Positions 1 to 64,000 of a stretch of 64,000 nucleotides of DNA are shown here, piece by piece. The stretch's first letter is position 1. Each line of letters opens with the position of its first letter. The DNA lies in NCBI GenBank assembly GCA_964530795.1, contig CAZHBX010000006.1, positions 512-64,511 of the forward strand, read 5' to 3'. The notes below the pieces were generated by a model. It ran no database searches. It was not told the DNA's origin and saw nothing but the letters and a program-made list of their open reading frames with translations. The translations under genes were made by a program, and so were the position numbers. Origin of the DNA: an uncultured Ruminococcus sp. (GTDB lineage Bacteria > Bacillota > Clostridia > Oscillospirales > CAG-382).

Positions 1-287
1 TTGCTTTTCATATTCACGAGGGAAAAGATTGCGGTGGGGCGGGCTTTCCGAATACAGGAAGCCACTATAATCCCTACGGAAAGGAACACCCAAATCACGC
101 GGGAGACCTTCCGCCGCTGCTGTCAGCAAACGGAAGGGCAAACCTTGCGGTCATAACAAACCGTTTTGCGGTACGGGATGTCATAGGCAGGACGGTCGTG
201 GTCCACAGTAACCCGGATGATTTCAAAACACAGCCATCCGGAAACGCCGGAACCAAAATTGCCTGCGGAATTATCCGCAGAGGGTAA
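1..287 (+). CDS. sodC: Cu/Zn superoxide dismutase, C-terminal part (5' end lies outside the window)
   Basis: The frame starting at nt 3 reads AFHIHEGKDCG..GSHYNP..HAGDLPPL..GRTVVVHSNPDD..GNAGTKIACGII. This is the His-ligand pattern and C-terminal GNAG.R.ACG motif of SodC. Stop TAA at 285-287. Confidence 0.85.
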   Translation, partial: AFHIHEGKDCGGAGFPNTGSHYNPYGKEHPNHAGDLPPLLSANGRANLAVITNRFAVRDVIGRTVVVHSNPDDFKTQPSGNAGTKIACGIIRRG

Positions 288-373
288 GGCGAAAGAATAT
301 CACTATGCGTTATCCCCGCTTTTGTCGGTGCTATTCAGAAGACAGTGCGGGGAACTTTTTTCTCACTTTTCCC

Positions 374-402
374 TTGCATTTTTGCCAAACGTGTGCTATA
401 CT
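374..402 (+). promoter_or_regulatory. sigma-A-type promoter (TTGCAT-17 nt-TATACT, TGn-extended -10)
   Basis: Hexamers read directly at 374-379 and 397-402. The promoter lies inside ORF 305..1138, which argues that the real start is downstream. Confidence 0.5.
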
Positions 403-445
403 TTTCCCAAAGAATGGCAATTTTCGACGAAAGAATGGGGAAAGC

Positions 446-1138
446 GTGCGCAAAAGCATCTGGATCGAACCTGCAGTACGTCCGAAAGAAGACGCTTTTT
501 CCTTTGTGCAGACCCTGTTCCGCGACGGGGAGGATTGTGTCTTCCGGCAATGGCTGTCCCGCTTCTACTTCTTCTGCCCGTTGACGCTGCTCGCCGCACT
601 CGCGTATTTCTCGCTGTTTATCATTCCGTTTCTTCTTCCGCTCGTCTGGCGGGTCCCGATACTGTTCTGGCTTTCCTGGGGCGGCATTTTCGTGGTAAGA
701 GCTTTCCTGCTCCGCTCGGCGTGCGCCAATCTGCTCGTCGTATCGCAGAAAGCCGTCTACCTTTACTTCCGCTGCCAGTCGGAACGGGTTGACAGATTTC
801 GCTGGGAGAACGTGCGGAAGGTTCGGTTTCATCCGTGGCGGTTTTTTCCGTCCTTTGCGACAGTCACGCTTTACCGAAGCGGACATCCTTTCCGTAGGTT
901 CTCCCCGTTTCGGGCTTACCGCCGAAAGCAAGCTCTGCGCGAGCGACCGGAAACCGTCGATTTTCAGGAGTTCTCCCTGACCGAACCGTACTCGCTCCGT
1001 TTTGTCGTCCGCGCGCACGGCGAACTGTATGAGCGTTGCAGAATGCTGCAAATGGCGGAAGGGTATTTCTTTTCCCTTTCCCGAAAGGAGCGCCGCCGTG
1101 CAAAGCGGCGAACGAGTTCGGTCCGAACCACGGAATAA
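446..1138 (+). CDS. hypothetical membrane protein (two adjacent TM helices followed by a basic soluble domain, YcxB/bPH-like architecture); start uncertain
   Basis: This is the frame of ORF 305..1138. The hydrophobic pair is FFCPLTLLAALAYFSLFIIPFLLPLVW / ILFWLSWGGIFVVRAFLL. GTG at 446 follows GGGGAAAG and lies downstream of the predicted promoter. I recognise no diagnostic motif. Confidence 0.4.
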   Translation: MRKSIWIEPAVRPKEDAFSFVQTLFRDGEDCVFRQWLSRFYFFCPLTLLAALAYFSLFIIPFLLPLVWRVPILFWLSWGGIFVVRAFLLRSACANLLVVSQKAVYLYFRCQSERVDRFRWENVRKVRFHPWRFFPSFATVTLYRSGHPFRRFSPFRAYRRKQALRERPETVDFQEFSLTEPYSLRFVVRAHGELYERCRMLQMAEGYFFSLSRKERRRAKRRTSSVRTTE

Positions 1139-1202
1139 GAACTTCCTGCACGGCTGAAACTCATCGGGAAAGCATTCACCCCGGTGTTTCCTCCTTCATA
1201 GA

Positions 1203-1217
1203 ATGATACTGTATCAT
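1203..1217. repeat. 7-1-7 perfect palindrome ATGATAC-T-GTATCAT just upstream of the DUF11 gene RBS
   Basis: Read directly. It sits 20 nt upstream of ATG 1237 and could be an operator or a coincidence. Confidence 0.3.
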
Positions 1218-1236
1218 CCGATTGGGAGGAACAACC

Positions 1237-2091
1237 ATGGCACTTTTCACCAATCAGGCAAAACTCTCCTACGATGCGACGACCCTGCAATCCAATCTCG
1301 CCATTGGCGAGGTGCGCCCCGCCCTGACGATTAGCAAAACCGCTTTGAGTGGCGACTACCGCATCGGCGGCACAGTGGTGTATTTGGTAACCGTCGCGAA
1401 CGAGGGAGAGAGTGACCTTTCCGGGTTGACTTTGACGGATTCGCTGGGCGCTTACGCGTTTGGGCAGGGGATACTCTATCCGCTGACCTACCAGACCGAT
1501 TCTGCGATGCTTTGGGACCGCGGGGTTCTGCAACCTGCGCCAACGGTTTCCGGGGTTCGCCCGCTGACCGTAACGGAGCTGACTGTTCCCGCCGGCGGGA
1601 TCCTGCAACTTGTCTACCGTGCGACGGTCAACTCGTATGCTCCGCCCGCCTCGGGCGGAAAAATCCTCAACACCGTCTCCCTCACGGGCGCTTCCCTCAC
1701 GCAAACGCTGTCGGCGAGCGAAACGGTTTCGGTCGCGTCCGAACCGGTGCTCGCCATCGCGAAATCGATTATCCCGGTTCCCGTTTTAGAGAACGGCAGG
1801 CTGACCTATACGTTCGTCCTGCTCAACACCGGCCCCACCGACGCGGATGCGGGGGAACGCGTCACGATCAACGACCTGTTTTCCCCGATTCTGCACGACG
1901 TCACGGTCACGCTCGACGGCGAAGCGCTTTCCGCCCCGTCGCAGTACACCTATAACGAAGCGACCGGGCTTTTCCAAACGGTTCCCGGGCAGATTACCGT
2001 ACCCGCCGCGACCGCCCTGCAGAACACGCGGACCGGCGAATGGTCGGTCACACCCGGCAGCGTGACGCTGCAAGTGAGCGGAAGAATCTGA
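1237..2091 (+). CDS. DUF11 / 'conserved repeat domain' protein with no recognisable signal peptide
   Basis: GGGAGG RBS lies 7 nt before ATG 1237 (MALFTNQAKLSY..). There are two beta-rich repeats of the DUF11 type (..YLVTVANEGESDLSGLTLTDSL.. and ..YTFVLLNTGPTDADAGERVTINDLF..). Confidence 0.6.
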   Translation: MALFTNQAKLSYDATTLQSNLAIGEVRPALTISKTALSGDYRIGGTVVYLVTVANEGESDLSGLTLTDSLGAYAFGQGILYPLTYQTDSAMLWDRGVLQPAPTVSGVRPLTVTELTVPAGGILQLVYRATVNSYAPPASGGKILNTVSLTGASLTQTLSASETVSVASEPVLAIAKSIIPVPVLENGRLTYTFVLLNTGPTDADAGERVTINDLFSPILHDVTVTLDGEALSAPSQYTYNEATGLFQTVPGQITVPAATALQNTRTGEWSVTPGSVTLQVSGRI

Positions 2092-2103
2092 TTTTTCCGT
2101 GTT

Positions 2104-2145
2104 CCCGCCCTTTCCGCACCCCGGAAAAGGCGGGGTTTTTCTTTT
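2104..2145 (+). terminator. Rho-independent terminator after the DUF11 gene
   Basis: A 13-bp GC-rich stem (CCCGCCCTTTCCG / CGGAAAAGGCGGG, one mismatch), loop CACCC, followed by TTTTTCTTTT. Confidence 0.75.
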
Positions 2146-2154
2146 GGGAAAGGG

Positions 2155-2183
2155 TTGCTTTTTCGCGTCCGGTGTGGTATGAT
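2155..2183 (+). promoter_or_regulatory. strong sigma-A-type promoter (TTGCTT-17-TATGAT, TGn-extended), about 200 nt upstream of dapA
   Basis: Hexamers at 2155-2160 and 2178-2183 read directly. The transcript would include hairpins at about 2199-2226 and 2260-2286. Confidence 0.5.
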
Positions 2184-2294
2184 GGAACAGAAGTGGGGGA
2201 AACACGAACGTTTCGCCCCCTGCACACTTGCGCGGACACGTCATATTCTGAAAGCGGGACACGCAGTTTTTATGGATTTGCGTGTAAAAAAGAT

Positions 2295-2323
2295 TTGACT
2301 TTTTCGATAAATCATGGTAGTAT
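2295..2323 (+). promoter_or_regulatory. proximal dap operon promoter (TTGACT-17-TAGTAT)
   Basis: Hexamers at 2295-2300 and 2318-2323, about 60 nt upstream of the dapA ATG. Confidence 0.5.
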
Positions 2324-2383
2324 ATGGTAAGATTGGTCAAATAAATGCATTTTTGATTCGTATTTCAAAGGAATGAGTAAGAG

Positions 2384-3274
2384 ATGACACAGAAAAAGAA
2401 GGTTTTCACCGGTGCGGGGGTCGCACTGATCACACCGTTCCGGGACGGGGAAGTCGATTATCCCGCTTTGGAACGCATTCTTGAACAGCAGATCTCGGGC
2501 GGCACCGACGCTATCATCGTCTGCGGGACCACCGCCGAGGCTGCGACGCTGACCGATAAGGAACACAAAGAGATTATCTCCTTCAGCGTCGAAAAGGTCA
2601 ACCACCGTGTCCCGGTCATTGCCGGGGCGGGATCAAACCACACCGACTACGCCATCGAGCTAACTCGCTTCTCGAAGGATGCCGGGGCGGACGCGGTGCT
2701 GCTGGTCACGCCGTACTATAATAAGGCGAGTCAAAAGAGCCTCGTGCGGCACTTTCAGATGATCGCCGACGCGGCGGACATCCCCAATATTCTTTACAAC
2801 GTCCCGTCCCGGACGGGGCTGAATATCTCCGTCAACGCCTATCGGGAGCTATCCAAGCACCCGAACATCGTCGCGACAAAAGAGGCAAGCGGCAACCTGT
2901 CCGCTATCATGCAGGTTTTGGAAACCTGTGGGGACGACCTCGCGATCTACAGCGGCAACGACGACCAGATCGTTCCACTCATGGCGATGGGCGCGCTGGG
3001 TGTGATCTCCGTGCTTTCAAACGTCATGCCGCGGGAGACGCACGACCTGACGCAGCTCTGCCTCGATGGAAACTTCCGGGAAGCGGCGAAGCGACAGTTA
3101 CAGTACCTCCCGCTGATCAACGGGCTGTTCATGCAGGTCAACCCGATCCCGGTCAAGGCCGCGATGGCGCAGATGGGCTACTGCACCGGGGAGATGCGCA
3201 TGCCGCTTTGCGAAATGGACGACGCGGACAACGAAAAACTCTTTTCGCTCATGCGGGACGCCGGGTTGCTTTGA
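2384..3274 (+). CDS. dapA: 4-hydroxy-tetrahydrodipicolinate synthase
   Basis: GVALITPF..VCGTTAEAATLT..YNVPSRTG..ATKEASGN (catalytic Lys context). 296 aa, typical DapA length. Confidence 0.95.
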   Translation: MTQKKKVFTGAGVALITPFRDGEVDYPALERILEQQISGGTDAIIVCGTTAEAATLTDKEHKEIISFSVEKVNHRVPVIAGAGSNHTDYAIELTRFSKDAGADAVLLVTPYYNKASQKSLVRHFQMIADAADIPNILYNVPSRTGLNISVNAYRELSKHPNIVATKEASGNLSAIMQVLETCGDDLAIYSGNDDQIVPLMAMGALGVISVLSNVMPRETHDLTQLCLDGNFREAAKRQLQYLPLINGLFMQVNPIPVKAAMAQMGYCTGEMRMPLCEMDDADNEKLFSLMRDAGLL

Positions 3275-3309
3275 AACCGGCGTGACGTGCAAAAGAAAGG
3301 ATGAAAAAC

Positions 3310-4083
3310 ATGATGGATCTAATTCTTAACGGCGCCTGCGGCAGGATGGGTCGGGCGGTCGCGGAGGCTGCGGCTTCCGCCGGCGTCCGCATCGTCGCGG
3401 GCGTCGACCCTTTTGAAAAGCCCTGTGATTTCCCGCTGTATCGCTCGCTCGACGACGTGACCGAATGCGCGGACGTTCTAGTGGATTTCACGGTACATAC
3501 TTCCACCCCTGATCTGCTGCGATTCGCGGAACGAACCGGAACCCCGATGGTCATCGCGACGACCGGGCATACGCCAGAGGAGCTCGACGCTTTACATCGT
3601 GCTTCCGAGCGGTGCGCCGTGCTGCATTCCGGAAATATGTCGCTCGGGGTTCATCTTCTCATTTTGCTCTGCCGTCAGGCGGCTGCCGTCCTCGGTGGGA
3701 AAGCAGACGTCGAAATCATTGAAAAGCACCACAACCAAAAGCTCGACGCCCCGAGCGGCACGGCGTTGATGATCGCCCACGCGATCCGCGATTTTTTCCC
3801 GGAGGAAACCGAGCTGGTGTTCGACCGAACCGGCCGGAGAATCGCCCGCCCGAAGGCGGAAATCGGCGTCAGCTCCATTCGCGGCGGGAACATCGTCGGG
3901 GAGCACGAGGTTCTGTTCTGCTGCGGTGACGAGGTAGTTTCCATCAAGCACACAGCCATCGGGCGGAGCCTGTTCGCGCAGGGGGCGCTCCGCGCGGCGG
4001 AATTCCTCAAAGGGAAGCAGAGCGGCTTTTATACGATGGAGGACCTGCTGCGGGAAGCGCTGCAAGCCCCTGCGAAGGCATAG
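3310..4083 (+). CDS. dapB: 4-hydroxy-tetrahydrodipicolinate reductase
   Basis: NGACGRMGRAV Rossmann motif and EIIEKHHNQKLDAPSGTAL signature. ORF opens at 3301, but the GAAAGG RBS abuts it, so ATG 3310 is preferred. Confidence 0.92.
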   Translation: MMDLILNGACGRMGRAVAEAAASAGVRIVAGVDPFEKPCDFPLYRSLDDVTECADVLVDFTVHTSTPDLLRFAERTGTPMVIATTGHTPEELDALHRASERCAVLHSGNMSLGVHLLILLCRQAAAVLGGKADVEIIEKHHNQKLDAPSGTALMIAHAIRDFFPEETELVFDRTGRRIARPKAEIGVSSIRGGNIVGEHEVLFCCGDEVVSIKHTAIGRSLFAQGALRAAEFLKGKQSGFYTMEDLLREALQAPAKA

Positions 4084-4093
4084 GAGAGAGCAG

Positions 4094-4945
4094 ATGGAGC
4101 TTCGGTTTACCAAAATGCACGGCTGCGGGAACGATTACGTCTATTTTTCCGAGTTCTCACAGATTTTGCCGGACCGCGCGACGCTCGCCCGCCGGGTCTC
4201 CGACCGTCGGTTCGGCGTCGGCGGAGACGGGGCAATCTTCATCGGTCCTTCCGACTGTGCGGACGCAAAGATGCGCATTTTCAACGCCGACGGAAGCGAA
4301 GCGCAGATGTGCGGCAACGGCATCCGCTGCGTCGCGAAATTCCTGTACGACGAGGGAATCGCCCGGAAAGAAGTCCTGCGGATCGAGACCCTTTCCGGGG
4401 TGAAGGACGTCCGCTTGCAGTTCGCGAATGACGAAGTCGTTGGGGCGCAGGTGGAAATGGGACAAGCGGTCCTTGAGCCGTTGAAGATCCCGGTTCTGCT
4501 CGACGGCCCGTCGGTCATCGACCGTTCGGTGGAAGTCGGCGGGACGACGTACCGCATCACCTGCGTCAGCATGGGTAACCCGCACTGCGTGGTGTTCGTC
4601 GACGATCCGTCGGCGTTGCCGCTTGCGCAGATCGGCCCAGCGCTGGAGCATGCGCCGTTTTTCCCGGAACGCGTCAATGCGGAATTCGTGCGGGCGGTCG
4701 ATCGGACGCACCTGCGCATGCGGGTCTGGGAGCGAGGGAGCGGAGAAACCCTCGCCTGCGGGACCGGTGCCTGTGCCTCCGTCGTCGCCGCGGCGGAAAA
4801 CGGCTATTGCCCGAAAGGGGAGCCGGTCACCGTCTCTTTGCTCGGCGGGGAATTGCGGATCACCTATACCGACGAGCAGGTTCGGATGCAGGGGCCGGCC
4901 GTGACGGTTTATCGCGGGATTTACCCATTCAACGAAACGAAATGA
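4094..4945 (+). CDS. dapF: diaminopimelate epimerase
   Basis: FTKMHGCGNDYVY, MCGNGIRC and the second catalytic Cys in ETLACGTGA. AGGAGAG RBS. Confidence 0.95.
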   Translation: MELRFTKMHGCGNDYVYFSEFSQILPDRATLARRVSDRRFGVGGDGAIFIGPSDCADAKMRIFNADGSEAQMCGNGIRCVAKFLYDEGIARKEVLRIETLSGVKDVRLQFANDEVVGAQVEMGQAVLEPLKIPVLLDGPSVIDRSVEVGGTTYRITCVSMGNPHCVVFVDDPSALPLAQIGPALEHAPFFPERVNAEFVRAVDRTHLRMRVWERGSGETLACGTGACASVVAAAENGYCPKGEPVTVSLLGGELRITYTDEQVRMQGPAVTVYRGIYPFNETK

Positions 4946-4952
4946 GGAACCT

Positions 4953-6131
4953 ATGAAAATTAACGGAAACTTTAAGAATTTGCAGGACAATTACCTGTTC
5001 GCCACAATCGCGAACCGCCTCAACAGCTACCTCGCCGCTCACCCGGACGCCACGATCATCAAGATGGGCATCGGCGACGTCACCCTCCCGTTACCGCAAG
5101 TCTGTGTTGACGCAATGGTAAAAGCGAGCCGGGAAATGGGGGTCAAGGAGACCTTCAAAGGCTACGGCGACTACCCGGGCTACCCGTTTCTGCGGGAAGC
5201 CGTGCGGGGATATTACCGCTCCTTCGGTGTGGAGCTGAGGCCGAACGACGTGTTCATCTCCGACGGGGCGAAGAACGACGTAGCAAACCTGCTCGACCTG
5301 TTCGCGCAGGAGAACACCGTACTCGTGCCGGACCCTGTCTATCCGGTGTACGTCGATACGAACGTCATGGCGGGGCGGAAGGTGGTCTATATCGACGGCA
5401 ACGCCGGAAACAGCTTCACGCCCGCACCGGACACGTCCATCGACGCGGACCTGATCTACATCTGCTCGCCGAACAACCCGACCGGCGCGGTCTACACCCG
5501 GGACGGTCTGAAGGCGTGGGTGGATTACGCCAACGAGCGGCAGGCACTCATCCTGTTTGATGCCGCCTATGAGGCGTTTATCGAGAATCCCGATTGCCCG
5601 CATTCCATTTTTGAAATCAAGGGTGCGCGGACCTGCGCAATTGAAATCTGTTCGCTTTCCAAGACAGCTGGCTTTACGGGCGTCCGTTGCGGCTACACGG
5701 TCATCCCCGAGGAACTCGAGCGAGACGGCGAATGCCTCAACCGCCTCTGGCTGCGCCGACAATCCACCAAGCACAACGGAGTTTCCTACATCATCCAGCA
5801 GGGCGCTGCGGCGGTCTTCACGCCGGAAGGACTCGCGCAATGCCGGAAAAATATCGCCTACTATAAGGAAAACACCCGCCTGCTCGCGGGCGTGCTGGAG
5901 GAAAAGGGGATCTTCTACACAGGTGGAAAGAACTCGCCCTATGTCTGGATGCAGGCCCCGGGCGGGAAGAAGAGCTGGGACTTCTTCGACGGACTGTTGG
6001 AAAAACTTCAAATCGTCGGCACGCCGGGCAGCGGATTCGGCAGAAACGGGGAAGGGTACTTCCGTCTGACCGGGTTTGGCAGCCGGGAAAACACCGAAAT
6101 CGCCGTGGAGCGGCTTCGTAAAGGCCTCTAA
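4953..6131 (+). CDS. dapL: LL-diaminopimelate aminotransferase
   Basis: The N-terminus MKINGNFKNLQDNYLFATIANRLN..IIKMGIGDVTLPL is characteristic of DapL. PLP-Lys context is CSLSKTAGFTG. Confidence 0.88.
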   Translation: MKINGNFKNLQDNYLFATIANRLNSYLAAHPDATIIKMGIGDVTLPLPQVCVDAMVKASREMGVKETFKGYGDYPGYPFLREAVRGYYRSFGVELRPNDVFISDGAKNDVANLLDLFAQENTVLVPDPVYPVYVDTNVMAGRKVVYIDGNAGNSFTPAPDTSIDADLIYICSPNNPTGAVYTRDGLKAWVDYANERQALILFDAAYEAFIENPDCPHSIFEIKGARTCAIEICSLSKTAGFTGVRCGYTVIPEELERDGECLNRLWLRRQSTKHNGVSYIIQQGAAAVFTPEGLAQCRKNIAYYKENTRLLAGVLEEKGIFYTGGKNSPYVWMQAPGGKKSWDFFDGLLEKLQIVGTPGSGFGRNGEGYFRLTGFGSRENTEIAVERLRKGL

Positions 6132-6249
6132 TTTGCATCCTCGAAGAAAATTTATTGCAAAATCCGCCATACAAGAATTAGTTTATATGGATTAATTTGT
6201 CTTATTCTTAATAAAATGAAAGTTCTGAAATTTTTCCATTCATTTTTCG

Positions 6250-6278
6250 TTGACAGCGGCGTGCCGTTGTGTTATACT
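6250..6278 (+). promoter_or_regulatory. sigma-A-type promoter of the citrate synthase-aconitase-icd operon (TTGACA-17-TATACT)
   Basis: Hexamers at 6250-6255 and 6273-6278. This places the TSS near 6285, which excludes ORF start 6269. Confidence 0.6.
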
Positions 6279-6313
6279 GTTTCTATCAGAATACGGAAAG
6301 GAATGGAATTCCG

Positions 6314-7687
6314 ATGACGGATCAAAATACGGACCAGAAAATGAACCTGCAAACGCTCTTCTGCAAGATGCGCAAGAATGAGCCGTTTGACGAGTCCCTC
6401 TATACCAAATACGGCGTGCGCCGCGGGCTGCGCAATCAGGACGGCTCCGGCGTTGTCGCCGGTATCACGCGCATTAGCAACGTGCACGGCTATATCATCA
6501 ACGAGTATGAACGCGTCCCGTGTGAGGGTGAACTGCGCTACCGTGGGATCGACGTGCGGGACATTGTAGACGGATGCCTGCGGGACGATCGGTTCGGGTT
6601 TGAGGAGACGGTCTGGCTGCTGCTGTTCGGCTATCTTCCGGCGCAGCAGGAGATCGTCGCCTTTCATTCGCTCATGGAGGAGTACCAGGTGCTTCCGCAT
6701 GACTTCATTGAGGACATGATCCTCAAGGCGGCAAGCCCAAACATCATGAACAAGATGGCCCGGAGTGTACTTGCTCTATACAGTTACGACGACAACCCGG
6801 ACGACCTTTCGATGGAGAACGTCCTGCGGCAGTCGCTTTCGATCATTGCCCGCCTTCCAAGCATTATGACGGCCGGGTATCAGGCAAAGAAGCACATCTA
6901 CGACACGCAGGATTATTTTATCTATGCCCCGCTGCACGGGTTAAGCACGGCGGAAAACATCCTGTCCATGCTCCGCGTCGACCGCGCGTACACCCGCGAG
7001 GAAGCGCTGCTACTGGACAAATGCCTGATTTTACACGCCGAACACGGCGGTGGGAACAACTCGACGTTCTCCGTCCGATTGCTTACCTCCTCCCGGACGG
7101 ACACCTATTCGGCGCTCGCGGCGGGCATCGGCTCGCTAAAAGGTTCATGGCACGGCGGGGCAAACATCAGCGTCAACAAGATGCTTGACGAAATTCGGGC
7201 GAACGTCCGCGATCCACACGACGACGAGGAGATCAGCGCGTATCTGCTCAAAATCTTTCATAAGGAGGCCGGCGACGGCAGCGGGAGGATCTACGGCATG
7301 GGGCATGCGGTCTATACGATGAGCGACCCGCGTGCGAAGATTCTTAAGGCGGAGGCCGGAAAAATGGCGGAGAAACGGGGGTTCGGGGAAGATTTCCTGC
7401 TGCTCGACGCGATCGAGCGGCTCGCCCCAGCGGTCCTCGCATCCAAACGGAACAAGGACACGGTCTGCGCGAACGTGGACCTGTATTCTGGTCTGGTGTA
7501 TCGGATGCTGCACATTCCGCCGGAACTGTTCACCCCGCTGTTCGCGGTGTCCCGCTCGGCCGGGTGGTGCGCGCACCGGATGGAAGAGCTGGCGACCTGC
7601 CACAGGATTATCCGCCCCGCCTACCGCGCCAACCTCGACCAGCTTCCGTACGTGCCGCTCGCAGAGCGAAAGGAAAGAATATATTGA
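6314..7687 (+). CDS. gltA: citrate synthase (Si-type, GltA family)
   Basis: HAEHGGGNNSTF, GMGHAVYTMSDPRA and VDLYSG motifs. ATG 6314 was chosen because it lies downstream of the promoter and of GGAAAGGAA. Confidence 0.9.
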   Translation: MTDQNTDQKMNLQTLFCKMRKNEPFDESLYTKYGVRRGLRNQDGSGVVAGITRISNVHGYIINEYERVPCEGELRYRGIDVRDIVDGCLRDDRFGFEETVWLLLFGYLPAQQEIVAFHSLMEEYQVLPHDFIEDMILKAASPNIMNKMARSVLALYSYDDNPDDLSMENVLRQSLSIIARLPSIMTAGYQAKKHIYDTQDYFIYAPLHGLSTAENILSMLRVDRAYTREEALLLDKCLILHAEHGGGNNSTFSVRLLTSSRTDTYSALAAGIGSLKGSWHGGANISVNKMLDEIRANVRDPHDDEEISAYLLKIFHKEAGDGSGRIYGMGHAVYTMSDPRAKILKAEAGKMAEKRGFGEDFLLLDAIERLAPAVLASKRNKDTVCANVDLYSGLVYRMLHIPPELFTPLFAVSRSAGWCAHRMEELATCHRIIRPAYRANLDQLPYVPLAERKERIY

Positions 7688-7709
7688 ACGACAGAAAGGA
7701 TTTTTGACG

Positions 7710-9638
7710 ATGGGAAGCACACTTGCGCAAAAAATCATCCGTACGCATCTTCTCGAAGGGGAGATGCGCGTCGGGCAGGAAATCGGCCTGCGAATCGACC
7801 AGACGCTCACACAGGACGCGACCGGAACCATGGCATACCTCGAATTTGAGGCGATCGGAATTCCACGCGTCCGCACGGAGCTTTCCGTCGCATATATCGA
7901 TCACAACACCCTGCAAAGTGGGTTTGAAAACGCCGACGACCACCGCTATATCCAGTCGGTCGCAAAGAAGCACGGACTGTACTTCTCCCGCCCCGGCAAC
8001 GGGATCTGCCATCAAGTGCATTTGGAGCGTTTCGGCGTGCCGGGGAAGACGCTGATCGGTTCGGACAGCCACACGCCCACCGGCGGCGGGATCGGGATGC
8101 TGGCGTTCGGCGCGGGCGGAATGGACGTCGCGGTCGCGATGGGCGGGGGAACCTACTACATCACGATGCCGAAGATGCTGCGAATCAACCTGACCGGTCG
8201 CCTGCGTCCGTGGGTGTCAGCAAAAGACATCATCCTCGAGGTCCTGCGCCGCCTGACGGTCAGGGGCGGCGTTGGAAAAATCATCGAATACGCCGGGGAG
8301 GGCGTCAGCTCCCTTTCGGTGCCGGAACGTGCGACGATCACCAATATGGGCGCGGAACTTGGGGCCTCGACTTCCATTTTCCCGTCCGACGAGGTGACCA
8401 AGGCGTTCCTGAAAGCGCAGGGAAGGGAAGGGGATTGGATACCGCTTTCCGCCGACCCGGACGCCGTCTACGACGAGGAAATCACAATCAATTTGTCCTC
8501 GCTCGAGCCGTCCGCCGCCTGCCCGCACAGCCCGGATAACGTCAAAACCGTCCGCGAGCTCGGGCCGATAAAGGTGGATCAGGTTTGCATCGGGTCCTGC
8601 ACGAATTCCTCGCTTTCGGACATGCTGAAGGTCGCGTCGATCCTGAAGGGCAGGACGGTCGACGAGCATGTCAGCCTGTCCATCACGCCCGGCTCGAGGC
8701 AGGTATACAACATGCTCGCCGCCTGCGGTGCGCTTTCAGACATCATCGCCGCCGGGGCCCGCGTGCTCGAGTGTGCCTGCGGCCCGTGTATCGGCATGGG
8801 CCAGTCGCCGAACAGCGCCGGGGTTTCTCTGCGGACGTTTAACCGCAATTTCGAGGGACGCAGCGGCACGAAGGACGCGAAGATCTACCTCGTCAGCCCG
8901 GAGACGGCGGCCTATTCCGCGCTCCGCGGCGTGCTTTCCGACCCGCGGGAACTCGGCGAGCAGCCGGAAATCCGTTTGCCGGAACAATTTCTTATCAACG
9001 ACAATATGATCATTCCCCCCGCCCCCCCGGAGGAGGCGGAGAAGCTGGAAATCCTGCGCGGGCCGAATATCAAGCCGTTTCCAGTCAGCGGTCCCCTCGC
9101 AGAGGATATTTCCTGCGAATGCACACTAAAGGTCGGCGACAATATTACGACCGACCACATCATGCCTGCCGGGGCAAAGATCCTGCCCTATCGGTCAAAC
9201 ATTCCGTACCTTTCAAAGTTCTGCTTCGCCGCCTGCGACGAGGGATTTGCGGAGCGTTCCAAGCAGAAGGGGAGCGGCATCGTCGTCGGCGGGGAGAATT
9301 ATGGACAAGGCTCCTCGCGGGAACACGCAGCGCTCGTGCCACTTTACCTCGGGGTCAAGGCAGTTGTCGTCAAGTCGTTTGCCCGCATCCACGCTGCAAA
9401 TCTGATCAACGCCGGCATCCTGCCGCTGACCCTTGCGAACCCGGCGGATTACGAAAAAATCTCACAGGGGGATTCGCTCCGACTCGCCGGCATTCGCGAA
9501 TCAATCGCGCACGGGTCGAACGCGACGCTCGAAAACCTGACGAATGGGGAAAAAATTCCGCTGAAAGTGGAATTTTCCGAGCGGCAGCGCCGCATCCTGC
9601 TTGCGGGCGGACTACTCAACAACACGAAAGGAGCCTGA
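7710..9638 (+). CDS. acn: aconitate hydratase (about 640-aa clostridial type)
   Basis: MGSTLAQKIIRTHL.., DQTLTQDATG, GSDSHTPTGG and CIGSCTNS Fe-S ligand motifs. The first 126 codons of ORF 7332.. overlap gltA and are an artefact. GAAAGGA RBS precedes ATG 7710. Confidence 0.9.
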   Translation: MGSTLAQKIIRTHLLEGEMRVGQEIGLRIDQTLTQDATGTMAYLEFEAIGIPRVRTELSVAYIDHNTLQSGFENADDHRYIQSVAKKHGLYFSRPGNGICHQVHLERFGVPGKTLIGSDSHTPTGGGIGMLAFGAGGMDVAVAMGGGTYYITMPKMLRINLTGRLRPWVSAKDIILEVLRRLTVRGGVGKIIEYAGEGVSSLSVPERATITNMGAELGASTSIFPSDEVTKAFLKAQGREGDWIPLSADPDAVYDEEITINLSSLEPSAACPHSPDNVKTVRELGPIKVDQVCIGSCTNSSLSDMLKVASILKGRTVDEHVSLSITPGSRQVYNMLAACGALSDIIAAGARVLECACGPCIGMGQSPNSAGVSLRTFNRNFEGRSGTKDAKIYLVSPETAAYSALRGVLSDPRELGEQPEIRLPEQFLINDNMIIPPAPPEEAEKLEILRGPNIKPFPVSGPLAEDISCECTLKVGDNITTDHIMPAGAKILPYRSNIPYLSKFCFAACDEGFAERSKQKGSGIVVGGENYGQGSSREHAALVPLYLGVKAVVVKSFARIHAANLINAGILPLTLANPADYEKISQGDSLRLAGIRESIAHGSNATLENLTNGEKIPLKVEFSERQRRILLAGGLLNNTKGA

Positions 9639-9644
9639 ACTATC

Positions 9645-10841
9645 ATGTCCAAAATCCAAATGAAAACCCCGCTCGTCGAGATGGACGGCGACGAGATGAC
9701 CCGCGTCATCTGGCAGCAAATTAAGGAAACATTGCTCTTTCCGTTCATCGATTTGAAAACGGAATATTTTGACCTCGGACTTGTCAACCGCAACGAAACC
9801 GACGACCAAGTGACAGTCGACGCGGCGATGGCGACCAAGCAATACGGCGTCGCCGTCAAGTGCGCCACCATCACGCCGAACGCGGCCCGCATGAACGAAT
9901 ACCATCTTAAAAAAATGTGGAAAAGCCCAAACGGGACGATACGCGCCCTGCTTGACGGGACGGTATTCCGCACGCCGATCGTCGTTAAGGGCATTGAGCC
10001 CTACGTCAAATCCTGGAGAAAGCCGATTTCCATCGCTCGGCATGCCTATGGGGACATCTACAAGGCGTCCGAAGTGCGCGTTCCGGCGGGCGCGAAGGCG
10101 GAGATTCTCGTCACCGACCGCGATGGCAAAGAGATGCGGACGCTGATCCACGACTTTCAGGGCGACGGCGTCGTGCAGGGGATACATAACCTCGACAGCA
10201 GCATCACTTCGTTCGCCCACGCCTGCTTCCGATACGCGCTCGAACAGAAGATGAACTTGTGGTTCTCGGCAAAGGATACGATTAGCAAGACCTATGACCA
10301 CCATTTCAAAGACATTTTTGCCGAAATTTATGAACAGAACTATCGCGCAGATTTTGAGAAAGCGGGGATCACATACTTCTATACGCTTATCGACGACGCG
10401 GTGGCGCGGGTAATCCGCTCGGAGGGCGGATTCATCTGGGCCTGCAAGAACTACGACGGGGATGTGATGTCCGATATGCTCGCGACCGGGTTCGGATCGC
10501 TCGCAATGATGACGTCGGTGCTGGTATCTCCGGACGGCGTTTACGAGTACGAGGCCGCGCACGGCACCGTGCAGCGTCACTATTACAAGCACCTCGCCGG
10601 GGAGGAAACCTCGACGAACTCCATCGCGACCATCTTCGCGTGGAGCGGGGCGCTCCGCAAGCGGGGCGAGCTGGACGGGCTGCCGGACCTCTGCGCCTTC
10701 GCGGATCGACTGGAAAAAGCGTCAATCGACACGATTGAAAGCGGGGTTATGACGAAGGACCTATACCTGATTTCTTCGTTGGAACACAAGAAAGCCGTCA
10801 ACACGACCGAATTCCTGCGGGAGATCGCGTCACGGCTTTAG
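9645..10841 (+). CDS. icd: NADP-dependent isocitrate dehydrogenase (about 400-aa IDH1-like type)
   Basis: [17 protein letters not shown].., KCATITPN and NYDGDVMSD motifs. Confidence 0.93.
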
Positions 10842-10850
10842 ACCATGTCA

Positions 10851-10890
10851 AAAATTGCTTTGTGGACAAAAAAGTCTACACAGCAATTTT
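10851..10890. terminator. bidirectional terminator between convergent icd and the UPF0210 gene
   Basis: 17-bp arms AAAATTGCTTTGTGGAC / GTCTACACAGCAATTTT (2 mismatches), loop AAAAAA. The A/T runs at the outer ends of the arms give a U-tract on either strand. Confidence 0.6.
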
Positions 10891-10896
10891 CGTTTT

Positions 10897-12255
10897 TCAG
10901 TTTTTCAGCGAATGGATCGGGGCGGGGATCAAGCCGCCGCGGGCGATGAACCGGACCGGGTCGGTTTGGTTGATGCGCATGATTGGTGCGTCACCTAAAA
11001 GACCACCGAAGGACAGGGACTCGCCCTCCTTCTTACCGATGGCGGGGATCACGCGGACGGCCGTCGTCTTGGTATTCGCCACGCCAATGGACAGTTCGTC
11101 AGCAATCAGCGCGGAAATGACCGCGGCGGACGTGTCGCCGGGAATCGCGATCATGTCAAGCCCCACCGAGCAGACCGCCGTCATCGCTTCGAGCTTTTCG
11201 ATGGTCAGACAGCCGCTCTTCGCGGCGTCGATCATGCCCTCGTCCTCAGAAACCGGGATGAACGCCCCAGAAAGCCCGCCGACTCGCGAGGACGCCATGA
11301 CGCCGCCTTTCTTGACCGCGTCGTTGAGCAGCGCGAGCGCCGCTGTCGTCCCACAGCCGCCGCAGCAGCCGACGCCCATCGCTTCTAAAATCCGTGCGAC
11401 TGAATCGCCGACAGCGGGCGTGGGCGCGAGGGACAAGTCGACGATGCCGAAGGGGACGCCGAGCCGCTTGCTCGCTTCCCCCGCGATCAGCTGTCCCATG
11501 CGGGTAATTTTGAAGGCGGTCTTCTTGATGACCTCGAAAAGTTCCTCGAACGGCGCATCCGGGCATTTTTCAATCGCCGCGCACACCACGCCTGGGCCGG
11601 AAACACCAATGTTGATGACGCAATCGCCCTCGCCGACGCCATGGAACGCACCCGCCATGAACGGGTTGTCCTCCGGCGCGTTGGCGAATACGACCAGCTT
11701 CGCCGCACCGATGCATTGCCGGTCCTGCGTCAGCTCCGCTGTCCGACGAATGATATGCCCCATACGGGCGACCACGTCCATATTCAGCCCCGCCTTGGTC
11801 GTCGCCGCGTTGACGGACGCGCAGACCCGCTCGGTGGACGAGAGCGCCTCGGGGATCGTGTCAAGCAGGATGCACTCGGATTCCGTTGCTCCCTTCGGCA
11901 CCAGTGCGGTATACCCGCCGATAAAATGAATTCCAAGCGTATCCGCCGCATGGTCCAGCGCGCGGGCGATCCGCAGAAATCCCTCGGCACTCTGCCCGGC
12001 GCCGACGAGCGAAATCGGCGTAACGGACACCCGCTTGTTGACGATCGGAATGCCGTATTCCCGCTCGAGCTCCTCGCTGACCTGGACGAGGTGTTCGGCC
12101 CGGGTGGTGACGGTATCGTAAATTCGATCCGCAAGACCCGCCGGGTCGCCACCCGCACAGCGCAGAAGGGAAATCCCCATCGTGACGGTGCGGATGTCAA
12201 GGTGCTCGGTTTCGATCATGCGGACGGTTTCAAGGATGTCGTTGGTATTCAGCAT
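10897..12255 (-). CDS. UPF0210 (DUF711, PFL-like fold) family protein
   Basis: The N-terminus [31 protein letters not shown] matches the UPF0210 signature. It is 452 aa and follows its usual ACT-domain partner by 18 nt. Confidence 0.85.
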
Positions 12256-12273
12256 ATGGAAATTCCTTTCCGT

Positions 12274-12543
12274 TCAAATGCGGTGCATGGAGTTGAAAAC
12301 GTCCTCGTGCATGGCGTGGATCTTCAGCCCATTTCGGTCCGCGAGCTTTTCGAGCTCGTCCGCGAATTCGCCGAATGGGGTCTTCAGCCGGTCGAGGTCC
12401 ACAAGCATCATCATCGCGAAATACTCCTGCATGACCGACTGCGAGATGTCAACGATGTTCGCTCCGTACTCGGTGCAGAGCGCGGATACCACCGAGATGA
12501 TGCCCATGCCGTCCTTCCCGGTAACCGTGATAACTGCTTTCAT
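12274..12543 (-). CDS. ACT domain protein, UPF0237 family
   Basis: MKAVITVTGKDGMGIISVVSALCTEYGANIVDISQSVMQEYFAMMMLV is the typical UPF0237 ACT fold. Start moved to ATG 12543 behind a GAAAGGAAAAG RBS. Confidence 0.8.
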   Translation of the reverse strand: MKAVITVTGKDGMGIISVVSALCTEYGANIVDISQSVMQEYFAMMMLVDLDRLKTPFGEFADELEKLADRNGLKIHAMHEDVFNSMHRI

Positions 12544-12593
12544 CTGTCCAAAACTTTTCCTTTCCAATTGTTTCAATACTTTATTATACACAC

Positions 12594-12622
12594 ATTATAC
12601 ACAGTTTCTAGGAGAAAAGCAA
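12594..12622 (-). promoter_or_regulatory. sigma-A-type promoter for the ACT/UPF0210 operon (TTGCTT-17-TATAAT with TGTG extension)
   Basis: The reverse complement reads cTTGCTTttctcctagaaactgtgTATAATg. Confidence 0.6.
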
Positions 12623-12701
12623 GTTTTTTCCGAAAAAAGCAAAGTTTTTGCGCAAGTTTTCCCGCCGCGGGAACGCTTTTTCTGCTTTTTCTAAAAAAAG
12701 A

Positions 12702-12730
12702 TTGACTTTTCCGGAAAAGAATGGTATACT
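12702..12730 (+). promoter_or_regulatory. sigma-A-type promoter for the GT2 operon (TTGACT-17-TATACT, TGn-extended)
   Basis: Hexamers at 12702-12707 and 12725-12730 read directly. Confidence 0.6.
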
Positions 12731-12802
12731 GATGCATAGAAATTTTTATAAAGATCGTATACTCCATCGTCTAACCATCGTCAATTTCTTTTGGAGGTTC
12801 CT

Positions 12803-14083
12803 ATGCAGACCGCAAGAATGGTAATCACCATTATCGAAATTGTTCTGACCGTCTTCTTCGCCCTGCTGTTTGTCTATCAATTTTTTTATACGTTCTACGT
12901 TCTCTTCTCCCACGGGGAGGAAAAGCCACTGCTCCGAAACAAGCAAAACCGCTTCGGGGTGATCATTCCCGCCCGCAACGAGCAGCAGGTCATCGGACAA
13001 CTCATCGACAGCATCCGCAAGCAGACCTACCCGGCCGATCTGATCCGCATCTTCGTCATTGCGGACAATTGCACGGACGACACGGCGGAAATCGGGCGGC
13101 AGAAGGGCGCCTATGTGCTCGAACGACAGGATCAGGAGCTCATCGGCAAAGGATATGCGCTCGACTACTTTTTCAAGCATCTGCGCGAGCACGGCGACGA
13201 CTGCGACGCGTACCTCGTCTTCGACGCGGACAACCTCCTCGACGAGCACTTCATTGAGGAAATGAACAATGGGCTCAACCGCGGATACCAGGCGCTGACC
13301 TCCTATCGCAACTCCAAAAACTACGGCACAAACTGGATCTCCGCCGGGTATTCCCTCTGGTTTTTGCGCGAGGCGAAGTACCTGAACAACGCCCGTATGC
13401 AGCTCAACACCAGCTGTGCCATTTCCGGGACCGGCTTCTGCGTCAGCCGGGAACTGATTGAAAAGAACGGCGGCTGGCCGTTCCACCTTCTGACGGAAGA
13501 TATGGAATTCACGATCGACACCATCGTCAACGGCGGAAAAATCGGATACTGCGGCAAAGCGATACTCTATGACGAGCAGCCGGTTAAGTTCTCGCAGTCG
13601 TGGAACCAGCGCCTGCGCTGGGCAAAGGGATTCTATCAGGTCTTTGGACAATACGCCGGGAAGCTGTTCAAAGGAATCCTTCATGGGAGCTTCGCCTGTT
13701 ACGACATGTTGGTGACCATCCTGCCCGGCATCCTCGGATTTGGCGTTACCGCCGTCTGTTCAATCGCCGACCTCATCTTCTGGGCGCTCTATCCGGAAAG
13801 CAACAGTTTGCAAAGGGCGATCACCATTTTAATTATATTTTTGGTGTTTTATTATCTTTTGATGTTCTTTATGGGGCTTTTAACTGTTCTGACCGAAGGG
13901 GAGAACATCAGCGGGTGCTCCCGCAAGAGGAAGATCTGGTCGATCTTCACGTTCCCAGTCTACATGGCGACGTACCTGCCGATCGCGGTGATCGCACTGT
14001 TCAAGAAAGTTGACTGGAAGCCGATCCAACATACGGTGGCGAAGTCCATTGACGACCTGAACAAGAAGAGCAAGAGGCAGTAA
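12803..14083 (+). CDS. membrane-embedded family-2 glycosyltransferase with a processive beta-glycan synthase signature
   Basis: GGAGG RBS before ATG 12803. One N-terminal TM helix, then IIPARNE, DNCTDD, FDADN, TED (HLLTEDMEF) and QRLRW motifs, then several C-terminal TM helices. Confidence 0.85.
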   Translation: MQTARMVITIIEIVLTVFFALLFVYQFFYTFYVLFSHGEEKPLLRNKQNRFGVIIPARNEQQVIGQLIDSIRKQTYPADLIRIFVIADNCTDDTAEIGRQKGAYVLERQDQELIGKGYALDYFFKHLREHGDDCDAYLVFDADNLLDEHFIEEMNNGLNRGYQALTSYRNSKNYGTNWISAGYSLWFLREAKYLNNARMQLNTSCAISGTGFCVSRELIEKNGGWPFHLLTEDMEFTIDTIVNGGKIGYCGKAILYDEQPVKFSQSWNQRLRWAKGFYQVFGQYAGKLFKGILHGSFACYDMLVTILPGILGFGVTAVCSIADLIFWALYPESNSLQRAITILIIFLVFYYLLMFFMGLLTVLTEGENISGCSRKRKIWSIFTFPVYMATYLPIAVIALFKKVDWKPIQHTVAKSIDDLNKKSKRQ

Positions 14084-14108
14084 ACAGGAGAAACAGAGGC
14101 AAGTTCTC

Positions 14109-15377
14109 ATGACATGCAAACGATTTGGAGCGTTCTGTGTGCTTTTGGCGGTGCTTTGTGCCGGCGTTGCAGCGGTCGTCCCGGCGAACGCGGAAACCGG
14201 CTGGACCGCTGCGATGAAAATTGAGCGGACCGCGGAGGATACGAACGCGGGAACGGTGACGGTACGGGTTTCCGTTGAACAGATCACCTGCCAGAGCGGG
14301 ATTTTCTGCGCAGAATATAAAATATACTATGACCCATCCATTTTAAAATTGATTTCCTGGGAAAACTCCAAACCTGCTGGTTGGAACTTCGACGACGAAA
14401 CGGCAGAGGACTGGACGGAGGTCAAGGAAGACCCGGAGCCCTATCTTTCCTATATTATCATGAACACGGGAACGGCGGGAGGCGTCAAACGAAACGGGGA
14501 GCTCTACACCGACATGACCTTTCAGGTGCTGTCGGATACGGCGAAGTCTGCGTCCGTCACCGTGCGGAACATCCAGTTTGCCGACGTGTCCAATGAATCC
14601 CTGTTAAATCCATGCAAACTGCCGGATCAGACCTGCGAAATCGGCCTGCACGGCAACGCGAGCACGTCAGCCGTTCCGGTGGAGAGCAGCGAACCTGCCG
14701 TTTCGGAAAGTTCTGCGACCGTGAGCGAATCGACGGAGAGCAGCAAACCCTCCGGCGGCCTGTCCTCGCAGGGCGGTACGTCCTCCGGCGTGCAGTCTGT
14801 TCCGGGCGAAACGTCCGTGTATTTGCCGGTGGCAAGCGAGGAAAGCGCGCATCGCATTACGGTCTCCGTTTCAATTGCGGACGTCCGGGATGACGATGGG
14901 GTTTCCGGGTTCTCCCTGCGGCTGAAATACAACAGGAGCTTCCTGCAATACGTCTCCCACACTTGCATCACGCCAGAAAATTGGGCCAACTCGGAGGACC
15001 TTTCGACCGAACCGGAAAGGGGACAAATGACCCTGTCGGTCATCAATCGCGACGCCGGGAACGGAGCAAAGGAGGATGGGGCCCTCGGATTTCTGGTAGA
15101 ATTTACCTATAATGGAACGGATTTTGACCAGAGTATTTTCCAAATTGAGCAAATTCACCTAACCGACGACGAAGCGAACGAGTTGGATTCGGACAGCTGT
15201 CGGGTCATCGTGAGCTATGAGATGGACGGCGTGCCTGTAACGGCGAAAGACCTCCAGCTGCCGAATCAGTCGGAAGGAAGCACTTGGAAAATCGTGCTCG
15301 CTGTTGCCGCTTCGATTGTCGTGCTCGGCGCCGCCGTCACGGGATTCCTGATTTTCAGAAAGAAGAGGTTGGCATGA
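14109..15377 (+). CDS. secreted, C-terminally membrane-anchored protein with two cohesin-like modules
   Basis: Signal peptide FCVLLAVLCAGVAAVVPANA. Modules TVTVRVSVEQI..FCAEYKIYYDPSILKL and ITVSVSIADV..FSLRLKYNRSFLQYV are split by an S/E/P-rich linker. It ends in a TM helix plus RKKRLA. Confidence 0.6.
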   Translation: MTCKRFGAFCVLLAVLCAGVAAVVPANAETGWTAAMKIERTAEDTNAGTVTVRVSVEQITCQSGIFCAEYKIYYDPSILKLISWENSKPAGWNFDDETAEDWTEVKEDPEPYLSYIIMNTGTAGGVKRNGELYTDMTFQVLSDTAKSASVTVRNIQFADVSNESLLNPCKLPDQTCEIGLHGNASTSAVPVESSEPAVSESSATVSESTESSKPSGGLSSQGGTSSGVQSVPGETSVYLPVASEESAHRITVSVSIADVRDDDGVSGFSLRLKYNRSFLQYVSHTCITPENWANSEDLSTEPERGQMTLSVINRDAGNGAKEDGALGFLVEFTYNGTDFDQSIFQIEQIHLTDDEANELDSDSCRVIVSYEMDGVPVTAKDLQLPNQSEGSTWKIVLAVAASIVVLGAAVTGFLIFRKKRLA

Positions 15378-15952
15378 ACCGTCTGCGTGAATTTTGGTCG
15401 GCTTATTCCCGGTATATTATCCATTTCTGGACCAATCAGCTCGTGATGTCCTTTCTCGGCATCAGCGTCGGACTTGCGACGATCGCGCTGAAGATCGACG
15501 TTGTGTCGGCGCTCGGGAGCGCTTTCTGCATCGCCGTGCTCTGCTTTTTACAATACGACAATCTGTTTCAACTCGGGGAAAAGCACCATTTTCGCCCGGC
15601 AGACGCCTATCGACCCGCGAAAACGCTCGGACTGAAGATTTCTCTGCTCGGATCCTGTCCGCTGCTGCTGGTAATTTTGCTTGGACTTTTGGCATCCGCT
15701 TTTGCGTCGGACAATGTGCAGGTGATTTTTATGCTGATTCACATCGCCCTGCACGGCAGTTACCTTTATCCGCTGACCTTCCTTTCGGTAGAAGGGACGG
15801 TTGGCTGGCTGGGCGGTCCGCTCGGGTGGGTGGTCTGCCTGTTGTTCCTGCTGCCGGAGATTCTGTTCGCCGGGCTTGGTTATTTGCTCGGTTCGAAGGA
15901 CCGCCCGCTGCGCACATTCGTCGGCATCCGCTACGGCAAGAAGGAAAAGTGA
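15374..15952 (+). CDS. hypothetical polytopic membrane protein (192 aa)
   Basis: Its ATG overlaps the stop of the preceding gene (ATGA at 15374-15377). About 5-6 hydrophobic helices. I recognise no family motif. Confidence 0.6.
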   Translation: MNRLREFWSAYSRYIIHFWTNQLVMSFLGISVGLATIALKIDVVSALGSAFCIAVLCFLQYDNLFQLGEKHHFRPADAYRPAKTLGLKISLLGSCPLLLVILLGLLASAFASDNVQVIFMLIHIALHGSYLYPLTFLSVEGTVGWLGGPLGWVVCLLFLLPEILFAGLGYLLGSKDRPLRTFVGIRYGKKEK

Positions 15953-15964
15953 CCGGCAGGGGAG

Positions 15965-15993
15965 TCATATCACAAGACAACCCCTCATACCTT
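15965..15993 (+). promoter_or_regulatory. sigma-E-like sporulation promoter upstream of cwlD (TCATAT-15-CATACCTT)
   Basis: Compared by eye with the sigma-E consensus (ATA-containing -35, CATACA.T -10). B. subtilis cwlD is sigma-E/sigma-G dependent. Confidence 0.35.
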
Positions 15994-16035
15994 GTAACAA
16001 AATAACAAAATGCAAGGTGTAAAGGATGTGTGTAT

Positions 16036-16803
16036 ATGGAAACTCCTTCGTCCTCTGAGTTTCGGGAGCCGCGGATTTTTCTGGTACTGCTCGGCGTCGT
16101 GTTGGCCGTCGTGCTGGTGTTCTATTTCGTGACGTCCATGGTGACGTCGGTCGGATACCATGCCTTCGCGGAGGCGGACGCAAGTCCGGCAGGGGAATCA
16201 TGCTTTACGATCATCCTCGATGCAGGACACGGCGGGGAAGACCCCGGTGCGGTCGCAAACGGGCTAAATGAGAAAGATCTGAACCTTCAGATTACCCTGA
16301 AAACGGCGGATTTCCTGCGGCTTTCCGGTTGCAACGTCGTTCTGACGCGCTCGGAGGACCGCTTGTTGTACAACAGCGGCGAGGAGAATCGGAAAAAGTA
16401 TTACGATCTGTACAACCGTCTGCAGTTCGCAGAGAAATACTCGGACGCGATTTTCGTCAGCATCCATATGAACAAATTCCCGATGGAGAACTGTCAGGGC
16501 TTGCAGACCTTTTATTCCATGAACGACCCGCGCAGCGCGCTGCTCGCGGAAGCGCTTCAGGCGTCGTCGACGCTCGTCATGCCTGATAACCGGCGGACCA
16601 TTAAGCCGGATAACCGAACCATCTTTTTGCTCAAGAATCTGCAAATGCCCGCCGTCATCGTCGAATGCGGTTTCCTTTCAAACGCGACTGACGCGGAAAA
16701 TCTCGCGAACGAAACCTATCAGGACAAACTCGCGCTTGCCCTCGCGTCCGGAATCGGGCGTTACTGTGAAACGGTGAAGGAAAACGACTCCGTATCCCAA
16801 TGA
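16036..16803 (+). CDS. cwlD: N-acetylmuramoyl-L-alanine amidase, CwlD-like (spore cortex muramic-lactam formation)
   Basis: N-terminal TM helix, then amidase_3 motifs ILDAGHGGEDPGA and FVSIHMN..QTFY and ECGFLSN. Size and architecture match CwlD. Confidence 0.8.
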   Translation: METPSSSEFREPRIFLVLLGVVLAVVLVFYFVTSMVTSVGYHAFAEADASPAGESCFTIILDAGHGGEDPGAVANGLNEKDLNLQITLKTADFLRLSGCNVVLTRSEDRLLYNSGEENRKKYYDLYNRLQFAEKYSDAIFVSIHMNKFPMENCQGLQTFYSMNDPRSALLAEALQASSTLVMPDNRRTIKPDNRTIFLLKNLQMPAVIVECGFLSNATDAENLANETYQDKLALALASGIGRYCETVKENDSVSQ

Positions 16804-16821
16804 AGCGGGAGGAAAAAGACG

Positions 16822-18216
16822 TTGAAAACCAGCTATATTTGCGAAAACTGCGGAAATGTGACCGCAAAATGGTTCGGAAAATGTCCGTCCTGCGGCGCGT
16901 GGAACACAATGACGGAGCAGGAAACCGTCCCGGAACCGGCGCCGCCGACGAAGGCGCGCCGCGCCCCGCTCCACAATACCCAGACGGTCGAGCATTCCAA
17001 GGCGCTTCGCATTGATGAAATTCTTTTCCAAAACGACATTCGCTTTTTGACCGGGCTCGGCGAATTCGACCGAGTCCTCGGAGGCGGACTGGTCGAAGGA
17101 TCGGTTGTGCTGATTTCCGGCGAACCGGGCATTGGAAAATCCACTTTACTACTCCAAATTTGTCAATTCGTGGGGAAAAACGCGAGACTTTTATATGTCA
17201 CCGGCGAGGAATCCATTTCGCAGATCAAACTGCGGGCGACCCGCATCGGTGTCGATACGGCGAACCTGCTCGTCCTGAGCGAGACTTCGGTCAACAAGAT
17301 CATTCCGGAAATCAACACGGTACAACCGGATGTGGTAATTATTGACTCTATTCAGACCATGTATGACGAGAACTTTCCGTCCTCGCCCGGTACGATCACG
17401 CAGGTCAAGCAAGCGACCATGCAGTTGATTGCCAAGGCGAAAGAGGACCGGATATCCATCCTGATCGTCGGACACGTCAATAAAGACGGAGCGATTGCCG
17501 GGCCAAAGGTACTCGAACATATGGTCGACGCGGTGCTCTATTTCGAAGGGGACAAGCAGCACGCTTACCGCATCATCCGCGCGGTCAAAAACCGCTACGG
17601 CTCAACCAACGAGATCGGAATGTTCGAGATGTCGGACAACGGGCTGACGGAGATTGAAAAGCCATCCGAGCACATCCTCCAGCAGCGCCCGAAGGACGTT
17701 CCCGGAAGCTGTGCGGCGGCGGTCATGGAGGGCAGCCGTCCGATGATCACCGAGATACAGGCGCTTTCCTCCAATACAACGTTTCCATCGCCTCGCAGAA
17801 TGTCTTCAGGTTTTGATTATAACCGGCTTGCTTTGCTGCTCGCGGTTCTTGAAAAACGCCTTGGGCTGCGCTTTTCAACGCAGGATGTATACCTAAACAT
17901 TGCCGGCGGACTGCGCATTGACGAACCTGCGTGTGACGCCGCCGCCGCGATGGCGCTGCTTTCGAGTTATAAGGAAATCCCGGTACCGGAGGACCTGATC
18001 GTCATGGGCGAAATCGGGCTGGCCGGCGAATGCCGTTCCATCAACGTATTGGACCAACGGCTGAGCAACGCCGCACGGCTTGGGTTCAAACGCGCAGCGA
18101 TCCCACACCACAACGCGGAGCGGATGAAAAACGCATACGGAATGGGGATCGTTCGTTTGCAGAGCATTTTTGATTTGCTGCGTCTGTTGAACGCGCCAAA
18201 AAAGGAAGAAGAATAA
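16822..18216 (+). CDS. radA: DNA repair protein RadA
   Basis: Zinc ribbon CENCG..CPSCGAWNT, Walker A GEPGIGKST, KNRYG motif and Lon-like C-terminus. TTG start lies 8 nt after GGAGG. Confidence 0.95.
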   Translation: MKTSYICENCGNVTAKWFGKCPSCGAWNTMTEQETVPEPAPPTKARRAPLHNTQTVEHSKALRIDEILFQNDIRFLTGLGEFDRVLGGGLVEGSVVLISGEPGIGKSTLLLQICQFVGKNARLLYVTGEESISQIKLRATRIGVDTANLLVLSETSVNKIIPEINTVQPDVVIIDSIQTMYDENFPSSPGTITQVKQATMQLIAKAKEDRISILIVGHVNKDGAIAGPKVLEHMVDAVLYFEGDKQHAYRIIRAVKNRYGSTNEIGMFEMSDNGLTEIEKPSEHILQQRPKDVPGSCAAAVMEGSRPMITEIQALSSNTTFPSPRRMSSGFDYNRLALLLAVLEKRLGLRFSTQDVYLNIAGGLRIDEPACDAAAAMALLSSYKEIPVPEDLIVMGEIGLAGECRSINVLDQRLSNAARLGFKRAAIPHHNAERMKNAYGMGIVRLQSIFDLLRLLNAPKKEEE

Positions 18217-18220
18217 AACC

Positions 18221-18260
18221 GAAAGCGTGTCGGAAACGTTCCGACGCGCTTTCTTTCGTT
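18221..18260 (+). terminator. Rho-independent terminator of radA
   Basis: 15-bp stem GAAAGCGTGTCGGAA / TTCCGACGCGCTTTC (one G-U pair), 3-nt loop, followed by TTTCGTT. Confidence 0.7.
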
Positions 18261-18267
18261 ATCCCTA

Positions 18268-18303
18268 TTCCATTGTACAAAATTTGCATTTTGTACAATG
18301 GAA
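18268..18303. repeat. 36-bp perfect palindrome (16-bp arms TTCCATTGTACAAAAT, loop TTGC)
   Basis: Read directly. It lies between convergent radA and the ABC exporter and is followed by the tandem direct repeat ATGGAATGTGTTTT x2 (18298-18325). Confidence 0.8.
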
Positions 18304-18394
18304 TGTGTTTTATGGAATGTGTTTTTAGGAGGACATAAAAAGGCGGGTGCGGAAACGTGTCCCCTAGATTCCTTTTACGTCTTATTATTACGTC

Positions 18395-20110
18395 TTACGT
18401 CGTGTCATGGCGAAACTGCGACTGGTATAGGCGTTCATACACGCCGTGCTTCGCGAGCAGTTCCTCGTGCGTGCCGTATTCGACGATGTCACCGTGCTCC
18501 ATGACGAGAATCATTCCGCATTCCCGGATAGTCGAAAGACGGTGCGCAATCAGAAACGTCGTCTTTCCTCGCATGATCTCCCGGAAGGTCTTCGAGATGC
18601 GCATCTCTGTCACGATGTCGACGTTGCTGGTCGCCTCGTCGAGAATCAGCATCGGGCGATTCACCAGCATCATCCGCGCGATCGCCAGCAGCTGCCGCTG
18701 CCCGGCAGACAGATTGCTTCCCTCCTCCTCAATGCGGGTGTCGTATCCGTTCGGCAGGCGCTCAATAAAAGCATGCGCGTTGGCCGCTTTCGCCGCGGCG
18801 ACCATTTCGTCGTCGGTCGCGTCCGGCTTTGCAAACAGCAGGTTTTCCCGCACCGTCCCAGCAAACAGCCAGCTTTCCTGAAGGACCATCCCGAACTGTC
18901 TTCGAAGCTCTTCTCGTGGTATATTAGCTATATCAACACCATCTATGGTGATTTTTCCGCCGTCCAACTCGTAAAATCGCATCAGCAGGTTGATCATCGT
19001 GGTCTTCCCCGCGCCGGTGGGACCGACGATGGCAACCTGTGTCCCGGCAGGAATGTTCATGGTGCAGGAGCGAATCAGCGGAGTTTTGCCATCATAGGAA
19101 AAGTTGACCTGTTCAAAGTTGATCTCCCCGTTTGGCTTTTCCGGTAAAGAAAGCGTGCCGTCCGGAGACATTTCCGGCTCGTCAAACAGGGCGAATAGCC
19201 GCCGCGCGGACGCCATGGCACTTTGGAGTTGCATCGTCAGCGAGGTGATCTCATTGAACGGCTTGGAAAACTGCGACATATAACTGAGGAATGCGGCGAT
19301 GCTGCCCGGCGACATATGCACAAGCAGGGCGAAAATTCCGACAAGTACGTATGCCGTGTTGTTGACGAACCGGGTCGTCGGATTGACGAGCGCAGACGCG
19401 AACTGCGCGCGGTACCCCGCGTCGTACAGCGTCTGATTGAGCCGGTCGAACCGCTCCGCCGAGCGGACCTCGTAACGGAAGAGTTTGACCGTGTGGGCGG
19501 AGCTAATGAATTCCTCGGCGTAAGCGTTCACGTCGCCAAGGATTTTCGCCTGTTCACGAAAGCGCTTTTTGCCGTACTTCGTGATGGCACGCCCGACGAA
19601 GAAACACAGCGGCGTCGCGACCAGTACGACGGCGGTCACCCGCACATCGAGGTAGAGCATAAACCCCAGCGAAATTAGGATGGACGACACCCCAGAGATT
19701 AGCTGTACGATGCTGCTGTTGAGCCCGTCGCTGACCGCCTCGACGTCGTTGGTAAAGCGGCTAATAATATCTCCATGCGGGGTATGGTCAAAATAGGAAA
19801 GCGGGAGGCGCGACAGCTTCTCAAAAAGGCCTTTGCGGAGCGCGTTCGCCGCTTCCTGCGCAACACGGACCGCCAACCGTGCGCTGAGCCATTGGAACAG
19901 TACACCGATTCCGTAAAAAAGCAGCAAAGAAAGCAATAAGGACAGCCACGGCTCTCCCGCGAAGATTGCGTCGATCGTCGAACCGATGCGCTTCGGTGCA
20001 AGGAGCAAGGCGATGTTTCCGAGTATCACGAACACGAACACCCAAAACAACGTTTTTTTTGCTCTGCCGAGCAACCGAAGCAGCCGGCGAAGGGTATGCT
20101 CCCTCTTCAT
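18395..20110 (-). CDS. ABC transporter, fused permease/ATP-binding subunit (exporter type, second half of a heterodimer)
   Basis: Six-TM domain plus Walker A GPTGAGKTT, signature LSAGQRQ and Walker B LILDEATS. ATG 20110 overlaps the upstream stop (ATGA). Confidence 0.9.
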   Translation of the reverse strand: MKREHTLRRLLRLLGRAKKTLFWVFVFVILGNIALLLAPKRIGSTIDAIFAGEPWLSLLLSLLLFYGIGVLFQWLSARLAVRVAQEAANALRKGLFEKLSRLPLSYFDHTPHGDIISRFTNDVEAVSDGLNSSIVQLISGVSSILISLGFMLYLDVRVTAVVLVATPLCFFVGRAITKYGKKRFREQAKILGDVNAYAEEFISSAHTVKLFRYEVRSAERFDRLNQTLYDAGYRAQFASALVNPTTRFVNNTAYVLVGIFALLVHMSPGSIAAFLSYMSQFSKPFNEITSLTMQLQSAMASARRLFALFDEPEMSPDGTLSLPEKPNGEINFEQVNFSYDGKTPLIRSCTMNIPAGTQVAIVGPTGAGKTTMINLLMRFYELDGGKITIDGVDIANIPREELRRQFGMVLQESWLFAGTVRENLLFAKPDATDDEMVAAAKAANAHAFIERLPNGYDTRIEEEGSNLSAGQRQLLAIARMMLVNRPMLILDEATSNVDIVTEMRISKTFREIMRGKTTFLIAHRLSTIRECGMILVMEHGDIVEYGTHEELLAKHGVYERLYQSQFRHDTT

Positions 20111-21876
20111 ACGTTCTCCCCCTCCCCTTTCACGTTCTGAGAGCGGCAAATTTCCCGGTAAGCCTCACACATGCGATACAGGTCGTCGTGCTTTCCCGCC
20201 CCGGCGAGCCGCCCATCGTCGAGCACGAGAATCAGGTCCGCGTGCCGAACCGTGCTGACCCGCTGAGAAATCATGAACAGAGTCACCCCGTGCAGTTCCT
20301 TGCGGATACCCTCGCGCACCGCCGCATCTGTCGCGTAGTCGAGCGCGCTGGTCGCGTCGTCTAGCACGAGAATTTCGCTTTCCGTCGCGATGGCACGAGC
20401 GATGGCGAGGCGCTGCCGTTGCCCGCCGCTGAAGTTTCGTCCGCCCCGCGCGACGGAAGCATCGTAGCCGTTTTCCTTTTCGCGAATGAACGCATCCGCC
20501 TGCGCGATTTGCGCCGCGTGTTCGAGCGTTTCCCGCGTCGCCTTCGGGTTGCCGAGCGACAGGTTTTCCGCCACCGTGCCGGAAAAGAGCTGCACTTCCT
20601 GTGGGACGACAGCGACCTTCTTTCGGAGCGCTTCGAGCGTGTAATCCCGCACGTTCACGCCGTCGACAAGCACTTCCCCATCCGTGCAATCGTACAGGCG
20701 GGAGAGCAGATGGGTCAGCGTGCTCTTGCCGGATCCAGTCCCTCCAATAAGACCGACGGTCATCCCGCGCTCGACGGTAAACGAGATGTGCTCAAGCACG
20801 TTCTTTTCATGATAGGAAAAAGACACATCCCGGAAGCACACGGTGGGGGCGCCCGGAACTCCCTCGGTCTCTTTCCCGTCCCGCAGCGCCGGTTCTGTTC
20901 GCAACACCTCGCAAACCCGCTTGGCGCTGACGTATGCCTTTGAATACATCACGACGAGGTTGGAAACCACGAGGACGGCCGCGAGGATTTGATTAACATA
21001 ATTGATTAAAGCGATGATGTCCCCGCTGCTGACGTCGCCGTACCCGTTATACCGCCAACCGCTGATAGCTAGGATCAGGATGACCGCGACGTTGAGGATC
21101 AGCTGCGTCAGCGGGCTAAGCAGGATACCGGCCCGGTTCGCCCGAACGGCGGAACGCATCCAGTCGTCTGCATTTTCACGATAGCGATTTTCCTGCTCCT
21201 TCGTGCGGGTAAAAGCGCGGACAACCCGCACCCCGGACAGGTTTTCTCGCAGAATGGCCGTCAGTCGATCATTTTTCTTTTGTGTTTCGGTGTGCAGCGG
21301 CACGCTCCTGCGGGTCACAAGCACCATCGCGAGCAGTAAAAGCGGCACGACGAAGAGAATCACAAGCGCCAGCCGTGCCTGCATCCAGAACGCCATCACA
21401 ATCCCGCCAACGCACAGGAATGGCGCGCGGATGACCAAACGGATCAGCATGGCGACGGCGTTCTGCAAAGCGTTCACGTCCGCGGTCAGGCGGTTGATCA
21501 GCGACGGCGTGCCGAACGCATCCAATTCCCGGTGGGAAAGAGACTGAATCTTGCGGTACAGCACACTCCGCAGTTTCGTGCCGTACCCCTGCGAGACCTG
21601 GCTTGCCCAATACTGGCAGAGAATCGCCGAACACAGCCCGAGCGCGACGATGCCGACAAGGATTGCCCCTTCTCGCAGCACGTAATCCCGGTACGGCTCC
21701 CCCGCTTCCTGCATTTCCAGAACGCGGTCGATGACGCCTGCCAGCCGCAGGGGCATATACAATTCCAAAATTGCTTCGAACAGCTTGAAAAGCGGTCCCG
21801 CGATACATCTCCAAAGGAACGGACGCAGATAGACCACCAGCGGGCGGATGACCGGACTTTGTTCGGTTTTCTTCAT
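20107..21876 (-). CDS. ABC transporter, fused permease/ATP-binding subunit (exporter type, first half of a heterodimer)
   Basis: Walker A GGTGSGKST, signature FSGGQRQ, Walker B LVLDDATS. ATG 21876 is preferred over GTG 21879 on RBS spacing. Confidence 0.9.
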   Translation of the reverse strand: MKKTEQSPVIRPLVVYLRPFLWRCIAGPLFKLFEAILELYMPLRLAGVIDRVLEMQEAGEPYRDYVLREGAILVGIVALGLCSAILCQYWASQVSQGYGTKLRSVLYRKIQSLSHRELDAFGTPSLINRLTADVNALQNAVAMLIRLVIRAPFLCVGGIVMAFWMQARLALVILFVVPLLLLAMVLVTRRSVPLHTETQKKNDRLTAILRENLSGVRVVRAFTRTKEQENRYRENADDWMRSAVRANRAGILLSPLTQLILNVAVILILAISGWRYNGYGDVSSGDIIALINYVNQILAAVLVVSNLVVMYSKAYVSAKRVCEVLRTEPALRDGKETEGVPGAPTVCFRDVSFSYHEKNVLEHISFTVERGMTVGLIGGTGSGKSTLTHLLSRLYDCTDGEVLVDGVNVRDYTLEALRKKVAVVPQEVQLFSGTVAENLSLGNPKATRETLEHAAQIAQADAFIREKENGYDASVARGGRNFSGGQRQRLAIARAIATESEILVLDDATSALDYATDAAVREGIRKELHGVTLFMISQRVSTVRHADLILVLDDGRLAGAGKHDDLYRMCEAYREICRSQNVKGEGENV

Positions 21877-21899
21877 CACATAGACCGCCTTTCAAACAA

Positions 21900-21924
21900 A
21901 CACCCACAAGAAATATGTGGGTGT
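21900..21924 (-). terminator. hairpin separating the xerD-linked membrane gene from the ABC genes
   Basis: ACACCCACA / TGTGGGTGT stem with an 8-nt loop and T-rich flanks on both strands. Confidence 0.45.
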
Positions 21925-21938
21925 TGTTTTATTTTCGT

Positions 21939-22934
21939 TTATCCACGGTCCGTAAAGACCGGCTCGATCTCCTCTTCCTGCGGACGTTCTTCCGGGTGAT
22001 CCCGGTAGTACGGCTCAATCATATAGGTTTCGATAACCGGATAGGCCGCGTAGACGCCGATATATTGCAAGATCCCGAACGTAAAAACGATCGGCAGGAA
22101 GGTTCCGAAGACCGGGAACATCACGTACAGATACAGATTTATAAAAATGGTCAAAGCGGACCCAAGCAGGCACATCAGGTTCCGCTTCCAGCCGAGGAAA
22201 ACGAGGAACAGCGAATTTTTGAGTAGTTTTGTGAACTTGAGATCAAACGTGACGAGAATGAGGTAGATATAGCTCCGCATGACGAAATAGACGAGCGCGG
22301 AGAACAGCACGACGTAGAACGCCATCTGCATGAAGAAACTATTGGCGTTGGCGTAGTAAGCGATCAAATCGTAGCCGAGAAACAGGATCATCAGCGCGTC
22401 GAGGATTGCGATCGGAAGTCCCTGCCGCAGGTTCCTTCGGATCGCCGAAAAGAACTCGCTCCACGGGGAAAGCGGCTCGCAACGCACGATACTCCGCATG
22501 TTGTACACCGCGCCGAGCGTGGAAAGCCCGAAGGTCAATATCAGCAGGAAGGCGCAATACATCAGCACCCTTGAGGCGGTCGAAACGATCTGCACGGTCG
22601 TGCCAATGCCGAAAAGCCCGTACAGCATGGAGAGCATCGGGTCCCGTTCCCCTGCCAGCTCCATCCCGTAAAGCGTCGCATAAAGCGGCGACATCGGCGC
22701 GGGGACGCTGCTGTCGAGGTTGCCGGAAAGTCCGAACAGGAACAGCAGGATCGGAAAATTGCAAAGCGAAAAGACGATGCTGGTAGAGGAAATATCGCCC
22801 AGCCGATTCTTAAAGAGCCGGAAAAAGAATCCGAGCCCCATTTTCTTGTCCCGCTCGACCTGCTGCTTCGTCACGCCCTTGCCGCTGCGATTGTTTGTCC
22901 CGGAAAAAAAGTTGTAAATTCTGCCTTTGCCCAT
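21939..22934 (-). CDS. hypothetical polytopic membrane protein (possibly YesL/DUF624-like)
   Basis: About 6-7 hydrophobic helices and an acidic C-terminal tail. It starts 3 nt after the xerD stop. The family assignment is a weak impression only. Confidence 0.5.
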   Translation of the reverse strand: MGKGRIYNFFSGTNNRSGKGVTKQQVERDKKMGLGFFFRLFKNRLGDISSTSIVFSLCNFPILLFLFGLSGNLDSSVPAPMSPLYATLYGMELAGERDPMLSMLYGLFGIGTTVQIVSTASRVLMYCAFLLILTFGLSTLGAVYNMRSIVRCEPLSPWSEFFSAIRRNLRQGLPIAILDALMILFLGYDLIAYYANANSFFMQMAFYVVLFSALVYFVMRSYIYLILVTFDLKFTKLLKNSLFLVFLGWKRNLMCLLGSALTIFINLYLYVMFPVFGTFLPIVFTFGILQYIGVYAAYPVIETYMIEPYYRDHPEERPQEEEIEPVFTDRG

Positions 22935-22937
22935 CGG

Positions 22938-23843
22938 TTATGCCCTCGGATGAAACTTCATATAGCTTTTCTGCATCTTGCCTTTGAGGTATTGCGTATA
23001 TTTCTGCGTGGAAGCGAGGTCGCGGTGGCCGAGGATCTCCTGGATTTCGTGGATATCCGCCCCGTTTTCAAGCAGGTGCGCCGCAAAGGAATGACGGAGC
23101 GTGTGCGGAGTAATGTCCTTTTGAATGTTCGCCGCCCGCACGTAGCCTTTGAGAATCTTCCAAAAGCCCTGCCGGGTCATTCGCTCGCCGGAAATGTTGA
23201 CAAACAGCGCTTCTTCGCTCTGCCCCGCCGTCAGGATCGGACGGGAGCGACGAAGGTAGACCTCCAGCGCGTGGAGCGCAACCGGATAGAGCGGGATGAG
23301 CCGCTCGTTTTCGTTTCCGCCGCAGCGCACACAGGAAAGAACGAGGTTGACATCGGTCAGGTTCAGGCCGACCAACTCGGAAACCTTAATCCCGGTCGCG
23401 TACAGCAATTCGAGCATCGCCTTGTCCCGCATTCCCTTCACGTCGCTGATGTCCGGTTGAGACAGCAGGGTCTCCACCTCGGCGGAGGTCAAGACGCTCA
23501 GCTCCTTCTTCGTCGCCTTGTCGTTGTGGACGCTGCGGGCAGGGTTGCTTTGCATCTGTCCAACGGCGACAAGGTACTGGAACATCCCGCGCAGCGCGGA
23601 CAGCGAACGGCTGACGGATGACGCGGAAAGTCCAGTCGACGCGAGGTACTGCTTATACTGCTCGACGTCCTCCGGCGTCAAGTCGGCGAAGCTGTCCACC
23701 CCATGAACGTCCGCGAAATCGAAGAACTTTTCGAGGTCACGACGGTACGCCTGTACTGTGTTGTCGGGGGAATGCCTGACGCCAGACAGGTATTCCAGAT
23801 AATGATGCAATTGTAGGGTCAATTGTCCGGAATCGTTCAGCAT
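22938..23843 (-). CDS. xerD: site-specific tyrosine recombinase XerD (chromosome dimer resolution)
   Basis: N-terminal SAM-like domain (YLEYLSGVRHSPDNTVQAYRRDL). Catalytic region has R..HTLRHSFAAHLLENGADIHEIQEILGHRDLASTQKYT with the terminal Tyr. Confidence 0.85.
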   Translation of the reverse strand: MLNDSGQLTLQLHHYLEYLSGVRHSPDNTVQAYRRDLEKFFDFADVHGVDSFADLTPEDVEQYKQYLASTGLSASSVSRSLSALRGMFQYLVAVGQMQSNPARSVHNDKATKKELSVLTSAEVETLLSQPDISDVKGMRDKAMLELLYATGIKVSELVGLNLTDVNLVLSCVRCGGNENERLIPLYPVALHALEVYLRRSRPILTAGQSEEALFVNISGERMTRQGFWKILKGYVRAANIQKDITPHTLRHSFAAHLLENGADIHEIQEILGHRDLASTQKYTQYLKGKMQKSYMKFHPRA

Positions 23844-23858
23844 TTTGAATCCCCCATG

Positions 23859-24449
23859 TTAAGATAGGGTCGAAAAAGGCAGAAACAAAAACTCCGCCGC
23901 TCGACTCAACAGGTACGTAACCAAAAACAGCAGGCAGAACGCGAGAAAGGACTTGCAACGAAAGACAAATTTCCAGCCGGAATAGGACCGGCGGGAGGTC
24001 AGAAACGCTTCGACCGAGAAGAGTAGGACACCTAAGTACAGCGTGAGCAGCAGGCACAGGCAAAGCGTTTCGCGCACCGTGGAGAGTGCAAACGACCCCG
24101 CCGCGCAGCCGAACAGGAAAGAAAACCAGACGAGTCCCCCCGGCACGACCACCACGCCGAACAGCGTCACGCCGCAAAGCAGCATCGCGGGCAGAAGCAC
24201 CTGCAACGAGCGGATCGCGGACAGAAACCCGACGGACGTCCCCTGTACCGACGCAAAATAGCACCCAAGCAGAATGCCGAAGGCGGCGAGCAGCAGCGCG
24301 AAAAGGTAGTACCGCTTCCGCCGGACGAACAGGGCGTCCATAGCCCGGGAAAGCCTGCGCAGGCATCGGCGCAAAGCGGAAACCGGATGCTTCGGCTCCG
24401 GCGGGACATACGGGACGAGCGCACGGACAGGCGTATCCGAAAGCGTCAT
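23859..24449 (-). CDS. small polytopic membrane protein, possibly stage II sporulation protein M-like
   Basis: 196 aa from ATG 24449 (GAGGTGA RBS), 4-5 TM helices, immediately upstream of xerD as spoIIM often is in Firmicutes. A sigma-E-like promoter candidate (GCATAT-16-CATATGGT) sits at 24467-24496. The homology itself is not verified. Confidence 0.4.
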   Translation of the reverse strand: MTLSDTPVRALVPYVPPEPKHPVSALRRCLRRLSRAMDALFVRRKRYYLFALLLAAFGILLGCYFASVQGTSVGFLSAIRSLQVLLPAMLLCGVTLFGVVVVPGGLVWFSFLFGCAAGSFALSTVRETLCLCLLLTLYLGVLLFSVEAFLTSRRSYSGWKFVFRCKSFLAFCLLFLVTYLLSRAAEFLFLPFSTLS

Positions 24450-24495
24450 GAAAATCACCTCGGAACACCATATGCTGCTTGTCCCCTCGCATATG

Positions 24496-25329
24496 CTACA
24501 GGGAAGCGGAAATCTCATCGGCCCGCTTCGTGCAGGCATCCATCGCGCGGGCGACGGTGCCGGCAAAATCGGCGTCCGAAAAGACCTGCATAGCGGCAAG
24601 CGTCGTTCCGCCCGGGCTGCAAACCCGGCGGATCAGCTCGTCGATCGGGCAGTCCGCCTGCGAAATCATCTTCACGGCGCCCGTGACGGTGCGCAGAATC
24701 AGCGGGAGCGCCTGCTCAGCGGGGATCCCCTGCTGCACAGCGCCATCGAGCATCGCCTTCACAAACAGATAGACATAGGCGGGCGAGGAGCCGTTAACCG
24801 AGATAATTGGGTTAAGCTGTGCTTCCTCCAGTACAACGACCGTCGCGATCGAGGAGAAAAGCCGACAGACCGTTTCAAACGCCCACTTGGGGACGCAACC
24901 ATTCCCGCACAGGGCGACCGTCCCTTCGCCAACCTGGATTGGCGTACTCGGCATCATACGAATGACCGGGACTTCCCCGCCGGCAGTCTCACAGATCAGC
25001 GCGCACGGAACGCAAGCGGCAACAGAAACAAACACCATTTCCTTGCGATATCCGCTTGCGCGCACGCATTCCGCGACGACTTCCCGCACGGTCCCAGGCT
25101 TGACGCAAAGAAAAAGAAAGTCGGCATTATCCAGCGTCTCCGCGATCGACCCGGCGGTTCGAACGCCGATGGACCGATACGAAGGGTACTTGTCCGGATG
25201 TTTGCAGCAAACCGAAATCCGGTCCGGCGCAAGCGCACCGGAGAAAACCAGCCCGCGAATCATCGCGCCGCCCATGTTTCCGCCACCGATGAATGCGCAC
25301 CGGCCGCCGTTGCTTTCCCATTTGTTCAT
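24496..25329 (-). CDS. proC: pyrroline-5-carboxylate reductase
   Basis: FIGGGNMGGAMIRGL Rossmann motif and the C-terminal VCSPGGTT signature. Confidence 0.92.
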   Translation of the reverse strand: MNKWESNGGRCAFIGGGNMGGAMIRGLVFSGALAPDRISVCCKHPDKYPSYRSIGVRTAGSIAETLDNADFLFLCVKPGTVREVVAECVRASGYRKEMVFVSVAACVPCALICETAGGEVPVIRMMPSTPIQVGEGTVALCGNGCVPKWAFETVCRLFSSIATVVVLEEAQLNPIISVNGSSPAYVYLFVKAMLDGAVQQGIPAEQALPLILRTVTGAVKMISQADCPIDELIRRVCSPGGTTLAAMQVFSDADFAGTVARAMDACTKRADEISASL

Positions 25330-25383
25330 CAGCGTTCCCCCTCCTTTCCGCCGATTCTGTCCAAAAGAACCGAAAGCACTTTT

Positions 25384-25412
25384 ATCATACCTCTTTTTGC
25401 CGGAAAATTCAA
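25384..25412 (-). promoter_or_regulatory. sigma-A-type promoter of proC (TTGAAT-17-TATGAT)
   Basis: The reverse complement reads cTTGAATtttccggcaaaaagaggTATGATaaaag. Confidence 0.55.
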
Positions 25413-25611
25413 GGGGGTATCGAGAAATTCCCCAATTTCGTAAAAAATGTAAGATTATTTGAGCGAATTATGGAAACCGAATTATGTAAACCTACGAAAC
25501 CAGTGAAGAAAAGAACAGGATATTGTGCCACGGGAGGTTAAAACTGCAAGATGTTGTTTGTGCAAGTTGCCCCGGCGAACCCTGTCGAATTTTCGGACGA
25601 AAAACAAAAAG

Positions 25612-25637
25612 CCGGCGGATGTGCGTGCATCCGCCGG
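25612..25637 (-). terminator. terminator of the MBL/DUF3006 operon (bidirectional shape)
   Basis: Perfect 10-bp GC-rich stem CCGGCGGATG / CATCCGCCGG, 6-nt loop, with T-runs on both strands. Confidence 0.75.
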
Positions 25638-25660
25638 TTTTCTGGGTCGTTCGACGCTTT

Positions 25661-25876
25661 TCAGCAATCCTTCGTTTCACGGTGGAAAAGTCGCTTGCGC
25701 AGGGATTCCGCGTCACTTTTCCGCCGTTCGGTTGCTTCGTGATCGACGGTCAGGCGCAGCACGTCGCCTTCTTTCGCGTCCGCCGGGAGCAGGCCGGCCG
25801 GGAGGTCGAGCGTCTTCCCCTTTTCGTATTCGCAGACCGCAAAGTCGCCTTCGAATCGGTCAATGATCAGCCGCAT
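25661..25876 (-). CDS. DUF3006 domain protein
   Basis: MRLIIDRFEGDFAVCEYEKGKTLDLPAGLLPADAKEGDVL matches the DUF3006 pattern. It is the usual downstream partner of secreted ComEC-type MBL hydrolases. Confidence 0.7.
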   Translation of the reverse strand: MRLIIDRFEGDFAVCEYEKGKTLDLPAGLLPADAKEGDVLRLTVDHEATERRKSDAESLRKRLFHRETKDC

Positions 25877-25905
25877 GTGAGTAACCCTTCCTTTCCCTGA
25901 TTTCG

Positions 25906-27120
25906 TCAACCCGCGTCCGACGGTTTGCAGGAGCTACAGGGGGTGTAGCCTTCCGCCTCAAGTTCGGAAACGGTCTTATCGGATTCCGTGCGATTCTGCG
26001 GGGCAATCGAATCAACGTACTGGCAGTCCGGGCGATGGATCTTATGGTTGGAGGTGTTGAGTACCCATGTTTGTCCGCCCGCTTCCGGTTCGCTTTCGGT
26101 CTGGGATGTGTTCTCCGATTCGCTTTCGGCTTGGGATGTGCTCTCCGCCCCGCTTTCCGACGGGTCCCCTCCCTGCCCTCTTTGTGTCTCGACGGTCAGC
26201 GTTTTGCCATCCGTACGCACGGTCACCGTGCCGACGAGGTCGGTCCGCAGGATCTCTGCCCCGCAAGCTTGCAGGCGGGAGAGCGCTTCCTCGTGCGGAT
26301 GTCCGTAGGAGTTCCCTTCCCCGCAGGAGATGATGGCGTACGTCGGGGTCGCCCGGCGGAGAAAGTCGCTGCCCGAAGCGGTGCGGCTACCGTGATGGCC
26401 GACCTTGAGTACGTCGCAGTTAATGTCACCCTGCAGCGAATCCTCGATCGACGTATCCGCGTCGCCCATGAACAGGAACGTTCGTTCCCCGTAGGTCAGG
26501 AGCAGGACCGCCGAGTTGCGGTTTTGATCGTCCTCGTCGATGACCGACGGGGCAAGGAATTTCGCCTGCACGTCCCCGGACAGCAGCGTAACGCCCGTCT
26601 CCGCGGCTTCCGCGGGGATGTCCCGCTCGAGGATAGTCTCCGCCATGCCGACGTAAGTTGCCGTGTCGGCGCTGACGTCTGGCAGGTAAATGCAGCCGAT
26701 CTCAAAGGATTTCAGCACCTGTTCCATCCCGCCGATGTGGTCGGCGTGCGGGTGCGTGGCAACGACGTAGTCAATGCGGTCGTAGGAGAGCGCACGGATG
26801 GCGTCAACGATCCGGTCCCCGTATTCCGAAATTGAAGCGTCGATGAGCATGCACTTTCCGTCCGGAAGCTCGATAAAGATGGAATCTCCTTGCCCGACAT
26901 CTAAATAATGTACCGCGAGTTCCCCGTTCGGTGCCGGTTCGATATTGGACGGTAAGAAATCGACCTCTGTGCCGCTCGCTTCAATACTTTCGGTGACACT
27001 TAAAACCCCGCTCGGAACCGATGTGCCGGTGGACAGCGAGTCCTCCAGCGGCGCGCAGGCAAAGAGCGCAGTTACCGTGCAGAGCGCGAGCAGCACCGTC
27101 AAAGCCCTTTTGATACCCAT
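25906..27120 (-). CDS. secreted (probable lipoprotein) MBL-fold metallo-hydrolase related to the ComEC C-terminal domain, with a C-terminal Cys-rich tail
   Basis: GGAGG RBS before ATG 27120. Lipobox-like LFAC. MBL motifs VHYLDVGQGDS and ATHPHADHIGG and GHHGS. The tail reads HRPDCQYV..PCSSCKP. Confidence 0.8.
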   Translation of the reverse strand: MGIKRALTVLLALCTVTALFACAPLEDSLSTGTSVPSGVLSVTESIEASGTEVDFLPSNIEPAPNGELAVHYLDVGQGDSIFIELPDGKCMLIDASISEYGDRIVDAIRALSYDRIDYVVATHPHADHIGGMEQVLKSFEIGCIYLPDVSADTATYVGMAETILERDIPAEAAETGVTLLSGDVQAKFLAPSVIDEDDQNRNSAVLLLTYGERTFLFMGDADTSIEDSLQGDINCDVLKVGHHGSRTASGSDFLRRATPTYAIISCGEGNSYGHPHEEALSRLQACGAEILRTDLVGTVTVRTDGKTLTVETQRGQGGDPSESGAESTSQAESESENTSQTESEPEAGGQTWVLNTSNHKIHRPDCQYVDSIAPQNRTESDKTVSELEAEGYTPCSSCKPSDAG

Positions 27121-27152
27121 GAAAACCTCCTTCTTTCGACGCGTTTCGCGCC

Positions 27153-27181
27153 GCATAACGCGGACAGGCATTGCATACAAT
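27153..27181 (+). promoter_or_regulatory. sigma-E-like sporulation promoter upstream of yunB (GCATAAC-14-CATACAAT)
   Basis: The -10 matches the CATACA.T consensus. It lies about 45 nt upstream of ATG 27224. Confidence 0.4.
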
Positions 27182-27223
27182 GCAAATAAGATTTCCCTCG
27201 GAAACGGAGTCTCCCGACCGCAA

Positions 27224-27823
27224 ATGAAGAAATGGAAACGCCTCCTTCTGCTGTTCCTCGTCCTGACGCTGCTGGTCTGCGGCTGCATGGGATTCACTCG
27301 CCGGTTGGAAACGGCAATGAAGATCTTCGCGCAGTCATCCGGCAGCGCCATGCTGTCTCTCGCGCTGCAGCAGGCGCTCTACGACGAGATCAGCAAGCGG
27401 ACGGAAGAATATGTGGCCGTCGAGCAGGACACATCCGGACGCATTACAGCTGTTCGTGTGCATTCCGACGCCCTCTCCCTGCTCGCGTCGGAGCTGACCA
27501 TCGTGCTGTTGGAGACCTTGCAGGATTACCGGAGCGACAGCTTCGGCGTGCCGCTCGGCAACCTGACCGGCTCCGCTCTGCTTTCCGGGCGGGGTCCGGT
27601 GATCCCCGTCCGTCCGGTTTCGACCGGCAACGTCGCGAGCGAACTGCGCAGTACGCTTGAAAGCGCCGGTATCAACCAAACCCTGCATCGGGTCGCCCTG
27701 CATTTCACCGTAACCGTCAACTATTTAGCTCCGCTGGAATCCTATATGGACACGCTCTCCTTCGACGTGCTCATCGCGGAGACGCTGGTTGTCGGCGAGG
27801 TGCCGATCCTGTTTCATTCATGA
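27224..27823 (+). CDS. yunB: sporulation protein YunB
   Basis: N-terminal TM helix. The core VPLGNLTGSALLSGRGPVIPVRP..GINQTLHRVALHFTVTV..VVGEVP is colinear with B. subtilis YunB (IPLGQVTGNSLLGNLGPKIPVRF..). Confidence 0.75.
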   Translation: MKKWKRLLLLFLVLTLLVCGCMGFTRRLETAMKIFAQSSGSAMLSLALQQALYDEISKRTEEYVAVEQDTSGRITAVRVHSDALSLLASELTIVLLETLQDYRSDSFGVPLGNLTGSALLSGRGPVIPVRPVSTGNVASELRSTLESAGINQTLHRVALHFTVTVNYLAPLESYMDTLSFDVLIAETLVVGEVPILFHS

Positions 27824-28596
27824 CGACGGTTTTCCGAAAGCTGCCGGCCGATCTCGAACGAGATGATCGAGATCGCCCCGCAAGCCGGCAGCGAATAGTG
27901 GCAGTTCCGCGGATAGCGGATCTTCACGACCGCGTCGCAAAGCTCGAGTACTCCCGCGGAGATTCCGCGCTTTTCCCCGCCGTAAATGACGCAGAGCGGA
28001 CGGCGAAAGGACATTCGGTACAGATCCCGCGCACGGTCGGACTTCGCCGTCGCGACCAGGCGAATTCCCTGCGCCTTCATTCGTTCGCACGCCTCGCGCA
28101 GGTCCGGCACGGCGCAGCAGGGCAAAAGTTCCGACGCCCCCGCCGAGGAGCGCACGACCGCCTCAGACGCTGTAAAAAAGTTCCGCTCGGACAGGAATAC
28201 CCCGTCCACCCCCGCCGCATACAGCGCCCGCAAAGCGTAGCCAAAGTTGAACGGGTCCTCGATCCCATCAAGCACGGTGAAATAGCCGTTTTTCTTTTGC
28301 AGCAGTTCCTCCGGCGAAGAGAATTTCCGCTCTCCGACTTCCGCCGCGATGCCGCCCGCGCTTCCGCTGCCGACCAAGGCGGAAAAGGTTTCTTTCTCTA
28401 TGTACTCCACCGGGACCCCGGTGGAAAACAGCCACGCGTACTGCCGTTTCTCCGTCGTGTGAAAGTCGGAACGGGAGACCGTCTCGTAGCGCTCCCGTTC
28501 GAGCAAAATCCGATAGACTTCCCGACTCCTCGCCATCAGGATACTCTTGACAGACACAAAGCCACTAACCGTTTGTTTCTCCATCTTCCGTTTCAA
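27814..28596 (-). CDS. TrmH/SpoU-family RNA 2'-O-methyltransferase (RlmB-like)
   Basis: LDGIEDPFNFGYALRALYAAGVDG and the knot-region motifs VIYGGEKRGIS and IRYPRNCHYSLPACGAISII. Confidence 0.8.
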   Translation of the reverse strand: MKRKMEKQTVSGFVSVKSILMARSREVYRILLERERYETVSRSDFHTTEKRQYAWLFSTGVPVEYIEKETFSALVGSGSAGGIAAEVGERKFSSPEELLQKKNGYFTVLDGIEDPFNFGYALRALYAAGVDGVFLSERNFFTASEAVVRSSAGASELLPCCAVPDLREACERMKAQGIRLVATAKSDRARDLYRMSFRRPLCVIYGGEKRGISAGVLELCDAVVKIRYPRNCHYSLPACGAISIISFEIGRQLSENRRHE

Positions 28597-29911
28597 TGCC
28601 CGCCAGAGCGGAAAGGTGCGGCGGGTACTCTCCTTTTACGGTGTTGGTCACGTAGGACAGGAACAGCACATCATGAAACGAACCGTCCGCGAACAGTCCG
28701 GCGAAGTCACCCGGATAGGACGCGACGTCAACGTACTGGATCTCCGTATAATTTTCAATTAAGAACGGGAGCATCGCGGCCGCGCAGCCGTCCCCGACCA
28801 TCAGCAGCCTGCGCCCGGAGGTGCAGGGAGACTGGATGCGGAAATTCTGCCCGCCTCCGCCGAGGTAGACGTTGTACGCCCCGGAAACGTCCCCGGTCGC
28901 ATTCCCGGCGAGCGTAGCGGTTCGGTAAATGTTTCCGTTGCTGTAGACAGTCACCTTGCAGGCGTCCGTGTCCGCGTTGCGATAATAGCGGAAGGTGTCG
29001 GCGTTCTGCCGCAGGGATTCGGACTGGGTCGCGGTATAGAACGAACCGAGGAAGCCCTCAATCTTCTGCTCCTCATAGACGTCAAGCGAAACCGGCGCAA
29101 GCCCGCTCGCTTCGCAGTACTGCTGATACGCAAGGTAGGCGGCGTCCGACGTCCAGTTGCGGTCGGTTTTGAAGAACAGTTCGGCGTCCTCCTGATAGGC
29201 GCTTTGAAAGGATTCAAACAGATTAATGACTGAAACGTCCGGCTTGAGATGCTCCTCGACCGTGCCGAGGAATCCCTCCTGCCAGGAATTGAAAAAATTG
29301 TCCTCCCGCTTGATGTCGTCGCTGATTTCCTCATAGAGGAAACCGATCCGGGTTGGGACAGGCATACAGTAGACGGCCGTACCCTCCGGAACGTTCTGCG
29401 CGAGCGTGCGGATGCCGTTCAAGTATTTTTCCAGCGTTGCGGAGCTATAGTTGAACTGCTCGACGCCGACGCCGTGGTAGAGATAGGTGTACCCCATCGC
29501 GTTGATGACCCAGCCGTGAGCGGGTTCCTCCAGCCCGGAGGTTTCCGGTTCGGAGGTTTCCGGGTTGGACGGTTCGCTTTCGGCCGGCTCCACGAACGGA
29601 ATCGAAATCTCATCCATGCTTTCGTCCGACGTTTCCTGTGAAACGGTTTGCCCACTCTCGGTGTCCGAAATCGGCTCCGTCGGTTCTTCCCCGCTCCGAC
29701 GCAGGAAAAGACTGACCGCGAATATGCCGCTCACGACCACGAGCAACGCGAGAACCGCGAGCAGCACCATCGGACCGACCGGACGTTCCGGACGTTTCGC
29801 CGACTCGGTTTCCCCGTCGTCGTCGAGCGGGACGGACTCTTCCGCCGGTTCCTGCACCTCCTGTTCATCCTCACAGTCGAACAGCCGATAGGTTTTTTCT
29901 TCTTCCATCAT
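28565..29911 (-). CDS. DHHW-family (AlgX/AlgJ SGNH-like) membrane-anchored extracellular protein with a degenerate motif
   Basis: Acidic cytoplasmic N-terminus, one TM helix, S/E/P-rich linker, then a domain with FFKTDRNWTSDAAYLAY where the family has TDHHWT. Start moved to ATG 29911 behind GGAAGGGGA. Confidence 0.55.
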   Translation of the reverse strand: MMEEEKTYRLFDCEDEQEVQEPAEESVPLDDDGETESAKRPERPVGPMVLLAVLALLVVVSGIFAVSLFLRRSGEEPTEPISDTESGQTVSQETSDESMDEISIPFVEPAESEPSNPETSEPETSGLEEPAHGWVINAMGYTYLYHGVGVEQFNYSSATLEKYLNGIRTLAQNVPEGTAVYCMPVPTRIGFLYEEISDDIKREDNFFNSWQEGFLGTVEEHLKPDVSVINLFESFQSAYQEDAELFFKTDRNWTSDAAYLAYQQYCEASGLAPVSLDVYEEQKIEGFLGSFYTATQSESLRQNADTFRYYRNADTDACKVTVYSNGNIYRTATLAGNATGDVSGAYNVYLGGGGQNFRIQSPCTSGRRLLMVGDGCAAAMLPFLIENYTEIQYVDVASYPGDFAGLFADGSFHDVLFLSYVTNTVKGEYPPHLSALAGIETEDGETNG

Positions 29912-29980
29912 CGCAATCCCCTTCCGTATCTGCTTTTTCTTTATAAAGAGTATCGCCGAACGATGCAAAAATGATACAAA

Positions 29981-30016
29981 AAGCGGGAGGCAAACAGTAC
30001 CTGCTCCCGCTTTTTC
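29981..30016 (-). terminator. terminator after ftsH
   Basis: GCGGGAG / CTCCCGC stem with T-runs on both strands (AAAAAGCGGGAG...CTCCCGCTTTTT). Confidence 0.65.
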
Positions 30017-30020
30017 GATT

Positions 30021-32000
30021 TTAGGAGGAGAAGTCGCCGTCTTGGGCGGAATGTTCGGTTTCGGAGGGGAGCTCTCCTTGCTTTCCCTTATCCCGAACCG
30101 CCCGGCGAGCGGTGTTTTCCGCCCGGTTGGCGTCCTTTTTGCGGGCGGTGACCGCTTGGAGCTGTTCCTCGGTCACGTCCTCGTTAAAGCAGAGCAGAAA
30201 CTGCTCGGCGTCCATGGTTTCGTGCTTGACAAGGTAGTCGGCGACGAAGTGCAGCACCCGCATATTCTCCCGCAGGATCTTTTCGGCGAGCTTCGACGCC
30301 TCGTCGATGATGCGGTGTACCTCTTCGTCGATTTCGGACGCAATCTTTTCGGAGTAGTTCTGGGTATGGTTAAAGTCCTTGCCGAGGAATACCTCATCGT
30401 TCGAAGAACCATAGGTGATTGGGCCGAGCCGATCGCTCATCCCGTAACGGGTGACCATCTTCCGGGCGATCTCGCTGGCGCGCTCGATGTCGTTCGAAGC
30501 GCCGCCGGAAACGTCGCCGAGGATCAGCAGCTCCGCCGCGCGCCCGGCAAGCAGACTCGTGATTTCCTCCTGCAGCTCCTTGCGGAAAACGCTAGTCTTA
30601 TCCGTCGTCGGCAGAGCGAGCGTATAGCCGAGCGCGCGTCCGCTCGGAATGATGGAGATCTGATGAATCGGGTCGTGCGTCGGCAGGAGATGCCCGACAA
30701 TGGCGTGGCCCGCTTCGTGGTAGGCGGTCTTGCGCTTTTCGTCCTCGGTGATGACCAGCGAGCGCTTCTGCGGACCAACGATAACCTTCAGCGTCGCGTC
30801 CTCGATGTCGGACATGTTGATGACCGCTTTCTTCCGACGCGCCGCGAGCAGCGCTGCCTCGTTGAGTACATTCGCGAGGTCCGCGCCGGTCATGCCAACA
30901 GTGGATTTCGCCACGACGTCCAGATCGACGTCCTCGCCGATCGGTTTATTCTTCGCGTGTACCCGCAGAATCGCCGCGCGTCCTTTCAGGTCGGGCAGGT
31001 TGACCGTGACCTGACGGTCAAAGCGGCCAGGGCGCATGAGCGCCGGGTCAAGGATGTCGGGCCGGTTGGTCGCCGCCATGACGATGACCCCGTCGTTGAC
31101 GCCAAAGCCGTCCATTTCAACCAGCAACTGGTTAAGGGTCTGTTCCCGTTCGTCGTGTCCGCCGCCCCAGCCGGCGCCTCTGTGGCGACCGACCGCGTCG
31201 ATTTCATCGATGAAAATGATGCAGGGAGCGGTTTTCTTCGCGGTTTCAAACAAGTCACGCACGCGGGACGCGCCAACGCCAACGTACATTTCCACAAAGT
31301 CGGAACCGGAAATCGAATAGAACGGCACGCCGCTTTCCCCGGCGACCGCTTTGGCAAGCAAGGTCTTCCCGGTGCCCGGAGGACCGATGAGCAGAACGCC
31401 CTTCGGGATCCGCGCACCGAGGTCGGAAAATTTATCCGGCTGCTTGAGAAACTCGACGACTTCCCGCAGTTCCTCCTTTTCCTCGTCCGCGCCCGCGACA
31501 TCGCGGAAATACACCTTGTTCTTTTCGTCCGAACCGAGCTTGGTGCGGGCCTTGCTAAACGAGTTCATCCGCCCGCCGAGCCCGCCGGAACCACCCTTGG
31601 ATGTCTTGGAGATGAAAAACCACCAAAAGAATCCGAGCATCACCAGCACCAACAGGTACGGCAGAAGCTGCACCCAGATGGAAACTTCCTGGGATTCATA
31701 TTCGAATACGGTGAGGGTGCCGTTTTCCAGCTGGCGGCTGATCTCCTCGCCCAGATCCTCGTAAAACAGCCCTATATCCCGCAATTTATGCTCGTAAACG
31801 GTGCCGTCCTTGGTGACGAAAGTCAGGACGTTGCGGGAGCTGACTTCAAATTCGGTGACCTGCTCCGCGCGGAACATTTGCAGGACCTGGCTGTACGGAA
31901 CTTCCTTCGCCCCGCTGCCGCTCATCAGTGCGCTAACGCAAAGGACCGCTAGTGCGATCACGACAATCCATATTAAGATGGATTTTCCATTATTTTTCAT
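30021..32000 (-). CDS. ftsH: ATP-dependent zinc metalloprotease FtsH
   Basis: Two TM helices, AAA+ Walker [12 protein letters not shown] region and the HEAGH zinc motif. Confidence 0.97.
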
Positions 32001-33403
32001 CGGCTTTCATACCACCTTTCGGGCATTCTTTCGGCAATTTTCACCTGTATCACGAGAGACGAAGGACTTTCTTCCCGCTGATAAACGCGGTCGGCAACCC
32101 CGACGAACGGGACGCATAAAACCCCCTCCGCATCCACAAGCAGCGGGACGGCGTCCCGGACGGAAACAGGAAGCCCGCTTTCGGAAAATAACTTTTTCAC
32201 GCTCCGGTTCACGCCACGCAGCCGCAGACGGTCCCCGGGACGGCGAGACCTATATTGAATCATGCCACAAATCCCATCGCAAGACAAGGGAAACTCTGTT
32301 GATAAATTGTAAACAAATTCCCCGTCCTCGCAAGTTTTTTTCATTTTTGCCCCGCCGGATGTTACGATCAAGCGCACCGCCCCGCCGCAAAGCAGGGTTT
32401 CGCTCATCCGCAATTCCCCCGGTTCCAAGGGCGGAAGCGGCGGATTTTCCCGCTCGAACCGCAGCTTACCGCCCTTGAACAGGGCACGGTACCCGTTCGG
32501 CAAGCCGACGACGCCGTCCCTTCCCTTTTCCGCTAGGTTGCAAAGCGCGTCAAGATGCGGATAGCAGAGGTTTTTTCCGGTGCAGACTGCGTAATTCCGC
32601 GCGGCGACGCGCCGAAACAGCGCGGGCGGAAGCCCCGAAACGTCCTGGCACGCTTCAAACGGCGGCAAAAGCGAACGCAGGAACGCTTCGTCCTCCGACG
32701 CACAGCGCGAAAGACGAGAAACCGCGTCAACAACGGCAGGGTTGACCACCTCCATCGCCGGAAGCAGCGTTCGTCGCAGGTAGTTGCGGGTATGGCGCTC
32801 GCAGGCGTTGCTGGAATCCGTTCGAAACGGAATGTCCTGTTCCGCCGCATACGTTTGCAGTTCCGCGCGTGTCAGCGGCAGGAACGGCCGGAGATATTTC
32901 CCGCGGCGGGACGGAATCCCGCTCAGCCCGTCGACCGTCGTCCCGCGCAAAAGGCGGAACAGCACGGTTTCCGTCTGGTCATTTTTATGATGTGCAGTTG
33001 CAAAGAAATCGATTCCTTTTTTTTCCCCGAGCGTGTCGAACCACGTGTACCGCGCGTCCCGCGCCGCTTCCTCGAGCGATTTTCCACTCGCTTTCGCGTC
33101 CGCCGGGACGTCCGCGCTCCCGGTATAGAGCATCACGCCGAGTGACGAACAAACCGATTCGCAGAACGCTTCGTCCCGATCCGCTTCCTTCCCGCGGATG
33201 CGGTGATTGAAATGGCCGGCGGACAAACAAATCCCGGTTTCCTCCCGCAGAACGGAAAGCACCCGCAGCAGCACCGAAGAATCCAGTCCTCCGGAAAAGC
33301 AAACGCACACGCGCGTCCCTTCCCCGGCGCCGTTCTCCCGCAGGCAGTTTAGGACCGTTTCCTCCACCTTACTGCGCCGGCGCACCTTGCTCCTCCCGTT
33401 CAT
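31997..33403 (-). CDS. tilS: tRNA(Ile)-lysidine synthase
   Basis: PP-loop CFSGGLDSSVLL. The stop overlaps the ftsH ATG (ATGA). Start uncertain: ATG 33403 overlaps dnaB by 35 nt and has no clear RBS. Confidence 0.88.
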   Translation of the reverse strand: MNGRSKVRRRSKVEETVLNCLRENGAGEGTRVCVCFSGGLDSSVLLRVLSVLREETGICLSAGHFNHRIRGKEADRDEAFCESVCSSLGVMLYTGSADVPADAKASGKSLEEAARDARYTWFDTLGEKKGIDFFATAHHKNDQTETVLFRLLRGTTVDGLSGIPSRRGKYLRPFLPLTRAELQTYAAEQDIPFRTDSSNACERHTRNYLRRTLLPAMEVVNPAVVDAVSRLSRCASEDEAFLRSLLPPFEACQDVSGLPPALFRRVAARNYAVCTGKNLCYPHLDALCNLAEKGRDGVVGLPNGYRALFKGGKLRFERENPPLPPLEPGELRMSETLLCGGAVRLIVTSGGAKMKKTCEDGEFVYNLSTEFPLSCDGICGMIQYRSRRPGDRLRLRGVNRSVKKLFSESGLPVSVRDAVPLLVDAEGVLCVPFVGVADRVYQREESPSSLVIQVKIAERMPERWYESR

Positions 33404-34754
33404 CCGAGGTCACGAAGCGAAAATACTTGCCGTACCATGCAAGGCGCACCCGACCGGTCGAGCCGTGGCGGTTCTTCGCGATGATGCAGTCGCACATCTC
33501 GTGGTCAGACAGCTCATCCGCCGACTGTTCTGCCACGCGGTAGTAGTCCGCGCGGTGCAGCAGCAGGATAACGTCCGCGTCCTGCTCGATAGCGCCGGAA
33601 TCGCGCAGGTCGGTCATAGTGGGCTTGCGATGCTCCTCGTTCTGGTTCTTCTGGTCCTTCGGTCCGCGGGAGAGCTGGGAGCAGAGGATGACCGGCACCT
33701 CGAATTCCTTTGCCAAAATCTTCAGCGAACTGGTAATGTTCTGAATCTCCAGCACGCGGTTTTCCCGATTCTTTTCCTTTTCGTCACTATGCATCATTTG
33801 CAGATAGTCAATAACGACAAGCCCGAGGTTCTTGAGCTTGCGGAGTTTGGTCCTCATGGCCGTGACCGTGATCTGCGGGGTGTCGTCAATCCAGATCTCG
33901 GTTTCGTTCAGGACCGACATCGCGTCCCCGAGCCGTCGCCAGTCGTCGTCCGAAAGCTTTCCGTCCCGCATGCAGTAGCTGTCGATAAGCGCTTCCGAGC
34001 AGAGCAAACGGGAAGAAAGCTCTTCCGTGCGCATCTCCAGAGAGAAAATGGCGACATCCTTGCGGGTGCTCTTGGCAATGTTGCAGGCGATGTTGAGGGC
34101 AAAACTGGTTTTTCCCATGCCCGGCCGTGCGCCGACGATGATGAGTTCCCCGCCCCCAAGCCCGGCGAGGACCCGGTCGAGCTTTTCGTAATTCGTGCGG
34201 AGTCCAATCAGGGCGTTCGGATCGTTCTTGAGCAACAGCAGCTCGTCGTAATTCCGCAGGATCGCATCGCGGATATGGTCAAAATTTTTGTCGTACTTCC
34301 GGTCGGCGATCTTCGCGATACAGTTTTCCGCCTCGGCGAGCTGTTCGGCCGCGTCGCCGACTTCGCTGAACGCCCGCTCGGAAATCTTCTGCGACGCGTC
34401 GATGAGAGCGCGCAGCAGCGCCTTTTCCCGCACGATGCGGGCGTACTCCTCGATGTTCGAGGCTTCCGTCGCCTGGTCAATCAGGGTCTTGATGTATTTC
34501 GCCGCGTCCCCCTCGGTATAGGTACCCGTGCGGGTGAGCGTGTCGATAAGCGTAACGACGTCCACCTGTCGGTCGTCCAGGATCATTTTGACGAGCGCAG
34601 AATAGATCTGCTGGTGTTGCGGGAGATAAAACTCCTCCGCTTGCAGGAACGAGATTTCGTCAAATCGCACCGGGTCCATCAAGACGGTCCCGAGAATGGC
34701 TTTTTCCGCCTCAAGGGAATACGGCATCCTGCGGATGCTCTCCAGCTCTGTCAT
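33369..34754 (-). CDS. dnaB: replicative DNA helicase
   Basis: PYSLEAEKAILG N-terminus and Walker A GARPGMGKTSFALN with RecA-like motifs. Confidence 0.95.
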   Translation of the reverse strand: MTELESIRRMPYSLEAEKAILGTVLMDPVRFDEISFLQAEEFYLPQHQQIYSALVKMILDDRQVDVVTLIDTLTRTGTYTEGDAAKYIKTLIDQATEASNIEEYARIVREKALLRALIDASQKISERAFSEVGDAAEQLAEAENCIAKIADRKYDKNFDHIRDAILRNYDELLLLKNDPNALIGLRTNYEKLDRVLAGLGGGELIIVGARPGMGKTSFALNIACNIAKSTRKDVAIFSLEMRTEELSSRLLCSEALIDSYCMRDGKLSDDDWRRLGDAMSVLNETEIWIDDTPQITVTAMRTKLRKLKNLGLVVIDYLQMMHSDEKEKNRENRVLEIQNITSSLKILAKEFEVPVILCSQLSRGPKDQKNQNEEHRKPTMTDLRDSGAIEQDADVILLLHRADYYRVAEQSADELSDHEMCDCIIAKNRHGSTGRVRLAWYGKYFRFVTSDEREEQGAPAQ

Positions 34755-34760
34755 CTTTTC

Positions 34761-35204
34761 TTACGCCCTTACTGAAATTTTCAGGGTCGCGCTGATCTCG
34801 CGATAGAGTTTCACTTCCGCGGTGAAGTCACCAGTGGTCTTGATGGTCGTGCCGACGTCAATTTTCTTCTTATCAATTCTGATTCCATGCTCCTGTTCGA
34901 GCTTTTCGCTAACGTCCTTCGCCGTCACGGCGCCATACAGCCGCCCGTCCGTTCCACCGGTCGTCTTAAAGACTAGGCAGATTCCTTCGAGCTTGGTTTT
35001 CAGCTCAACGGCCGTCTTTCGCTCCTCGGCCTCGCGGAACGCGAGAGCTTCCTTGCGGTTCTTCAACTCGGTCAGCACCTGCGCGTCAGCGACCTTCGCG
35101 AGCTTGCGCGGAAGCAGGAAGTTCTTCGCGTACCCGTCCGAAACATTGACGAGGTCCCCCTTCTTCCCCTGCGATTTGACGTCTTCGAGTAAAATCACTT
35201 TCAT
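34761..35204 (-). CDS. rplI: 50S ribosomal protein L9
   Basis: [36 protein letters not shown]. Confidence 0.95.
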
Positions 35205-35228
35205 TTCTTCGCTTCTCCCTTCACGTAT

Positions 35229-37256
35229 TTATTGCTCCTGCAAACACCGGTCGATGGTCTGCTCAAGTATTTTCCGAGCTTGGTCCATGTCCAGCACCGG
35301 GACGTTGATTTTTTCCTGTTTTTCCTCATTCCAGACCAGCCGCATCAGCCGTGCGCCGGCGGACTGAAAATGCCCGCCCCCGCCGAGCGACTCGACGACG
35401 GGCAGAACGTTGTACGTCCCGTCCGATCGCGCGGACAGCGAAACCCCGTCCCCGCGCATGTACAGCACGAAGGACGCGCAGATTCCCTCGATGCCGACAA
35501 ACCGCTCCGCGCACTTCGATGCGAGCACGACGTTTCGCGCGTCAGGCTCCTCGCAATAGGAGATGATGAACTGGTCGCGGAAGCGGTAACGCCTGCGCTC
35601 GAAGCCCTCCATCATCTCGTACTCTTCCGGGGTGGTCTTGAACTTCATCTTCGCTTTAGCCGGGTCCGCGCCTGCTGAACGCAGGTAGGAACAAGCGTGG
35701 AAAGTGCGCGAACCGGTGTCGCGGGTGAAGAACTGCGTGTCAAGCAGAATGCCGAGCAGCATCAGCTGCGCTTCTTCCGTTCGCAGCAGGCCGTCCGGGA
35801 TAGCAAGCTCGAGCATTTCGCACACCAGCTCGGACGCGCTCGAGGCGTTCGGGTCGATGTTCATAGGCGTAAGAACGTTCTCCCCTAGGTGAGACGCGAG
35901 GGTGTGGTGGTCGATGACGATGACCCGGGGAGCCGTCTGGTAGAGGTCGTTTGAGAAGAACTGGTCCGGGTTGGACGCGTCAGTAATGACAAGAAGCGTA
36001 TCCGGGGTCATCAGGTCCATCGCGCGGCGGGTGTCGACGAACATCGTCTCGTATTCCGGGAATGGGGAGAGCATTTCGAACGCCCCGGCGATGATGCTTT
36101 CCTCCCGGTCGGTCACAATGTACACCGGCTTGCCGAGGAAGGTTACCAGCTTCGCCACCCCGACGTTGGACGCGATGGAATCGTAATCCGGGCGCAGATG
36201 CCCCATGACGAGTACGTTGCTGCTGACGCGGATCTGCTCCATAAGCAAATCGCGGCAGACGCGGGAGCGAATGCTGGTTTGCCGCTGAGCGGACCTGACC
36301 TTGCCGCCAAAGGTGATATAGCCGTTCCGTTCCTTGTCCTTAACGACCGCGATTGCCCCGCCGCGCTGCAGGGCCGTCCGCAGGGCGGTCTGCGCGCTCG
36401 CCTGCTTCTCCGCAAGTGAACCGGTCTCGTCCGAAACGCCGATGGAAATGGTCAGCGGGAGCTTGTTGTTCTCCGACGTCAGAGCGGAGATCTCGTCAAT
36501 GATAGAGAATTTGCTGTCTATCATCTCCTGTAAGCGGTCGTGGCTGAACAACAGCAGGAACTTGCCGTCCTCGTATTCGAGCAGCACCGCCTGCATATTC
36601 TTGGCCCATTCGGTCAGCGTCAGGCTGATCTTCGCTGACCCAAGGCGAAAAGTCTCGGCGGCGCTCTGGGAAAGCTCAGACGCATTATCCACCGCGATCA
36701 GCGCGAGCATTGGCGCATCGTCGCCGAGCATCTTGCGCAGCTTCGCTTCGTCCGTCACGTTCGTCCAAACGGTGGCGTAGTAGGTCTTGCTCTTCGTCGG
36801 AACGGCGAGGATGTGTACCCGGTAGGTCTCTCCCCCGGTTTCGAACTCGAAAAGGTCCTTCCCTTCCTCGCAGGCGTTTTCCAACTGTGAAAAGGAAAAG
36901 CGGTCGTCAAACAGTTTCTCCGTCGTGGACAACAGCAAGTGCGACGATACCTGCGGGAGTCCCTCGAAGCGCTTGTTCGCCCAGACGATTTTATTTCCGC
37001 TGCCGACGATAAGTACCGGGTCGTCGAACGACTTGAGTACGTTCACCAGCACCGCCGCCATATCCCCCGCCGCGTAGCGGTGCAGCCGGGGACCCTTTTC
37101 CGTCCGGCGGGCCAAGCAAAAGACGACATACAGCAGTGTCAGCGCGCTGAACAGCAGCCCGAGCGGAATGGAAAATCGAAACAGAACAAGCGACGACGCG
37201 ATCAGCAGCAGCAGCGCCGCCAAAACATCGATGAGCCGTTGCACCCCGTTTTTCAT
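35229..37256 (-). CDS. gdpP: cyclic-di-AMP phosphodiesterase GdpP (YybT type)
   Basis: Two N-terminal TM helices, a PAS-like region and a degenerate GGDEF region. DHH/DHHA1 motifs are HLRPDYDS, IDHH and GGGGH. Conserved gdpP-rplI-dnaB synteny. Confidence 0.85.
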   Translation of the reverse strand: MKNGVQRLIDVLAALLLLIASSLVLFRFSIPLGLLFSALTLLYVVFCLARRTEKGPRLHRYAAGDMAAVLVNVLKSFDDPVLIVGSGNKIVWANKRFEGLPQVSSHLLLSTTEKLFDDRFSFSQLENACEEGKDLFEFETGGETYRVHILAVPTKSKTYYATVWTNVTDEAKLRKMLGDDAPMLALIAVDNASELSQSAAETFRLGSAKISLTLTEWAKNMQAVLLEYEDGKFLLLFSHDRLQEMIDSKFSIIDEISALTSENNKLPLTISIGVSDETGSLAEKQASAQTALRTALQRGGAIAVVKDKERNGYITFGGKVRSAQRQTSIRSRVCRDLLMEQIRVSSNVLVMGHLRPDYDSIASNVGVAKLVTFLGKPVYIVTDREESIIAGAFEMLSPFPEYETMFVDTRRAMDLMTPDTLLVITDASNPDQFFSNDLYQTAPRVIVIDHHTLASHLGENVLTPMNIDPNASSASELVCEMLELAIPDGLLRTEEAQLMLLGILLDTQFFTRDTGSRTFHACSYLRSAGADPAKAKMKFKTTPEEYEMMEGFERRRYRFRDQFIISYCEEPDARNVVLASKCAERFVGIEGICASFVLYMRGDGVSLSARSDGTYNVLPVVESLGGGGHFQSAGARLMRLVWNEEKQEKINVPVLDMDQARKILEQTIDRCLQEQ

Positions 37257-37293
37257 ACGAAGAACCTTTCCTTTAATAAAGAGAATGTTTGAA

Positions 37294-37323
37294 CTACAGG
37301 ACAGTATACCACGAGCGCGGACG
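37294..37323 (-). promoter_or_regulatory. sigma-A-type promoter of the gdpP-rplI-dnaB cluster (TTGACA-18-TATACT, TGn-extended)
   Basis: The reverse complement reads cTTGACAgagcgtccgcgctcgtggTATACTg. Confidence 0.55.
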
Positions 37324-37340
37324 CTCTGTCAAGTCCGTTT

Positions 37341-39545
37341 TTATGTTTCATTTCCGCGTTCATACGGTACGCCGGCCGACGGGAGGTTCGCCTTCCGGTA
37401 CCGGGCGGGCCGCTCAAGCAGAAGCTGATTCGGGTCGTACGGCTCGGCGGAAAGCACGCTCTTACCCTTTTTGAGCGTAAACACAGAAGCTCCGGCGGAG
37501 GTGCGGGTCGTCTTTTCGACGATCTGCTCCTCTTTCACGAGCAGCGCGCGGCCGTCGTCCGTGACGAGGAAGTACTCCGGCGCGCTCCCGGAACGGAACA
37601 CCCCGACGGCGGGGCTGCCCCCGTAGAACGCCGCGGTCAGTTTGCGCCGGTTGGTCTTGGTCCGATAGCTTTCGAGCGGAATGCGCACCGCCTTGCCATT
37701 GGCGAAGAAGATGTTCAGGCTGCCCTCGTAGGATTTGAGCGGGAGCGCCGCGACGACGCGCTCGTTCGATTCGAACGAGAGGACGGCGGGCAGGTAGGTT
37801 CCGAGGGAGGATGCCTTGCATTCCTCGAAATCGCTCATACGGGACTTATACACCTGCGCAAGCGATGTGAAGAACAGCACCTCGCACCCGTTCGTGACCT
37901 CCTGCTTATACAGCAGAGAATCGTTCTCCTTGAATTTCTGCATGTCGCTTCCACGCAAAGACGCGGGGATGCACTTCTTAAAATACCCCTCCCTGCTGAG
38001 AAACAGCACGCACGGGTAGTCCTCGACCGGCTCGGACAGGTCGACCTCCTCCGTTCCGTCCGACTCGTAAAGCATGGTCTTCCGAGGAATCCCGTACTGT
38101 TCGGCGATTTTCGTTAGCTGCTTCGCGATAACCGTGCGGATGCGGCGGTCGCTGCCGATGAGCAGGTTCAACTCCTCGATGGCCTTTTCAAGGTTCTCGA
38201 TCTCGTCGATGCGATTGATGATATACTCCCGGTTCAGGTTGCGAAGCCGAATCTCCGCGACATATTCCGCCTGCGCTTGGTCAATGCCGAACCCGCTCAT
38301 CAGATTCGGGACGACCTCCTTTTCGCCTTCGGTCTCCCGAATGATGCGAACGGCCTTATCGATGTCGAGCAGAATCTCTTTGAGCCCGTAAAGCAGGTGG
38401 AGTTTGTCGCTTTTCTTGGTCAAATCGTAAATATAGGTTCTGCGCAGGCATTCCGTGCGGAACGCGAGCCACTCGTCGAGAATTTCTAACACCCCAAGCG
38501 TCTGCGGCACCCCGCCGACGAGAACATTAAAGTTGCAGGAGAAATTTTCCTCAAGGATGTGCTGCTTATTGAGTCGGGCGACCAGCTTCTCCGCGTCCGC
38601 CCCCCGCTTGAGGTCGATGGCGAGGCGTAAACCGCTGATGTCGATTTCGTCGCGAATATCGCTGATCTCCTTGATTTTTCCGCTCTTGACCTGTTCGACG
38701 ATGGCGCTCTTCATTTTTTCGACGGTAGTCGTGTACGGAATTTCCGTAATCTCGATGCGGTTCGCCTTCGCGTCATATGTGTACCGCGAACGCACCGCGA
38801 ACGATCCGCGACCGGTCCGATAGATTTCGCGCAGTTTGTCGCGCTGGTACAGCAAGATCCCGCCGGTCGAAAAATCCGGGCCCTTGAGCACGTCAAGCAG
38901 GTCGTCGAGGGTCATGTGCGGGTTCTTAATCAGCTGTACGGTCGCCTCGCACACTTCGCGCAGGTTGAACGAGCAGATCGTGCTTGTCATGCCAACGGCG
39001 ATGCCGTTGTTCGGGGAAACGAGGACGTTTGGAAAGCTGGTCGGCAGCAGGTTCGGCTCAGTGGTCGTGCCGTCGTAGTTCGGCACCATATCGACCGCAT
39101 CGCAGTCGATGCCGTCGAAAATCTCTTCGCTGATCTTGGCGAGCTTGCACTCCGTATAGCGGGAAGCGGCGCAAGCCATATCCGAATACTGCTTGCCAAA
39201 GCTGCCCTTGGATTCGATGAACGGGTGGAGCAGGGCTCCCTTACCGGTCGTCAGACGGACGAGCGTTTCGTAGATAGCAGCGTCACCGTGGGGGTTAAGC
39301 CCCATGGTCTGCCCGACGACCTTCGCGCTCTTGACTTTCGGCCCGTTCAGCAGACCCATCTTATACATCGTATAGAGCAGCTTGCGGTGGGCGGGCTTGA
39401 AGCCGTCGATCGCCGGAATCGCGCGGGACACGATGACGCTCATCGCGTAGGGCATATAGTTGCTTTCAAGCACCTCCGTGATGCGCACGTCCAACGGTTC
39501 GGCCGCCTGCACGGGCACGGGGGCCGGTTGTTTCTTTTTCGCCAT
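37341..39545 (-). CDS. parC: type IIA topoisomerase subunit A (ParC/GyrA family; topoisomerase IV-like second copy)
   Basis: YMPYAMSVIVSRAIPAIDGFKPAHRKLLY with the catalytic Tyr region (AASRYTE), followed by a beta-pinwheel C-terminus. ParC versus GyrA cannot be decided from sequence reading alone. Confidence 0.8.
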   Translation of the reverse strand: MAKKKQPAPVPVQAAEPLDVRITEVLESNYMPYAMSVIVSRAIPAIDGFKPAHRKLLYTMYKMGLLNGPKVKSAKVVGQTMGLNPHGDAAIYETLVRLTTGKGALLHPFIESKGSFGKQYSDMACAASRYTECKLAKISEEIFDGIDCDAVDMVPNYDGTTTEPNLLPTSFPNVLVSPNNGIAVGMTSTICSFNLREVCEATVQLIKNPHMTLDDLLDVLKGPDFSTGGILLYQRDKLREIYRTGRGSFAVRSRYTYDAKANRIEITEIPYTTTVEKMKSAIVEQVKSGKIKEISDIRDEIDISGLRLAIDLKRGADAEKLVARLNKQHILEENFSCNFNVLVGGVPQTLGVLEILDEWLAFRTECLRRTYIYDLTKKSDKLHLLYGLKEILLDIDKAVRIIRETEGEKEVVPNLMSGFGIDQAQAEYVAEIRLRNLNREYIINRIDEIENLEKAIEELNLLIGSDRRIRTVIAKQLTKIAEQYGIPRKTMLYESDGTEEVDLSEPVEDYPCVLFLSREGYFKKCIPASLRGSDMQKFKENDSLLYKQEVTNGCEVLFFTSLAQVYKSRMSDFEECKASSLGTYLPAVLSFESNERVVAALPLKSYEGSLNIFFANGKAVRIPLESYRTKTNRRKLTAAFYGGSPAVGVFRSGSAPEYFLVTDDGRALLVKEEQIVEKTTRTSAGASVFTLKKGKSVLSAEPYDPNQLLLERPARYRKANLPSAGVPYERGNET

Positions 39546-39564
39546 ACGTCACCTCACGCCGCCG

Positions 39565-41550
39565 TTAAAAATCGGCAAGTTCATAGTATTTCGCCCCGTA
39601 TGCGGCAATCATTTCCTTCCGGCCCGCTAAGTTGTCGCCGAGCAGCACATCAAACATCTCACCGGTCTTCTTTTCGTCCTCCGGCATGACCCGGATGAGA
39701 CGGCGGGTGGCGGGGTGCATGGTCGTGCGGGACATCATGTCCGGGTCGTTTTCGCCCAAACCCTTCGAGCGCTGGATGGTGTACTTCTGTCCTTCCAGCT
39801 TCGAAAGAATCGACTGCTTTTCGTTTTCGTCGTAGGCGAAGTAGGTTTCGTTCTTACAGGTGATTTCGTACAGCGGGGTTTCGGCGATATACACCCGTCC
39901 CTCACGGATGAGCGTCGGGAGCAGGCTGTAAAAGAGCGTCATGATTAGCGTGCGAATCTGGTAACCGTCGACGTCCGCGTCGGTGCAGATGATGATTTTA
40001 TTCCAGCGGAGAAGCCCGAGATCAAAGGTGGAAAGGTCCTTGCCCTTGTGCTCCTTCAGCTCCATCCCGCAGCCGATGACCTTGATCAAATCAAGGATGA
40101 TATCGTTCCTCATCACCTTGTCCGCCGAGGCCTTCAGGCAGTTAAGCGTCTTCCCGCGGACCGGGATAATCGCCTGAAACTCCGCGTCACGGGCGAGCTT
40201 GCAACTCGTCAGGGCGGAATCCCCTTCGACGATATACAGCTCGCACACCTCCGGGTCGCGCGAACGGCAGTTGACGAACTTTTCCACCGAGTTCGCGATG
40301 CTGTCGACCGGCTGGGTGAGTTTCTTTTTGATGTTCACCCGCATCTGATCGGCGGATTCCCGTGAGCGCTTGTTCACGAGGATCTGCTGGCAGACCTGAT
40401 CGGCAAGGGCGGGGTTCTCCGCGAAATACGCGTCAAGCGACTGCTTGAAGAACTCGGTCATCGCCTTGGTGATGAAAGCGTTGTTGATGGCCTTTTTGGT
40501 CTGGTTTTCGTAGGACGTGCGGGTGGAGAAGGAGTTGACGACCAACACGAGTGCGTTCTTGACGTCGTCGAACGTGATCTTTGACTCATTTTTCGTGTAC
40601 TTGCTCTTTTCGGAGCAGTATTTGTCCACCGCGTAGACGAACGCGGACCGAGTCGCCTTGTCCGGGCAGCCGCCATACTCGAGAAAGGAGGAATTATGGT
40701 AGTATTCCAGCAGGTTGACCTCGTTCGAAAAGCAGAAGGCGAACTCGATCTTCAGCTTATACTCCGGCATATCCTGCCGGTCGCGCCCGACCCGTTCGCA
40801 GTTGTACTTCTGCACCGGGGTCAGCCCCGCGTTCCCGACGATTTCCGCCATATAGTCGGCGATGCCGTTTTCGTAGCAGAACGTATGCGCCTCGCTCTCC
40901 CCCTCGCTGTTTTGCCAGACAAGGTTGAGCGTCAGCCCGGCATTGACGACCGCCTGCTTTCGCAGGGTGCGTAAAAAATATTCAAGGGGAATTTCGGTGT
41001 CCGTAAACACCTCCCGGTCGCTCTTCCAGCGCACGACCGTGCCGGTCCTGTTCTTCGGACAGTCGGTCTTTTCGAGTATGCCGACCGGTTCGCCGTGCGA
41101 AAATCGGATGGAATATTTCGTCCCCTTCTGGTAGGAGGTGACCTCCATGAATTCTGACGCGTACTGCGTCGCGCAGGCGCCAAGCCCGTTGAGCCCGAGC
41201 GAATACTCGTAAGCGCCGCCTTCGTCGTTTTCGTACTTTCCGCCCGCGTACAGTTCACAGTAGACCAGTTCCCAGTTATACCGCTGCTCCTTTTCGTTCC
41301 AGTCCAGCGGCACGCCCCGGCCGAAGTCCTCGACCGTCATGACCCGGTCGGCATCTACCGTGACATTAATGACCTTCCCAAACCCTTCCTTGAATTCGTC
41401 CACCGCGTTGGAAAGAATCTCAAAGAACGAGTGTTCGCACCCCTCCAGACCGTCCGAGCCGAAGATGACCGCCGGGCGCTTTCGTACCCGGTCCGCGCCG
41501 CGGAGCACGGAGATGCTCTGACTGCCGTATTCCTGCTTCTTTTTCACCAT
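39565..41550 (-). CDS. parE: type IIA topoisomerase subunit B (ParE/GyrB family)
   Basis: GHKL ATPase N-terminus (VRKRPAVIFGS..EILSNAVDE, GLNGLG). Toprim region has ELYIVEGDSA and ICTDADVDG. Confidence 0.8.
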   Translation of the reverse strand: MVKKKQEYGSQSISVLRGADRVRKRPAVIFGSDGLEGCEHSFFEILSNAVDEFKEGFGKVINVTVDADRVMTVEDFGRGVPLDWNEKEQRYNWELVYCELYAGGKYENDEGGAYEYSLGLNGLGACATQYASEFMEVTSYQKGTKYSIRFSHGEPVGILEKTDCPKNRTGTVVRWKSDREVFTDTEIPLEYFLRTLRKQAVVNAGLTLNLVWQNSEGESEAHTFCYENGIADYMAEIVGNAGLTPVQKYNCERVGRDRQDMPEYKLKIEFAFCFSNEVNLLEYYHNSSFLEYGGCPDKATRSAFVYAVDKYCSEKSKYTKNESKITFDDVKNALVLVVNSFSTRTSYENQTKKAINNAFITKAMTEFFKQSLDAYFAENPALADQVCQQILVNKRSRESADQMRVNIKKKLTQPVDSIANSVEKFVNCRSRDPEVCELYIVEGDSALTSCKLARDAEFQAIIPVRGKTLNCLKASADKVMRNDIILDLIKVIGCGMELKEHKGKDLSTFDLGLLRWNKIIICTDADVDGYQIRTLIMTLFYSLLPTLIREGRVYIAETPLYEITCKNETYFAYDENEKQSILSKLEGQKYTIQRSKGLGENDPDMMSRTTMHPATRRLIRVMPEDEKKTGEMFDVLLGDNLAGRKEMIAAYGAKYYELADF

Positions 41551-41574
41551 ATCCTCTTTCCTTTTCCCGTTTCC

Positions 41575-42579
41575 TCATCTGCGCGGGTCGTAGAATCCGA
41601 CCTTGCGGTAAACCTTCGCAAGCGTCTTGTTGGCGACGTATGAAGCGCGTTCCGCCCCTTCGACAAGGACCTGATTGAGGAACGCCTTGTCTGCCATGTA
41701 CCGTTCGTACTCCTTCTGAATCCCGGCGAATAGGTCCGCGACCGCTTCTCCGACCGCCAGTTTGAACATGCCATATCCCTTCCCGGTAAACTCCCGCTCG
41801 ATCTCCCCGTCGGTCTTGCCGGTCACGGCGGAATAGATGTTCATCAGATTGTTAATGCCGTATTTGCCTTCCGCGCGACGGATTTCACCATCGGAATCCG
41901 TCACCGCCCTGCGCACTTTCCGCAGGATGACGTCTTTCGGGTCCAGCACGAAGATCGTCCCGTCCCCGCTTTCGGACTTGCTCATCTTCTTCGTCGGGTC
42001 GGAGAGGGAGCGGATGCTCGCGCTGTTCTGCGTCGTAAGCGCCTCGGGGAGCCGGAAAGTCTCGCCGTAGACCCCGTTGAAACGATTGGCGATGTCCCGG
42101 GCGAGTTCGACGTGCTGCGTCTGATCCTTGCCGACCGGGACGCAGTCCGCTTGGTACAGCAGGATGTCCGCAGCCATGAGCACCGGGTAGGTGTATAGAC
42201 CGCCGTTGATATTATCCGCATGCCTGGCGGATTTATCCTTGAACTGTGTCATACGGTTCAGTTCGCCCATCATCGTGTAGCAGTCGAGCACCCACGCAAG
42301 CTGCGAATGCGCCGGGACCATGCTCTGCAAAAACAGCGTAATCTTCTCAGGATCAAGACCCGCGGCGAGATAGATGGCGGCGGTCTTCAGGCAGTTCTGC
42401 CGCAGCTCCGCCGGAACCTGTCGCACCGTGATTGTATGCAGGTCCGCAAGCATATAGTAGCACAGGAAATCATCCTGCATTTTCGTCCAATTGCGCAGAG
42501 CGCCGAGGTAATTTCCAAGGGTAAGCGTGCCGGATGGCTGGATGCCGGATAGGACGACTTTCTTTCTTGCTTCTTCCAT
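41575..42579 (-). CDS. trpS: tryptophan--tRNA ligase
   Basis: SGIQPSGTLTLGNYLGA (HIGH-equivalent region), KMSKS and the class Ic core. Confidence 0.95.
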   Translation of the reverse strand: MEEARKKVVLSGIQPSGTLTLGNYLGALRNWTKMQDDFLCYYMLADLHTITVRQVPAELRQNCLKTAAIYLAAGLDPEKITLFLQSMVPAHSQLAWVLDCYTMMGELNRMTQFKDKSARHADNINGGLYTYPVLMAADILLYQADCVPVGKDQTQHVELARDIANRFNGVYGETFRLPEALTTQNSASIRSLSDPTKKMSKSESGDGTIFVLDPKDVILRKVRRAVTDSDGEIRRAEGKYGINNLMNIYSAVTGKTDGEIEREFTGKGYGMFKLAVGEAVADLFAGIQKEYERYMADKAFLNQVLVEGAERASYVANKTLAKVYRKVGFYDPRR

Positions 42580-42652
42580 GGCGTTTGACCGTTCCTTCTT
42601 CCCGTCCTTCGCGAGAGTTTTTTGCTAAAATATCCGATGAATATATACGTTT

Positions 42653-42681
42653 ATTATAGCATAGAAGCGGATGGATTTCAA
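42653..42681 (-). promoter_or_regulatory. sigma-A-type promoter of trpS (TTGAAA-17-TATAAT, TGn-extended)
   Basis: The reverse complement reads aTTGAAAtccatccgcttctatgcTATAATaaa. It leaves a leader of only about 70 nt. Confidence 0.6.
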
Positions 42682-42994
42682 TAAATTTTTTGCAAAAAGT
42701 TCTTGATTTTCCAAAAAGGGAATCCAAATGGGCTTTTCAGAACCGTTTCGTCCTTTTCGGATCGCAAAACGAGGCCTTGCATATTTATTCATTTCTTTTT
42801 TCTTGCCTGTAATGTGCGCAAGTTTCCTCATACATACGGTCTTGAAAAAGTTTTGCACTGTGACACTTTTCCATAAGTATTCGCCAAGCAAACCACGTAA
42901 GACGGGCAAAAAGGAACCGCCCCCAATTGGGTCCAGTGTGAAAATGACGCTTTAACCGAGCACCTCGCCATAGACAGGCATAGACAGTTGAATA

Positions 42995-43303
42995 GTGTCA
43001 AGTCCGTGCAGGGATATTATAATAAAGGAGGTCAATCTGCCGGACACGCTTGTCGAAATCGACGCGAGCGCTTTCGAGAACTGCGATATGCTCTCCGGCA
43101 TTTCTCTTCCGAGGTTGCTCACCGCAATCGTCGGACCAAGTCACGTGTACGATCCGCTACCACGAGGGAGCAAAGGGATTTACCTCCCCGACGCGGAACG
43201 GGATCCCGACCGAGATTTGGTAAACGCTAACGCAAAAACATCCCGCCCCTGCCGAAACGCAGGAGACAGGAATTTTTTGCAAAAAATCTCTTTACTTTTC
43301 TGA
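42995..43303 (+). pseudogene. remnant of a BspA-type leucine-rich-repeat surface protein gene
   Basis: The translation contains one clear repeat, IKEVNLPDTLVEIDASAFENCDMLSGISLP, and then degenerates. There is no credible start, signal peptide or further repeats. Confidence 0.4.
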
Positions 43304-43319
43304 CAAACTGTTGTATAAT
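43291..43319 (+). promoter_or_regulatory. sigma-A-type promoter of the pduL operon (TTTACT-17-TATAAT)
   Basis: Hexamers at 43291-43296 and 43314-43319. Confidence 0.5.
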
Positions 43320-43352
43320 CGGGGGAGAGTCAAAAGGAAGGCAGGGATTTGT

Positions 43353-43922
43353 ATGAAAAAGATCGTCGTGGAAACCTCCGCGAGGCACGTCCACCTGACG
43401 CAGGAGGACTTGGAAGTCCTGCTCGGCCCGGGCAAGGAATTGACCGTCAAGAAGATGCTTTCCCAACCGGGACAGTTCGCGAGCAACGAACGGGTCAATC
43501 TCGTCGGCCCGAAAAGGTCGATCAACAACGTTCTGATTCTCGGGCCGGTTCGCAAGGAGACGCAGGTCGAAATTTCGCTCACCGACGCTCGCACGCTCGG
43601 CGTCACGGCGCCCATCCGGGAATCCGGCGACCTCACGGGCACCGAAGGCATTAAAATCGTCGGCCCCGCCGGCGAACTAGACATCGACCACGGTGTCATC
43701 GCCGCCAAGCGCCATTTGCACCTTGACACCGCAACGGCAAAGGAAATGGGGCTGAAGGACAAGCAGGTCGTCTCCGTTAAGGTTGAAGGCGAACGCGGTC
43801 TGACCTTCGGCGAGGTCGTCGTCCGCGTCAGCGACAAGTACGCTCCGGCGGTCCACCTTGACACGGACGAAGCAAACGCAGCTGGACTTTCCGGCGAGGT
43901 GTTCGGCGAAATTATCCCGTAA
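43353..43922 (+). CDS. pduL: phosphate acyltransferase, PduL type
   Basis: Two PduL repeats are visible (ETSARHVHLTQEDLEVLLG and IAAKRHLHLDTATAKEMGL). 189 aa from ATG 43353. Confidence 0.85.
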   Translation: MKKIVVETSARHVHLTQEDLEVLLGPGKELTVKKMLSQPGQFASNERVNLVGPKRSINNVLILGPVRKETQVEISLTDARTLGVTAPIRESGDLTGTEGIKIVGPAGELDIDHGVIAAKRHLHLDTATAKEMGLKDKQVVSVKVEGERGLTFGEVVVRVSDKYAPAVHLDTDEANAAGLSGEVFGEIIP

Positions 43923-43962
43923 AATAAAGAAAATAATAAAAGATTCCGAAAGGAGAAAAAAC

Positions 43963-44658
43963 ATGTTACAGTATTCCAGCGAAGTTGAACGGATGTGTCC
44001 GATCGCCAAAGGCCCGAAGCACGGACCCGCCCCCATCCCCGAGGAGGGGAAGTGGGTCAAGGCGTATGAAATCAAGGACATCTCCGGCTTTACCCACGGG
44101 ATTGGCTGGTGCGCTCCGCAGCAAGGCTGCTGCAAACTGTCCCTGAACATCAAGGAGGGCATCATCGAAGAAGCGCTGATCGAAACCATCGGCTGCTCCG
44201 GCATGACCCATTCCGCAGCGATGGCGGCGGAGATTCTGCAAGGGAAAACCATCCTTGAAGCGCTTAATACCGACCTCGTCTGCGATGCAATTAACGTCGC
44301 GATGCGCGAGCTGTTTCTGCAAATCGTCTACGGCCGTTCACAGACCGCTTTCTCGGAGGACGGTCTACCGATCGGCACTTCCCTCGACGACCTCGGCAAG
44401 GGGCTGCGTTCGCAGGTCGGCACGATCTTCGCGACCAACGCGAAGGGCGTGCGCTACCTCGAGATGGCGGAGGGCTATATCCTCAACCTCGCCGTCGATA
44501 AGGACGACCAGGTCATCGGTTACAAGTTCGTTCACCTCGGCAAGATGATGGATGCCATCCGCAACGGCGTTGCGCCGGCAGAAGCGTATGAAAAAAACGT
44601 CAAGACCTACGGCCGGTATGACGAAGCGGTCAAGTATATCGACCCAAGAAAGGAATAA
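43963..44658 (+). CDS. IscU/NifU-N-like Fe-S scaffold-related protein (231 aa, extended C-terminus)
   Basis: AGGAG RBS before ATG 43963. Cys-containing segments MCPIAKG, GWCAPQQGCCKL and ETIGCSGMTHSAAMAAEIL resemble the IscU fold. Confidence 0.6.
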   Translation: MLQYSSEVERMCPIAKGPKHGPAPIPEEGKWVKAYEIKDISGFTHGIGWCAPQQGCCKLSLNIKEGIIEEALIETIGCSGMTHSAAMAAEILQGKTILEALNTDLVCDAINVAMRELFLQIVYGRSQTAFSEDGLPIGTSLDDLGKGLRSQVGTIFATNAKGVRYLEMAEGYILNLAVDKDDQVIGYKFVHLGKMMDAIRNGVAPAEAYEKNVKTYGRYDEAVKYIDPRKE

Positions 44659-44673
44659 GGAGGCGAACGGAAC

Positions 44674-45675
44674 ATGGCAACTTTTGAAGGATACGAGAGA
44701 CGGATTGAAAAGATCAATGCTTGTCTGAAGGAATACAGGCTTTCCTCTCTGGAAGAGGCCAAGGCGCTGTGCGAGAAAAAGGGCGTTGATGCGGACGGCA
44801 TCGTTCGCGGGGTGCAGCCGATCTGCTTTGAGAATGCGGTCTGGGCGTACACGCTCGGCTGTGCGGTCGCCATTCAGAAGGGCTGCAAAAACGCTTCCAA
44901 TGCCGCGGAAGCCATCGGCATCGGTCTGCAGGCGTTCTGCATTCCCGGCTCCGTCGCGGAGACGCGGAAGGTCGGGCTTGGACACGGCAACCTCGGCGCG
45001 ATGCTGTTGCGCGAGGAAACCAAGTGCTTCGCGTTCCTCGCGGGACACGAGTCCTTTGCCGCTGCGGAAGGCGCGATCGGCATCGCCCGCACGGCGAACA
45101 AGGTCCGCAAGGAGCCGCTGCGAGTCATCCTCAACGGTCTCGGCAAGGATGCGGCGATGATCATCTCCCGCATCAATGGGTTCACCTATGTCCAGACGGA
45201 TTACGATTTTAAGACCGGGGAACTGACCATTGTGCGCGAAATCGCATACTCCGACGGCGAAAAGGCGAAGGTTCGCTGCTACGGCGCGAACGACCCGATC
45301 GAGGGTGTAGCGATCATGTGGCACGAGGGCGTGGACGTTTCCATCACCGGCAACTCCACCAACCCGACCCGTTTCCAGCACCTCGTCGCGGGCACCTACA
45401 AGAAAGAATGCGTCGAGCAGGGGAAGAAGTACTTCTCCGTCGCGTCCGGCGGCGGAACGGGCCGCACGCTCCATCCGGACAACGTTGCAGCAGGTCCCGC
45501 GTCCTACGGTCTGACCGACTCGATGGGCCGTATGCACAGCGACGCGCAGTTCGCGGGTTCCTCGTCGGTTCCGGCGCACGTCGAGATGATGGGTCTGATC
45601 GGCATGGGCAACAACCCAATGGTCGGTGCGACCGTCGCTTGTGCCGTCGCGGTTGAAGAAGCGATGAAAAAGTAA
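44674..45675 (+). CDS. GGGtGRT family protein (function unknown)
   Basis: Contains the eponymous motif SGGGTGRTLHPDN. 333 aa, the family-typical length. Confidence 0.8.
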   Translation: MATFEGYERRIEKINACLKEYRLSSLEEAKALCEKKGVDADGIVRGVQPICFENAVWAYTLGCAVAIQKGCKNASNAAEAIGIGLQAFCIPGSVAETRKVGLGHGNLGAMLLREETKCFAFLAGHESFAAAEGAIGIARTANKVRKEPLRVILNGLGKDAAMIISRINGFTYVQTDYDFKTGELTIVREIAYSDGEKAKVRCYGANDPIEGVAIMWHEGVDVSITGNSTNPTRFQHLVAGTYKKECVEQGKKYFSVASGGGTGRTLHPDNVAAGPASYGLTDSMGRMHSDAQFAGSSSVPAHVEMMGLIGMGNNPMVGATVACAVAVEEAMKK

Positions 45676-45693
45676 GCTGTAGCAAGGGTTTTC

Positions 45694-45730
45694 AAGGGTT
45701 TTCCGGGGTTCCCGGAAGCCCTTTCCCTTT
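45694..45730 (+). terminator. terminator-like hairpin after the GGGtGRT gene
   Basis: AAGGGTTTTCCGG / CCGGAAGCCCTT imperfect stem followed by TCCCTTT. Confidence 0.45.
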
Positions 45731-45854
45731 ATCAAAACCCCGTTCAAAGTTCCAATAAAACGGCGTTTTTTGCGTTGAACTCAAAAACGCAACATTTTCG
45801 CAAATTGCAATAGCAAGTTGCAATTTAAATTTTTTGTCTGTTATGTGAAGGAAA

Positions 45855-45890
45855 CGCAAAAAGGCAAGCCCCTTTCGCGGAACTTGCCTT
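45855..45890 (-). terminator. terminator of the GDPD gene
   Basis: On the minus strand, AAGGCAAG..CTTGCCTT stem followed by TTTTGCGTTT. Confidence 0.6.
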
Positions 45891-45907
45891 GCAAAAATAC
45901 GGATCGG

Positions 45908-46642
45908 CTACTCAAGGATATTCGAGGTGATTTGGTCAACGCCCATGGCAATGAGGTTCTGCGCATCCTCCAAGCGATCGACCGTCCAGCAGTTGATAAC
46001 GATCCCCTTCGCGTGCAGATCCTCGACGACCTCCTTGGTCAGGCAGGTGAAGTAGACGTCGAGGTCGATCTTGTGATCCACCAGTTTCTGAATGGTTTCC
46101 GGCTTGACGTCGCAGGTCAGCCACTGGGCGTTCGCCTCCGGCCAGACCTTGCGCAGGTTGAGCAGGTTGTCGAGCGAGAAGGAGATAAAGATGATGTTGT
46201 TTTCGTATTCGAACGAACGAATGACGTCGAGCACTTCCTTCGCCTGCTCCTCGGTATAGCCGCCCTTAAATTCCAGCACGCCAACCTTGCCGTAGCGCTT
46301 GCAAATCTTGATGTACTCCTGAAGGGACGGCATCATCAGATCGCCCCGGTCGAACGTGTTGTCGCTGTCCATATACTGCAAACGGCGCAGGGACTGGAAG
46401 GTCGAGACCTCGGGGACGAGCTTGTCAACGCAGTTGCGGGCGGTGTCGTCATCGTGGCAGAGCACAAAATGCCCGTCGCAGGTCTTACGAACGTCGGTCT
46501 CGATACCGAAATAGCTGCGGTTGCCCGCCGCAACAAAGGCGGAACAGGTGTTCTCCCGCTCAATGCCGGAAAGCCCGCGGTGCGCGACGATCTTGGTCTT
46601 GCCGTGGTTGGAAATTTTAATTGTATCCATCATTTCTAACAT
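45908..46642 (-). CDS. glycerophosphodiester phosphodiesterase family protein
   Basis: VAHRGLSGIERENTCSAF..GIETDVRKTCDGHFVLCHDDD, the GDPD catalytic His/Glu/Asp pattern. Confidence 0.85.
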   Translation of the reverse strand: MLEMMDTIKISNHGKTKIVAHRGLSGIERENTCSAFVAAGNRSYFGIETDVRKTCDGHFVLCHDDDTARNCVDKLVPEVSTFQSLRRLQYMDSDNTFDRGDLMMPSLQEYIKICKRYGKVGVLEFKGGYTEEQAKEVLDVIRSFEYENNIIFISFSLDNLLNLRKVWPEANAQWLTCDVKPETIQKLVDHKIDLDVYFTCLTKEVVEDLHAKGIVINCWTVDRLEDAQNLIAMGVDQITSNILE

Positions 46643-46763
46643 GCACTCCTAACGGTATGGATTAGAATTCGGTCTCCCAGATCCTACCTTCAGTATACCC
46701 CCATGGAAAGGAAATGTCAACCCCGTTTTCGCCGTTTTCTGCGTCAAAACAGGAAAAAACAGG

Positions 46764-47702
46764 TCACTTTTTCGAATGCTGCTGGTCGGCATAGAACCGC
46801 TCGAACGCGTATCCGTCGAAGCCAGGGTCCTCCTCGCGCAGATCAGAAAGCAGCGCTTCCTTGCCGTCCGTCTCCTTCGACTTCTTCCCGGCGAGCATGA
46901 TCTTGACGCCCATCGTCATCTCCGGAACGGAGACGAGGTCGTTTGGTTTGTCCTCCAGCCACGCGCAGACGTGTTTGAGCATCGCCTCATACAGCTTGTT
47001 GACGTCGAGTTTATAGGCGAAGCTGGTCTTATTTGTCATCACCAGCGCCGTCGACGGCTGCCAGCCCTTCAGACAGATGTGGTAGCAGGCGGTCGCCCCG
47101 GAGGCGAAACGGACGAAATAAGAGTCCGTCGGAACATCCCCGACAAGACCGGAGCCGATGTAGCGACAGGAAACGGCTTGGTCCCCCTTCAGGAAGCCAA
47201 GGATGGATTCGATGGAATGGATTGCGTAGTTGAATTCATCCACGCCGACCATCGTCGAAACGTGCAAAATCTGCCCGCGCTCCTCGGCGGGAACGGCGAA
47301 AAAACTGTCCCTCTCGTAAGTATAGCGCATCGCGGAGGTGCCAAGAATGACCTTCCCGCTCTCCGCAAGGGACTCAAGCGTGCGACAGTCCCGCAGATTG
47401 CCGACGATGGGCTTATCGATGAACACCGGAACCCCCGCGTCGAGAAAGGGCTTCGCCATTTCGATGTGACGGTCCCAGTTGCAGCTCTGGATGAAGGCGA
47501 TGTCAATATGTTTGGCCATTTCCGCAAGGTCGGTATAGCGCTTTTCGAGGTGGAATTTCTCCATGAAAGCGTCGACTTCCTCGTCTGTGCGAAAGCCGTC
47601 GTTGTAGATGGCGGTGTAGCGGGCGACGTTTCCCTGCAGGAGAATTTCCGCGAAGGATGGCGCGTGCGACGTGTCGATATTGACGGTTCCGATTCTGTAC
47701 AT
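46764..47702 (-). CDS. Gfo/Idh/MocA-like protein with a degenerate dinucleotide-binding motif
   Basis: FIDKPIVGNLRDCRTLESLAESGKVILGTSAMRY resembles the EKP..R region of the family. The N-terminus RIGTVNIDTSHAPSF lacks GxGxxG. Confidence 0.5.
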   Translation of the reverse strand: MYRIGTVNIDTSHAPSFAEILLQGNVARYTAIYNDGFRTDEEVDAFMEKFHLEKRYTDLAEMAKHIDIAFIQSCNWDRHIEMAKPFLDAGVPVFIDKPIVGNLRDCRTLESLAESGKVILGTSAMRYTYERDSFFAVPAEERGQILHVSTMVGVDEFNYAIHSIESILGFLKGDQAVSCRYIGSGLVGDVPTDSYFVRFASGATACYHICLKGWQPSTALVMTNKTSFAYKLDVNKLYEAMLKHVCAWLEDKPNDLVSVPEMTMGVKIMLAGKKSKETDGKEALLSDLREEDPGFDGYAFERFYADQQHSKK

Positions 47703-47815
47703 TTTTTACGCCCCTTTCAAAGGTTTCCGAGTGCATTGTAGCATACTTTTTCATGCATTGCAAGGGGGTAACGCGAAAAAACTGCGGACTTTCCGCAGCT
47801 TTTTCGGATGATTTT

Positions 47816-50029
47816 TTAGTACAGCCGCACGGCGCAGACGGACATATCGTCTGCACAGGAGGACTGCGTGCGGGCGGCGGTCAGCACAGCCGACGCGACG
47901 GCGTGGGCATTGCCCGCGGACGCCATGGGAAACCGATTCGCCTCTGCGCGGAGCGATGCGGAGGAGTCGCCGACCTGCAGCACCCCGTCCGAAAGAATCA
48001 GCAGCATATCCCCCTTACGGACGCGGAAGGTCCGCTTTTCGGCGATGATGTCGCGCATGATGCCGGCGGGTGGAGTCTTAGATTCGAACCGGCGGCAGAT
48101 GCCGTCGCGGAACAGCAGCGTCGGCGCGGCGCCTGCCTTGATGAGCGTGGCGGTGCAGGTGTAGCGATCGATTTCAAGCAGGTCGATCGTGGCGAAGACC
48201 TCCTTTTCCTTCTGCTGAAGCGCCTTGTTGACCATCTGCAAAGCGTCGGCCTTGTCCGCCCCGACGGTCAGCAGTTTTTCGAGCATGATTGCCGCGAGAC
48301 GGGAACTGAGTGCCGCGTCTCGCCCGGACCCCATCCCGTCCGACAGCAGGCAGTAGAAGTAGCCGTCGTCGGTCTCAAAGAAGGACACCGTATCCCCGCT
48401 GACCTTTTCACCCATCTTCGAGGCTGTGCACTTGGCGTACTCCACACGCAATCTCGGCACCGAGGTCAGCTTCATGACCGCATACTCCCCGCCAAGCAGA
48501 AATTCCGGCTCGGACAAGTTCGTCCCGACCTGCTCCGACAGCGTCGCGGAGATGCGGGCGGGGGAGGCGGAAACTTCGCTTAGGCGCACACCGAACACCT
48601 CGACGGTCCGCAGGCGGGTTCCGGTCACGCGGACTCCGTCGCAGGGAATCTTCATCTCCCGCAGGGAATCTCGTACCTTTACGGCGGCCGCCTTGTCGTT
48701 CACCCGCGACGCTTCCTCCCGCCGCGCGGCGGAATCGAGGAGAGAGGAGAGGTTCGCATACTCCGCGGCCATACGGCGGATCCCCTTTTCACTCTCCTTT
48801 TCGCGCAGGGTCGGCAGGTTATTAACCGTTTTCGCCATGGCGCGGATGCTCGGGCATCGGCGGGAGATGTGTAGCGGCAGGTCGGGGATGTGGATGACCC
48901 CCTGCTCCCGCATCCGATCGACAAAGCAGTTGCAGATCTCGCTTTCGTCGAGATCGCAGCCCTCGCAGTTGCGGCAGAAAGCCCGCACGACGGTCTGAAT
49001 GCCCTGTACGGTCTGATCGACGCTTTGCGGGGCGGCGTTTTCGGAAACCGTGTAAAAAAGCCCCGAGAGCGAAGAGAAGGCCGCCGCGTACTTCTCGAGT
49101 CGAAGATCCTTCACCTTCAGCGGGGCCGCCGCAGGCGGGAGCTTCTTCGGAACGTACTTCTGCAACGGCAGGAAACAGGCGCAGGCGAGCAGCAGCAATC
49201 CCGCCGCCGGCAGGACCGTCGCACTGTCGGCGAGGTACCAGTAGCCGGAAACCGAAATCATGTACGCCAGCAGCAACGCGAGTACCTCCGAACCCGGCAC
49301 GAGCAGTCCATAGGTGATGCCGACCACTCCGAGCGCACCCGTCGCCGCCCCGCCCGCGGTCAGCCCGCAAAGCAACCCCGTCACGCAGCCGAACGCGAAC
49401 CCCTTGTTCCGCGCCCCGCACAGCGTGAACAACGCTCCGGCCGTCAGGGCAAGCGGTGCGCCGAGTACCGAAAAAGGACGCAGTACCTGCGTGAGCGCGA
49501 AGGCCCCGCCGAGCAGCGACAGGTCGTAGAACCGCCCCTGCTGTAGAAACTGACAGAATAACCAACAGAATGCGGGAATGCTAACCGAAAGCCCCGCCGT
49601 CATGACGATCTGTGCCGGGTTCTCCGCGGTAAGCAGGCTCCCGACCGCCGTGAATAACGCCGCCGATGACGCAAACAGCATTCGGAGCGGATTCGACGTC
49701 GGTTTATCCGCTTTTGCAAACGAAAGCATCTCGCGCAGTTTCGCCTTTCCTTTCTTGCCGCTCCCCCGCTTCTCCGCCGCGCACAGCGCAAGGAAACACC
49801 CGAGCAGGCAGACGAGCAGCGTCAGCTTCCCCGATCTGCAAAACGGCGTCGCCGCGACACAGCCGAGCAGAATCGCCGGGCGGCACTTCTCCGAAGCGCA
49901 GAGCAGCGCGACGCCGAACGGGTGAATCCCTTCCGTCAGCGACGCGCAGGAGAGCAGAAAGCCGCCGGAAAAGGCGAGCAACTCCTCCCTTTTTTCCACG
50001 AGTTTCCGTTTCACCACCGAAAAATCCAT
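47816..50029 (-). CDS. spoIIE: stage II sporulation protein E (PP2C phosphatase with a polytopic N-terminal domain)
   Basis: About 10 TM helices, then a central domain and a C-terminal PP2C domain (GDTVSFF..LSDGMGSG..LSDGV..DDMSV). Start set at ATG 50029 (MDFSVVKRK..); upstream codons of the ORF are non-coding. Confidence 0.85.
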   Translation of the reverse strand: MDFSVVKRKLVEKREELLAFSGGFLLSCASLTEGIHPFGVALLCASEKCRPAILLGCVAATPFCRSGKLTLLVCLLGCFLALCAAEKRGSGKKGKAKLREMLSFAKADKPTSNPLRMLFASSAALFTAVGSLLTAENPAQIVMTAGLSVSIPAFCWLFCQFLQQGRFYDLSLLGGAFALTQVLRPFSVLGAPLALTAGALFTLCGARNKGFAFGCVTGLLCGLTAGGAATGALGVVGITYGLLVPGSEVLALLLAYMISVSGYWYLADSATVLPAAGLLLLACACFLPLQKYVPKKLPPAAAPLKVKDLRLEKYAAAFSSLSGLFYTVSENAAPQSVDQTVQGIQTVVRAFCRNCEGCDLDESEICNCFVDRMREQGVIHIPDLPLHISRRCPSIRAMAKTVNNLPTLREKESEKGIRRMAAEYANLSSLLDSAARREEASRVNDKAAAVKVRDSLREMKIPCDGVRVTGTRLRTVEVFGVRLSEVSASPARISATLSEQVGTNLSEPEFLLGGEYAVMKLTSVPRLRVEYAKCTASKMGEKVSGDTVSFFETDDGYFYCLLSDGMGSGRDAALSSRLAAIMLEKLLTVGADKADALQMVNKALQQKEKEVFATIDLLEIDRYTCTATLIKAGAAPTLLFRDGICRRFESKTPPAGIMRDIIAEKRTFRVRKGDMLLILSDGVLQVGDSSASLRAEANRFPMASAGNAHAVASAVLTAARTQSSCADDMSVCAVRLY

Positions 50030-50093
50030 AAACGTCTTTCCCCTTTTCCATTCTTTTTTTGCCGACGGGAGTTGTCCCGTGGCGGTATGTTCG

Positions 50094-50127
50094 ATTATAC
50101 GACGGATGGTCGGCGGGGTGTGTCGAA
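50094..50127 (-). promoter_or_regulatory. spoIIE promoter candidate: TATAAT -10 with a perfect Spo0A box (TGTCGAA / TTCGACA) 21 nt upstream
   Basis: ATTATA at 50094-50099 and TGTCGAA at 50121-50127, read on the plus strand. The long spacer resembles Spo0A-activated spoIIE/spoIIG promoters of B. subtilis. Confidence 0.45.
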
Positions 50128-50186
50128 GGGACGGAACGGTTTTTCTGTTCTTTTGCACTCTTTTTGCCGGTTTCGGCTTTTGCCGG

Positions 50187-50219
50187 AAAAAAAGTCCCGC
50201 GTTTGTAAAAGACGCGGGA
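50187..50219 (-). terminator. terminator of the aldo/keto reductase gene
   Basis: On the minus strand, TCCCGCGT..ACGCGGGA stem followed by CTTTTTTT. Confidence 0.7.
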
Positions 50220-50255
50220 ACGTTTGGTTTCAAATGAACTTTTTGCGGGATACGG

Positions 50256-51281
50256 TTAAACGGAAGCCTTCCCTGCCAGAATGCGCTGATAATCCTCGAA
50301 ATTCCGCAACAGAAGGGCGGGCGTGTCCAGCCCGTAAGGGCACTTCGACGTGCAGTGTCCACAATGTACGCAGTCTGCGACCTTTTGCATCATCGCCCGG
50401 CTTTCCGGGGTCAGCCAGCCGGCGGACGGACTGCGGCGAATGAGCTGAGACATCCGGGCACAGGTACTGATCTGGATCCCCTGCGGGCAGGGCATACAGT
50501 ACCCGCAGGCCCGACAGAAGTCGCCCTGCAGTTCCCTGCGGTCCCTTTCGATGGCGGCTCTCAGATCGCCCGTCAGTTCCGGCGGGGTTTCGCCGTAGGA
50601 GAGGAATTCCTCAAGCTCTTTCATTCGCTGGATGCCCCAGATCGGAAGGACGTTTCCGAACTGCGCCATCCACGCGTAGGCGGCTTTCGCGTTCGTCAGC
50701 AGTCCGCCGGAAAGCCCCTTCATCGCGATGAACCCGACCTGCTTTTCCGCACACAGGCGGACCAGTGCGAGGTCCGGTTCTGACGCGAGGTGGCAGAACG
50801 GAAATTGCAACGTCTCGTACAGTCCGGAACGGACCGCCTCCTCCGCCGTGCGCAAACGGTGGTTGGTGATGCCGATGTGGCGGATCATTCCCTGCGTCTT
50901 CGCTTCGAGCATTGCTTCGTACAGTCCGCTGCCGTCACCGGGTTTGGGGACGGATACGGGGTTGTGGAACTGGTAGAGGTCGATATAATCTGTGCGCAGG
51001 TTCCGCAGGGATTCGTGCAGGTCCCGCCAGAAGCCGTCGGTGTCTTTGGATGCGGTCTTGGTCGCGATGAAGATATGCTCCCGCGCGTCCGCAAGGGCAA
51101 GGCCGATCTTGCGTTCGCTGTCCGAATAGGCACGGGCGGTATCGAAGAAGGTAATCCCCGCTTCGTACGCCCTGCGAAGCAAGGCGCAGGCGTCCTGCTC
51201 CGAAATGCGCTGGATTGGCAGGGCGCCGAAGCCGTTTTTCGGCACGGTGATGCCGGTTTTCCCGAGGGTGACGGTTTGCAT
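50256..51281 (-). CDS. aldo/keto reductase with a C-terminal 4Fe-4S ferredoxin-type extension
   Basis: AKR core (GFGALPIQR..FFDTARAYSDSE..) plus CRACGYCMPCP and CVHCGHCTSKCP cysteine clusters. Confidence 0.85.
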   Translation of the reverse strand: MQTVTLGKTGITVPKNGFGALPIQRISEQDACALLRRAYEAGITFFDTARAYSDSERKIGLALADAREHIFIATKTASKDTDGFWRDLHESLRNLRTDYIDLYQFHNPVSVPKPGDGSGLYEAMLEAKTQGMIRHIGITNHRLRTAEEAVRSGLYETLQFPFCHLASEPDLALVRLCAEKQVGFIAMKGLSGGLLTNAKAAYAWMAQFGNVLPIWGIQRMKELEEFLSYGETPPELTGDLRAAIERDRRELQGDFCRACGYCMPCPQGIQISTCARMSQLIRRSPSAGWLTPESRAMMQKVADCVHCGHCTSKCPYGLDTPALLLRNFEDYQRILAGKASV

Positions 51282-51358
51282 GAAAAATTCCTCCCTTTTT
51301 TAATGATTTACAGAAAACGGAGGCGGACGCCTTGCACCCGCCTCTCGCGCAAACGAAA

Positions 51359-51961
51359 TCAGTCCTCTTTGGCGAACGCGCAGATAATGTCCGCCGTTTT
51401 CTCCGTCCCGAGTACGCCGCTGTTGAGCAGCATATCGTAATTCCGGCGTGCGCCCCAGATGCTGTCGGTGAATTCCTCGTAATGGCGAGCACGGCGCTTA
51501 TCCGACTGCGTCATCAGCTTTTCCGCCTTTGATGGGTCCTCGCCATACTCCTCGACGATGCGCTTGAGGCGGGATTTCTTGTCCGCGTAGATGAAGATGC
51601 GCAGGACGTCCGGGCGGCCGCGCAGGATATAGTCCGCGCACCGGCCGACGATGACGCACGGGGACTCAGCGAACTTCAGGATTACGTCCCGCTGCGCGAG
51701 GAAGACCTGCGTGTTCAAGTCCAGCGGCGCGCCGGTCTGGTTGACATAGCCATAGCTCGTGCCGATGGCGAGGTCGTAAAGGAAGGAGCGGGTGACAATT
51801 TGATCGTTTTCCTCGATCGCCTCCACGGCCAGCCCGGAGTGTTTCGCGGCTTCGTCTACCAGCTCGCGGTCGTAATACGGGATCCCAAGCCTTTGTGCGA
51901 CCAACTTGCCGATGGTTCGCCCGCCACTGCCGTATTCGCGACCGATGGTGATAATTTTCAT
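51359..51961 (-). CDS. cytidylate kinase-like family protein (function unknown)
   Basis: MKIITIGREYGSGGRTIGKLVAQRLGIPYYDRELV, the typical Cytidylate_kin2 N-terminus. Confidence 0.75.
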   Translation of the reverse strand: MKIITIGREYGSGGRTIGKLVAQRLGIPYYDRELVDEAAKHSGLAVEAIEENDQIVTRSFLYDLAIGTSYGYVNQTGAPLDLNTQVFLAQRDVILKFAESPCVIVGRCADYILRGRPDVLRIFIYADKKSRLKRIVEEYGEDPSKAEKLMTQSDKRRARHYEEFTDSIWGARRNYDMLLNSGVLGTEKTADIICAFAKED

Positions 51962-52122
51962 AGAAATGACCATTCCCTTCATTGTATTCTGGCATGTACA
52001 GTATAGCACCCCTTTTTCCGTTTGTCAATGAAAAAGGGGTCATTCTATAGAAAAATCGCATCTTATACGTAAAGAGAATTCGTTTTTTATACCATTTTGC
52101 CGAAAAACCAAGGCAACTGACC

Positions 52123-52812
52123 TCAGTGGAAGGCCGCGTTCTTCAGCATCGGGCGGCACTTTTCGCCGGATACGATGTAGTGCTCAAGAAGCTTAATCCC
52201 CCGCATCTTCAGGGATAGACGAACTTTTTCAGTCGAAGTCCAATCCTCCTCTGACGGCTCAAGGATGCCGTTCGGGTGGTTGTGGGCGAGCAGGACCGAC
52301 ACGGCGCCGAGGTGGGTCGCCGTGTCGATGATCGGGTCTAGAAGAAACTGCGCGGAATTCCCGTCGCCGACGATGCATTTCCGGGAAAGCAGGGAGCCGG
52401 ATTTATCTAGGTAAAAGATGATGAGATGCTCGTTGCCGAACCCGCGGAACTGAGACGGCAGATAGGTTTCGAGGAAGCGGGGATCCGAAAAGAAGATCCG
52501 GGCGGACAGGTAAAGCGAACGACTGAGCAGGTGCTGCAGGAGGGAAAAGAAGCACTCCGTCCCTGCCGACAGCTTAGCGACCGAGCGAATCTCTTCCGGC
52601 GACGCAAGCAGGACGCTCTCGAGACAGCCAAAATGGTCAATGAGCGACTTCGCGAGGTCCGCCGTGTCCACGCGAGGGACCGAGTAGTACAGCAGGATCT
52701 CCATCAGCTCGTACTCCGTCAGCGCGTCCGGCCCGACTTTCGCCATGTACTCCCGCATCCGCCGGCGGTGCCCTTCGTGGGGCCTGGGTTCCCGCGAAGT
52801 CTTTTTTGCCAT
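52123..52812 (-). CDS. radC: RadC-family JAB/MPN domain protein
   Basis: The N-terminal region has the position and length of the RadC helix-hairpin-helix domain. The JAMM-like motif LLAHNHPNGILEPSEED is present. Confidence 0.85.
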   Translation of the reverse strand: MAKKTSREPRPHEGHRRRMREYMAKVGPDALTEYELMEILLYYSVPRVDTADLAKSLIDHFGCLESVLLASPEEIRSVAKLSAGTECFFSLLQHLLSRSLYLSARIFFSDPRFLETYLPSQFRGFGNEHLIIFYLDKSGSLLSRKCIVGDGNSAQFLLDPIIDTATHLGAVSVLLAHNHPNGILEPSEEDWTSTEKVRLSLKMRGIKLLEHYIVSGEKCRPMLKNAAFH

Positions 52813-52816
52813 GGCG

Positions 52817-53455
52817 TCAACCTCCGTTTTCTTCCTGTGGATTTTTCGCTTCGAGCTGTTTTTTAATAACCTTCTGGCGGGCGAATTCCTCCCGTTCCTT
52901 CTCCGAAAGCGTTTCCGTAATGACGGCGATGGCCTCGGTGTAGCGGGGAATCATGATGTTTTTGAGAGCGTTTGCGCGCTTCTGCGTCTTGCGAATGCCC
53001 TCCGCGAGGCGGTAGACCCCGCTTTCAAGCTCTGCGAGCTGCACCGTCAGCTTTCGGGCCTCGTTGAATTTCAGGTACGCGACGTCGAGGTTGACGTCGG
53101 TCCGGTGAAATCCGCCCGGAGCGGACGGCGGAACGTACTCGTCCCGCACCGATGGGATCTCCACCCCCATGACGCTTCGCCCGGACAGGCGAAGCGAATC
53201 GTCGAGCGGGACAGATACGGCGATCTCATCAACGATGCCGAGCAGGATGTTGGAACGGCGAAGGGCATCGTACGCCTCTTGGTAAGTCTGCCGGATGCGC
53301 ATCTGGATGTCTTGCGCACGGTCGATCATGCCGAGAGTCTCGCGGATGAGGATGTTGCGCTTGCGGTCAAGTAACTCGTAGCCGTTCTCCGCGAGCGCGA
53401 GCGTACGCTTGAGCCGCAGCAGGTTGCTTTTGGTCGCGACGATCTGTTCCGCCAT
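52817..53455 (-). CDS. ntpD: V/A-type ATPase subunit D
   Basis: ATKSNLLRLKRTLALAENGYELLDRKRNILI, the subunit D signature. ATG 53455 is preferred over TTG 53461 on RBS spacing. Confidence 0.85.
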   Translation of the reverse strand: MAEQIVATKSNLLRLKRTLALAENGYELLDRKRNILIRETLGMIDRAQDIQMRIRQTYQEAYDALRRSNILLGIVDEIAVSVPLDDSLRLSGRSVMGVEIPSVRDEYVPPSAPGGFHRTDVNLDVAYLKFNEARKLTVQLAELESGVYRLAEGIRKTQKRANALKNIMIPRYTEAIAVITETLSEKEREEFARQKVIKKQLEAKNPQEENGG

Positions 53456-53457
53456 GT

Positions 53458-54837
53458 TCAATCACCCTCCCCGAAATACTGTGCGAGCAATTTCGGGTCG
53501 AGACGGTCCATTTCGGACGCGGGCAGCAGCCGCAGCATCTGCCAGCCGAGGTCGAGCGTCTCTTCGATGGAGCGGTTCTCGTGCTGTCCCTGCGCGATGA
53601 AGCGGGTTTCGAACGCCTGCCCGAATTGCAGGTACCGGCGGTCGGTCTCGCTTAGCTCGTCCTCGCCAATAACCGCGGAGAGCGCGCGGGCGTCCTGCAC
53701 CTTGGAATAGGACGAGAACAGCTGGTTCATCAGCGGCGCGTGGTCGGCGCGGGTATACCCCTCCCCGATGCCGTCCTTCATTAGACGCGATAGACTTAAT
53801 AGAACATTGATCGGCGGGTAGATCCCCTTGCCGTTCAGGGCGCGGTCGAGCACAATCTGCCCCTCTGTAATATACCCGGTCAGGTCGGGAATCGGGTGAC
53901 CGATATCGTCGTTGGGCATCGTCAGGATTGGAATCTGTGTGACCGAGCCTCTCTTGCCTTTGACCATTCCCGCCCGCTCATACAGCGACGCGAGATCGGA
54001 ATAGAGGTAGCCCGGGTATCCTTTCCGCCCGGGGATTTCCCCTTTCGACGAGGAAAACTCCCGTAACGCTTCGCAATAGGAGGTCATGTCCGTCATAACG
54101 ACCAGAACGTGCATCCCAAGGTCGAACGCAAGGTACTCCGCCGCGGTCAACGCACAGCGGGGAGTGACCGTCCGTTCAATGATCGGATCATTGGAGGTGT
54201 TGAGGAACATCGCGACGTGGTCGAGTACGCCCGCGTCTTCGAAACAGCGGCGGAAGTACGCCGCGACGTCGTTCTTGACCCCCATCGCGGCGAACACGAC
54301 GGCGAACTGCTCCCGTTCTTCGCCGGCAATCTTCGCCTGGCTGACGATCTGGACGGCGAGCTCGTTGTGCTTCATGCCGTAGCCGGAAAAAATCGGCAGC
54401 TTCTGCCCGCGAATCAGCGTGGAAAGCGCGTCGATAGCGGAGATGCCGGTACAGATATAGTTGCGAGGGTAGACCCGTTCGACCGGGTTAATGGCCGAAC
54501 CGTTGATGTCCCGCACGCAGTTGGAAAAAACCGGTCCGAGCCCGTCGCGGGGCTTGCCGGTGCCGTCAAACACCCGTCCGAGAATACCGGCGGACAGCGG
54601 AATCGACATGGGGTGTCCGCAAAAGACAGTTTCCGTGTTTTCCAGGGAGAACCCCGCCGTGCCCTCAAACACCTGCACAATGACCCGGTCGCCGTCGATG
54701 CGGGCGATCTTGCCGGTCCGGACCGTGCCGTCTCGCATGCGGATCTCCGCTTGCTCATCGTAACCGACGCCGGACACGCCATCGAGCGCGATGAGCGACC
54801 CGGAAACCTCGCTTAACCCCTGGTAGGAGATGATCAT
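53458..54837 (-). CDS. ntpB: V/A-type ATPase subunit B
   Basis: Non-catalytic B subunit pattern (..[18 protein letters not shown].., [22 protein letters not shown]). Confidence 0.95.
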
Positions 54838-54861
54838 CTGTCCGTTCTGCCTCCTTTGTCG

Positions 54862-56625
54862 TTACTGGGCGGCAAGCCGCTCGACAGTCTGGTCGATCTC
54901 GGCGTCGATCGCGTCGAAACCGGATAAGTCCGTGTTGGGAATGTCGAATTTCATGCGAATCAGCTTTTCATAGAGTCCACTCTCCGAGACGCGAGACGCG
55001 GGCTTGCCTTTTTCGATCAGAGAGCGGGATGCGTCATACAGGTGCAGGATGGTCTTCATCATGTGGAACTGCTTTTCGAGCGGGACATAAGTGTCCTCGG
55101 GGTGGTAGGCGTTCTGCTGCAAAAAGCCAACACGAATGACCCGGGCAATGTCAATGATTAGCCGCTGGTCGTCCGGCAGGACATCCGCACCGATGAGCTT
55201 GACAATCTCCATGAGCGAGCTTTCCTCCAGCAGCAACGAAACGATGCGGCGGCGGTATTCGCCGAAGTGCGGGTCGACCCGGGCGTTAAAGTACGGGGCA
55301 AGTTCCGGCTCGTATTCGCTGTAGCTTTCCATCCAGTTGATGGAGGGGTAATGCCGCGCGTAGGCAAGGGACTTGTCGAGCGCCCAGAAAACGCGGGTGA
55401 ACCGCTTGGTATTTTGCGTGACCGGCTCGGAGAAGTCGCTCCCCTGCGGGGAAACCGCTCCAATGACCGTCACCGACCCGCGCCGGCCGCTCAGCGTACT
55501 CACGCTCCCCGCCCGCTCATAGAACGCGGACAGACGGGACGGCAGGTACGCAGGGAAGCCCTCCTCGGCGGGCATTTCCTCCAGACGGCCGGAAATCTCC
55601 CGCAGCGCCTCCGCCCAGCGGGAGGTTGAGTCCGCCATCATCGCCACGTCGTATCCCATGTCACGGAAGTATTCCGCGAGCGTGATACCGGTGTAAATGG
55701 ACGCTTCGCGCGCGGCGACGGGCATATTTGAGGTGTTGGCAATCAAAATAGTGCGCTCGGTCAACTTCTTGCCGGTGCGGGGGTCAATGAGTTCGCCGAA
55801 CTCGTCGAGCACCTGCGTCATCTCGTTGCCGCGCTCCCCGCACCCGACGTAGACGATCAGATCTGCGTCGCACCACTTGGCGAGCTGGTGCTGGGTCATG
55901 GTTTTGCCGGTGCCGAACCCGCCCGGGATCGCAGCCGTGCCGCCCTTGGCAATCGGGAACACCGAATCGATGACCCGCTGCCCGGTAATCAGCGGGACGG
56001 TAAACGGCAATCGTTCCCGGAACGGGCGAGGCTGCCGGATCGGCCACTTCTGCGCAAGGCAGACCGGGTGTTCGGTTCCGTTCACGTCCCGTAGGCGAAG
56101 AATCGGTTCCTCAATGGTGTACTCTCCGTCCGGGGCGGTCCAGACGACCATGCCGGAGAGGTCCGGCGGGACCATCGAACGGTGCAGAAAGCTCTCGGTC
56201 TCCTGTACCTCCGCAAAGACGCTTCCGCCGGAGAGTTCCTCCCCTTCCGAAACCGTCACATGGGTCTTCCAACGCTTGTGTGTGTCAAGTCCGCCAACTG
56301 GGGTGCCCCGCCCGATGAACACGCCGTCCTTTTCAGCGATGGCGCGCAGCGGACGCTCAATGCCGTCGAGGATGTCCCCGACGAGGCCCGGTCCGAGCGT
56401 AACAGAAAGCGGCAAGCCGGCGGGTTCGACCGGGTCGCCAGGACGGACGCCCGTCGTCTCCTCGTAGACCTGGATGAGCGTCTCCCGCGAAGTGACACGA
56501 ATCACCTCGCCGACCAGATGTTCCCGCCCGACGAGAACCATTTCCTGCATGAAAAAGCTCTTGGTATCGCGAACAGTCACGACCGGGCCGTTCACGCCGT
56601 ATACGACGTTTTTCTGTTCTTCCAT
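54862..56625 (-). CDS. ntpA: V/A-type ATPase catalytic subunit A
   Basis: Walker A GGFGTGKT, the non-homologous insert region, and PAEEGFPAYLPSRLSAFYERAG. Confidence 0.95.
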   Translation of the reverse strand: MEEQKNVVYGVNGPVVTVRDTKSFFMQEMVLVGREHLVGEVIRVTSRETLIQVYEETTGVRPGDPVEPAGLPLSVTLGPGLVGDILDGIERPLRAIAEKDGVFIGRGTPVGGLDTHKRWKTHVTVSEGEELSGGSVFAEVQETESFLHRSMVPPDLSGMVVWTAPDGEYTIEEPILRLRDVNGTEHPVCLAQKWPIRQPRPFRERLPFTVPLITGQRVIDSVFPIAKGGTAAIPGGFGTGKTMTQHQLAKWCDADLIVYVGCGERGNEMTQVLDEFGELIDPRTGKKLTERTILIANTSNMPVAAREASIYTGITLAEYFRDMGYDVAMMADSTSRWAEALREISGRLEEMPAEEGFPAYLPSRLSAFYERAGSVSTLSGRRGSVTVIGAVSPQGSDFSEPVTQNTKRFTRVFWALDKSLAYARHYPSINWMESYSEYEPELAPYFNARVDPHFGEYRRRIVSLLLEESSLMEIVKLIGADVLPDDQRLIIDIARVIRVGFLQQNAYHPEDTYVPLEKQFHMMKTILHLYDASRSLIEKGKPASRVSESGLYEKLIRMKFDIPNTDLSGFDAIDAEIDQTVERLAAQ

Positions 56626-57218
56626 TATGAAATATCCAATCCCGCCGTTTCCGCAAAGCGGCGTTTCTGTTCCGCAAGAAGCGTGTCGAGCGTATCGTCG
56701 GCCGTCACCCGTCCGTCGGCGGAAAGCGCGCGAAGCCCGCCGACGCGGATGGAGGCATCCCCGGAAAACGCCGTCCCTTCCGGGAAATACGACGCAAGCA
56801 GCGGCACGAATGAGAGGTCCTTTTCGCGTAAGAACACATGCGGCACACCGTCCGGGAGCGCGCGGCAGATCCGCTCGGCGGACGCGCGCAGATAGTCCGG
56901 GTACTCCCCACCGGAAACGAACTCCGACAGCCGAGTTTCCACCCGGGCGAACACGGATTCCCGGATCGCCTGCTGCTTTTCGGATACGGCGGCGGACGCA
57001 GCGCGAAGTGCTTCCGACACCAGACGTCCCGCGTCCTTCTGCGCCTCCGCGCGGGCGGCGCTTAGCGCTCTCGCGCGCTCCGCGGCAAGCCGCCTGCGTT
57101 CCGCGTCGAGTTCCTCCGAGCGAAGCTGCTCCGCTTCCGAGCGGATCTCGCCGCTTTCCCGTTCCGCACGCGCGTGTATGGAGAGAAGAAAGGAATGAAG
57201 ATGGTCCTGTTCGGACAT
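56625..57218 (-). CDS. ntpE: V/A-type ATPase subunit E
   Basis: Long N-terminal coiled coil plus a globular C-terminus, in the position between F and A. The stop overlaps the ntpA ATG (TAATG). Confidence 0.7.
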   Translation of the reverse strand: MSEQDHLHSFLLSIHARAERESGEIRSEAEQLRSEELDAERRRLAAERARALSAARAEAQKDAGRLVSEALRAASAAVSEKQQAIRESVFARVETRLSEFVSGGEYPDYLRASAERICRALPDGVPHVFLREKDLSFVPLLASYFPEGTAFSGDASIRVGGLRALSADGRVTADDTLDTLLAEQKRRFAETAGLDIS

Positions 57219-57241
57219 AACGATCCCTCCTGATGCGTTTT

Positions 57242-57553
57242 TTAGATTTTCACGCCGATGGCTTCCTGAATATAGCTGGTGATACGGTCCGCGTAGGCGG
57301 TTTCCCCGACATGGCGGTCCGGCACCTCCACGATGAGCGGACGGCGGCTTTGCAGCCGGACACGATTGACAAGCTGCTGCTGCATGGCGGCAAGGCGTGG
57401 GGAAATCAGCACGATGCCAACTTCCGGGTCATCAATGGCCTTTTCGAGCGCCTCGCGAACCTCCTCGGGCGTATGCGCCTCCGCTCCAGCGACGCCGGCG
57501 AGACGCATCCCCATGACCGTGTCGTGCGTGTCCGCAATCAGTACGAAGCGCAT
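57242..57553 (-). CDS. ntpF: V/A-type ATPase subunit F
   Basis: 103 aa, with MGMRLAGV and IVLISPRLA motifs typical of subunit F. Confidence 0.75.
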   Translation of the reverse strand: MRFVLIADTHDTVMGMRLAGVAGAEAHTPEEVREALEKAIDDPEVGIVLISPRLAAMQQQLVNRVRLQSRRPLIVEVPDRHVGETAYADRITSYIQEAIGVKI

Positions 57554-57555
57554 GA

Positions 57556-58068
57556 TTACAGCGCCGTCAGCGCGGAAAGGTCCGGCATTTTCAGGATGAT
57601 CAGGAAGGCAATGATGAAGCCGTAGATCGCGACCGCTTCGCCGAGCGCGACGAAGATCATGGATTTACCGAAAGACTTCGGGTCCTCCGCGACCGCGCCG
57701 ATGGCGGCAGGGGCGCCCGCGGAAAGCGCGATGCCCGCGCCGAGCGCCGCAAGTCCGATGCTCAAAGCGGCGCCGATGAAGCCGAGACCGGCGGCGAGCC
57801 CCGCACCGGACGAGGATTCTTCAGGCACATTCGCGGCAGGCTGGTTCCCGTTCTCCAGCGGGGCGGGAGTCGGTTCCTCTGCGGCGGAAACCGCGAGCAC
57901 AAGCGTCAGGCAAAGCGCCAGAGCAACCCCGAACGACAGGAACTGCCGGCGAAAGGCGGACTTCCCGTTCCCCGTGCGCTTCATGGTGAAGAACGCGACG
58001 GCGACCGAGGCGGCAAGCGCGAGGATCGGGAGCAGTACGGCAAGAATTGTGGTGAGCATGGGATTCAT
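57556..58068 (-). CDS. ntpK: V/A-type ATPase proteolipid (subunit K/c) with a single c-hairpin and an unrelated N-terminal two-TM extension
   Basis: The C-terminal 80 aa form a Gly/Ala-rich helix plus an ion-binding Glu helix (FVALGEAVAIYGFIIAF). The N-terminal 85 aa show no c-subunit similarity. ATG 58059 is an alternative start. Confidence 0.75.
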   Translation of the reverse strand: MNPMLTTILAVLLPILALAASVAVAFFTMKRTGNGKSAFRRQFLSFGVALALCLTLVLAVSAAEEPTPAPLENGNQPAANVPEESSSGAGLAAGLGFIGAALSIGLAALGAGIALSAGAPAAIGAVAEDPKSFGKSMIFVALGEAVAIYGFIIAFLIILKMPDLSALTAL

Positions 58069-58110
58069 CCTTTCTTTCTATAAGCCTTATAGCACGGTAA
58101 AACCGAAGGG

Positions 58111-60081
58111 TTACGAAGCGGAACGCTTTCCCCGTCGGAGCTTGGATGCGGGTTTGGCGTGGTGGAACGCAGCAGGCGCAAACTGCTTGCCGTCGCCGTC
58201 GTAAAAGCGGCTGAACATCTCGTAGAACTCCAGACGCAGTACCTGAATCGCGACGAGCAAACCCTCAAGCGCAGTGACGAATACGTTTCCGATGACCATC
58301 ATCACGATCCCGAGCGCACCGCCGCCGACGATCTCCGCCAGCGCCGAGAACGCCATCATCATTCCGGCGTGGATCAGCACGAACGCGCCGACGCGCAGGA
58401 AGCTAAGTGTGTTGGTAAAATAACTTAAGAACACTTCGATGAGTTCAAACAGATTTTCAATGACGTAATCCCCGACAGATTCCCCCAGCCGGAACCCTTC
58501 CCCGCGAAGCAGGGAGTTGAGCGGAACGTGGAAGAACACGAGGCAGACCGGGAGCAGCACACCGACGGTAACAAGCAGTACGCCGGGAATCGGAACAGAA
58601 ATGTCAAACACCCGCATAATCAGACACAACAGCGAAAGGTACAAAAAGATTCCCGCCACACCGTTCGCACCGAAGAGGGCGTTGCCGTAGTTGCGCTTTT
58701 TGACCGACGAGCAAATACCGATGCACATCGCCAGGAGCAGCAGCACGACCCCGATGCCGATAGAGAGCGCAAGCAGGGTATTTGCGTTATCCATGACCGA
58801 AAACGGCTTGCCGGAAAGCCCAATGGCGTGATAGAGCGGGTTGAGCAAATCCTCGTAACCGAAAACACTGCCGAACAGGAAGCCGAAAACCGTCCCGCAC
58901 AGCCCGCAGGGGATGAGGATCTTCCCAACCGGGTTATGGAAGAAGTGGTACATCACGTACCCGGCAATTGCAAGCAGGATCCCCTGCCCAACGTCGGCGA
59001 ACATGATACCGTAAAGGAGGGTGTACGTCAGGGCGACGAACGGGGTCGGGTCAACCTCATGATAGGAGGGCGAACCGTACATCTCGACGAAGTATTGGAA
59101 CGGGCGGAAGATGCGCCAGTTGCGAAGCCGGGTCGGAGGGGTTCCCTCCGCGGCGTCGCCGCCGACGGTCAGGTCGGAAACGGTGAAGCTGTCCACCTGC
59201 CGGAGTGCCGTTTCCAGTTCCTCGCACTGTTCCTCCGGCACCCAGCAGACTAGGGCCGCGTAGGTTCCGCGGTAAAGGCAAGCGTACCGGCGCAGGGCGC
59301 AGACCTCGCTTTGGTATTTTAGGTGGGCGTACAGCGAAAGCAGTCCCTCCCGGTGGGACTGGAAAAAGGAGACGAGCCGGTCGTTCGCCGCGTGCAGCTC
59401 GACGTGAAGGTCATAGATCTGCTCCGCGTCGAACGCGATGATGCGGGAGGGGGTGCCGTCCTTTTCGGGCAGATCCGCCTGCCGGAAGAACAGAGACGCG
59501 AAGATGCGGTCCGCATCGTCGTCCCCACGCGGGGAAAGGTAGAGCAGCCAGCAGAACTCCTTGTCCGTCGAGCAGGGCACGTACTGCAGGGAGTCGGTTT
59601 TCCCGTATTGTAAAAGCTTTTCATAGCTGTCGGCCGGAATGCACCCGAACCGGACCGTGACGAATTCCGTCTTTCGCAGCTCCTCCAGCTTCACGTCGAG
59701 CGAAGCGAAGTGCGTCAGCAGCGCGCGCTCCTCCTCGAGCAGCCGGATACGTTCCTTCAGGGCCGCGCAGTCGTTCTGCAAAGCGTGCAGCTCGTCGTTG
59801 AGATCGCTGAGCACCTGGTCCGCCTCCGCCCCTTCCCCGCCGGGCAGCGGTTCGACGGTTTCCGGGTCAATACCGCACAGTTTGACCGTCTCCTCCACGC
59901 GTGCGCAGACAACCGCCGCCTGGTTCTGCTCGTTGAGCGGGGAGAAGTCCCGCGTGTCCGCCATGACGGACGAGGCGTTTTCGAGATGCACAAATCCCAG
60001 TGACGTGACCGCGCCGAGCGCGTCGTTGAGCTGTTCCGCCTTGCCGAGCAGCAATTTCATTTTCATCTTTTCGACTGACAT
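58111..60081 (-). CDS. ntpI: V/A-type ATPase subunit I (a-subunit)
   Basis: GGAGG RBS before ATG 60081. The cytoplasmic N-domain starts KMKMKLLLG..LGFVHLEN. The C-terminal membrane domain has the conserved Arg helix (LSFLRVGAF). Confidence 0.85.
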   Translation of the reverse strand: MSVEKMKMKLLLGKAEQLNDALGAVTSLGFVHLENASSVMADTRDFSPLNEQNQAAVVCARVEETVKLCGIDPETVEPLPGGEGAEADQVLSDLNDELHALQNDCAALKERIRLLEEERALLTHFASLDVKLEELRKTEFVTVRFGCIPADSYEKLLQYGKTDSLQYVPCSTDKEFCWLLYLSPRGDDDADRIFASLFFRQADLPEKDGTPSRIIAFDAEQIYDLHVELHAANDRLVSFFQSHREGLLSLYAHLKYQSEVCALRRYACLYRGTYAALVCWVPEEQCEELETALRQVDSFTVSDLTVGGDAAEGTPPTRLRNWRIFRPFQYFVEMYGSPSYHEVDPTPFVALTYTLLYGIMFADVGQGILLAIAGYVMYHFFHNPVGKILIPCGLCGTVFGFLFGSVFGYEDLLNPLYHAIGLSGKPFSVMDNANTLLALSIGIGVVLLLLAMCIGICSSVKKRNYGNALFGANGVAGIFLYLSLLCLIMRVFDISVPIPGVLLVTVGVLLPVCLVFFHVPLNSLLRGEGFRLGESVGDYVIENLFELIEVFLSYFTNTLSFLRVGAFVLIHAGMMMAFSALAEIVGGGALGIVMMVIGNVFVTALEGLLVAIQVLRLEFYEMFSRFYDGDGKQFAPAAFHHAKPASKLRRGKRSAS

Positions 60082-60110
60082 GATCTCTTTCCTCCCTTCC
60101 TTCCGCCCTG

Positions 60111-61160
60111 TTATCCCCGTTCCTTCGCCGGGAGCAGCAGCAATTCGCGGATCTGCGCCGGGGGAAGCCTGTAACGGACTCCTTCGATGACATAGACGAG
60201 GTTCTTGACCTCCAACTCCAGCCAATTGAGATAGGCAAACAGAACGACTGAGGGGAAGGCGGAAAAATGGATCCGCTTGCGCAGCAGGTCCGGCAGAAAC
60301 CGGTCCGACCAGTTCCCGCCCGAAAGCAACTCCCCGCCCGTCGTCTGCTTGCCGTATCGCCCAGCGAGAAAGACGCGCAGAACATCTTCCCCGGTCGGGG
60401 CGGCGAGCATCTCCTCAAGCTCCGCACCGGTCAGCCGAAGCCGAAAGCCGCTGAGCATCGCCCGCAGCAGGGCGGGACTAAGCCCGTAATAGGTTTTGGC
60501 GCGGTAGAGAAGCTCCGCGTCGCCGAGTTCGGCCTTCAAAAACAGGATCTCCTTGAGTGCGTCCGCTTCCGCGCCGGAGGAACGCTCGGAAAAGCGCTTC
60601 TCCATGTATTCGTAGACCGACCGGTCCAGAACCGCTTCGGAAAGCGGCAGATCCAACCCGTCCCGGCTTTGCAGGACGGGCGTTAGAATCTTTTCAAAGA
60701 AGCTCCCGTGCAGACAGGCGATCAGGTCCTCCTTGGTCTGAGCCTGCGCCAGGCCGTGCAGGGAGAACTTCGACCTTGTCTCCGGGAGCAGCATGGCGGA
60801 AAACACGTACCGCTCCGACTGCCCGGCGGCGAGGAAACGCAGAAAGCCGACGAGCTCGTTGACGCTGTTGCGCAGGAGAATATAGTCCCGCAGGTCTGCG
60901 GTATCCGCCCCGCCCGCATTGCAGAGAGCGAGGCTGCGCTCGAACAGCGCCTTGCGGAGCTGGTATTCAAGCAGCCCACGGGTCGGAACGCTGTCCCCCC
61001 ACGCGAGGGAAGCGCCGTACGCGGTCCGCTCGCGCAGAAAAGACGCGACGTCAGGGACGCTCTTGCAGGACGCCATTTCGAGATAATCCGCCTCCCGCAG
61101 CCGCGCGCCGTACTGGGCGCGAACGCGCGTGAGGATCGCAAAAGAAGCATTCCCCGACAA
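60111..61160 (-). CDS. ntpC: V/A-type ATPase subunit C (d-subunit equivalent)
   Basis: All-helical 349 aa in the expected operon position. TTG 61160 follows AAGGAGGGGG. ORF start 61238 would overlap the upstream gene. Confidence 0.75.
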   Translation of the reverse strand: MSGNASFAILTRVRAQYGARLREADYLEMASCKSVPDVASFLRERTAYGASLAWGDSVPTRGLLEYQLRKALFERSLALCNAGGADTADLRDYILLRNSVNELVGFLRFLAAGQSERYVFSAMLLPETRSKFSLHGLAQAQTKEDLIACLHGSFFEKILTPVLQSRDGLDLPLSEAVLDRSVYEYMEKRFSERSSGAEADALKEILFLKAELGDAELLYRAKTYYGLSPALLRAMLSGFRLRLTGAELEEMLAAPTGEDVLRVFLAGRYGKQTTGGELLSGGNWSDRFLPDLLRKRIHFSAFPSVVLFAYLNWLELEVKNLVYVIEGVRYRLPPAQIRELLLLPAKERG

Positions 61161-61198
61161 CCGTTCCCCCTCCTTTCCGCAAGGGCTTTTCCCGTTTT

Positions 61199-61519
61199 CT
61201 ATCCGCGCAGGACCGACGCGAGAATCTGTTCCACCCACGCGGCGGTGCGAGAAGCGGAAAGCTCGTCGAGGCGGCGAAGCTTCTGATTCTTTTCGGCTTC
61301 GATCGTGTCGAGTCTGCTGTCGGCCGCCTTGCGCTCGGATTCCCGCATATGCTGGATAAGCGCCTTAGTTTCCTCCTCGTACGAGGCGCGAAGCGCCGCC
61401 TTCTCTTCCGTCAGGGAGGCGGCGATCGTCGCTTTTTCCGACAGGGCGGAGGAAGTCATCTCCCGCGCCTTCGCGTCCGCGCGGAGAATGCTTTGCAGCA
61501 GTTGATCCGCTTCATTCAT
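61199..61519 (-). CDS. small coiled-coil protein, probable V/A-ATPase peripheral-stalk subunit (G/H-like)
   Basis: 106 aa, predicted all alpha-helical and charged. It is the first gene of the ATPase operon. Confidence 0.45.
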   Translation of the reverse strand: MNEADQLLQSILRADAKAREMTSSALSEKATIAASLTEEKAALRASYEEETKALIQHMRESERKAADSRLDTIEAEKNQKLRRLDELSASRTAAWVEQILASVLRG

Positions 61520-61584
61520 CCTGACATTTCTCCTTTGTTTGCTCGCACCAGAACATCCGGTTCCGGTCTGCCCATATCCAATCT

Positions 61585-61612
61585 ATTTTAACACATTTTT
61601 TCAAAAAAACAA
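61585..61612 (-). promoter_or_regulatory. sigma-A-type promoter of the V-ATPase operon (TTGTTT-16-TAAAAT, TGn-extended)
   Basis: The reverse complement reads cTTGTTTttttgaaaaaatgtgtTAAAATag. Confidence 0.45.
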
Positions 61613-61648
61613 GAGAAATTAAAATAATTTAACAATTTTTTTCATCCA

Positions 61649-62446
61649 TTAGGAGAGCCGTCGCAGGATCCAATCCAGATACAGCCCAACCGGGCGAATG
61701 TCCGTGTGCGCATACAGCATCCGGCAGCCGACGACGTCCTCCGCTTCGTTGAACACGGTTTGCCCCCGGTCAAACAGGAAGTCGATTCCCGCGAGCCCGA
61801 ACGGCAGCGCTTTTTGAAAAGCCCAAACCATCTCCTTTTCCCGGCTGGAAAGGGTGTACGGGAAAGCGCGGCCGCCGAGGCAAAAGTTGCTGCGGAAATC
61901 CGTCTCCGAGACCCGCAGCATCGCCGCAAGGATTTTATCACCGAGGATATAGACCCGCAAGTCCTTTCCCGGCTCGGAAACATATTTCTGCGCCACGGAC
62001 GGCACGCCGCGGAGCGATTCCGACGCGGTTTTCGCTTCCCCGGCGTTCCGGACGAGGTACACCTGCGTTCCGCCGTGCCCGGCGCAGGCTTTGAGCACGT
62101 ACGGGTACGGAAAGTCCGGCAGGACGGCCGGGTCCGGGACGTAGACGGTTTTCGGGTAGGACACGCCAAGGGAATCGGCGAGACGGTAAGTGTTCCACTT
62201 GTCGTTGCAGCAGGCGCTGACCGAGGCGGTGTTGAAGATCGGGATACCCCGCGCCTCCAAGCGGGCGCTGAGGGGCGGGTCCATCACGCGAACCACCGCG
62301 AAGTCCGGATTTTCTTCCGGCAGCGGCTCACTCGTCCGGTGGAGTTCCATCGTCACACCCCGTTTTGCGGCTTCCTCCCGCCAAAAACCGATGAACGCGC
62401 GGTTGCGCGCTTCCCCCTCCGGCGTGTAGAACAGCCAGCCGGTCAT
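61649..62446 (-). CDS. RimK-family ATP-grasp ligase, paralogue 2 (265 aa)
   Basis: CNDKWNTYRL..PYVLKACAGHGGTQVYLV..DLRVYILGDKILAAMLR..FRSNFCLGGRA..GIDFLF. ATG 62446 overlaps the upstream stop (ATGA). Confidence 0.7.
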   Translation of the reverse strand: MTGWLFYTPEGEARNRAFIGFWREEAAKRGVTMELHRTSEPLPEENPDFAVVRVMDPPLSARLEARGIPIFNTASVSACCNDKWNTYRLADSLGVSYPKTVYVPDPAVLPDFPYPYVLKACAGHGGTQVYLVRNAGEAKTASESLRGVPSVAQKYVSEPGKDLRVYILGDKILAAMLRVSETDFRSNFCLGGRAFPYTLSSREKEMVWAFQKALPFGLAGIDFLFDRGQTVFNEAEDVVGCRMLYAHTDIRPVGLYLDWILRRLS

Positions 62447-63288
62447 GTTGCCGCTTTGCGCAGAATGTGCGCGAGAATGGCATCGGCGACATCGACGCCG
62501 GTGCAGTCGCAGAGGTTGCGGATGTGGGCGTTGGAGTTGACTTCGCACAGCAGGGGTTCGTCCCCTTCGCCGAACAGCAGGTCCACCCCGCCGAAGTCCA
62601 GCCCAAGCGCTTCGCACGCCCGCACGGCGAGGACCCTCTGCGCTTCCGTTGCGTCGTACGGGCGCATGGAGCCGCCGTTGGAAAGGTTGGCGCGGAAATC
62701 CGTCTCCGACCAGCGATACATCGTCGCCACGACTTCCCCGCCGACCACCTGCAAGCGCACGTCCCGTCCGGCGGAGGACGCGATGAACCTCTGCAAAAGT
62801 GTCGTCCGGGGGGCGGAAGCATTGAGCCGTTCGACGAGTTCCCGTTCGTCCTGCACCAGCCAGACCTGCTGTCCGAAGGATCCGCACGCCTCCTTGACGA
62901 CCATCGGAAATCCGAGCGTCCGCACGGCCGTCTCAACGAATGGATTGCCGGCCCAGTCGCAAGGAAAAAACACCATCGGGACGAGCAGGGTCTCCGGCAT
63001 GGGGATTCCCATCTCACGAAGCCGCAGGTAGGTCAGCGACTTGTCGTCGCACAATGCGACCGCCGACGAAGAATTGAACACCCGGCAACCGTCCTGCTCG
63101 AGCAGCCGGGCGAGTCGCACGTCCTTTGACAGGAACAGCACGAAGTCCGCATCCCGCGGAATTTCCTCGGCGTTGCTGCGGACAGTCAGGGTGACGTTCC
63201 GCCTCTCCGCAGCTCGGAGGTACAGTCCAAACTGGGACGCGTACTTTCCGTCCCGCAGCTCGTGGTTGACCACAAGAATCCCTTGCAT
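62443..63288 (-). CDS. RimK-family ATP-grasp ligase, paralogue 1 (281 aa)
   Basis: CDDKSLTYLRL..FPMVVKEACGSFGQQVWLV..DVRLQVVGGEVVATMYR..FRANLSNGGSM..GVDLLF..LLCEVNSN. Confidence 0.7.
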   Translation of the reverse strand: MQGILVVNHELRDGKYASQFGLYLRAAERRNVTLTVRSNAEEIPRDADFVLFLSKDVRLARLLEQDGCRVFNSSSAVALCDDKSLTYLRLREMGIPMPETLLVPMVFFPCDWAGNPFVETAVRTLGFPMVVKEACGSFGQQVWLVQDERELVERLNASAPRTTLLQRFIASSAGRDVRLQVVGGEVVATMYRWSETDFRANLSNGGSMRPYDATEAQRVLAVRACEALGLDFGGVDLLFGEGDEPLLCEVNSNAHIRNLCDCTGVDVADAILAHILRKAAT

Positions 63289-63321
63289 GCTTTTTCTATG
63301 CCCCCTTTTCCCGCTTTTTTC

Positions 63322-63350
63322 AGTTTACTCCTTTTCCCGGGATTTGTCAA
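63322..63350 (-). promoter_or_regulatory. sigma-A-type promoter of the ATP-grasp pair (TTGACA-17-TAAACT)
   Basis: The reverse complement reads cTTGACAaatcccgggaaaaggagTAAACTg. Confidence 0.5.
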
Positions 63351-63442
63351 GACGCCCGGCGGGCAAAAGGACGGAAAAAGGCGTTTCCTCCCGCCGAAGT
63401 CTGTCAGATTTGAAAAAACTTAGATATTTTCCCACAAAAGCG

Positions 63443-63471
63443 TTGACAAAAAAACGAAAAGATGTTATACT
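63443..63471 (+). promoter_or_regulatory. sigma-A-type promoter of purE (TTGACA-17-TATACT)
   Basis: Hexamers at 63443-63448 and 63466-63471. It lies about 250 nt upstream of the purE ATG. Confidence 0.55.
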
Positions 63472-63613
63472 GACTATACTGTAGGCAATATTGAAAAGGG
63501 ACAGTGCACAGTAGTGTGTTTTCGATTCCCGTGTAAAAGCGCGCAGAAGCCGGCGCAGCCTGCCGTCTTTCCGCTTTATCGTGGCAAAAACGTTTCGAAT
63601 CTCCGTCTGATCT

Positions 63614-63658
63614 GACCGGTTTACATGCCTTTGCGTAAAAAACCGGTTTCTTTCATTT
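63614..63658 (+). terminator. intrinsic-terminator-like hairpin inside the purE leader (possible attenuator)
   Basis: 9-bp stem GACCGGTTT / AAACCGGTT, 17-nt loop, followed by TCTTTCATTT. Confidence 0.45.
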
Positions 63659-63725
63659 GTTGACCGACGCAGGCGGCGTGTCGATATTTTGGACCGGCGG
63701 GAGGGCCGGGAAAGGATTTTTAAGG

Positions 63726-64000
63726 ATGAAGAAAGTTGCCATTGTCATGGGGTCCGACAGCGATCTGCCGGTCGCCGAAAAGGCTGTCGCCGTACTACGG
63801 GAATTCGAGGTCCCGTTTGAGGTACATGTGCTTTCCGCGCACCGAACGCCCGCGGAAACGAAAAAGTTCGCCGAGCAGGCCCGGAGCAAGCGTTTCGGGG
63901 TCATCCTCGCCGCCGCCGGGAAGGCAGCCCACCTTGCGGGCGCCATCGCCGCAAACACCACGCTGCCGGTCGTCGGCATTCCGGTCAGGTCCTCGACGCT
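63726..64000 (+). CDS. purE: 5-(carboxyamino)imidazole ribonucleotide mutase, N-terminal part (3' end outside the window)
   Basis: MKKVAIVMGSDSDLPV..VLSAHRTP..AAAGKAAHLAGAIAANTTLPVVGIP, the canonical PurE motifs. Confidence 0.9.
   Translation, partial: MKKVAIVMGSDSDLPVAEKAVAVLREFEVPFEVHVLSAHRTPAETKKFAEQARSKRFGVILAAAGKAAHLAGAIAANTTLPVVGIPVRSST

Follow-up and report, generated by a model that had tools for sequence, protein, structure and literature searches.

The three genes at positions 12702–15952 of the window (the whole stretch of DNA that was analysed, 64,000 nucleotides) are, on balance, better explained by two units brought side by side in a single Oscillospiraceae-like lineage than by an ancestral three-gene machine. 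The first unit would be the family 2 glycosyltransferase (GT2), a widespread, slowly evolving and usually monocistronic gene with its own conserved sigma-70 promoter and a possible operator, whose product may use a UDP-sugar at the membrane face to make a beta-linked glycan or a glycosylated membrane acceptor without a dedicated partner. The second would be the cohesin protein together with gene 3, as part of a gene 3-cwlD-radA neighbourhood. The features concerned, all on the + strand, are as follows.

12702–12730, +: sigma-70-type promoter from a consensus scan (TTGACT at 12702–12707, 17-nt spacer, TGG plus TATACT at 12722–12730)
12803–14083, +: gene 1, membrane GT2 of 426 aa (ATG 12803 to stop 14083), cellulose/hyaluronan-synthase fold (Pfam, NCBIfam, AF2, Foldseek)
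14109–15377, +: gene 2, surface protein of 422 aa (PF00963, AF2, Foldseek)
14109–14192, +: signal peptide of gene 2
14205–14645, +: cohesin module 1 of gene 2
Between cohesin modules 1 and 2, +: S/E/P-rich, disordered linker of gene 2
14850–15239, +: cohesin module 2 of gene 2
About 15291–15347, +: conserved C-terminal TM anchor of gene 2, followed by an RKKRLA tail
15374–15952, +: gene 3, polytopic membrane protein of 192 aa with 4–5 TM/hydrophobic segments; its ATG at 15374 overlaps the gene-2 stop as ATGA
15965–15993, +: conserved motif pair in the gene 3-amidase spacer (TCATATC at 15965–15971, 14 nt, CATACCTT at 15986–15993)
16036–16803, +: TM-anchored N-acetylmuramoyl-L-alanine amidase, CwlD-like (TIGR02883 spore_cwlD, hydropathy)
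16822–18216, +: radA, last gene of the co-directional string (Pfam on orthologues: Zn_ribbon_LapB, AAA_25, ChlI, Lon_C)

The reading frame, the Pfam matches (Glyco_tranf_2_3, 84.6 bits; Glyco_trans_2_3, 74.3 bits) and the motifs DNCTDD, FDADN, TED and QRLRW, which lie in the contexts FVIADNCTDDT, LVFDADNLL, HLLTEDMEF and NQRLRWAKG, bear out the 426-aa membrane GT2 of the first-pass annotation. By hydropathy it possesses one N-terminal and 3–4 C-terminal TM segments. The best Foldseek matches of its AF2 model (pLDDT 87) by E-value are CvHAS (7sp7, E 9e-16), XlHAS1 and BcsA, and a membrane-embedded enzyme of the cellulose/hyaluronan-synthase fold is supported. The same annotation had read the motifs as the signature of a processive beta-glycan synthase; motifs and fold stand, but processivity is not readable from the motifs, because PcManGT (6yv7), which exports no polymer, matches the structure as well as the synthases do (TM-score 0.72 on target). 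Among the sequence profiles, the best NCBIfam match is EpsU, the transferase of the M. xanthus Wzx/Wzy pathway (127 bits, far under the cut-off), while PgaC_IcaA matches weakly (59 bits) and BcsA with 28 bits over residues 209–305, the TED and QxxRW half. There are 7,997 homologues at E<=1e-20, the best 120 of which have 53–92% identity, and several close homologues also match Glyco_transf_21, the ceramide glucosyltransferase family.

It is possible, and compatible with a composite block, that the GT2 is non-processive, or makes only short products, and transfers sugar to a lipid or lipid-linked acceptor, yielding a glycolipid, a lipid-linked glycan or an oligosaccharide, although we hold this only tentatively. 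Enzymes that export no polymer, such as PcManGT, also have the fold and the motifs D, DxD, TED and QxxRW; the EpsU and Glyco_transf_21 matches point the same way, as does the flippase-like gene of MurJ/Polysacc_synt type that follows the GT2 in three loci outside the lineage (L016–L018). A highly conserved, single-copy core gene is also more in keeping with a housekeeping lipid or glycan of the envelope than with an accessory polymer for biofilms. However, the lowest-E structural matches are processive hyaluronan and cellulose synthases, and lone GT2s of such size can be processive, namely HasA, NodC and the pneumococcal type 3 and type 37 synthases. The C. difficile glycolipid synthases UgtA and UgtB, moreover, belong to a different family, since they were found via GT28/GT4 homologues.

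Comparison of neighbourhoods suggests that the GT2 is independent of the cohesin/gene-3 pair. In the three other Clostridia contexts sampled (L013–L020), its orthologues (54–60% identity) are monocistronic, and no cohesin, gene-3, amidase or radA gene is present at a distance of up to 6 kb. Alignment A6 shows unchanged length, TM segments and motifs in linked and stand-alone GT2s alike, and identity within the lineage is 70–92% for the GT2 versus 43–72% for the cohesin protein and 45–88% for gene 3. The trio is present in only one Oscillospiraceae-like lineage, represented by gut MAGs, and is kept there in 12 of 12 loci, including those where the upstream genes differ. Synteny in this lineage covers the whole neighbourhood, with ACT/DUF711 genes upstream and the amidase, radA and ABC genes downstream, so the trio's synteny within it is not independent evidence; synteny of the three genes, on which the first-pass annotation had made its reading depend, was not found outside it.

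These patterns bear on the reading of the trio as one synthase-dependent exopolysaccharide system, in which the GT2 would polymerise and translocate the glycan, the cohesin protein would act like BcsB in guiding the polymer or keeping it on the outer side of the membrane, and gene 3 would complete the channel as PgaD or IcaD does. The synthase fold with all catalytic motifs speaks for it, and so does a GT2 with only 4–5 TM helices, like PgaC or NodC, for which a helper could be needed; further points are the BcsB-like outline of gene 2 (signal peptide, beta-sandwich modules, C-terminal TM anchor), the tight packing of the genes behind one conserved promoter and the retention of the trio in all 12 lineage loci. 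We nonetheless find this reading improbable. Apart from the dependence of the lineage loci on one another, GT2 orthologues elsewhere do without such neighbours and keep their architecture, the cohesin/gene-3 pair lies beside non-GT2 genes in L053 and L054, no GT2 is near gene-3 homologues in 21 other loci, and genes 2 and 3 match no BcsB, PgaD, IcaD, PilZ or GGDEF model. As had been remarked earlier, no deacetylase, glycoside hydrolase, PilZ/GGDEF or Wzx/Wzy genes were found near the trio. The block looks composite because the GT2 stands alone elsewhere and because the cohesin/gene-3 pair and the gene 3-amidase neighbourhood lack it. The dedicated synthase system with a cohesin-based polymer handler, as first proposed, thus finds no comparative support, and such a handler is quite unlikely.

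The promoter scan alone is at chance level (3 sites found versus 2.4 expected); the promoter is credible because the -35 element, the 17-nt spacing, the extended -10 element and the CTTTC-N-GAAAG repeat are kept in all 11 of the lineage loci compared, including loci with a Crp-family gene upstream. The inverted repeat CTTTTCCGGAAAAG (12706–12719), inside the spacer, could be an operator. Genes 2 and 3 lack a separate promoter in this lineage, where they follow the GT2 at a spacing of 25–55 bp; they are probably co-transcribed with it, and a functional link could therefore have been gained secondarily. Of the earlier statement that a single promoter drives three genes, the promoter holds, but the transcription unit need not end after gene 3, since gene 3 is followed by no terminator and since the amidase gene and radA follow co-directionally, after gaps of 77–83 bp (according to the amidase start codon chosen) and 18 bp. 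The ATA and CATA of the motif pair in the gene 3-amidase spacer are invariant in 8 lineage loci, and the pair presumably resembles a sporulation sigma-E-type promoter of the B. subtilis consensus.

For gene 2, Pfam, AF2 and Foldseek agree with the architecture first described, that is, a signal peptide, two cohesin-like modules, an S/E/P-rich linker and a C-terminal TM anchor. PF00963 (Cohesin) matches in two stretches with 44.6 bits (cut-off 24.1), and the AF2 model contains beta-sandwiches at residues 33–179 and 248–377, a disordered linker (193–245) and, at the C-terminus, a TM helix. In Foldseek, the single-domain matches that rank highest are the cohesins 5nrm_A, 2jh2, 2vo8 and 2ccl_A (TM-score ~0.7 on target), and sequence identity of the modules to solved cohesins is 8–20%. 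In the family alignment (A1), module 1 and the TM anchor are conserved and the linker is variable; the two modules are paralogues (blastp 2e-5).

Gene 2 might then be a membrane-anchored scaffoldin, whose cohesins display dockerin-bearing secreted proteins as in the Ruminococcaceae cellulosome or amylosome, and its adjacency to the GT2 and gene 3 would be meaningless. Consistent with this are the PF00963 score above the gathering threshold, the best structural matches, which are dockerin-binding cohesins of types I to III and of the C. perfringens type, the strong conservation of module 1, as expected for a specific protein-binding face, and the gut Oscillospiraceae-like MAGs among which the relatives are found. 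We give it little chance, however: a crude regex in six frames over the window and the first 20 loci, a small fraction of the genome, returned no dockerin-like calcium-binding repeat, and in L054 the large upstream surface protein lacks a dockerin and carries its own TM anchor. The anchor of gene 2 is a conserved TM helix, not SLH domains or a sortase signal, and a free-standing scaffoldin would not account for its being coupled or fused to gene 3 in three lineages.

Gene 3 is the 192-aa multi-pass protein of the first-pass annotation, with the hydrophobic segments and the ATGA overlap evident; the overlap couples its translation to that of gene 2, and no Pfam or NCBIfam model matched it. Its family comprises 223 representative clusters at E<=1e-3, nearly all of ~190 aa, and Q22, G29, Y61, G68, G86 and G173 are invariant in the wide alignment (A3). 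The GT2 and gene-3 families are both widespread in Clostridia and could cooperate unlinked.

The pairing of genes 2 and 3 is met in two further lineages. In L054, a 254-aa single-cohesin protein (PF00963, 42.6 bits) has a 4-bp overlap with the gene-3 homologue, and a Metallophos surface protein, not a GT2, is upstream. In L053 (37% GC), one ORF comprises a signal peptide, a cohesin, a linker, a TM segment and a gene-3 domain, with a DUF1576 protein, not a GT2, upstream; this fusion rests on one MAG contig, in which a one-base assembly error at the ATGA overlap could mimic it. It is topologically consistent, as the end of the anchor and the positively charged N-terminus of gene 3 are both on the cytoplasmic side. 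Homology of the cohesins of both loci to those of the window is shown by blastp (1e-7 to 1e-22) and a local HMM. From the overlap, the arrangement in the second lineage and the fusion in the third, we infer that the cohesin protein is physically paired with the gene-3 protein. That the TM anchor of gene 2 is kept and its linker varies fits this pairing. The cohesin ectodomain would be held at the outer membrane face by the TM helix, which may pack against the gene-3 protein.

An Amidase_3 gene lies 25–89 bp after gene 3 in every lineage locus and in 12 of 21 distinct outside loci (136–164 bits in the six scored with Pfam). The amidase of the window has TIGR02883 spore_cwlD as its best match, with 182 bits and under the cut-off of 221.6, and its TM segment spans residues 14–32. 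In most loci with enough downstream sequence radA is next after the amidase gene (exceptions L047 and L049), and in most of the 12 amidase-bearing loci a Phage_integrase-type (tyrosine) recombinase gene is divergent upstream of gene 3. Among the 21 outside loci, a cohesin gene is beside gene 3 in 2, a GT2 is near it in none, and 9 lack an amidase gene after it; in the three of these that were mapped (L021, L024, L033) the next gene is convergent, being a Peptidase_S11 carboxypeptidase by Pfam in L021. This order weakly suggests a functional link between gene 3 and the amidase, although conserved order need not mean shared function here, because radA sits in the same string. Speaking against it, the two genes are separated in distant loci by a strong hairpin of terminator type (z -5 to -8) that has a U-run and masks the ribosome-binding site of the amidase gene; the promoters of gene 3 there are sigma-A-like, while the amidase spacer looks sporulation-type.

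Partner-dependent membrane Amidase_3 enzymes include GerS-CwlD of C. difficile (PMC8496864) and ActH-LytH of S. aureus (PMC9245657), and such activation has been described as widespread in the amidase class with CwlD and LytH (PMC8496864, PMC9245657). Gene position and these precedents lead us to a working guess, that the second unit may be a cell-envelope module, possibly positioning or regulating the adjacent membrane amidase. Gene 3 would be the older partner, lying across Clostridia between the tyrosine-recombinase gene and the gene of a CwlD/LytH-class TM amidase, usually followed by radA, and the cohesin gene an accessory, which a few lineages probably gained on the upstream side of gene 3 and which would have undergone an internal duplication here.

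The closest known systems can be divided into four types. First, scaffoldin and non-cellulosomal cohesins (e.g. C. perfringens GH84C/GH33) share with gene 2 PF00963, the nine-strand beta-sandwich, tandem modules and a low-complexity linker; unlike them, gene 2 has a conserved TM helix at its C-terminus as anchor and is joined to a polytopic membrane protein by coupling or fusion, and no dockerin partner was found by the crude regex in the window and first 20 loci. Second, in CwlD-GerS and LytH-ActH (and, by analogy, SpoIIM-SpoIIP), a membrane-protein gene such as gene 3 adjoins that of a TM-anchored CwlD/LytH-class amidase, and a membrane-tethered extracellular protein-binding domain, here the cohesin, is also present in some gene-3 lineages. 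However, neither homology nor domain similarity was detected between gene 3 and GerS (a LolA-like lipoprotein), ActH (rhomboid plus TPR) or SpoIIM (PF01944); a terminator-like hairpin parts gene 3 from the amidase in many loci, and its possible link to the amidase is positional only. Third, the half of the GT2 that contains TED and QxxRW is common to BcsA, the enzyme weakly matches the PgaC_IcaA profile, gene 2 has the outline of BcsB, and gene 3 is small and polytopic as PgaD and IcaD are; unlike in BcsA-BcsB, PgaC-PgaD and IcaA-IcaD, genes 2 and 3 match none of the partner models and are not co-inherited with the GT2 beyond one lineage, and there is no PilZ or c-di-GMP module at the window locus. 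Fourth, there are the stand-alone GT2 synthases (streptococcal HasA, Chlorella virus and vertebrate HAS, NodC, pneumococcal Cps3S/Tts), to which the window GT2 has only 14–17% sequence identity, and no hasB/hasC-like precursor genes are near it. Like BcsA and PgaC, it has TED as its catalytic-base motif, in contrast to the (G/S)(E/D)DR of HAS, chitin synthases and NodC. As in the stand-alone synthases, it is one polypeptide of ~420 aa in which one N-terminal and 3–4 C-terminal TM helices flank a GT-A domain and QxxRW sits on an interface helix; a dedicated partner gene is not required, and HAS structures are its best structural matches.

The block comprises the following features, with the evidence for each given in brackets.

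12702-12730, + strand: promoter TTGACT-17-TATACT with an upstream TG (consensus match and conservation)
12803-14083, + strand: gene 1, a GT2 glycosyltransferase of 426 aa (Pfam, motifs, AF2 model)
14109-15377, + strand: gene 2, a cohesin protein of 422 aa (Pfam PF00963, AF2, Foldseek)
15374-15952, + strand: gene 3, a membrane protein of 192 aa with 4-5 hydrophobic segments (start overlapping the gene 2 stop, ATGA)

The first-pass annotation had proposed that this trio forms a synthase-dependent exopolysaccharide (EPS) operon under a single promoter. All of the details that it described for the three genes, namely the GT2 motifs, the cohesins with their linker and TM anchor, and the ATGA overlap, were found again, and since the parts of the promoter and the repeat in its spacer are conserved, the observation holds in every sequence detail. 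A bare match to the promoter consensus is not significant (3 sites found vs 2.4 expected); the -35 element, the spacing and the extended -10 element are kept in all 11 loci compared from the lineage, which comprises the window and its Oscillospiraceae-like relatives L001-L012. An inverted repeat, CTTTC-N4-6-GAAAG, lies in the promoter spacer of 11 loci (the window, L001, L003-L009, L011 and L012), at 12706-12719 in the window (CTTTTCCGGAAAAG); its arms are conserved and its centre is variable, and it resembles an operator overlapping the GT2 promoter. A Crp/Fnr-family regulator gene is found directly upstream of GT2 in L009, L011 and L012, and in L013-L015, outside the lineage, an acetyltransferase gene stands between such a gene and GT2, so that it is the second gene upstream.

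That this promoter serves exactly three genes is a different matter: the promoter itself is conserved, but the boundary of the trio is not established. Two co-directional genes follow gene 3: an Amidase_3 gene after 77-83 bp, according to which start codon it uses, and radA after another 18 bp. In the window the gap in front of the amidase gene gives no support for a terminator (z -1.1). With five genes in one direction and no convincing terminator after gene 3, the trio is therefore not an established transcription unit. An Rfam scan of 12200-16900 gave no match to a c-di-GMP or other riboswitch at E<=1. The reported absence of accessory genes was confirmed, as Pfam and NCBIfam searches of genes 1-3 at E<=1 returned no BcsB, PgaD/IcaD, PilZ, GGDEF, deacetylase or glycoside hydrolase. 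The trio's neighbours are ACT, DUF711, amidase, radA and ABC transporter genes; upstream there are aconitase and isocitrate dehydrogenase genes, then DUF711 and the ACT-domain gene on the other strand.

L001-L012, which include somewhat more distant genomes, preserve the gene order GT2, cohesin, gene 3, amidase, radA. However, the flanking housekeeping genes are kept too, so this synteny reflects common descent and is uninformative on function. Across taxa, the synthase gene is not co-inherited with accessory genes, and the trio is limited to one lineage. In eight loci outside it the GT2 orthologue is monocistronic, in three contexts: near ACT/DUF711 (L013-L015), beside a MurJ-type gene (L016-L018) and after aconitase/IDH (L019-L020). 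No cohesin, gene-3, amidase or radA gene lies within 6 kb of GT2 in these loci. In the alignment, length, TM segments and motifs are unchanged between linked and stand-alone GT2. Within the lineage, identity is 70-92% for GT2, 43-72% for the cohesin protein and 45-88% for gene 3. On these comparisons GT2 seems to be a core gene in its own right, and one that evolves slowly.

Gene 2 was expected to carry cohesin-like modules, and both the profile and the structure bear this out. PF00963 matches two stretches of it (44.6 bits vs a gathering threshold of 24.1), and its orthologues score 37.8-57 bits. The protein begins with a signal peptide ending ANA-E; the AF2 model then shows a cohesin, a disordered S/E/P-rich linker, a second cohesin and a C-terminal TM helix, with pLDDT mostly 77-94 in the cohesin modules. 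These modules adopt the cohesin-type jelly-roll beta-sandwich fold in the model; the best single-domain Foldseek matches in the PDB are dockerin-binding and C. perfringens cohesins (TM-score on target 0.64-0.71), and the two modules of the window are paralogues (blastp 2e-5). The family amounts to 13 clusters, confined to uncultured rabbit-gut Clostridia and one Oscillospiraceae MAG. A scaffoldin role, which such a fold would fit, leaves the coupling of gene 2 to gene 3 unaccounted for, and a crude dockerin-repeat regex run in six frames over the window and the first 20 loci, a small genome fraction, gave no match; we think this role improbable.

The partner of the cohesin protein is instead indicated by two loci outside the lineage. 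L054 has a gene for a 254-aa protein with a single cohesin (PF00963, 42.6 bits), which shares 4 bp with a gene-3 homologue; it is preceded by the gene of a Metallophos surface protein, and GT2 is absent. In L053 (37% GC), a single ORF encodes a signal peptide, a cohesin, an N/S-rich linker, a TM anchor and a gene-3 domain, preceded by a DUF1576 protein and likewise without GT2. Both cohesins are homologous to the window modules (blastp 1e-7 to 1e-22). Overlap in two lineages and fusion in a third place the cohesin protein with gene 3, and the TM anchor, which is conserved in the family where the linker is not, points the same way. The fusion is also topologically sensible, since the anchor ends in the cytoplasm, at the basic N-terminus of gene 3. 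The surface protein of L054 (L054:1803-5240) is 1145 aa long, with Metallophos, Big_13/PKD-like and Flg_new repeats and its own C-terminal TM anchor; its gene ends exactly at the start of the single-cohesin gene, which suggests a three-gene surface module there.

Gene 3 has no match in Pfam, NCBIfam, PHROGs or the PDB. Its family profile likewise finds no PDB sequence at E<=1, Pfam on ten distant relatives returns only noise, and PHROGs yields nothing meaningful when genes 2 and 3 are searched along with two relatives. At 50% identity the profile gathers 223 representative clusters, almost all of about 190 aa and none with a Pfam domain. We counted neighbourhoods in 21 distinct loci outside the lineage, each with 300 bp or more of sequence beyond gene 3. 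An Amidase_3 gene follows gene 3 after 25-89 bp in 12 of them (Pfam, run on six, gives 136-164 bits), and radA follows the amidase where the sequence suffices, except in L047 and L049. Divergently upstream of gene 3, these amidase-linked loci usually have a tyrosine-recombinase gene. The other nine have no amidase gene after gene 3; in the three of them that were mapped (L021, L024 and L033) the next gene is convergent, being a D-Ala-D-Ala carboxypeptidase (Pfam) in L021. GT2 is near gene 3 in none of the 21. Judged by gene order, gene 3 belongs to an old neighbourhood of recombinase, gene 3, amidase and radA.

The EPS interpretation has to be weighed against these loci. Genes 2 and 3 are without a promoter of their own in this lineage and a GT2 with 4-5 helices might use a helper, both of which speak for one system. 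Nevertheless, three comparative lines are contrary: GT2 stands alone in L013-L020, gene 3 occurs without GT2, and so does the cohesin/gene-3 pair. Thus the proposed dedicated synthase-cohesin system was not upheld, and we judge it improbable that the trio works as one. In the literature on cohesins and synthase-dependent exopolysaccharide systems, none of the top-ranked papers listed contained 'cohesin domain'. A cohesin serving a polysaccharide synthase has lost its comparative support, and therefore the block is no basis for proposing a new class of exopolysaccharide system; the first-pass annotation described the genes correctly but read too much into them. Because GT2 looks independent, the cohesin goes with gene 3 and gene 3 sits in an old neighbourhood, we lean towards a composite block: a stand-alone synthase-fold GT2 beside a two-part membrane module in which a polytopic base carries a cohesin ectodomain.

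The sole lead for the function of this pair, and a weak one, is its position beside a CwlD/LytH-class membrane amidase. In the window the amidase is TM-anchored, and its top NCBIfam match is CwlD (TIGR02883; 182.1 bits vs a cut-off of 221.55); spoIVA lies near the gene 3, amidase, radA string in L055-L058. The gene 3/amidase spacer contains a motif pair, TCATATC-14-CATACCTT (window 15965-15993), whose ATA and CATA, 14 nt apart, are invariant in 8 loci. We take it to resemble a sigma-E-type sporulation promoter, from which the cwlD-like amidase gene would have separate developmental expression although it lies within the co-directional string. In distant loci the same spacer folds into a hairpin of great stability (z -4.6 to -8.5), followed by a U-run:

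L036, 614-683: spacer hairpin
L039, 6583-6641: spacer hairpin
L041, 748-803: spacer hairpin
L045, 6586-6664: spacer hairpin
L053, 2485-2556: spacer hairpin
L055, 4635-4710: spacer hairpin

The amidase Shine-Dalgarno sequence forms the 3' arm, and CATATA lies in the 5' arm. The hairpin may double as a terminator and a means of sequestering the RBS; a transcript that began within the loop would evade it. These loci have sigma-A-like promoters at gene 3 and a conserved sigma-E-like motif in the amidase spacer. The lead is weak for four reasons. First, the hairpin of the distant loci stands between gene 3 and the amidase gene and buries the Shine-Dalgarno sequence of the latter. Second, the promoters of gene 3 and the spacer motif are of different types, sigma-A-like and sigma-E-like. 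Third, nine of 21 loci have no amidase after gene 3. Fourth, radA in the string shows gene order kept without shared function.

Amidases of this class need partners, GerS for C. difficile CwlD (PMC8496864) and ActH for S. aureus LytH (PMC9245657). Neither gene 3 nor its distant relatives matched GerS, ActH, SpoIIM or EnvC/NlpD in Pfam or NCBIfam. It is possible, if rather unlikely, that gene 3 represents an undescribed Clostridia-wide polytopic family partnering the amidase in a GerS/ActH-like role, with the cohesin recruited or fused in a few lineages and GT2 a bystander; the membrane-tethered cohesin ectodomain would then contact the amidase or the wall. Less likely is a variant in which the lineage re-used the cohesin/gene-3 pair as a BcsB/PgaD-like helper of GT2. 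The GerS study raised the possibility that organisms without GerS encode an unidentified CwlD regulator (PMC8496864), and the gene-3 family is for this reason a candidate worth testing. What appears from sequence is a family of 223 clusters without a Pfam or NCBIfam model, whose amidase link is positional and whose members are in some cases joined to a cohesin ectodomain, by coupling or by fusion.

The window also carries a pair of genes at 21939-23843 (- strand), downstream of radA and two ABC-transporter genes, for a 331-aa protein without Pfam domain and a 301-aa tyrosine recombinase. As a related recombinase gene is divergent beside gene 3 in distant Clostridia, this lineage has undergone a rearrangement of the neighbourhood. 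In L035, L039, L040, L041 and L045, the divergent recombinase/gene-3 spacer has the conserved motifs ATTATACAAAATTTT and GGATAAAATGTAAAC, the latter similar to the right arm of dif in Firmicutes. A dif-like site by the recombinase gene was rejected, the motif GATAAAATGTAAAC having one 1-mismatch match in the window, not above chance. Just downstream of radA in L012 (L012:10833-14585), a run of small ORFs with a Zot-like gene (faint match) may be an integrated filamentous-phage-like element.

As for GT2, Pfam assigns it to GT2 families at 53-85 bits (Glyco_tranf_2_3, 84.6; Glyco_trans_2_3, 74.3). Hydrophobic helices, one at the N-terminus and three to four at the C-terminus, flank the GT-A motifs D, DxD, TED and Q(Q/R)xRW of a membrane-embedded, COG1215-type synthase-fold enzyme, present as DNCTDD, FDADN, LLTEDMEF and QRLRW and invariant in 39 aligned homologues. 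In the AF2 model (pLDDT 87, pTM 0.86) the catalytic domain packs on TM and interface helices, resembling solved synthases in Foldseek. There were 7,997 homologues at E<=1e-20, and the best 120 listed, the lineage's own sequences aside, are 53-60% identical over full length. Such a very widespread, well-conserved, single-gene synthase-fold enzyme of Clostridia is a clean target for one-gene biochemical assay.

Among known enzymes, the best Foldseek matches are the hyaluronan synthases CvHAS of Chlorella virus (E 9e-16, TMq 0.65) and XlHAS1 of Xenopus, and BcsA (E about 1e-15 to 1e-12 for the three), and the minimal mannosyltransferase PcManGT matches equally well. BcsA is the sole sequence match spanning the half from TED to QxxRW; the top NCBIfam match is EpsU, a Wzx/Wzy-pathway transferase of M. 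xanthus, at 127.6 bits vs a cut-off of 700. A PgaC/IcaA PNAG synthase (TIGR03937) is not indicated, with 58.9 bits vs an equivalog cut-off of 422, and the Clostridia glycolipid synthases UgtA/UgtB were ruled out, having been discovered via GT28/GT4 homologues. The fold matches to HAS, BcsA and PcManGT and the sequence matches to BcsA and EpsU point to a membrane synthase-fold GT2 in its predicted mode of action. Processivity and product are not read from fold or motifs, which are common to PcManGT (no polymer export) and EpsU, and a non-processive or lipid-acceptor enzyme is a tentative alternative of some weight. Compared with known systems, GT2 is a further member of an already known enzyme kind, and, within the reach of our searches, no description turned up of a TM-anchored cohesin that is coupled or fused to an uncharacterised polytopic protein.
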